Source of the DNA: Saccostrea echinata
Taxonomy: Eukaryota
Assembly: GCF_033153115.1 (NCBI RefSeq)
Contig: NW_026889777.1
Location: forward strand, 18,104,001 to 18,168,000
Reading direction: 5' to 3'
DNA length: 64,000 nt
Translations under genes and position numbers: made by a program
The notes under the pieces: generated by a model
Seen by the model: the letters and a program-made list of their open reading frames with translations, nothing else
What the model was told of the DNA's origin: nothing
The model's database searches: none
Shown: one piece after another, positions 1 to 64,000 of the stretch
Numbering within the stretch: the first letter of the stretch is position 1
Layout of the letters: each line of letters starts with the position of its first letter

Positions 1-23735: not shown

Positions 23736-24572
23736 ATGCAGTATCATCCAGGATTATTGAGACAAAGAGGACACGGACAGTTTGTCTATCATAGAGGTTT
23801 ATTACGTCAAAAAGGACACGGTGTTGTAGGTGGAATTATCTCTGGATTGGCTGGAGCCCTTACCCCTAATCCTACTGGATTTCCAATACTAAATCTTCTT
23901 CCAGACAGTTTGCTTCTACCCAAATTTAGGCGAATTCGCCAGCATTTAAGATCTCAAAGAGGAGGAAATTTTATAGACTTCCTGTCGGGAATGGTACCGA
24001 ACCTACCTATAGGGATGACTTTAAAAGAAGCTGTCCAATTAGGCTCAGGCCGGCGGCGACAAAGAGGTCGAGGATTTCTTAAAGATCTAGTCAAAATGGG
24101 TCGTAATCAAGCCTTGATTGCCGGAGCTAAAATAGGAGCGGATGTGATTAAAAAAAGGAAAAATATCAAAAATGCTCTTTTAACTCATGGACTCAATGCC
24201 GTTAAAAATACGGGCTTATTTGCTCTCAATAGAGGAGGAAGTCTAGCTTTTAAAAAGATGAATAAGAAAGGTCAAAAAGGTAAAGGGAGAAGAAAAACAA
24301 GAAGAAGAAGAAGAAGAGGGCAGAGAGGGAGAGGAGTTGTGAGAAATTTACTGAAAACGGGAGCCAAACATGCCTTGACTGCTGCCGCTAGAACGGGGTT
24401 AGACGTGTTAGAAAATAAGAGATCTTTAAAAGACGCTGTCAAAACTCACGGAGTACAAGCCCTGAAACAAAGATTGAATCTCGGTAAGAAAAGAAGAAGA
24501 AGAAAAAAAGCACCTGTGTTAGCCCGAGGAGGTCCTAAGAAGAGAAAAAGGGGTTTAGATATCTTTGATTGA
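23736..24572 (+). CDS. Basic virion precursor protein with repeated QxGxG/QxGG motifs and amphipathic helices
   Basis: TATA at about 23680. Seven QxG(x)G motifs, a duplicated ~55-aa helix module and Arg tracts. Lies between penton and MCP. Confidence 0.8.
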   Translation: MQYHPGLLRQRGHGQFVYHRGLLRQKGHGVVGGIISGLAGALTPNPTGFPILNLLPDSLLLPKFRRIRQHLRSQRGGNFIDFLSGMVPNLPIGMTLKEAVQLGSGRRRQRGRGFLKDLVKMGRNQALIAGAKIGADVIKKRKNIKNALLTHGLNAVKNTGLFALNRGGSLAFKKMNKKGQKGKGRRKTRRRRRRGQRGRGVVRNLLKTGAKHALTAAARTGLDVLENKRSLKDAVKTHGVQALKQRLNLGKKRRRRKKAPVLARGGPKKRKRGLDIFD

Positions 24573-24646
24573 GAGACACTATAAATAGGAAAGTCGAGTG
24601 AGATTGACCTTCATTTGTGAAAAATCCATCTTAGTAGACAGACATC

Positions 24647-26068
24647 ATGTTGCAACCAGATTCCTGTGCTTGTGGGATGAACAATTTACAATTGTTCCAA
24701 GTCCCCCCGACTAATATTGCTTTAGAAGACTCCAAATGGGAAGAATATTACCCCATTTCTAGTACTTTAAATTCGGATACGACTCCCATTGAATTTGAAA
24801 TTAAAGGACAAGGAGATCAATATCTGGATTTATCTCAAACGTATGTTCAAATGGTGTGTAAATTCACCAAAGACGATGGTACTGATCTGACTGGAGCTAA
24901 CACCACTTGCGCCCCGGTGAATAATATCTTTCATTCCTTGTTTACGGAAATCGATCTCAGTGTCAATGGAAAAATAGTGTCTCCGGGAACCGATACTTAT
25001 CCTTACAAAGCTTATCTGGAGAAATTACTTTCTTACAAACCCAGAACTTTAATGACCCAGATGAGAGCCTGTAGTCTGTGGGAAAAAGATACGGCAGGAC
25101 ACATGGACGAAGTGGGGGTAGCAGACCTTGGAGTGGCTCAAAATAAGACATTTGATGTAACCCCAGGTGCAAGTGGTGGTGCCGATACTGTGACCATTGA
25201 CGAACCCATCGTCCCAGAGTTACCGGCCAATTCTAGAAACGAAGGATTTAGAAAACGTCACCAGGCCATCAAAGATAGTAAGAAAATACCCTTGTTTGAT
25301 CGTTTACATCTGGATCTATTTCAACAAGACCGATTTCTACCCAATGGAGTAGACGTCCGTTTGAGATTTAATCGAGCTAGACCTCAGTTCTATATGATGA
25401 TCAAAGCACTAAGTACGGGAAAAGTGAAAATATTGAACATGGTCTTGTGGGTGAGAAAAGTCAAACCCACGGCCGTCATGATGAATGGCATTAATCAAAG
25501 TTTGAACACTCATAGAGCCAAATATCCTTTGAGAAGAGTGGAAGTGAAAACCTTTACCATACTGACAGGAACTCAATCTAAGATTACGGATCATCTGTTT
25601 CAAGGCCAGATGCCTAAACGTCTCATTTTAGGCTTTGTGGAAAATGCGGCTTTTAACGGAGATAAAACTAAAAATCCGTTTAATTTTCAAAACTTTGGAA
25701 TTAAGAAATTAGATGTCAGTATCAACGGAGAGACCATGAGTACTCGTTGTTTTGAGCCCAATTTCAATGAAGATTTATATCTGAGATCTTATCTGAGTCT
25801 ATATCAAGCCTTGGGAAAATTAGGAGAAGATTGGGCTCCGGACATCACCCTAGAAGAGTATAAAAACGGATACACTCTGTGGGGCTGGGATTTCACCAAA
25901 GATCAAGAAGCGCAATCGGACAAATTCCACATCATAGAAACCGGAAATCTGAGAATAGAAGTCCAATTTACGAACAATACGGTGAACACCTTAAATTGTG
26001 TGGTGTATGCAGAATTCGATAACCTGTTAGAAATTAACAAACAGAGAGAAGTGAGTATTGATTACTAA
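24647..26068 (+). CDS. Major capsid protein (double jelly-roll, PY)
   Basis: [89 protein letters not shown]. Confidence 0.95.
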
Positions 26069-26571
26069 TGGATACGGGACAGTTGAGAGAAGTCTTATCC
26101 AGAGAATTAAAGAGTTCTTTTGGTGGAGTGTACCCTTTGGATATATTACCGGATCAATTAAGACTTGGAGAAAAAGCCATCGTGGTGAATACGGATCCTC
26201 AAGATCAACCTGGAGAACACTGGGTGTGTCTGTACGTGAGCAGTCCAGTGGTGGAATATTTTGACTCTTATGGATTTCCTCCCTTACAGAAAGAAATTCA
26301 AGACTTTATCCAGCGTCATGCTCACCAATGGATTTATAATCCGTATCGATATCAAGATTGGAAGACCGATGTGTGTGGACAATATTGTGTGTATTATTTA
26401 CATCAAAGACACAAGTTGAGAAAGAAAGCAGACGAGTGGTTATTTCCCTTTGACCATAGTACAGCTTTACAAAGAGATCATTATGTAGCTCAATGGTTTA
26501 AAGACACTTATCATAAAAGACCTACGGGTCATGGACAAACTTGTCAATGTTTCTATCAAAATGTCATGTAA
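26068..26571 (+). CDS. Adenain-like cysteine maturation protease
   Basis: FGGVYP.D, VNTDP..PGEHWV (His), YFDSYG (Asp), Q..TDVCGQYC (Gln/Cys). Confidence 0.95.
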   Translation: MDTGQLREVLSRELKSSFGGVYPLDILPDQLRLGEKAIVVNTDPQDQPGEHWVCLYVSSPVVEYFDSYGFPPLQKEIQDFIQRHAHQWIYNPYRYQDWKTDVCGQYCVYYLHQRHKLRKKADEWLFPFDHSTALQRDHYVAQWFKDTYHKRPTGHGQTCQCFYQNVM

Positions 26572-26723
26572 TTAATTGTTGTTATCAATAAAAAGAATTG
26601 GAAAAAAAAAATCTGTGTTCTTGTTGTTTTTTTTAAAAAAGGGGGTTTTCCCCATGATACTAAATATAGAAAAAAAAGGTATATAAAAAAAAGAAAAAGA
26701 AAAAAGAAAAGCCTCATTTGATC

Positions 26724-27224
26724 ATGAGTCTCCAGGAGATACAGGGTGATTTATTAAACATTCCTGTAGAAGCTATAGTACATCAATGTAACTGTTTAAC
26801 AGTCAGAGCTCATGGATTGAGTCAAAGTATAGCAGATAAATATCCTCAAGCGAATTTGTATGCCACCCGCAGACCTTTAGGGTCTAGAAATTTAGCCTTA
26901 GAAGAGGACAGGGATAAGCCAGGAACCATTAGGGTGTTTTCCTCACAAACACCTGTGGTCATTTGTTTATTAGCTCAATGGGATTATGGCAGAGCAAGTC
27001 ACAGACCTAAAAGAATCTCCACTTATCAGGACACCCCACAAAATAGAGAGCAATGGTTTCAAGCCTGTTTACAAGAATTGGGAAATTTACCTTATAAAAC
27101 TCTTGCTTTTCCTTACAAGATTGGATGTGGCTTAGCTGGAGGAAATTGGACTCATTATAGACATTATATTGAACAATTTGTACACACTTATGACAAACAT
27201 GTGTACATTCTTCATAAACATTAA
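26724..27224 (+). CDS. Macrodomain (ADP-ribose binding/hydrolase, Poa1p/TARG1-like type)
   Basis: IQGDLL, IVHQCNC, AHGLSQSIADKYP, PGTI, LAFPYKIGCGLAGGNW. TATA at 26680. Confidence 0.88.
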   Translation: MSLQEIQGDLLNIPVEAIVHQCNCLTVRAHGLSQSIADKYPQANLYATRRPLGSRNLALEEDRDKPGTIRVFSSQTPVVICLLAQWDYGRASHRPKRISTYQDTPQNREQWFQACLQELGNLPYKTLAFPYKIGCGLAGGNWTHYRHYIEQFVHTYDKHVYILHKH

Positions 27225-28471
27225 CTGTGTATGTGTGTGTTTTTTATGTGATATAAAATAAATCTTTTTTTTTTTGAAAAAGTACCTTTTTATAGGAATG
27301 AAGTGCCATGCTTCAGCCTCCACAGCAGTCTGATGCACTCATAAGCAGATCCTTGTGAGTGGGTGGGTGGGGAGCCCAGTAGAAAACACTAGGAATTTTT
27401 TTTTTAAAATTCCATGAGATCATCCAGTTTGGCTCACAGTACAGTTTTTTTTTTCTTTTTCCCCCTGTAATATATTGTCAATATTTAAAAAAATGGAAAA
27501 AAATTAAAAAAAATCATCAGCACTTGGAGATACAAAAAAAAAAACCTTGCTATCTTTTAACCAACTATGGTATTATAATTTACATTATCAATTATCTTTG
27601 ACTTATCCATTTTTTTTTTTATCCATTTTTTATAAAATATATATATATATAAACATGTATAGTAAAAAACAGAATTAAAATTTGTATCTCATTGAAAAAC
27701 TTCAAAGTTTTGTTTGTTTCTATATGTTGGATGATTAACTGTGTGTGTTTTTTTCTCCAAAAAAAAGGAAGAGTACAGCCCAGGCTTCACTTCATAGAGA
27801 CTGGATTATAGATGGTTAGGAACCCTAAAAAACATATCTTCCAATGTTGAGGACTGTAGAAATAAAATCCATTTTTTTTGTTATGATGACAAAAATACTA
27901 CATGAAACAATGCATGTTTTTAAATGTAATGGAATAAAAAAAAAGAGTAATATATATATATATATATATCAAGACCTAACTTATACTGGAATCAATGAAA
28001 TTTCATTCATAAAAATATATTTTTTTAAAAAATACAGACTTTATTTACTATGGACCATAAATGATGACATGAATAGCAGGCCATACTTTAAGCACATGAC
28101 AAACCATTATCTCAAAATCATGCAGAACTAGGTTCATTAGCATAGCTGACATTAAAACATATAGGTGAGGGATAACATAATCACAACAATAAACAATGTG
28201 TTAAAAAACTTTAAACGACTTACAGCGTGGATTACACGCCTTGAACAGGGAATAAAAAAAACCTTGCCTCGAGAGTATCATGGCGGCATAAACACAGAAA
28301 ATTAAGTCGTACTTAAACACATTCCCTAATGATTTGAGAAAATCACTGTCTTTCATGTGTGTATTTTTTTTTTATTGGACATGGGGAGAAAGTCTATAGA
28401 TTTTTGTTGTTGTTGTTATAATATGAGTTGACAAGAAAAAAAAAAATTATTTTAAGTGATTATGAGTTTAA

Positions 28472-28525
<54 letters not shown>

Positions 28526-28600
28526 AGTGACCTCTGGTGTTATTATACGTTTCTTTTATAACCGTGTATTAAAAAGGTATCTTTTCGTAAAATTTGGGTT

Positions 28601-28616
28601 GGCCCTTAAAAGGGCC
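28601..28616 (-). terminator. Histone-mRNA-type 3' stem-loop (distal) with HDE-like GAAAAGA at 28586-28580
   Basis: Minus strand CAAC-GGCCCT TTTA AGGGCC-AACCCA matches GGYYYU-UYUH-ARRRCC exactly. Confidence 0.75.
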
Positions 28617-28657
28617 GTTGTTGATTTTTTTTCTTCAGGGTTTACTCCCTGGGACTT

Positions 28658-28673
28658 GGTCCTTAAAAGGACC
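28658..28673 (-). terminator. Histone-mRNA-type 3' stem-loop (proximal copy)
   Basis: Minus strand CAAC-GGTCCT TTTA AGGACC; compensatory base-pair change relative to the distal copy. Confidence 0.7.
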
Positions 28674-28806
28674 GTTGTTTTTTTTTTTTTTTCTTCAGGG
28701 TTTACTCCCTGGGACGTCGCCCTCGTCCACGGCCAGTCACTACTCCGTTGTCTGGTGTTCTTCCTCCCTCGATGGTCACGCCACGGCCTCGGCCCACCCT
28801 GGGTGT

Positions 28807-29415
28807 TCAGGGACGGGTAGGAGGGGTGGGAAGAACGGGCTCCGGGCTCCCGTAACGACAGAGGGGGCAGCCCTCTCCTCGGTCTATCAGGCGGACCGCA
28901 CAGAGGAAGCAGGCTGGCCTCTGGCGGCATCGACCGCACAGGAAGTTGGACAACTCCTGGTCACACAGGCAGAGGCAGCAATATCCTTCGGCCACAGAAG
29001 CCTGGATCCCCCACAAGGGGATGCAGCCCTGGAAGACCGCTCGGTCCTGGGGAGGTGACGAAACCCCGTCGAGGAGGCGGTGGACTGCTGCTCCGGCCGG
29101 AGACGAAGGGGGGGACTCCGGACTGTCCGGCAGGTCGAAGTTCCTGCCCTCCTCCTCCGGCCGCGGATGGTATACGGGGCGTGGCTCCCCTCTGCTCCCT
29201 GCTGGTGAAGGCCTGGATGGCGAGGGCCTGGAATAGGGGGTGGTTCTGGCTCTCCTGGCGATGTTGCTTGCGACGAAGGTCCTAAGATCTCCGACGCGGA
29301 TCCTGCCCATATTGAAAACGGCAAACTCCTCCCCGGTGTCTTGGTTCCGAACCACCATCTGCAATATGACCTCCACTCCTGGCTGAATAGCTATATTCTC
29401 AGTAAAGAGAGACAT
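28807..29415 (-). CDS. GC-rich Pro/Ser/Arg-rich protein with C-terminal C4C4 RING-like domain
   Basis: CCLC-x10-CGRC-x5-CFLC-x10-CPLCRY. Upstream TATAAATA (about 29492-29485) and TCATTCG Inr. Confidence 0.8.
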   Translation of the reverse strand: MSLFTENIAIQPGVEVILQMVVRNQDTGEEFAVFNMGRIRVGDLRTFVASNIARRARTTPYSRPSPSRPSPAGSRGEPRPVYHPRPEEEGRNFDLPDSPESPPSSPAGAAVHRLLDGVSSPPQDRAVFQGCIPLWGIQASVAEGYCCLCLCDQELSNFLCGRCRQRPACFLCAVRLIDRGEGCPLCRYGSPEPVLPTPPTRP

Positions 29416-29968
29416 GTCGAATTCCTTGTAGTGTCGCTGGAACAGCTCGCTAACGAATGACAGTTAACAGCTGATCAGCGTCGGTATTTATACACACAGC
29501 GCGAGCCGAAAAGAGAGCACCCTAAAAGCCCGGATGACGAAGAGCTCAGAAAATCATGGAAAAATCAAAATTGTGTTATTTGTGTTTTGTGAATACCTCT
29601 ATTGGAGTAAATAACATATTATGGGATCATATATACATTCAAACCTTCTAGTAAAAGAATGAAGGTAAGTTTCGAGAATGATTTCACAGTATTTTTCATA
29701 CATGACATTGTTCCCTTGTTTAGAACAGGCTCATTTATGCCGAAGCGAAGGGCTAACCTTGACTGACCTGAATACATAAAATAAGTCGTTTTAGACTTTT
29801 GAGAGTGTAACACAAAGAAAACTTATGGCAGGCAATAAGATTGAACTTAGGGAAGAGTGTCTATATAGTTTTCAGATCAAAAGAATCGTTACAAGTGTAA
29901 AAATAAACTTAGCGTCGGTTTCGGGATAAACACAAGGGAGGTCAAAGGTCAGCCATTTTCAGAAAATC

Positions 29969-30314
29969 AATGTATAAGACTTTGTATAGGGAATATAAGA
30001 ATCTTTTCAATCCCGACCTTTTCAGATAAAAATTTTGAGATGAATAGAATCAGATTGGTCTAAAAACAAATTGTATACACTTTATTTGCAGTGGGAAAGT
30101 TTAGATTTTTTTAAATAAGAACAAAACATCCCAGCGTCTAAATGTATAGACTTGTATAGGGAATATAAGAATCTTTTCAATCCCGACCTTTTCAGATAAA
30201 AATTTTGAGATGAATAGAATCAGATTGGTCTAAAAACAAATTGTATACACTTTATTTGCAGTGGGAAAGTTTAGATTTTTAAATAAACCAGGATTTTATA
30301 GACTCAGCGTCTAA
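29969..30314. repeat. Tandem ~170-bp duplication in Polinton intergenic DNA
   Basis: GAATATAAGAATCTTTTCAATCCCGACC... at 29991 and 30161. Each copy has an inverted CCAAT (GATTGG). Confidence 0.85.
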
Positions 30315-30370
30315 CGGATACATGATGACGTCATTACTAAACAATAACAAACAAAAAACTTAGTGTCTTT

Positions 30371-30880
30371 TCATTCTTTTATTTCTTTTTGGTTTAACAA
30401 TTGTTCCAAATGTTGATTTCTGCGTTGAAATCTCATTCGATCGGCTACTAGAGCCATCCATTCACTTTTCCGATCTTCGGGTGGTAAATAATGAATTTCA
30501 TTCAAGTCTGTATTAAAAGTCACACATTTCTTAGTCTCTCTGAAATTTCCACATATTTCATCCCGTATTGAATGCATATTTTCTCCATCGATTCTATTTC
30601 CTGGTAGAGTAAAATCACTTTCCTTGCTTGGGGATGGCATAAAAAAGTGTAAGGCTTTCCTAGATAGTGGGTCAGGCTTAACCCATACCATTTCTGGGGC
30701 AGAGTTTCTTTCATGCGTTGACATAGAAAATGCAGTGTAGCTAGTCTCCCCAAGTTGGGAGGATGTAACAGGGCCAGGCATTGTAACCATAAGTCTTGAA
30801 TGGTTTCTATGATGGTAGTGGCTCTCTGAAACACTTGTTCTGCCTGGGGAGGGAGAGGTTGTTCGTGTTGTTCTATCCAT
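30371..30880 (-). CDS. PPP1R15/GADD34-, ICP34.5-, DP71L-like PP1-recruiting eIF2alpha phosphatase adaptor
   Basis: C-terminal KKCVTF (RVxF-like)..EIHYL..DRKSEWMALVADRMRFQRRNQHLEQLL matches the R-x2-W-x5-DR-x-RF-x-RR signature. The start codon is uncertain. Confidence 0.85.
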   Translation of the reverse strand: MDRTTRTTSPSPGRTSVSESHYHHRNHSRLMVTMPGPVTSSQLGETSYTAFSMSTHERNSAPEMVWVKPDPLSRKALHFFMPSPSKESDFTLPGNRIDGENMHSIRDEICGNFRETKKCVTFNTDLNEIHYLPPEDRKSEWMALVADRMRFQRRNQHLEQLLNQKEIKE

Positions 30881-30933
30881 TGCATTAACAAATCATAGCC
30901 TTCTAAAATCAAAGAGTGGTATTGCTTCGACAT
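30520..30933 (-). CDS. Overlapping 137-aa ORF of unknown function (first ATG after the promoter)
   Basis: Follows TATAAATA at about 30979-30972. Open over 120 codons that overlap the PPP1R15-like frame. Confidence 0.5.
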   Translation of the reverse strand: MSKQYHSLILEGYDLLMQWIEQHEQPLPPQAEQVFQRATTIIETIQDLWLQCLALLHPPNLGRLATLHFLCQRMKETLPQKWYGLSLTHYLGKPYTFLCHPQARKVILLYQEIESMEKICIQYGMKYVEISERLRNV

Positions 30934-31108
30934 GACAATTGATTATGAACAGAAGACATGATATTTTATCTTATTTATACCCCTGTTATTTAAAATTTAT
31001 TTTTAGACTTTGGAAAAACCAATAGACTTAATTTTTTTTTTTAAATTTTTTTTTAAAAATCTATTTTTAGACTTTGGAAAAACCAATAGACTTAAATAGA
31101 ATAGGAAG

Positions 31109-31195
31109 GTGTGGGTTTTTCCCAGATCTCACATCTCACATCTCAGGAATTTCCAGATCTCAGAACGTGCTGAGCGCGTGTGGGTTTTTCCAGGA
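31109..31195 (-). repeat. Displaced inverted copy of the left sub-terminal block (about 11045-11145)
   Basis: CAGATCTCACATCTCACATCTCAGGAATTTCCAGATCTCAGAACGTGCTGAGCGCG is the reverse complement of about 11067-11122. Confidence 0.9.
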
Positions 31196-31283
31196 CCCCT
31201 TCCTTTTAAAAAAAAAAAGTATAAAAACCAGCGCAGAGAGTGTATGGGTCATCATTTTCAGTCAGAAGTCAGAGGTGTATACC

Positions 31284-44084: not shown

Positions 44085-44480
44085 AAGATGTGGATACTTA
44101 AAAACTCCAAGGAACTTTTAGGAAATTTGAAATAAAAAAAAAATTTAACCAAAGTCAAGAACATCGAAACGTACGACTTTTCAACACTTTATACAACCAT
44201 TCCCCTCAATATTTTGAAGTCAAGAGTTTAATTGACATCATAGACAGCTGCTTTTTCAATAGAAATGGAACTTGTAAATTTACTTACCTTGTCATAGGTC
44301 ATTTACAAAATTATTTTGTTAAAAAACACTCTGATTGTTCAAATAAGTACTCTGAAGTTGATATTAAAAAGATGCTTGATTACTGGTATCTGATTGACAG
44401 TATCTATGTAATTTTTGGCAATCAGATTTTGGAACAGTTCGCAATTCGCAATTCAATTCCCCCTTTGGCATTAATTCTAC
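44085..44480 (+). pseudogene. Penelope-like RT fragment
   Basis: WILKNSKELL, TYDFSTLYTTIP, KYSEVDIKKML. Confidence 0.7.
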
Positions 44481-45429
44481 AGGATTTTTAGGGTCAACAA
44501 GCCTGTTGTGAGCGACTCTCTGTCTATGCCGACGTCTACGACGCTGCCGTCGGTTGTTCACCGCCATGTTAGAGATTTTTTTAAGGACTTAAGTTTACTA
44601 AGAAGGTAACTTCAGATTTTTCTCAGTTTGAGTAAGAAAAAGAACTGAAGACTGCCTCAATGCCATAAACTGAGAACAGACTTAAGTCAAAATTTTGATT
44701 TTAAATATCTTGAGTTCTAATCAACTTATGTGCATGAAACTTTGCAGGTATGTATATTATAAAAATCCATACACATGGAAAAAATTGTTTCATTATCAAA
44801 ATTATTTTTAAAATTATATTGATTTGAAATTTTGACTTAAGTCTGTTCTCAGTTTATGATCTCGGAGCCAGTTCTCTGTAAAAATCAAACAGATTGAAAG
44901 AAGGTTGGCCACGACATGTCTCAGATTTTCTTCAAACTTGGCATATAGTATCTATCTAGGGTAAAACTTATATGTATGATATGATTTTTTTCTGGACATC
45001 CTCTCTTACCATAATAACTAGAATACAAAATTTGTGACCAATATTGCTAATTTGTGCATGGCAATATTGCCAAAATTACACTTTTTACACCATTTGTGCT
45101 GAAACCACAAATAGGAGTGGAACTCTGTTATTAATATTTTATAAAACTACATCAACACTTTCAATTGACATCTTTAATATATTGCATGATTATTTTAAAA
45201 TGTTGTAATACTTTCTCAAATAATGGCAAAATATCGATTTTTCAAAATACAGTCAAAACTGAAAAAAATCATCATTATGGGACAAAAAATAAAACAATAG
45301 CAGGACTTTCACAATGTATCACTTATTTCATCCTAAAGTACATGTACTTGTCACAAATAATGAAAATATTCAAAAACATTCATGGGTAAATAACTACAAA
45401 TGTTGACTGCAACAAAATGAAAATCATAA

Positions 45430-45580
45430 NNNNNNNNNNNNNNNNNNNNNNNNNNNNNNNNNNNNNNNNNNNNNNNNNNNNNNNNNNNNNNNNNNNNNNN
45501 NNNNNNNNNNNNNNNNNNNNNNNNNNNNNNNNNNNNNNNNNNNNNNNNNNNNNNNNNNNNNNNNNNNNNNNNNNNNNNNN
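45430..45580. other. Assembly gap (Ns)
   Basis: Run of N. Confidence 1.
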
Positions 45581-48500
45581 ATATAACAAGGTATATATGA
45601 TCTTTTTTTTTTTTTTTTTTTTAAAAAATCAACAAATTTAAACTTAAAATCTGTAGTATCAATAAGACATTATCAGCTGATCCATAAAAAAACATTTATT
45701 AATAATCATATAGAAGAGAATGTGATCATAAATATAGATAACCCCCCTTTCTAGCACAAGAAAAGTAACAAACCACTATTACTGTATCAAAATTTCCAGA
45801 ATACTGCAATCCAAAACACAAGTAGCTTTTATAGTTACTTGCTACATAGCACAATAAGCTATGAATTATTGAATAAAAGAGAAGTCTCATCAGCTTGTGA
45901 AAAAGTCTGGTCAAAACCTCTAATATCAAAATTATCAAAATTAAAATGTATTTATAGTTTACTTTAATTAATGCAAACTATACAATATTGAATTTGAAAA
46001 ACTGCTCACTAAGTCATTAGAAATATAATTTATGAAGAACTATTGCATGTAGTGGAAGGATATTTTGAAGAAAAATATCAAAATCTACAAAGGAGGACAG
46101 CACTTACAAATTTATGTAATTACGTTTAATAAAAGTGTGTATTTACGAAGTTCGAATCTGTTTTCAAAGGCATGGGTCATCACAATTTCTTGAATCTCCG
46201 TTCGATAATGAGGACGCCCACTTTTTACTGACTTTATACATAGTCAGCGCATGTTTGTCTATTGTTCTACTTTTAACAGTAGTTGTATATTTGCATAAAT
46301 AATAATGTGTCAAAAGGAGATTAATAGACAAACATGCGCTCATGGTTAAAAACAGAAAAAAAACTGCTTCTTCTTACATTCGCTCTCTGTGTTGTAACCA
46401 AGGATTGTGACGTTGAATATTATAATTCGCCACGTGACTTCTTACCTCAGGTAACTCTGTGAATACTAAATTCCATCACGTGACTTGTAGTAGCATGTTT
46501 TGTGCTAATTAGGACATTGTGTTCGAGCACGTTAAGTCATCTGGCATTAATATAAAATCTGCTTTAATTACATTGACGTGTTCGTATTGTTAATTTCGTT
46601 TTGAAACCTTTGTCAGAAGTGTATTTGTGCCATACAGAATGGAGAGGGAGATTGGAAAGAGTAATCACGTTCACTTTTCCAAACATGTCATTGCTATTTA
46701 TCAAGTCTAATTTTAGACCCATTCTTACAATGTTAGCTCCACCCCTCATGCATATCTAATGTTCAATCAAGGGCAGGTAAGTGTAAATTCACTATATTTG
46801 GAAAGCAGTAGGGACAGAAAACATTGAATCATTTTATTGTATCACAGTCTAAAATCATTTTAAGATTTAAATGTGCTTCCAAATTGACAGTATTCTTTCA
46901 TAAACATACAAAAGTGAGATAAGGTTTAGATATAAAAGCAATAGAAGCCACCGAAAAAGACCCCAAAACAGACGTTAAGTGCAGTCATCCTTTATTATTC
47001 AATCTGTTGGAACCTTTGTATTACATACATGTTATTGTATCTTTACAAAGTATTGTTAGAACATTTTACAATATTATATGCCAGGAATATGCAATTTAGG
47101 TTTAAAGTGATAAACGTGAATTTGTAACAATTTTTACACTTCTTATTAGCATACTTTGTCAAAAATTGCATATGTACTAAACGAATCAAGATAAAATTAA
47201 CATTATGCTTTTAGCCTGAATTTTGCATATTTTGACCAATACCTCAAAATTAACAACATTGGTCCCAACTGTATATTTTTCTTTTTGAAGTTTCACAATT
47301 CTTTCTTCCTGTTCAGCACTTGATTCATAAATAAAGTTTGGTATAAGAATAGATCATATTGCCTATTTAGATTTTTGATAACATAAAAATGATATTTTTC
47401 AGTGCAAAAAGGTCACAAAATCATTTATCGATATACACCTTGACTTCAAATTTTCTTTGCGATTTTGAGATATGCTAAACAATTAGACATCTAAAATATA
47501 CTTTTCAAAAAATCACTGATACAGTAACATACTTTTAAGGAATAACTGTCTATTTTTTTGGTTTCATGATGTGATCAATCGATTGGCTTGCGTGCTAATT
47601 TGCATAAACGCCAGGGTTAAGGCCTACCTTTTAATTGACACACTTCAAGGTCCCATGATGCATAAACTGACAAGTTTTGATGATCATACATGTATGCTTT
47701 AATGTGTCCAAGTTATGCATCAAAACTAAACTGAATACCTTCAAAACTCAAAAAGTAGGTCACCACGACCTTCGTTTGAGTCAACATGATATGAGGTCCA
47801 AAGATGCATCAACTGACAAGATTTGATGATCCTAGGCCTTATAGTGGGCAAAATTTCAAAGTTTTAACAAAACTTAATTTTTGGTCAACTTTGAAGTGAC
47901 CTTGAGACCACGCCCTTTGTCCCAGGGTGATGCCTTGAACAATTTGCCCAGTGATTCTTAAGAAGAAGATTTTTTAGTACATGTAACCAGCACTTTTGTT
48001 TTTATTTCCCTAATTATCTCCCCTTGTTTAAGGGACACATCCCTAGTTTTAGTATAAATGAAAGCCCTTGGTCCAAGGATACTCTGTAACAAATTTGAAA
48101 AATTTTGACTTAGGGGTTTTTGAGATATGGCCCATTTTCCAAAAAGTTTACGCACACCGCACAAATGGCCATATCACCTTTGGCTCAGAAGAGCTAAAAA
48201 TGATTATGATTAAAAAAAGAAATAAGCAGAGTAAAACTGGATTTTTTTATGTTACAATTAAGATTCATTTTTTAAAACTGGTCACCTTGAAAAGCAATGC
48301 ATCTACTAGGCTTTCCCAATTTCTTGAAGTTGTCTTTTCCAAAATTAATTAACTCTAAGGTTTCATTCAAATTCTAATAGCCATGATATATCTGGTCAAG
48401 ATTATGTTCTTGTTTCTTTCCTTATTCATCTTCTTTGGTAAATCCTTTGAAAAATAAAATAATGAATGTAAAAATTCATGAATATAATGATAATAATTAA

Positions 48501-49152
48501 CGAATTTAATGATAAAAATTAATAATCAACACTATTATCTTTCTATGAACAAAATCAAAAGGAAAGTCATGATTCCATCATTACAAAATTCAGTACAGGT
48601 CAAACACTATCTCTTGACTGAACTATAGATATACTTTAATATAAGGGTGTTACAATCTGGCTAAAATGTATAAGGATTTACTGTGATACGCTGAGACTTT
48701 ATCATGATATGTACTATATTTCACCATATATTTTTACACAAACTGTGTTCTGAAATTGGAAACAATCATGTACAGTTTGTGAGAAGACAGATATAGATCA
48801 TATCTTCCAAGTATTCAGAATTAACACTATAAAACAAAATTTTAATCAGCTGATAAATTGTCTTACGAATGTTTCATTATTACGCATCTTAAAGAAAAAT
48901 ACATGAAGTGCCATAGATGTGAAGTGGCAACTTCTTTTTCATTAAAACCAATCAGAAAAAAATTAAAAATGCTGAAAAGGTAAATAGTGTGATATGCAGA
49001 TATATGTTCTTGTTAGACAATTTTACAATTTTTTAGTGTATTGAAGTATGTCAGTATACCTATGGAATACATCATAACACCCCTTCCTTTAAATATATCT
49101 ATAAATGTATATCATTGTAAGATAAACAAAATAGTTTGATTAATCTTTTTAA

Positions 49153-50184
49153 AGTGACAGTACGGCGCATCTCATCAAAAAACTGACTAGACAAAATTTT
49201 CCGACAAGATTTGGAATTTTTTTACTACTCATAAATGTATAAACTTTCAGAAAATTACAACTTTTACAATTAAATGATTTGGATTATTTCATTAAAATTA
49301 ATAGTTATTTATGGGACGTAAATATATACATCGCAACGTGTTCGGGGTTCCACATTCCATGCTATGCACGCATGCGTAGTTTCATAAACAAAACAGCATG
49401 GTTAGAGAGGGAATCCCGGTAGGCCTGCTACATTGACAAAGTCGACCAAAAAGAAAAAGAAACTGAAAATAGAACTTTCCTGACTAAAATTTAGTTAGGG
49501 GATTAATAAAATCGCTGGATAAGGAAGAAACGGGAACTCGGCGACACTCACGCAGGGCTCTCGAAGGTTCTATTCGACAGGTTTGTTGATACTAGTTATC
49601 ATTTCTCATTTTTCCGTCGCTTTCAAAGAAAAAAATAGTGTAAACTCAACATAAAAAATACATTTTTGACTTATAAACATTGTTGCCATTTGAAATGCTA
49701 ATTTTTTTTAACTGTGCAGAAAAATACTTAGTTTGACATTTGGCGCGATAACGTATGAATAGTTGGTTTTTCCTTTCTCGGACCCCAATACACAAAACGT
49801 AAACATTTGTACTTTTAATTCTGTTAAATTCGCCTGAATGCAGACTAAAATCTTTACTATTATTATTTTAGATTATTTTATCAGAAAGTTATGATAATTT
49901 GTGTTTTTGAAAATTGCTTTCACCTAATATTCATTACAACTGTAAACTCTACAGTGTAGGCACGTGCCGTTTTAGAATTCACGTGGTACAAATAAACAGA
50001 TCTAAGATTGCTCCAGTTCGTACGACCCTTGATTTTCCGGCAGATTCTAATTACGTTAATTTTGTTTGAGTAGAGAATATTTCTGTTTCTCAAACTGCTT
50101 ACATCAACTTTATATCTTATTTCTTAATGACATATTGGGTAAATTTGGATGAAAAAGCACACATTTTGGAGCCGTACTGTCGCT
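49153..50184. mobile_element. Non-autonomous DNA transposon with TTAA TSD (Kolobok-like)
   Basis: TTAA|AGTGACAGTACGGC...GCCGTACTGTCGCT|TTAA. Confidence 0.75.
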
Positions 50185-50830
50185 TTAAATGAATGATTTT
50201 AAATGAAATGGACTTAGAGTTACAAATTTGTAATTAACTTGTTATTCTCTTATTTGTACTAATGCATGTCCATAAAAAATGAAATAAATAAATAAACACA
50301 AATTGAGGAGAATTTAAACACTGCAAAGGATGTATTTCCATTGTTTGGGTAAATATATATCATCTCTTGCATGGTGATCATAAATACTCTGAACAGTTTG
50401 GGATATAAATTTACAGTGCAAGAATGAAGAAAATTTATTTGGCTATAAATATTTTCAATCCCACAAAATTACATGAAAAACAGCAACTTTTCGCAGACAA
50501 TTTCTTCTGTATTTGTCCTAGCTGTTTAGCTGCATTGATTCCCCCCAAAAAGATCCGAAACTTCTTTGTAAAGACACTTTACATACAAAATATAAGTTTC
50601 CCCTCTTTTTTGCACTGTGAATTTGGATAAATGGTCCATAAAACAATGATTTTTTTTCAATAAATATTTTTACACACCTGGAGCATGTTACTGTAAACTT
50701 TCAGAGCAGTTGTCAAGGAAATAATTTTCAAGGAAACCAATTCGTTCCTTATGGGTCCCCGGGACCACAAAGTCAGTTTGCTGGATATTTATCACCAATA
50801 CCAAACCCTCAACAACAGCAGTATCAGCAT

Positions 50831-50928
50831 TGTTACAACGCGAAATGTATTGGATGTATGGATTGTTGCATTTTGCGTTATTACATTTTGCGTCGATATC
50901 AACGCAGAATGTAATAACGCAAAATGTA

Positions 50929-50976
<48 letters not shown>

Positions 50977-51048
50977 CAATCTGATTAAAATACAGATCTC
51001 TTCATCTGCACTTTGCGCTATGAAGAGATCTGTATTTTAATCAGATTG

Positions 51049-51109
<61 letters not shown>

Positions 51110-51891
51110 ATATATATATATATGTTTTACAAATCATGTGCATTGCAGACCAGCAAAAATTAAATTCTCTCTCTTTCTCCAATAATAAAATAGATTGTTT
51201 CTACATGCGCATAAAAATTCAATGATCAACATAAAAAGTAACCCCTACCCCCCCCCCCCCCTCACCAGACACCCACACCCACATACATGCACTTCTAATT
51301 TGCTAACTAATGTACACATCCACGTTGTACATGCATATCAAGAGCTTTCAATGGACCAGTGGTCAATCTTTGGTAATCAAGAATATCAGTGACGGATATA
51401 TAATACAGACAGACATGTCAATCAAAGTTAAGTTGATGTTTTATAAGTATTCAATAAAAATGTTAGAATCAGTTTAAAAATATACAATTAGATAAAATAA
51501 TGTCCGTTAAAGTCGTAACGTTTGTCCAATAATCATAGGTCTGTCTGTTTTGTAAATCGAGTTTCCTCATTGTTATATGTTTAAATCAATTTTGTGATGT
51601 TTCGCGTTGAAAACATTACAAAAACATATATTTGTTAAATAACATTTTGTTTTATTACATTTTGCGTTGTCCTCAACGCAAAAAATAGGTAACGCAAAAT
51701 ATAACAACCAAAAAGTGCATTATTACATTTTGCGTAAATCCCAACACAAAATGTTATAACGCAAAATGTAATAATCCAAAAATCGTGTTATTACACTTTT
51801 GCGTCATTACATTTTGCGTTGATCTCGATGCAAAATGTAATAATCCCAGTTTAGTACATTTTGCGTTGTTATTACATTTCGCGTTGTGACA
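50831..51891. mobile_element. Non-autonomous TIR element with sub-terminal ATTACATTTTGCG repeats
   Basis: TGTTACAACGCGAAATGTA...TACATTTCGCGTTGTGACA; internal (TATC)n and a hairpin. Confidence 0.6.
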
Positions 51892-51899
51892 GGGGGTTT

Positions 51900-52770
51900 T
51901 CACAATACTAAACTAATAGAGAAATTACACCTAAAATTTTGTAAACATTCTAATCTTGAAAACATCAACACCAAACGTTATGGTGTATAGAGAACTTGGT
52001 AGACACTCTTTATTAATTGATATCAAAGTTAGGGTAAACTCATATTTATTAATGCTCAGAGCTCTAAATTGTCTGCAAAAATTTATATCCTTTGAAAATA
52101 AATAAGAATCCATGGTATTATTTTGTTCAGAAAATTTTAAATGAATGTGGATTGACTTATGTGTGGTATGAAAATTCAATTAATGTATCTTGGCTAAAAA
52201 ATAAGTATATACCACTCTCTTAAATCAGCTTAATCAAACATGGTTTAGTGATGTACAAACTTCCCTAAAGGCTTAAACTATAGAATTAAAAAAATCATTA
52301 ATCTTTGAGGACTATTTGTTGAATTTGCCTCCTAAACAATGCAAGAAATATTGTTTATTTAGAACTGGGAATGCAAAATTACCAATTGAGTCTAATAGAT
52401 GGTTTTACATCCCTAGAGAAAATAGAATTTGTAAAATATGTAACAGCAACGAAATTGGTGATGAATTTAATTACTTATTTAAATGTACTGATGTGTCTAT
52501 AAAGAACTCAAGAGTTTATGTATTTGTCAAAATATTTTCATTTGAATCCAAATATTTTGAAAATTGAAATGCTTTTTAATGTAACCAATACTAATCAACT
52601 TCCCAAAGTTTGTAAATTGTTAGATATTATAATTGAGAAAGTTGGCTCTCTTGGTTGTTATACTCTGTTACCCCTTCTTGAGGCATGTAATATTTTCTGT
52701 TTATTATACTGTACATATCTTTTCCTCACTGTTTTGTCAGTTATGAGAATAAAGTTCAAGTTCAGGTTCT
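51900..52770 (+). pseudogene. LINE 3' fragment (RTE-X-like)
   Basis: FRTGNAKLPIE..RENRICKICNSNEIGDEF; AATAAAGTTCAAGTTCA tail. Confidence 0.7.
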
Positions 52771-54994
52771 TGCAAACTGCGAATCTTTGTCCACTTGGAT
52801 AAGTTTTTTCACCAAACCATTTGTTTACCATTACAATCTCTACATATTGTACCTCCAGGCGTTAAAGAGTAATCTAAGGGAAGTAATTGGGAAGCAAAAA
52901 ATGCTTCAATATGTGGAAAAAATGAATATTCACCATTGAATTTCTTTTACACCTATCATTTGCCTACCATTTTTATGCCCCTGGATCGAAAGATCCTGGG
53001 GGTATATTGTTTTTGTCCTGTCTGTCTGTTTGTCTGTCTGTCTGTTGTCAACTTTAACCTTGCCCATAACTTTTTCTTGGTTGGAGCTATGACTTTCATA
53101 TTTCACATGTGTATTCCTTGTGACAAGACCTTTCTTTGGGTACCATCGTATCTGAATTTTGTAATTTATTTCTTAACCTTAAACAAACTACTCCGGACTG
53201 TATGGTGTATGGTGAACTCGGTCGACATCTGTGACGGTACATATTGTCGTTTGGTACATATTGTCGTCGGCGACAATATGTACCTACCCTCACTGCACAT
53301 ATTGTCGTCCATCAGTACATATTGTCGCCGTCAGAAAAGTAACACCTGTACATATTGTCGCTGGCGACATTATGTGCCTCACCCTTACTGTACATATTGT
53401 CGCCCCACAGATATTGTTGCTTCAAGATTTCTTTTGTTGTTTTTTAATAGATTTGTGAATGTAATTGGTGTATAAATCATACTGACGTATCTCGTATGAT
53501 ATTTAATGCAGCGTAATTGTGACTGTACATTTTGTCGTTCTTTTCATATTGTCGCCGGCGACAATGTGTACTAACCTCACTGCGCATTTTGTCGTTCATC
53601 AGAACATGTCGCATGGCGCTGCACGGCAATGCTCCATATAAATATGGCCAGAGAAACCCAAAACTTTAAAAATAGTTTGATCGCCGAAATATGGCTAAAA
53701 TATTGCCGACTCGGCGTTAAACAATAATAATCAATCAATCCATATAAATATGATTTATCATTGCTTTTGATTTTTAGAAGATAATTTTTAAAGAATTTTC
53801 CCATATATTCCTCTGTAAAACTTTGATCGCCCATTGTGGACCCACCAAAGGCCCGGTTTGATTTGAAGATACTTGAATCTGCACTACCTGATAATGCTTC
53901 CATATAAACAACATTAATCACGGGCCTACTGCTGTTCTCAATGGTGGATCCAGAAATTTCAGAACGGAGAGGGGGGATGTTGGCGGTTCAGAATTTTTTT
54001 TTTCAAGCAAAAAAAATTCAAATGTCATTTGTATGTAAAGGTGTGTTACTGTATATGTTAAGTAAATTATTTCATTATGAAATTTTACCTCTTGACTTAT
54101 TTGAGAATATATACAAATTAAACCTATAGAATTTACCAAAGAAGAAAAGCAAGCAAACCACCGGGGGGGGGGGGGATGAGGGGTGCGCCGGTGCTACATT
54201 TTTTAAAAGATTTTTAAAGATTTTCTATATATATTCCTATATAAAACTTTGATCACCCATTGTGGCTCAACCCTACCTCTGGAGTCATGATTTGAACAAA
54301 ATTGATTTTGTTTTTGTTTGTTGTTATCGTGTCCATCTCGAGAATTTTCATTCGTATGTAGACGTCACCACATACCGGTGGAGGAATGCAAATTTAAACC
54401 TATACCTGGCACTCAGGGTCATTGAGCAGTGAGGGATCTTTCCAGCACCTCAAAATTGAACTTACGCTATGTAAAGAAGCTTTCACATAAGTATCATCTC
54501 TTCTGACCCAGTACTTTTTGGGAAAAAAAATGAAAGAATTTTCTCTATATATTCTATGAAAAACTTTGATCACCTATTGCAGCCACACCCTTTCCCCGAG
54601 GGACATGATCTGGATGAAACCGAATCTACACTTTATAATGAAGCTTTCACATAAGTTTCAACTTTTCTGACACAGTGGTTCTGTATAATCATTACTACTG
54701 AACAAAAAACCCCCCAAAAACTAATACATGTATTCAATCTCCAGGTATATATTATACGAAAAAAGAAGAGGTTGATTTATCAGATATCTCAAAAATTTTG
54801 TATCTTGACATATCATAGTGATGTACATCAATCCTCCACACAATTTTCTTACCAACAAGGTTTTCTCCCTGTAGTATTGCAAAGAATACTGTCTGTCCCC
54901 CTCCGTGCGTGTGTGTGTTTGTCTATCTCTCTTTCTTTCTCACGTAAATATTCGTCAAAACAATATATCGACGACAATATATGCCGGCCTTGCT

Positions 54995-55250
54995 TTTTTG
55001 TTTGATCCCTCTCGAGAATTTTTCACACATATGGAGACGCCACCACTTGCCGGTGGAGAGCTGCAAATTTTTGACCTACATTCGGCATTCAGGGCCATTG
55101 AGCGTTGCGGAATCTTTTTTGTGCCAACAGCTACTGCGACACGGGACCTCGGTTTATACGGTCTCCACATTCCAGAGTGGGATTCGAACCCGCGACATCA
55201 GGATCAACTCTTTACTTCGCGACTGTAGAGCAGACGCTCTAACCACTGCG
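54995..55250 (-). mobile_element. tRNA-derived SINE (partly deleted copy)
   Basis: Paralogue of 55633-55931 with A/B-box-like head. Confidence 0.7.
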
Positions 55251-55399
55251 CAACGTACTCGATCAATCTTCTTTGTTGCAATTCAGTTGTGAAACTATTA
55301 TTTTTAATCTACTTGTTTTGTAGTTCAATTGCGAATATATCGAACATTTTCCGAGTTATTTTGTTGTAGTTCAATTGTCAACCTAACAAAAGGTTTCTA

Positions 55400-56680
55400 A
55401 TGAAATATGTGGAGATAACGAACAGTAGTTCAAAAGTCCATTTAACAATACAAATTTCGGAGCAGAGCAAACACGGACCTCTAAGACATCAGAGGTGGGA
55501 CAGGTGCCATGGAGGAGTGAGCATCCCCTGCCGACCGGTCACACCCTGCGTGTGCTCCTTGTCATGATCGGGAAATAACGGAAAAATCCGTCGACAATTT
55601 AGTGCGTAAATAATGGCCTAACAATTAGTATGTTTTTGTTTGTATGTTGTTTAACGTCCCTCTCGAGAATTTTTCACTCATATGGAGACGCCATCACTTG
55701 CCGGTGGAGAGCTGCAAATTTTGTCCTATACTCGACACTCAAGGCCATTGAGCAGTGAGGGATCTTTTTCGTGCCAGCATCTTCTGCGACACGGGACCTC
55801 GGTTTATACGGTCTCATCTGAAGGACCGGTCTCCACGTCCCACAGTGGGATTCGAACCCGCAACGTAAGGATCAACTCCTTACTTCGCGACTCTAGAGCA
55901 GACGCTCTAACCACTGCGCCACGCGGGCGACAACAATTAGTATGAAAAAAGTCAGTCAGCATTTGACTTAATGATAGATTGTACTTGCTGACAAGGTCAT
56001 TGTAACGACATAGAACGTACGAAATGATGACTTTAAACAAGACTGCTGATATTCTTATTTCATGATCTTGTTTGTCAAGAACTCATCTCGTTTTAGAAAT
56101 TGTACATACGTAGAGCATGCTCTTGCGTATCGAATTAACCGAGATATATAAACCCCGTATGCAGGTGATAAGGGTATATTGCTGCATAGGTAAGGGAAGT
56201 TGACGATTTAAAAGTTAAAGTCATCACGTTTATCATAAAGATTGGTTGTTAGATTACCATTAACATCTTTTTCTAATAAATTATCCAAATATGAAACAGA
56301 TGTTTCAGACTCTGTGGTATCTTTATCTCAAGCTCACCGGGATATATCGTTTCGACATAAGAATGGAAATAACCATTGTTTATTGATAATACGTCGTCAA
56401 TATATCTAAATGTCGAGTTGAAGGCAACAGCAAGTGTTTTCTTCTTTTCATGTAAAAGATTTTGAACAAATTCTGCTTCATATGAATACAAAAATAGATC
56501 TGTTAATAATGGGGCACATTTGATACCCATGGAAATTCCTATAGATTGTTTGAAGACCTGGTCTCCAAAATCCACATAGATATTGTCAATCAGAAACTCG
56601 AGCCTCTTTTTAATGTCAACTTCAGTGTACTTGTGTGTACAATCAGGTTGTTTTTTAACAACGTAATTTGTTGGGAAGAT
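55400..56680 (-). pseudogene. Penelope-like element fragment (RT and 3' end), interrupted by a SINE
   Basis: FGDQVFKQSIGISMG..CAPLL.DLFLYSYEAEF, FRYIDDVLSIN. Confidence 0.8.
55633..55931 (-). mobile_element. tRNA-derived SINE with 13-bp TSD AACAATTAGTATG
   Basis: Box A TGGCGCAGTGG, box B GGTTCGAATCC, AAAC-like tail; TSD at 55620-55632 and 55932-55944. Confidence 0.85.
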
Positions 56681-56689
56681 ACTTGATGT

Positions 56690-57370
56690 AGACTTTCAAT
56701 TGCGAACTGAACTGACCATTGTTCGAGTAATCCATATAAACATAACTAGTCAGAGTTACTTTTTTTGTACATGTAGTTCATTTGTAATCCTAATTATCCA
56801 TTATCCGATTCCTTTGTTGTCCATACATCAATTTTAAACCTAACTTACCATTATCAGAATCTTTTAATGTAGTTCAATTGTAAACCGAACTAACCATTAC
56901 CCAATTCCTTTGTTGTAGTTCAATTGTAAACCCAACTAACCATTACCCAATTCCTTTGTTGTAGTTCAATTGTAAACCCAACTAACCATTACCCGTTTCA
57001 TTTGTTGTAGTTCAATTGTAAACCCAACTAACCATTACCCAATTCCTTGTTGAAGTTCAATTGTAAACCCAACTAACCATTACCAAATTCCTCGTTGAAG
57101 TTCAATTGTAAGCCTAACTAACCATTACCCAATTCCTTGTTGAAGTTCAATTGTAAGCCTAACTAACCATTACCCAATTCCTTGTTGAAGTTCAATTTCA
57201 ATTGTAAACCGAAATAACCATTACTCATTTCTTTGTTGAAGTTCAATTGTAAAACTAACTAACCATTATCCAATTCCTTGTTGAAATTCATTTGTAAACC
57301 TTACTAACCATTACCCGATTCCTTTGTTTTAGTTCAACTGTAAGCCTAACGATTCCTTACTCGTTTCCTT
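56690..57370. repeat. 45-46-bp minisatellite
   Basis: GTTCAATTGTAAACCCAACTAACCATTACCCAATTCCTT(T)GTTG(T/A)A, more than 10 head-to-tail copies. Degenerate copies also at about 55270-55385. Confidence 0.9.
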
Positions 57371-57924
57371 TACATGATTTATTATACATTAATGACATTA
57401 ATTAAATAATAAATATTCAAGAGAATGATAAAGTACTTCTTTAATTTTCTTTTGGCTTGCTAAATCTTATTTTGTCCACAGCCACAGCACCTGGGCCTTT
57501 TTCTCCATCAAATCCAGCAAGGAAAAAATACTGTAGTAAAAAAAAAATATAATAAAGAAGTAAGCAAATAACTAAAATCACAGTATTAAGTGGGGGTAGA
57601 ATGGCACTGAATTTTATTTTCATTTTTTCTTTATACGCAGCACTGTTAAGGCGTACTATGAAGAAAACAACGGAAAATAGACGTGTACAAATAGATACCT
57701 TTTTAATACTGATTTATTTTTGTAAAGCTATTATACTACCAGATGACTTTAATATTTATTGAAATAACATTGTATACCCCACTCTATATTGAATCTAGTT
57801 TGGTCACCTTATTTGAAAGTCACGTGATAAATGCATATAATGTGCACTACATGGAGATCATACAAAAATTTCAATATCGCAAGGGCATATCGTAGTTCAA
57901 TTAAAAAAAATTAAGTTATAAATT

Positions 57925-60900
57925 GTTGTAGAACTAGTTTTTGCATTTTCTTTTTCCCGGATTGAGCAATTCTGCTCTGAATCCGTTTCTTATTTATAGG
58001 GTAAATTTCGGGAAAAATAGGTTTATGTTCGTTCCCGATTCTTCAATTACCGACCATAGAAGTGTTTCCGGTATTAAACTGGCACTGAACTTTTAAAGGT
58101 AAACAAATAAAAATAAATACTCTGATTATCGATCTTTAAAACTCTTTCAACTATGCATTTGCAACTTTGTTTCGTACAGGTACATACTTTTTTCTTTCTT
58201 TTCTTTTTGTTTTGTTTATACAGTCTTTTTTCTTTTTTGTTTACATTTGTGAGTGAATGTGTGTTTATGAGAGAATACAATAGTCATGTAGTTGAATATT
58301 TCGTTTGGAGGCTGCCTAAGTTTTACAGATCAGTTTTCGTTGATGAGTGATAATATAAAAATTGTAACGGTGAACTGCCAAGGTCTAGCGACTACTCAGA
58401 AACGACAGGATGTCCTTAACTATTATAGAAAAAAGTGTTACTCTATTTTATGTCTGCAAGATACACATTTTACCTATGAAACTGAACCATTTGTAGAAGC
58501 TCAGTGGGGTTATAAGTGCTATTTTAGTTCATATAAATCTAATTCACGAGGAGTAAGTATTCTTTTTAACAACAATTTTGAATTTAAAATCCACAGAGAT
58601 AAGAGAGATAAGGAAGGAAATTTAATTGCTCTTGATATTACCATTGAAGACAATAGGTTAACCCTGGTAAATGTATATGGACCAAATACTGACTCTCCGG
58701 AATTTTATGAAAAGATTCGAGATATTTTTCTAGAATTTGACAACGAATATTTTGTACTATGCGGTGATTTAAATCTTGCTCTTAATCCAGAAATAGATAC
58801 ATATAATTATGCAAATGTTAATAATCCAATGGCTCGCGAAAAATTGATAGAAGTTATGGAAGATTTACAAATGATTGATTATTACAGGATTTTAAATCCA
58901 GAAAAGAAAGTGTTCACATGGAGGAAAAAAACCCCTGTCAAACAAGGCCGTTTAGATTATATTTTAATATCTGAAGGTCTATCTAATGTTGTTGAAGAAT
59001 TCACTGTTAAACCAGGGTACAGGTCTGATCATTCTATTGTTGTTTTAGAATTAAAATTCAATCCCTTCATTAAAGGTCGTGGTCTATGGAAGTTTAATAA
59101 TGGTTTACTGAATGACAAGGTATATGTTGAAAAAGTGAAGCAAACTATAGAAAGGGTTAGGGGTCAATATTTACAAAACATAAATGACATTGAAAGAAAT
59201 GCTATTCTTGTTGAAAGTATGGATGACCGTTTATTCCTTGAAATTCTTCTTATGGAAATACGGGGAATAACTATTTCTTATTCTTCATTTAAGAAAAATG
59301 AGAGAGAGAGGTTAGAAAAATCCCTATTAGGAGAAATAGAAAGATTGGAAACAAATAATGATAATAATAATAATACAGATATTTTGAAAGATAAAAAAGC
59401 TACCCTTGAAAATTTAAGAAAAGTTAAAATGCAAGGCCATTTAATCAGATCACGTGCTCGGTGGGTAGAAGAGGGTGAAAAACCAACAAAATATTTTTGC
59501 AATTTAGAATCAAGAAACTATATTAATAAAATTATTAAAAGGGTTGAGATAGATGAACAACATACTGTTTATGATCAATTTGAAATTTTAAACCAAGTTA
59601 AATCTTTTTATGAAGATCTGTATTCAAATAAAGAGTCAGAATGTATTGATATGGATTTAACTGATATTATTGATCCAGCTGAAGTTAAAAAACTTGACGA
59701 GATGACTTCTAATAGTCTTGAGAATGATATAGAAGAAAGTGAAGTTTTAGATGTACTTAAGAATATGAAAAATAATAAGTCACCAGGAAGTGATTGTTTT
59801 ACTGCTGAGTTTTTCAAATTCTTTTGGATAGATTTGAAATGTTATATTTTAAATGCAATTAATTGTATTTTTTCAAAGAAAGAACTTCCAATTTCTCAAA
59901 GACTTGGGATTATCTCCTGTATACCCAAAGGTGATAAACCAAGACAGTTTTTAAAAAATTGGCGTCCAATTACTTTATTAAATGTCTTGTATAAACTTAT
60001 ATCTGGATGTTTAAGTTGTAGAATAAAGTCTACTCTAGAATTTCTTATTTCTGATACACAAACAGGTTTCATTAAAGGTAGATATATAGGGGAAAATACC
60101 AGATTTATTTATGACTTAATGTCTTACACAGAGTTAAATAATATTCCTGGTCTGTTGATGCTAATTGATTTTAAGAAAGCATTTGACTCAATTTCATGGC
60201 CCTTTCTGTATAAAGTTTTAAAGTATTTTGGTTTTGGAAAGAACATTATCGACTGGATTAAGATCCTAAATACAAATTTTAAAGTTTCAGTTTTACAATG
60301 TGGATTTTTATCAGAACAATTTTCTATTCAAAGAGGTTGTAGGCAAGGAGATCCTGTTGCTCCCTATTTGTTTCTCCTTTGTGCTGAAATTTTGGCTATT
60401 CTCATAAAACAAAACAGAGATATAAAAGGTATAATAGTAAATGAAAAAGAACACAAAATCTCTCAATATGCAGATGATACCTCGCGTGCCCTTGATGGTT
60501 CACCAAAATCTTTGTTTGCTGCTCTTGATACATTGGATTTATTTTCACAAATATCCGGTTTAAAGATAAACAGTTCAAAGACAAAAATTATTTGGATTGG
60601 CTCAAAAAAATTTTCAAGTCAAGTTTATCATCATTCAAGATGGAAACTAGATTGGGGATCCACAACTTTTAATTTGCTTGGTATAACTTTTTCTGTAGAG
60701 CTAGAAAATATTATTGACATAAATTATAAACTTATTTTACCAAAAATTAAATCAATGATACAACAATGGAAAAGACGAATACTTACACCTATTGGTCGCG
60801 TCACCGTTGTAAAAACGCTCATTTTACCAAAACTTACTCATTTATTTATTTCCCTTCCTACCCCTAGCTATGATAAAATATCTTTATTGTGTAAAGACCT

Positions 60901-62363
60901 TTTTGAATTCATATGGAAATCAAAAATTGATAGAGTTAAAAGAGATATAGTCACTCAAGATTATTTATCTGGAGGATTAAAGATGTTAAATGTTGATTAC
61001 TTCATAAAATCATTGAAATGTACATGGGTCAAAAGATTGGTAACAGAAAGTAATAAGCCATGGCTAGACATATTTTTTGGAATTAATGGTAATGATGCTG
61101 TAAACAAATTTATGGATTTTGGTGATGCTTTTATTTTAAATAGTCTAATACCTCAAAACAATATTTTCTGGTTTGATGTTTTTACTTCATGGTTACATGT
61201 TCTGAAGAATGTAGATCAGGATGTTCATATTGAATACAAGGCTTGTAATATTCCTATATGGTATAATTCAAATATTAAGGTAGATAATAAGAGTATTTTT
61301 ATAGAAAATTGGTATAAAAGTGGAGTTAAAAATATTGGAGATTTTTTGTCAGAAGATTGTAAATTTTTATCAAAATCTGCCTTCCAAGAAAAATTCAGTA
61401 TTTCCAATGTAAGCTTAATGCAGTATAATAGCACAGTTTCTGCCATTTCTAAATTTTTAAAGAATATGTCAATAGATAGACTGAGTTTGAAAAAACATTT
61501 TCAACCTAATTTACCTTTTTATTTTGAAAATATTTTTCACTATGAAAAATGTACAAAGAAAATTTACAATTATATAAACAAAAATGATATAATTCCTACA
61601 GCAATTCCAAAGTGGAATCAAGACTTATCTCCCTATGGAGTGGCAGATATTTGTATTAAAGATGTTTTTAAGGTTTGTTTTAAGACTACCTCCGATTCTT
61701 CTGTACAGTGGCTACAATATAGAATTCTACATAGGATCCTCCCTGTAGATTCTTATCTTAAGAAAATTAATATAAAATCTACTGACATTTGTAAGTTCTG
61801 TGCTCAGGAAACTGAAACTTTACTGCATGTATTTGTCAGTTGTGATCATATTGTATCTTTATGGAGGAACTTGAGTTTACATATATACAGAACAATTTCA
61901 AAAAGAGTTGGATTCAATGTCAAAAATATTATCCTAGGTGAATTACCACTTACTAAGGACAACAGAATTGAAAACTTTATGATACTATATACAAAACAAT
62001 ATATTTTTTCATGTTTACTACAACCAAAAATACCTTCATTTACTGGTTTACTGAATTATTTGAAAATGAAACACAATATTGAAAGATGTATGTCTATTAG
62101 TAACTCAAAACTGTTTTATTTTGAAGAACAATGGATTTTGTGGAAAAATATTTTTGAACAAATGTAAGATAATTTGACAAGTTTTTGATATTTAGTTTAT
62201 GATAGAAACAATTGTTGATAAGCTGATTACTATGAAGCAACCTCCATATTAATTTAAAAAGGCAAATAGATGTATGAATGGGTGTGTGAGTGCTAAATAT
62301 CCATTGTAATTTTGCTGCTAATTTAACTTGATTTTGTATGTTATACAATGGATAATAATAATA

Positions 62364-62399
<36 letters not shown>
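57925..62399 (+). mobile_element. L1/Tx1-clade LINE lacking ORF1, with poly(A) tail and 12-bp TSD AAGTTATAAATT
   Basis: TSD at 57913-57924 and 62400-62411; poly(A) at about 62365-62400; TT/AA-type target. Confidence 0.9.
58343..62167 (+). CDS. L1/Tx1 ORF2: APE endonuclease, reverse transcriptase, zinc finger
   Basis: TVNCQGL, LQDTH, GDLN, RLDY, SDH; NWRPITLLN, DFKKAFDS, RQGDP, QYADD; CKFC..ETLLHVFVSC. Uninterrupted. Confidence 0.96.
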   Translation: MSDNIKIVTVNCQGLATTQKRQDVLNYYRKKCYSILCLQDTHFTYETEPFVEAQWGYKCYFSSYKSNSRGVSILFNNNFEFKIHRDKRDKEGNLIALDITIEDNRLTLVNVYGPNTDSPEFYEKIRDIFLEFDNEYFVLCGDLNLALNPEIDTYNYANVNNPMAREKLIEVMEDLQMIDYYRILNPEKKVFTWRKKTPVKQGRLDYILISEGLSNVVEEFTVKPGYRSDHSIVVLELKFNPFIKGRGLWKFNNGLLNDKVYVEKVKQTIERVRGQYLQNINDIERNAILVESMDDRLFLEILLMEIRGITISYSSFKKNERERLEKSLLGEIERLETNNDNNNNTDILKDKKATLENLRKVKMQGHLIRSRARWVEEGEKPTKYFCNLESRNYINKIIKRVEIDEQHTVYDQFEILNQVKSFYEDLYSNKESECIDMDLTDIIDPAEVKKLDEMTSNSLENDIEESEVLDVLKNMKNNKSPGSDCFTAEFFKFFWIDLKCYILNAINCIFSKKELPISQRLGIISCIPKGDKPRQFLKNWRPITLLNVLYKLISGCLSCRIKSTLEFLISDTQTGFIKGRYIGENTRFIYDLMSYTELNNIPGLLMLIDFKKAFDSISWPFLYKVLKYFGFGKNIIDWIKILNTNFKVSVLQCGFLSEQFSIQRGCRQGDPVAPYLFLLCAEILAILIKQNRDIKGIIVNEKEHKISQYADDTSRALDGSPKSLFAALDTLDLFSQISGLKINSSKTKIIWIGSKKFSSQVYHHSRWKLDWGSTTFNLLGITFSVELENIIDINYKLILPKIKSMIQQWKRRILTPIGRVTVVKTLILPKLTHLFISLPTPSYDKISLLCKDLFEFIWKSKIDRVKRDIVTQDYLSGGLKMLNVDYFIKSLKCTWVKRLVTESNKPWLDIFFGINGNDAVNKFMDFGDAFILNSLIPQNNIFWFDVFTSWLHVLKNVDQDVHIEYKACNIPIWYNSNIKVDNKSIFIENWYKSGVKNIGDFLSEDCKFLSKSAFQEKFSISNVSLMQYNSTVSAISKFLKNMSIDRLSLKKHFQPNLPFYFENIFHYEKCTKKIYNYINKNDIIPTAIPKWNQDLSPYGVADICIKDVFKVCFKTTSDSSVQWLQYRILHRILPVDSYLKKINIKSTDICKFCAQETETLLHVFVSCDHIVSLWRNLSLHIYRTISKRVGFNVKNIILGELPLTKDNRIENFMILYTKQYIFSCLLQPKIPSFTGLLNYLKMKHNIERCMSISNSKLFYFEEQWILWKNIFEQM

Positions 62400-62404
<5 letters not shown>

Positions 62405-64000
62405 ATAAATTATTTCTATATACCTTGTACTTTCTTAAAAGTGCTGCTGCTTTTAATAGAATTCGCATTTTATCAGGATAAATTTCATGTTATGTAGCTC
62501 CAGTTGAAATATGTTTGACCTTTAAAAAGTATTTTATGCATTTATTAAATAATGCTCTCGATTTCGGGAAAGCAGCAGCACTTTTCAAGTTAAGGAAAAT
62601 ATCCTTTATTTATATTCAAAAATGGTTAAGATCTATTAAGTGTATGCCCTTGCGAGAAGGCGATTTAATTAGGCACGTACCTCGATGTCAAACATGCTAA
62701 CCCTGTACATAAAAACACGGAAGAATTCAATACATTTTCTGTATAATTATTGAATAATTGCACTAAAAGAAGGTCTTATATTGGTATCAATTGCCTGTCT
62801 AAAATCTGTAAATAATATTCTGTTTAGTAATTAAATGCATTTTTTAACTGTAAAAAATTTCCTCGGTCTGCCTCTCACAGTACTCCTACAAGTAAGAGTC
62901 CCGGTTAACGTCCCTACGCTCCTTATATACCCCTGACTCTTACATCCGAAGGCCATTTTCTAACGAGCTCGTTCCGCCTGAGATTTTGGGCGGAATATAT
63001 TATGCGTGAAATAAACTGTAAACAAGTAATTCTCAGGTACCTACGTGTTGAATAGGGTATAAAAGTCACAGGAAATCCTAAAATCCACTTTATTCAGTAT
63101 GCACCATTGTTCATTAATCAAAATCGTCATTAGCCTATTTCAATTTGTCACCAGAAATACTTTCGATTTGACTTCATGCTAATTTTGCGGATTGCAGAAA
63201 ACGAAAATTTCAATGATTTCAGTGCGGAAAACTAGTTTCGTTTCGTCAGATATTCTGCATTCCATTCCCGAATTTCAAACAGACGACTTGTTTTCATTTC
63301 TGCTTCGATTTTAAAAATAATGGATTTATCGCTAATAAGAGAGATTAACATTGTTTTATGTGTAAGTTTTATCGCAAATAGTGAATATTTTATCTTTTCG
63401 TGTCATTCGTTAATGTTTAAAGCCTGAATTTTTAATAAAACATTTTATTTCCACTTGGGATTTCAGCGGCGAGAATTTTTACAATGGATGCTAGAGGTTA
63501 CGCGGCGCCAAGTCAAAAGTATCTCGCCGTAAACCTCTAGCATGCTGGAGTACCTCTCACAGCACATGAAATACGTCATTTTTACCAAAATGACGTCATG
63601 TCGACTAGTTCATTGAGATCAGTGATTTATTTATAACTTGCTATGTGGGATTTAAATAGCAACAAAAGTTAATGGTAAGTTTTGATGTTGTTTATTACGC
63701 TAAGATTGTTTAAAATCGCAAATTATTTCATTTTCTGGTATTATGAGGAAAAGCTATTTTTGTGTGATGCCACAGTAAACTTTTCCCGTATAAATTAGGC
63801 CCCGCCCCCTTTATGCAGCCTTAACAATGCTGCGTAGCTACATGTTAAGCAAAACTGTGTTTTGGTAAAATAAATTTGAAAGTAGACTTTCTTGTATTAT
63901 TTCTGACATGTTATTTTATGTACAAAAGAATTGTACATAACACATCTATTTATAGATAATTCATTGACGGTGCAACATTTAAGGTCAGACGACACGTTCC

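What the first reader, a model, noticed from the sequence alone, without database searches (positions are those of the whole stretch)
28580..28715. A Polinton gene ends in tandem replication-dependent histone mRNA stem-loops plus an HDE-like box
Seen: on the minus strand, about 135-205 nt after the stop of the RING-like gene (29415..28807), are two 16-nt hairpins, GGUCCU-UUUA-AGGACC (28673-28658) and GGCCCU-UUUA-AGGGCC (28616-28601). Each is preceded by an A-tract and CAAC. The two hairpins differ only by a compensatory U-A/C-G swap, so structure is being preserved. The distal copy is followed by AACCCA and, 14 nt after the stem, GAAAAGA. There is no AAUAAA between the stop and the hairpins, whereas most plus-strand transcription units in the element end with AATAAA or ATTAAA. 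Established: GGYYYU-UYUH-ARRRCC plus a purine-rich HDE is the SLBP/U7 snRNP signal, essentially restricted to metazoan histone mRNAs. Inference: the virus-like element borrows the histone pathway to make a non-polyadenylated, S-phase- or oocyte-timed mRNA for a putative E3 ligase, or to titrate SLBP. I know of no description of this in Polintons.
Basis: partly seen in the sequence, partly recalled or inferred. Interest (0 to 1): 0.93.

Follow-up and report, generated by a model that had tools for sequence, protein, structure and literature searches.

The report
Virus gene with histone mRNA end
A virus-like element integrated many times in an oyster-like genome ends one of its genes with the same RNA hairpin and downstream signal that the host uses for histone messages, and has kept that signal intact across divergent copies, although no transcript ending there has been seen yet.

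Summary
Confirmed and extended. Both hairpins are at the stated places. The distal one passes Rfam Histone3 and is followed by the host's own histone downstream element (GAAAAGATAC) at near-host spacing. The gene lies in a 21.4-kb Polinton. All 39 sister loci examined keep hairpin plus element; 70 of 73 RING-gene hits checked have the hairpin. The hairpin is unchanged where fourfold-degenerate sites differ by 64-70%, some subfamilies carry up to five units, and a second lineage with 26% capsid identity has it too. Corrections: in 32 of 39 sisters the stop is 23-30 nt from the hairpin (this copy's frame ends early); the pair is a tandem duplication; a downstream poly(A) signal is conserved as well. 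Best reading: U7/SLBP-type 3' processing of a viral RING-gene mRNA. No expression evidence and no U7 gene found. Other non-histone families in this genome carry the signal, and the scan earlier noted non-histone genes with it in other genomes, none noted as viral. Ten literature searches found no viral case.

The parts
10945..32346 (.). Polinton/Maverick element, 21,402 bp, terminal inverted repeats, ends AGTAGT...ACTACT, flanked by 6-bp duplication CACGTT
   Evidence: pPolB PF03175, integrase rve+chromo, Pox_A32 ATPase; DJR-like capsid look-alikes
29485..29492 (-). TATA box of the RING gene
   Evidence: kept in L002, L025, L034, L039 and in variant form in L074, L082, L083
29454..29460 (-). 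TCATTCG initiator-like motif 32 nt after the TATA box (motif role recalled, not tested)
28807..29415 (-). Intronless RING-like gene, 202 codons in this copy; frame ends about 30-40 codons earlier than in most sisters (232-243)
28858..28980 (-). Cys-rich RING-like domain (C146-C186)
   Evidence: weak Pfam zf-C3HC4_3 (E 0.067); sister protein model pLDDT 92-97 over residues 131-190; RING/U-box chains fill the structural list at Z 3.3-4.8
28657..28715 (-). First copy of the 57-59 nt tandem unit (small CAGGG/CCCTG hairpin, A tract, histone-type hairpin)
28658..28673 (-). Proximal histone-type stem-loop, no host-type downstream element after it
   Evidence: two hairpins in 34 of 39 sisters, one in 5
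28601..28616 (-). Distal histone-type stem-loop, identical to that of one host H2B cluster, an H2A gene and the sperm basic protein genes
28576..28586 (-). Histone downstream element GAAAAGATACC, same as in host H1, H2A, H2B, H3, H4 genes
28548..28563 (-). Third shared motif (GGTT...GAAACG) also downstream of host histone genes; role unknown
   Evidence: GAAAC in 9 of 12 host ends and 18 of 21 lineage-1 Polinton units, 4.5% background
28525..28541 (-). Fourth motif (AACACCAG...GTCAC) shared with host sperm basic protein genes and one unrelated repeat family
28371..28376 (-). Conserved downstream poly(A) signal, candidate fallback end
   Evidence: AATAAA or AATTAAA in 36 of 39 sisters
30371..30880 (-). 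Neighbouring ORF with PP1-binding region (GADD34/ICP34.5-like; name recalled), same strand, no hairpin
   Evidence: PF10488 E 8e-4, below the curated cut-off
20975..21421 (+). Second Cys-rich, distantly related RING-like ORF; ends in AATAAA, no hairpin: internal contrast

Best explanation
The Polinton's RING-like gene is an intronless, TATA-driven Pol II gene whose pre-mRNA is built to be cut by the host's histone 3'-end machinery. Shown: hairpin, host-matched downstream element, host-like spacing and stop distance, and conservation. Inferred: SLBP binds the hairpin, U7 pairs with GAAAAGATAC, and CPSF73 cuts about 5 nt after the distal stem (near 28596), giving a non-polyadenylated mRNA that here keeps two SLBP sites; uncut transcripts end at the conserved poly(A) signal about 225 nt further on. 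Repeated duplication into arrays would raise cleavage efficiency at dispersed or episomal loci away from histone locus bodies (inference). The likely payoff (weaker inference, about 0.45) is to make a short-lived regulator, probably an E3 ligase, only in SLBP-active cells: S phase, cleavage embryos or germ cells, where a self-replicating, integrating element gains most.
For: Rfam hit and chance controls. All five host histone classes end hairpin + 12-13 nt + GAAAAGAT(A/G)C; the Polinton has 13-14 nt in most first or single units. Host SLBP domain present. 39 of 39 sisters keep hairpin plus element; 70 of 73 RING hits on contigs C1-C29 have the hairpin, the misses being two truncated copies and the other RING gene. 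Between L002 and L074/L082/L083 the protein is 38-49% identical and fourfold sites differ by 64-70%, yet the hairpin differs at 0 of 16 while the spacer differs, which argues for selection over recent exchange. Stop-to-hairpin stays 23-30 nt in 32 of 39 sisters and 25-28 nt in divergent subfamilies with unrelated C-termini; 25-60 nt is the range given in 10.64898/2026.10.14.759114. Stem position 3 varies C-G, U-G (L142) and U-A. Arrays of 4-5 units (L081-L084). A lineage with 26% capsid identity has RING then hairpin and element (L100; L099 with stem mismatches). Two of 45 database relatives (P0002, P0013, ENA) run through peptides compatible with hairpin plus element at 12-13 nt; no other of 9,821 windows did.
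Against: No transcript evidence of any kind. The proximal hairpin has no downstream element. This copy's stop is 133 nt from the first hairpin, outside the usual range. A downstream poly(A) signal is conserved in 36 of 39 and another AATAAA lies within 70 nt of the element in 13 of 39, so polyadenylated forms may dominate. Some subfamilies have altered elements (GAATAGAT, GATTAGAT, an extra or missing A), loop U3 is C in L034, L127 and L128, and inner array units have 8-9 nt spacers. Of five lineage-2 remnants only two keep a hairpin. RING fold support is modest (Z at most 4.8; no Foldseek match at E 0.001).
Confidence: 0.7

Rival explanations
1. Terminator or insulator first: histone-type cleavage mainly stops Pol II from running into the convergent or following viral gene, and the working RING mRNA is mostly the polyadenylated form.
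For: In lineage 1 the gene converges on a plus-strand macro-domain-like gene; in L100 the ATPase follows on the same strand just after the hairpin. Conserved poly(A) signal downstream. Arrays fit a fail-safe terminator.
Against: Other genes of the element end with ordinary poly(A) signals. The stop-to-hairpin distance is held at about 25 nt, which matters for translation-coupled decay rather than for termination.
Confidence: 0.12
2. Decoy: abundant viral RNA with several hairpins soaks up SLBP or U7, lowers host histone supply and so keeps viral DNA under-chromatinised or stalls the cell cycle; the protein is secondary.
For: An extra hairpin without downstream element in 34 of 39 sisters; arrays of up to five; 82 of the first 100 of 263 listed UUUA-loop signals belong to Polinton RING genes.
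Against: Host-type signals are numerous (413 and 146 matches of two other patterns). In arrays with an element after each hairpin, cleavage would remove the downstream units. The ORF itself is under constraint (second-position differences below fourfold ones).
Confidence: 0.1
3. Passive relic: a piece of a host histone-family gene end was picked up once and is carried along or homogenised between copies without being used.
For: Sequence beyond the element best matches host sperm basic protein genes in 6 of 6 lineage-1 queries (z 5.3-12.2), as a captured block would. No expression shown.
Against: Hairpin and element are invariant while synonymous sites are near saturation and spacers differ; pairing is kept through stem changes; present in a lineage of 26% capsid identity with different downstream sequence.
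Confidence: 0.05
4. The block acts at DNA level (binding site or nucleation signal that draws histone locus body factors to the element), not as an RNA processing signal.
For: Two further conserved motifs lie downstream of the predicted cut and so would not be in the mRNA.
Against: Strict strand, position after a stop codon, stem complementarity with G-U tolerated, and fixed hairpin-to-element spacing are RNA-level features.
Confidence: 0.03

Closest known systems
Metazoan replication-dependent histone genes (Rfam RF00032; SLBP, U7 snRNP, CPSF73)
   Same: Intronless, TATA, 6-bp stem with 4-nt loop about 25 nt after the stop, purine-rich element at fixed spacing, here letter for letter the host's own.
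   Different: Encodes a RING-like protein, lies in a mobile virus-like element outside histone clusters, often has tandem hairpins, and keeps a downstream poly(A) signal.
Host sperm nuclear basic protein (PL-type, H1-derived) genes L056/L057
   Same: Same hairpin, element and two further downstream motifs; best match beyond the element for lineage 1.
   Different: These are histone-H1-family host genes; the fourth motif also occurs in an unrelated repeat family, so donor status is not established.
Animal Polintons/adintoviruses and their 'Oncoid' accessory genes (PMC8502044, passages read)
   Same: pPolB, integrase, ATPase, capsid, protease-like ORF, IAP; accessory genes with paired CXXC motifs.
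   Different: The passages define Oncoids by Rb-binding motifs near CXXC, usually upstream of PolB; this gene lies near the other end and I saw no LxCxE in it. The words searched gave no mention of histone-type 3' ends ('polyadenyl' 0 hits, 'histone' 1 unrelated).
Viral immediate-early RING E3 ligases (herpes ICP0, baculovirus IE2/PE38; recalled)
   Same: RING plus long Pro/Ser/Arg-rich disordered regions, own TATA promoter.
   Different: No sequence or significant structural match found; those mRNAs are polyadenylated as far as I recall.

Membership tests
Histone 3' end signal (RF00032 + HDE) | 6-bp stem, 4-nt loop, G-C at stem position 2, U at loop position 3 | tested here: met
   criteria
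Histone 3' end signal (RF00032 + HDE) | Purine-rich downstream element at host spacing | tested here: met
   distal hairpin: 14 nt against 12-13 nt in 12 host ends, same sequence; proximal hairpin has none
Histone 3' end signal (RF00032 + HDE) | Hairpin 25-60 nt after the stop codon | tested here: met
   family level: 23-30 nt in 32 of 39 sisters; not met in the window copy (133 nt)
Histone 3' end signal (RF00032 + HDE) | Element pairs with the 5' end of host U7 snRNA | tested here: inconclusive
   no U7 gene found: RF00066 best 27.4 bits, under cut-off; patterns at control level
Histone 3' end signal (RF00032 + HDE) | Transcript ends about 5 nt after the stem without poly(A); SLBP-bound; S-phase regulated | not testable with these tools
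   only contigs of guessed RNA runs were available
Replication-dependent histone gene | Encodes a histone | tested here: not met
   no histone family hit; weak RING hit
Polinton/Maverick | Protein-primed PolB and retroviral-type integrase | tested here: met
   PF03175 E 1.5e-57; rve E 7e-11 plus chromo
Polinton/Maverick | Terminal inverted repeats, AG...CT ends, 6-bp target duplication (criteria recalled) | tested here: met
Polinton/Maverick | Packaging ATPase, double jelly-roll capsid, cysteine protease | tested here: met
   Pox_A32 E 3e-6; capsid look-alikes score 0.98, PF21738 on 14-24% of members; protease only weak (ASFV S273R E 0.089)
RING E3 ligase | RING zinc-binding fold | tested here: inconclusive
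   conserved Cys pattern and Arg after the last Cys; Pfam under cut-off; RING chains at Z 3.3-4.8; no Foldseek match at E 0.001
RING E3 ligase | E2 binding and ubiquitin transfer | not testable with these tools
   needs an assay

The most novel reading that the evidence does not exclude
Mollusc Polintons are viruses that route a master regulator through the histone mRNA pathway as a sensor of S phase or germline state: an old arrangement shared by lineages of 26% capsid identity, taken in one lineage from the 3' end of a sperm chromatin gene and amplified into arrays. It is one visible case of a wider non-histone SLBP/U7 regulon in lophotrochozoans, with two further conserved downstream motifs that may be undescribed parts of the processing signal.
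Probability: 0.3. Interest if true: 0.93.

Novelty: new variant of a known kind. Interest (0 to 1): 0.82.

Why it matters
The stem-loop/U7 route is described as the histone-mRNA pathway, and a 2026 survey found none of its protein components in large DNA viruses. A viral non-histone gene selected to keep the cis signal would be a virus-host interface that my ten searches did not find in print. It gives a testable handle on an open question, when and in which cells animal Polintons are active, and natural substrates for asking whether histone-type processing works away from histone clusters. It also means poly(A)-selected RNA-seq may miss this gene's expression. The shared element predicts the 5' sequence of the host U7 snRNA, which I could not find.

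Tried and rejected
U7 gene: RF00066 gave one match under cut-off without a complementary 5' end; two patterns gave 7 against 10 and 72 against 61 control matches: not found. Expression: no RNA holder listed on record; five runs with small shares, RNA only a guess; four laid as contigs gave patchy low-depth cover over coding and non-coding parts and no place where many molecules end: no verdict. Relatives with DNA context: none in viral or metagenome contigs with two alignments; single-sequence protein search found none among 384 candidates. Hairpin patterns in viral contigs: 0 and 2: L109 is antisense inside a phage ORF (chance); L110 has a hairpin at the end of an 89-codon ORF without this host's element, not followed up. 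Foldseek against PDB and viral structures: nothing at E 0.001. The N-terminal 55 residues were not folded alone. Atlas search of the RING protein: best 0.87, lead only. AATACA as poly(A) signal: not conserved. E1A/Oncoid reading: no LxCxE seen. 'Captured from the sperm protein gene' kept only as a hypothesis because the fourth motif also follows the signal in another repeat family that was not in the comparison panel. The HDE difference of 5/11 printed for L074 is one extra A counted without gaps. Seven peptide windows fitted a stem but no element and were dropped as chance. Literature; most subscription journals are outside the library and bioRxiv supplements were not seen, so a table listing such loci could have been missed.

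Full report
Observation. The two hairpins are at the stated coordinates on the minus strand and are the only ones of this kind in the window. The distal one with its flank is the only Rfam gathering-level hit in 64 kb (Histone3, 36.5 bits). Both fold in the minimum-energy and centroid structures (z -3.99). Shuffles gave 0.05 hairpins per window and none with the downstream box in 200. The pair comes from a 57-59 nt tandem duplication; only the distal hairpin is followed by GAAAAGATACC.

The element. The gene lies in a Polinton at 10945-32346 with inverted repeats, AG...CT ends and a 6-bp target duplication (criteria recalled), PolB, integrase, A32-type ATPase and IAP and a capsid-like ORF. Named relatives of the RING protein come from Saccostrea oysters, so the host is probably an oyster. 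The gene is intronless with a TATA box and an initiator-like motif. Most other transcription-unit ends in the element have AATAAA or ATTAAA close to the stop, including a second, distantly related RING-like ORF.

The signal is the host's own. Twelve host histone-family ends (H1, H2A, H2B, H3, H4 from two clusters, an isolated H2A, and two sperm basic protein genes with a linker-histone domain) all read hairpin, 12-13 nt, GAAAAGAT(A/G)C. The window copy has 14 nt and the same box. A third motif, GAAAC, follows in 9 of 12 host ends and 18 of 21 lineage-1 Polinton units against 4.5% background. The host has an SLBP domain. I could not find U7, so pairing is untested.

Conservation. A DNA search scored 40 of 295 candidates and gave 39 sister loci. 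All 39 keep hairpin plus element; 34 have two hairpins and 5 one. In 32 of 39 the stop is 23-30 nt before the first hairpin; the window copy's frame ends early, so its 133 nt is atypical. A protein search scored 150 of 212 candidates. I checked the 73 on contigs C1-C29, where the pattern list is complete: 57 had the exact pattern, 13 more had the hairpin with a variant loop, base or element, and 3 had none, two truncated copies and one hit on the other RING gene. Between subfamilies the protein is 38-49% identical and fourfold sites differ by 64-70%, while the hairpin is identical and the element identical or one A longer; spacers differ. One subfamily has arrays of four or five hairpin-plus-element units. 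A second, decayed lineage with different gene order and 26% capsid identity has RING then hairpin and element in L100 (perfect) and L099 (stem mismatches); three further remnants have no hairpin, one keeping only the tail of the element. Outside this genome, two of 45 proteins found by profile search, both from ENA, run through peptides compatible with hairpin plus element at 12-13 nt; none of the other 9,821 windows did. Their DNA and organisms were not seen, so this is indirect.

Origin. Beyond the element, 6 of 6 lineage-1 ends match a host sperm basic protein gene best among 17 host ends (z 5.3-12.2); lineage 2 does not. They share a fourth motif, which also follows the signal in an unrelated repeat family. 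Capture from a germline chromatin gene and a shared extra signal are both open.

Protein. An AlphaFold2 model of sister L002 has a confident domain at residues 131-190, a small beta-rich N-terminal part and disorder elsewhere. RING and U-box domains fill the structure list but at low Z (3.3-4.8), and Foldseek has nothing significant. E3 activity is an inference.

Against and limits. No expression evidence exists either way. A poly(A) signal about 225 nt downstream is conserved in 36 of 39 sisters, so two ends are likely. The signal is not unique to histones and Polintons here: of the first 100 of 263 UUUA-loop matches, 82 follow Polinton RING genes, 11 follow H2B, 6 follow a GDSL/SGNH ORF and 1 another repeat. 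A small coiled-coil-like ORF family, with relatives in Crassostrea and Pinctada, also has it, one member in a tandem array of at least 82 listed copies.

Mechanism. Most likely (0.7) the pre-mRNA is cut by the SLBP/U7/CPSF73 machinery about 5 nt after the distal stem (mechanism as in 10.64898/2026.10.14.759114, Introduction read), with polyadenylation downstream as fallback. Extra units would help at loci away from histone locus bodies, which concentrate the factors (PMC13525598, passages); that step is inference. The purpose, confining a short-lived regulator to S-phase or germ cells, is weaker (about 0.45). Rivals: terminator (0.12), SLBP decoy (0.10), relic (0.05), DNA element (0.03).

Novelty. 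Signal and element are each known; their combination was not found in ten searches (listings and abstract starts only, except passages of PMC8502044, PMC5011920, PMC13525598, 10.64898/2026.08.17.745202, and passages plus Introduction of 10.64898/2026.10.14.759114). The library lacks most subscription journals and no supplements were seen. Earlier notes of this scan report non-histone genes with the signal in other genomes, including a RING gene, without a virus link; I did not check them. Verdict: a real, selected histone-type 3' signal on a viral gene; new variant of a known kind; interest 0.82.

Noticed in passing
L085, L101-L103; G000:C1:36.04-36.18 Mb: Small intronless ORF family (104-153 aa, no Pfam family over cut-off) ending in histone hairpin plus element; one member in a 1.57-kb tandem array of at least 82 listed copies; relatives in Crassostrea and Pinctada.
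   Followed up: partly
L106, L107, L149-L152: Dispersed repeat of about 4-6 kb with a GDSL/SGNH hydrolase ORF ending in hairpin plus element.
   Followed up: partly
L105, L154, L164, L165, L169, L173; array at G000:C16:6.49-6.53 Mb: Another repeat family with hairpin (often one stem mismatch), element, GAAAC and ACACCAGG motifs but no clear ORF; 2.4-kb tandem array.
   Followed up: partly
L157, L158, L159, L160:8752: Further dispersed family with the GGCCG-type host hairpin and element, no identified gene.
   Followed up: partly
host histone genes L145-L147: Most core histone genes of this host use GGCCG-UUUC-ACGGCC type stems (G at stem position 5); the best Rfam Histone3 hits listed were the GGCCC/GGCTC types; a GAAAC motif follows the element in most.
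   Followed up: partly
window 30371-30933 (-): Two overlapping minus-strand ORFs in different frames; one has a PP1-binding region like GADD34/ICP34.5 (name recalled); both conserved in divergent subfamilies.
   Followed up: no
L160:24-524 (+): In this subfamily copy the macro-like gene position holds an ORF that resembles a CRESS-virus Rep endonuclease domain by eye (recalled, not tested).
   Followed up: no
window 26698-26785 and 31792-31879: The start of the macro-like gene is duplicated (84%) into the tail of the zinc-knuckle ORF.
   Followed up: no
window 21563-21717, 30992-31128, 29982-30280: 41-nt repeats inside the element and an exact 129-nt direct repeat.
   Followed up: no
L099, L100, L155, L156; G000:C33:26.72-26.80 Mb: Cluster of nested, decayed Polintons of a second lineage with three PC4-like ORFs.
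   Followed up: partly
L110:1660-1680: Histone-like hairpin at the end of an 89-codon ORF in an IMG/VR contig with high G+C; nature of the contig not determined.
   Followed up: no
window 58343-62167 (+): Long ORF (1274 aa) that looks like a non-LTR retrotransposon endonuclease/reverse transcriptase by eye.
   Followed up: no

Follow-up and report, generated by a model that had tools for sequence, protein, structure and literature searches.

Does the reading frame at positions 30371 to 30880 of this Saccostrea echinata DNA encode a phosphatase adaptor of the GADD34/DP71L kind inside a Polinton, as the original prediction held, and if so how would it be expressed, and would it serve the element that carries it? 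We addressed these points within the window, that is, the whole stretch of 64,000 nucleotides, and by comparison with relatives in the same genome and outside it. The frame (frame A), its core and its docking motif lie as follows.

30371..30880, minus strand: frame A, a 169-aa PPP1R15-like ORF, with a polar leader of ~115 aa followed by the core
30395..30529, minus strand: PPP1R15 core, K118–L162, delimited by gap-free alignment to CReP and tallies over 59 copies
30515..30529, minus strand: RVxF-type PP1-docking motif KCVTF, within which the stop codon of ORF-B (below) falls

The C-terminal end of frame A contains KKCVTFNTDLNEIHYLPPEDRKSEWMALVADRMRFQRRNQHLEQLL, and the motif is present as predicted, except that the spacing between its Arg and Trp, given as R-x2-W, is in fact x3. 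The only Pfam match of the 169-aa ORF was PF10488 (PP1c_bdg; E 8e-4, 19.6 bits), so that the profile match proposed as a check was obtained but at a score below the curated cut-off of 26.1 bits, and the last 68 aa alone also remained below it (22.0 bits). The cut-off was passed by all three long-type relatives scanned (L003, 31.8 bits; L019, 28.9 bits; P0002, 27.4 bits). The best PDB sequence matches of the 169-aa protein were to CReP (E 0.0016 and 0.004), with residues 116–161 aligned to the human protein without gaps, including the CReP K640–I676 region. Used whole as a query in a homologue search, the protein gave no match; a profile built from seven family sequences matched CReP (E 3e-11) and DP71L (E 1.2e-9) in the PDB and, among 5.8 billion proteins, found 53 matches, four of which are named ASFV DP71L (E ~1e-5). 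From these comparisons we regard membership of the PPP1R15 family as near certain, and the proposal of a GADD34/DP71L-like gene in a Polinton is borne out.

The carrier is a complete 21.4-kb Polinton, whose ends and principal genes are listed here.

10945..32346: complete Polinton/Maverick, 21,402 bp, with AGTAGT termini and inverted repeats
10939..10944: left 6-bp target-site duplication, a perfect match to the right copy
32347..32352: right 6-bp target-site duplication, identical to 10939..10944
11248..15291, plus strand: protein-primed DNA polymerase B (pPolB; PF03175, E 1.5e-57)
15413..15955, plus strand: IAP (BIR + RING; PF00653, PF13920)
16004..16645, plus strand: A32-like packaging ATPase (PF04665)
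18932..20023, plus strand: retroviral-type integrase with chromodomain (PF00665, PF00385)
24647..26068, plus strand: double-jelly-roll major capsid protein (atlas score 0.98 to PF21738 clusters)
26068..26571, plus strand: probable protease gene, by its position right after the capsid gene; no Pfam match

The inverted repeats are 84 nt long and 96% identical, and pPolB, the retroviral-type integrase, AGT-type ends and the 6-bp target-site duplication, hallmarks of Polintons, are all present. The capsid, packaging ATPase and probable protease genes are intact. The capsid gene had no Pfam match and no PDB sequence match, and the product of the gene that follows it is, we assume, an adenain-like protease. 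Comparison with a sister element shows purifying selection on both genes (dN/dS 0.17 for the capsid, 0.22 for the protease), and well over a hundred relatives of the element occur in the same genome. One of them (L078–L080, G000:C14:1168596-1193047) is a 24-kb relative with inverted repeats on both flanks, which contains pPolB, IAP and duplicated accessory genes and gave no capsid, ATPase or integrase match; it is likely a helper-dependent form retaining the two-frame cassette described below.

Several further features of the window deserve mention. A 41-nt repeat unit (21563–21717; 30992–31128) occurs upstream of internal genes and also between the adaptor gene and a CCHC zinc-knuckle gene, where its units adjoin an internal copy of the terminal-repeat sequence (31117–31193); the repeat units and this internal copy are candidate promoter elements. 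The CCHC gene (31284–31979) holds a short stretch resembling the start of the macro-like gene at 26724–27224, and downstream of the adaptor gene, at 29982–30280, there is a perfect 129-nt direct repeat with 170-nt spacing. Outside the Polinton, 33262–41759 is a separate element with 555-nt inverted arms and an internal foldback with 400-nt arms at 37789–38855, and 56772–57379 is a tandem array of 45–46-nt units.

The leader of frame A shares its DNA with another gene.

30520..30933, minus strand: ORF-B, 137 aa, conserved, overlapping frame A by ~119 codons

Frame A starts 53 nt after the ATG of ORF-B, and over its first ~119 codons it is read in the −1 frame of that gene, which the original prediction had overlooked. 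Across 74 loci the motif was present at 69, namely in 10 stand-alone types and 59 copies of this Polinton's family, the latter in three subfamilies (30, 15 and 14 copies) about 77% identical. ORF-B had 150 scored matches in the genome and one outside homologue, P0001 (67%). It found no match in Pfam, in the atlas (best 0.82) or among viral folds, and the modelled product (pLDDT 50) is probably all-helical and of no known family. Over the 119 shared codons dN/dS was 0.18–0.23 for ORF-B and 1.5–3.0 for frame A. Judged from these ratios, the ORF-B protein is under purifying selection, and selection on the amino acids of the leader was rejected, because ORF-B is constrained over the very codons at which frame A reaches 1.5–3.0.

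The openness of frame A is a different matter. In representatives of the three subfamilies there are 12, 18 and 16 sites at which a silent change in ORF-B would stop frame A, and at none of them does it do so; with the codon usage of the element as yardstick, the chance of the frame staying stop-free is 0.016, 0.0009 and 0.003, respectively, for three subfamilies that are related to each other. Of 3084 windows of 119 codons taken from the other 17 genes of the element, not one has an open −1 frame. Among the copies, none of the 46 possible ORF-B-silent changes that would stop frame A was observed vs. 69 of the 572 that alter a frame-A residue only, with ~5 of 46 expected, and, as most copies of the L003-type subfamily came from the Pfam search and are biased toward intact ones, we note that without this subfamily 0 of 28 are seen and ~2 expected; all these tests for the avoidance of stops are post hoc. 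Of the 59 copies, 54 have an intact frame A, 51 an intact ORF-B and 50 both, and 123 of the 150 scored genome matches lie in open frames of at least 162 aa. By the overlap test both frames are open beyond chance across divergent lineages. Cumulatively, the pattern of substitutions indicates that the openness of frame A is selected, from a fixed ATG, in all three subfamilies.

Two side observations concern the same end of the element. Between this element and an L003-type element (L075–L077), dS is 0.91 for ORF-B vs. 0.19 for the capsid and 0.24 for the protease, which suggests that the accessory end has been exchanged between Polinton subfamilies. In the RING gene at 28556–29415 (minus strand) the −1 frame contains only three stops and stays open over one stretch of 106 codons, and the 3′ end of the gene is shared with a 124-aa ORF; this region possibly holds a second overlapping gene.

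How ribosomes might reach frame A can be considered from the start codons and their surroundings.

30878..30880, minus strand: frame-A start ATG (Met1), purine at −3, kept in 59/59 copies
30779..30781, minus strand: second in-frame ATG (Met34), kept in 59/59 copies; P0002-type relatives start here
30575..30577, minus strand: Met102, not conserved, CTG in 15/59 copies
30885..30896, minus strand: uORF of three codons, read in the third frame, with its end 4 nt ahead of Met1, 59/59 copies
30972..30979, minus strand: TATA box, candidate shared promoter, 46–48 nt upstream of the ORF-B ATG (six copies inspected, covering all three subfamilies)

A 68-aa protein had been proposed from the last in-frame Met before the motif. 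Translation from Met102 does give 68 aa, but this is not the conserved form, since one subfamily has CTG at this codon in all of its 14 copies (44 of the 45 others have ATG), and we rejected it as such because Met1 and Met34, both inside the ORF-B overlap, are kept throughout. Nor was selection on the three-codon uORF supported: it is present in every copy, but this does not go beyond what is usual here, 42 of 80 comparable degenerate codons being unchanged as well. Ahead of Met1 lie three AUGs, or four in this subfamily, two of them with a purine at −3, and the order after the ORF-B AUG is the three-codon uORF, a weak in-frame ORF-B AUG and then Met1.

Short leaders favour leaky scanning. One TATA-driven mRNA would serve both ORF-B and the adaptor, and the leader before the ORF-B AUG would measure ~15–20 nt from the predicted cap, so that some ribosomes would miss this AUG and initiate in frame A at Met1, yielding an adaptor of 165–175 aa, or at Met34, yielding one of ~135 aa. 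ORF-B would then be the main and the adaptor the minor product, and the leader of the latter an unconstrained, probably disordered by-product of the overlap. It is the short leader, together with the order of the AUGs, that leads us to favour a single mRNA with a minor adaptor product and leaky scanning as the route to frame A. With several AUGs ahead of Met1, however, leaky scanning would be inefficient, and the same adaptor function could be served by another route: transcription might also begin at a second site downstream of the ORF-B AUG, ribosomes might reinitiate at Met34 once they have read the three-codon uORF, the transcript might be spliced, or a −1 frameshift might fuse ORF-B to the core. 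P0002 and three cluster mates do begin at the equivalent of Met34, and two proteins of a second overlap family (P0013 and P0075) are in-frame fusions of an upstream ORF to the core. Yet Met1 is kept in every copy and frame A is open throughout from it, and the starts of P0060 and P0022 fall in roughly that register. Contigs of four runs contained no splice joint within the gene, but they may not be RNA and extend over intergenic DNA too, and so are no guide to expression, start sites or splicing. A conserved −1 slippery site was rejected, as a slippery run near the 5′ end is restricted to the L003-type subfamily. We therefore consider these other routes unlikely and retain leaky scanning as the favoured one.

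Beyond the overlap the constraint falls on the core itself, where dN/dS is 0.29–0.47 (42 codons outside the overlap), from which we conclude that it is under purifying selection. V120, R137, W141, D147, R150, F151 and R154 are invariant in all 59 copies, F122 is kept in 57 and R153 in 55. The roles of these residues are taken from the available sections of the literature on GADD34, CReP and DP71L (PMC10743859, PMC8500838, PMC5346070). KCVTF (K118-C-V120-T-F122) is separated from the Arg and Trp by the same distances as in CReP. Mapped through CReP, I129-H130 corresponds to the ϕϕ motif, R137 to R578/R658 and W141 to W582/W662, while D147, R150, F151, R153 and R154 correspond to D588, R591, F592, R594 and R595. 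The equivalent of GADD34 R587 is an Ala in the adaptor, and DP71L also has no Arg there. One residue of the present copy is exceptional.

30416..30418, minus strand: codon 155, Asn, private to this copy; aliphatic in the other 58/59

Residue 155 aligns to GADD34 I596 / CReP I676, a minor actin contact (PMC10743859), and the private Asn may weaken this copy; at position 30417 the window also disagrees with contigs of runs X1 and X4. The adaptor family keeps the equivalent of DP71L L57 and has none of L61 (both hydrophobic residues are retained in 59 of 70 outside database homologues). Moreover, its core, with a short C-terminal helix, ends before the GADD34 R612–R620 actin segment, which has no counterpart. 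We treat the C-terminal LxxxL and the distal actin segment as supporting features, not as the definition of the PPP1R15 family.

On these grounds we find it quite probable that the Polinton encodes, in the −1 frame of a conserved gene, a PPP1R15-family protein which would recruit PP1 and G-actin to dephosphorylate eIF2α. Because the eIF2α/actin helix is short, the protein might instead bind PP1 merely as a weak or dominant-negative decoy, or direct it to another substrate. The missing L61 equivalent and C-terminal actin segment and the Asn155 of this copy speak in that direction. According to PMC5346070, DP71L L61A left 57% of CHOP inhibition and deletion of LSAVL left 39%; LSAVL-less mutants still bound PP1 and lowered translation, both observations being in keeping with a decoy. 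However, W141, D147, R150, F151 and R154, which face eIF2α and actin, are invariant, and a mere PP1 decoy would not need them; P0002 has the same short tail, and other Polinton versions have the full helix. The decoy is thus, in our estimate, less likely still than the alternative routes of expression, and we continue with an adaptor directed at eIF2α.

Is the gene confined to this family of elements? A search of the genome with PF10488 gave 24 matches, of which 13 belong to this family, 10 are stand-alone ORFs and one is a host gene. The stand-alone adaptor ORFs are ~75 aa long, some of them broken, and in 4 of the 4 regions examined they adjoin integrase and capsid genes, in two arrangements, with 32–45% (integrase) and 24–31% (capsid) identity to this element. 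Judged by these neighbours, two further Polinton families of the genome carry stand-alone adaptors. Beside one stand-alone-type Polinton lies a leader fragment of the present family (L006:2870-3148), which suggests a nested insertion. A metagenome scan yielded one locus from 486 pattern matches, L098, a distant Polinton contig with a stand-alone version, whose core begins a single base beyond the stop of a jelly-roll capsid gene and had no Pfam match, and four scans of viral contigs gave no relative. At L098:558-1172 the frame of the PP1 core continues into an ORF downstream of it, and in P0015 the core is in frame with another domain, presumably macro-like.

For outside proteins (the P series) the Polinton context is one that we infer, because they are known as proteins without DNA. 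Their N-terminal parts were fitted to the −1 frame of ORF-B in a score-only test with 30–40 shuffles each. The fit was strongest for P0002 with P0001 (z 47); P0060 could be fitted to four ORF-Bs (z 3.7–6.7) at offsets of 17–21 (18 in the window element), and P0022 to one of four (z 6.1). P0016, P0010, P0011, P0014, P0017 and DP71L gave no fit to ORF-B (z ≤0.4 for DP71L, the control). By this measure the two-frame overlap probably also occurs in distant relatives outside this genome. For a second overlap family (P0004, P0008, P0042 and P0046) the −1 frame that fits is that of another upstream ORF (z 17–23), with P0044 and P0043 fitting it more weakly (z 10.8 and 5.0); no homology between ORF-B and this second ORF was found (HHalign probability 0.6%). 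In P0013 and P0075 the second ORF, which is helical, occurs fused to the core, joined in frame at the same place, where their relatives use different frames; either a short repeat has decayed there or the fusion is a natural one. In a tree of 70 cores (61 columns, leaving out the host row and 22 database rows missing the motif pattern) the deep forks were unresolved, and it gave no information on the origin or number of captures.

The host PPP1R15 gene (L001/L093) encodes about 613 aa and has a 210-nt intron inside the RVxF motif; this intron splits the motif, and the viral forms are therefore intronless. The genome also contains eIF2α and exons that we take to be those of PP1. Polintons do pick up cargo, and the present copy is substituted at a conserved site, so a captured host fragment carried passively and without function for the element has to be weighed. 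The core, however, is under purifying selection, its frame is open beyond chance, it is present in at least four divergent Polinton lineages, and it is intronless, unlike the host gene. Passive carriage is, consequently, very improbable.

What, then, would the adaptor do? KCVTF, I129-H130 and R137 would dock on PP1, and W141 and the D147–R154 helix would contact eIF2α and actin as in the solved GADD34/DP71L complexes, forming a PP1–actin holophosphatase on P-eIF2α. With eIF2α dephosphorylated, protein synthesis would continue during expression of the element's replication and capsid genes, and an eIF2α-phosphatase function, directed against the ISR (integrated stress response), is likely from the conserved residues. 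The original prediction went further and saw the behaviour of an infectious virus rather than a transposon. The intact, constrained capsid and protease genes and the IAP fit this view, but the adaptor gene itself is no proof of infectivity, since an element merely expressing its genes in a cell would also gain from a block of the ISR.

Host GADD34, CReP and fly PPP1R15 are induced via uORFs upon eIF2α phosphorylation, as stated in PMC10743859, and a stress-gated switch is therefore conceivable in the adaptor cassette. Were this so, P-eIF2α would cause the ORF-B AUG and the mini-uORF to be bypassed more often and the adaptor to be made, so that the GADD34 feedback loop would be rebuilt in a 560-nt two-frame cassette, with the antidote turned on at translational shut-down. 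That animal Polintons widely carry eIF2α-phosphatase adaptors, and that in this lineage the overlap acts as a stress sensor, is a minority reading, which we judge to be rather unlikely.

PPP1R15 mimics were already known from herpes-, asfar-, pox- and baculoviruses. New here are selected mimics in at least four Polinton lineages, a new carrier for an antagonist of translational defence, and the unusual two-frame layout in which the adaptor leader overlaps conserved ORF-B. The viral life of Polintons is still debated, and the adaptor would add such an antagonist to these elements. Adaptors under selection would imply that eIF2α kinases act against Polintons in invertebrate hosts. Oyster PERK reportedly takes part in antiviral immunity, according to one study. 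Annotation would overlook or misread a gene architecture such as the two-frame cassette, which may also tie synthesis of the adaptor to stress. If expressed, over a hundred intact-frame copies could affect the host stress response.

In its core genes, AGT-type termini and IAP accessory gene the element resembles known Polintons/Mavericks (adintoviruses), for which the core gene set and termini are described in the available text of PMC8097293, and IAP and other accessory genes in that of PMC8502044 (section 3.2); it differs from them in that a PP1 adaptor is not among the accessory genes described there. The accessible parts of PMC8097293, PMC8502044 (with one supplement), PMC11131425 and PMC11296320 contain no phosphatase or eIF2 gene in Polintons, and no report of a PP1/eIF2α adaptor in them was found in a literature search whose scope excluded most subscription journals and Repbase. 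A set of 391 proteins in animals and viruses (10.1101/2025.02.28.640897) may include unrecognised Polinton genes. Compared by description only, HSV ICP34.5, canarypox CNPV231 and the baculovirus PPP1R15A homologue (PMC13712846, PMC5704228, PMC8500838) are, like the adaptor, host-derived PP1–eIF2α adaptors in DNA viruses, but they are stand-alone genes of large DNA viruses, and the portions of these sources at hand mention neither Polintons nor an overlapping frame.

The closest parallel is with ASFV DP71L, an intronless viral mimic with the same core (RVxF followed by R-x3-W-x5-D-R-x-R-F-x-R-R) and with profile matches, which occurs (PMC5346070) in short (70–72 aa) and long (184 aa) forms, the latter, like the present protein, with an unrelated N-terminal extension. 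Unlike DP71L, the adaptor is carried by a Polinton, has a linker matching CReP in length, is without the L61 equivalent and has the −1 frame of ORF-B as its leader, to which the DP71L leader does not fit. With GADD34, CReP and the host PPP1R15 it shares the gap-free core alignment (to CReP) and the same predicted PP1, eIF2α and actin contacts, and it differs from the cellular proteins in having no ER anchor and no PEST repeats, in stopping before the GADD34 R612–R620 segment and, relative to the host gene, in being intronless. As a gene arrangement the cassette recalls paramyxovirus P/C, overprinted viral accessory genes read by leaky scanning, in that one frame is structured and constrained and the other drifting and polar. 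Unlike in that type, the overprinted part is here the mere leader of a captured cellular module, and the module itself sits just beyond the stop of the other gene.
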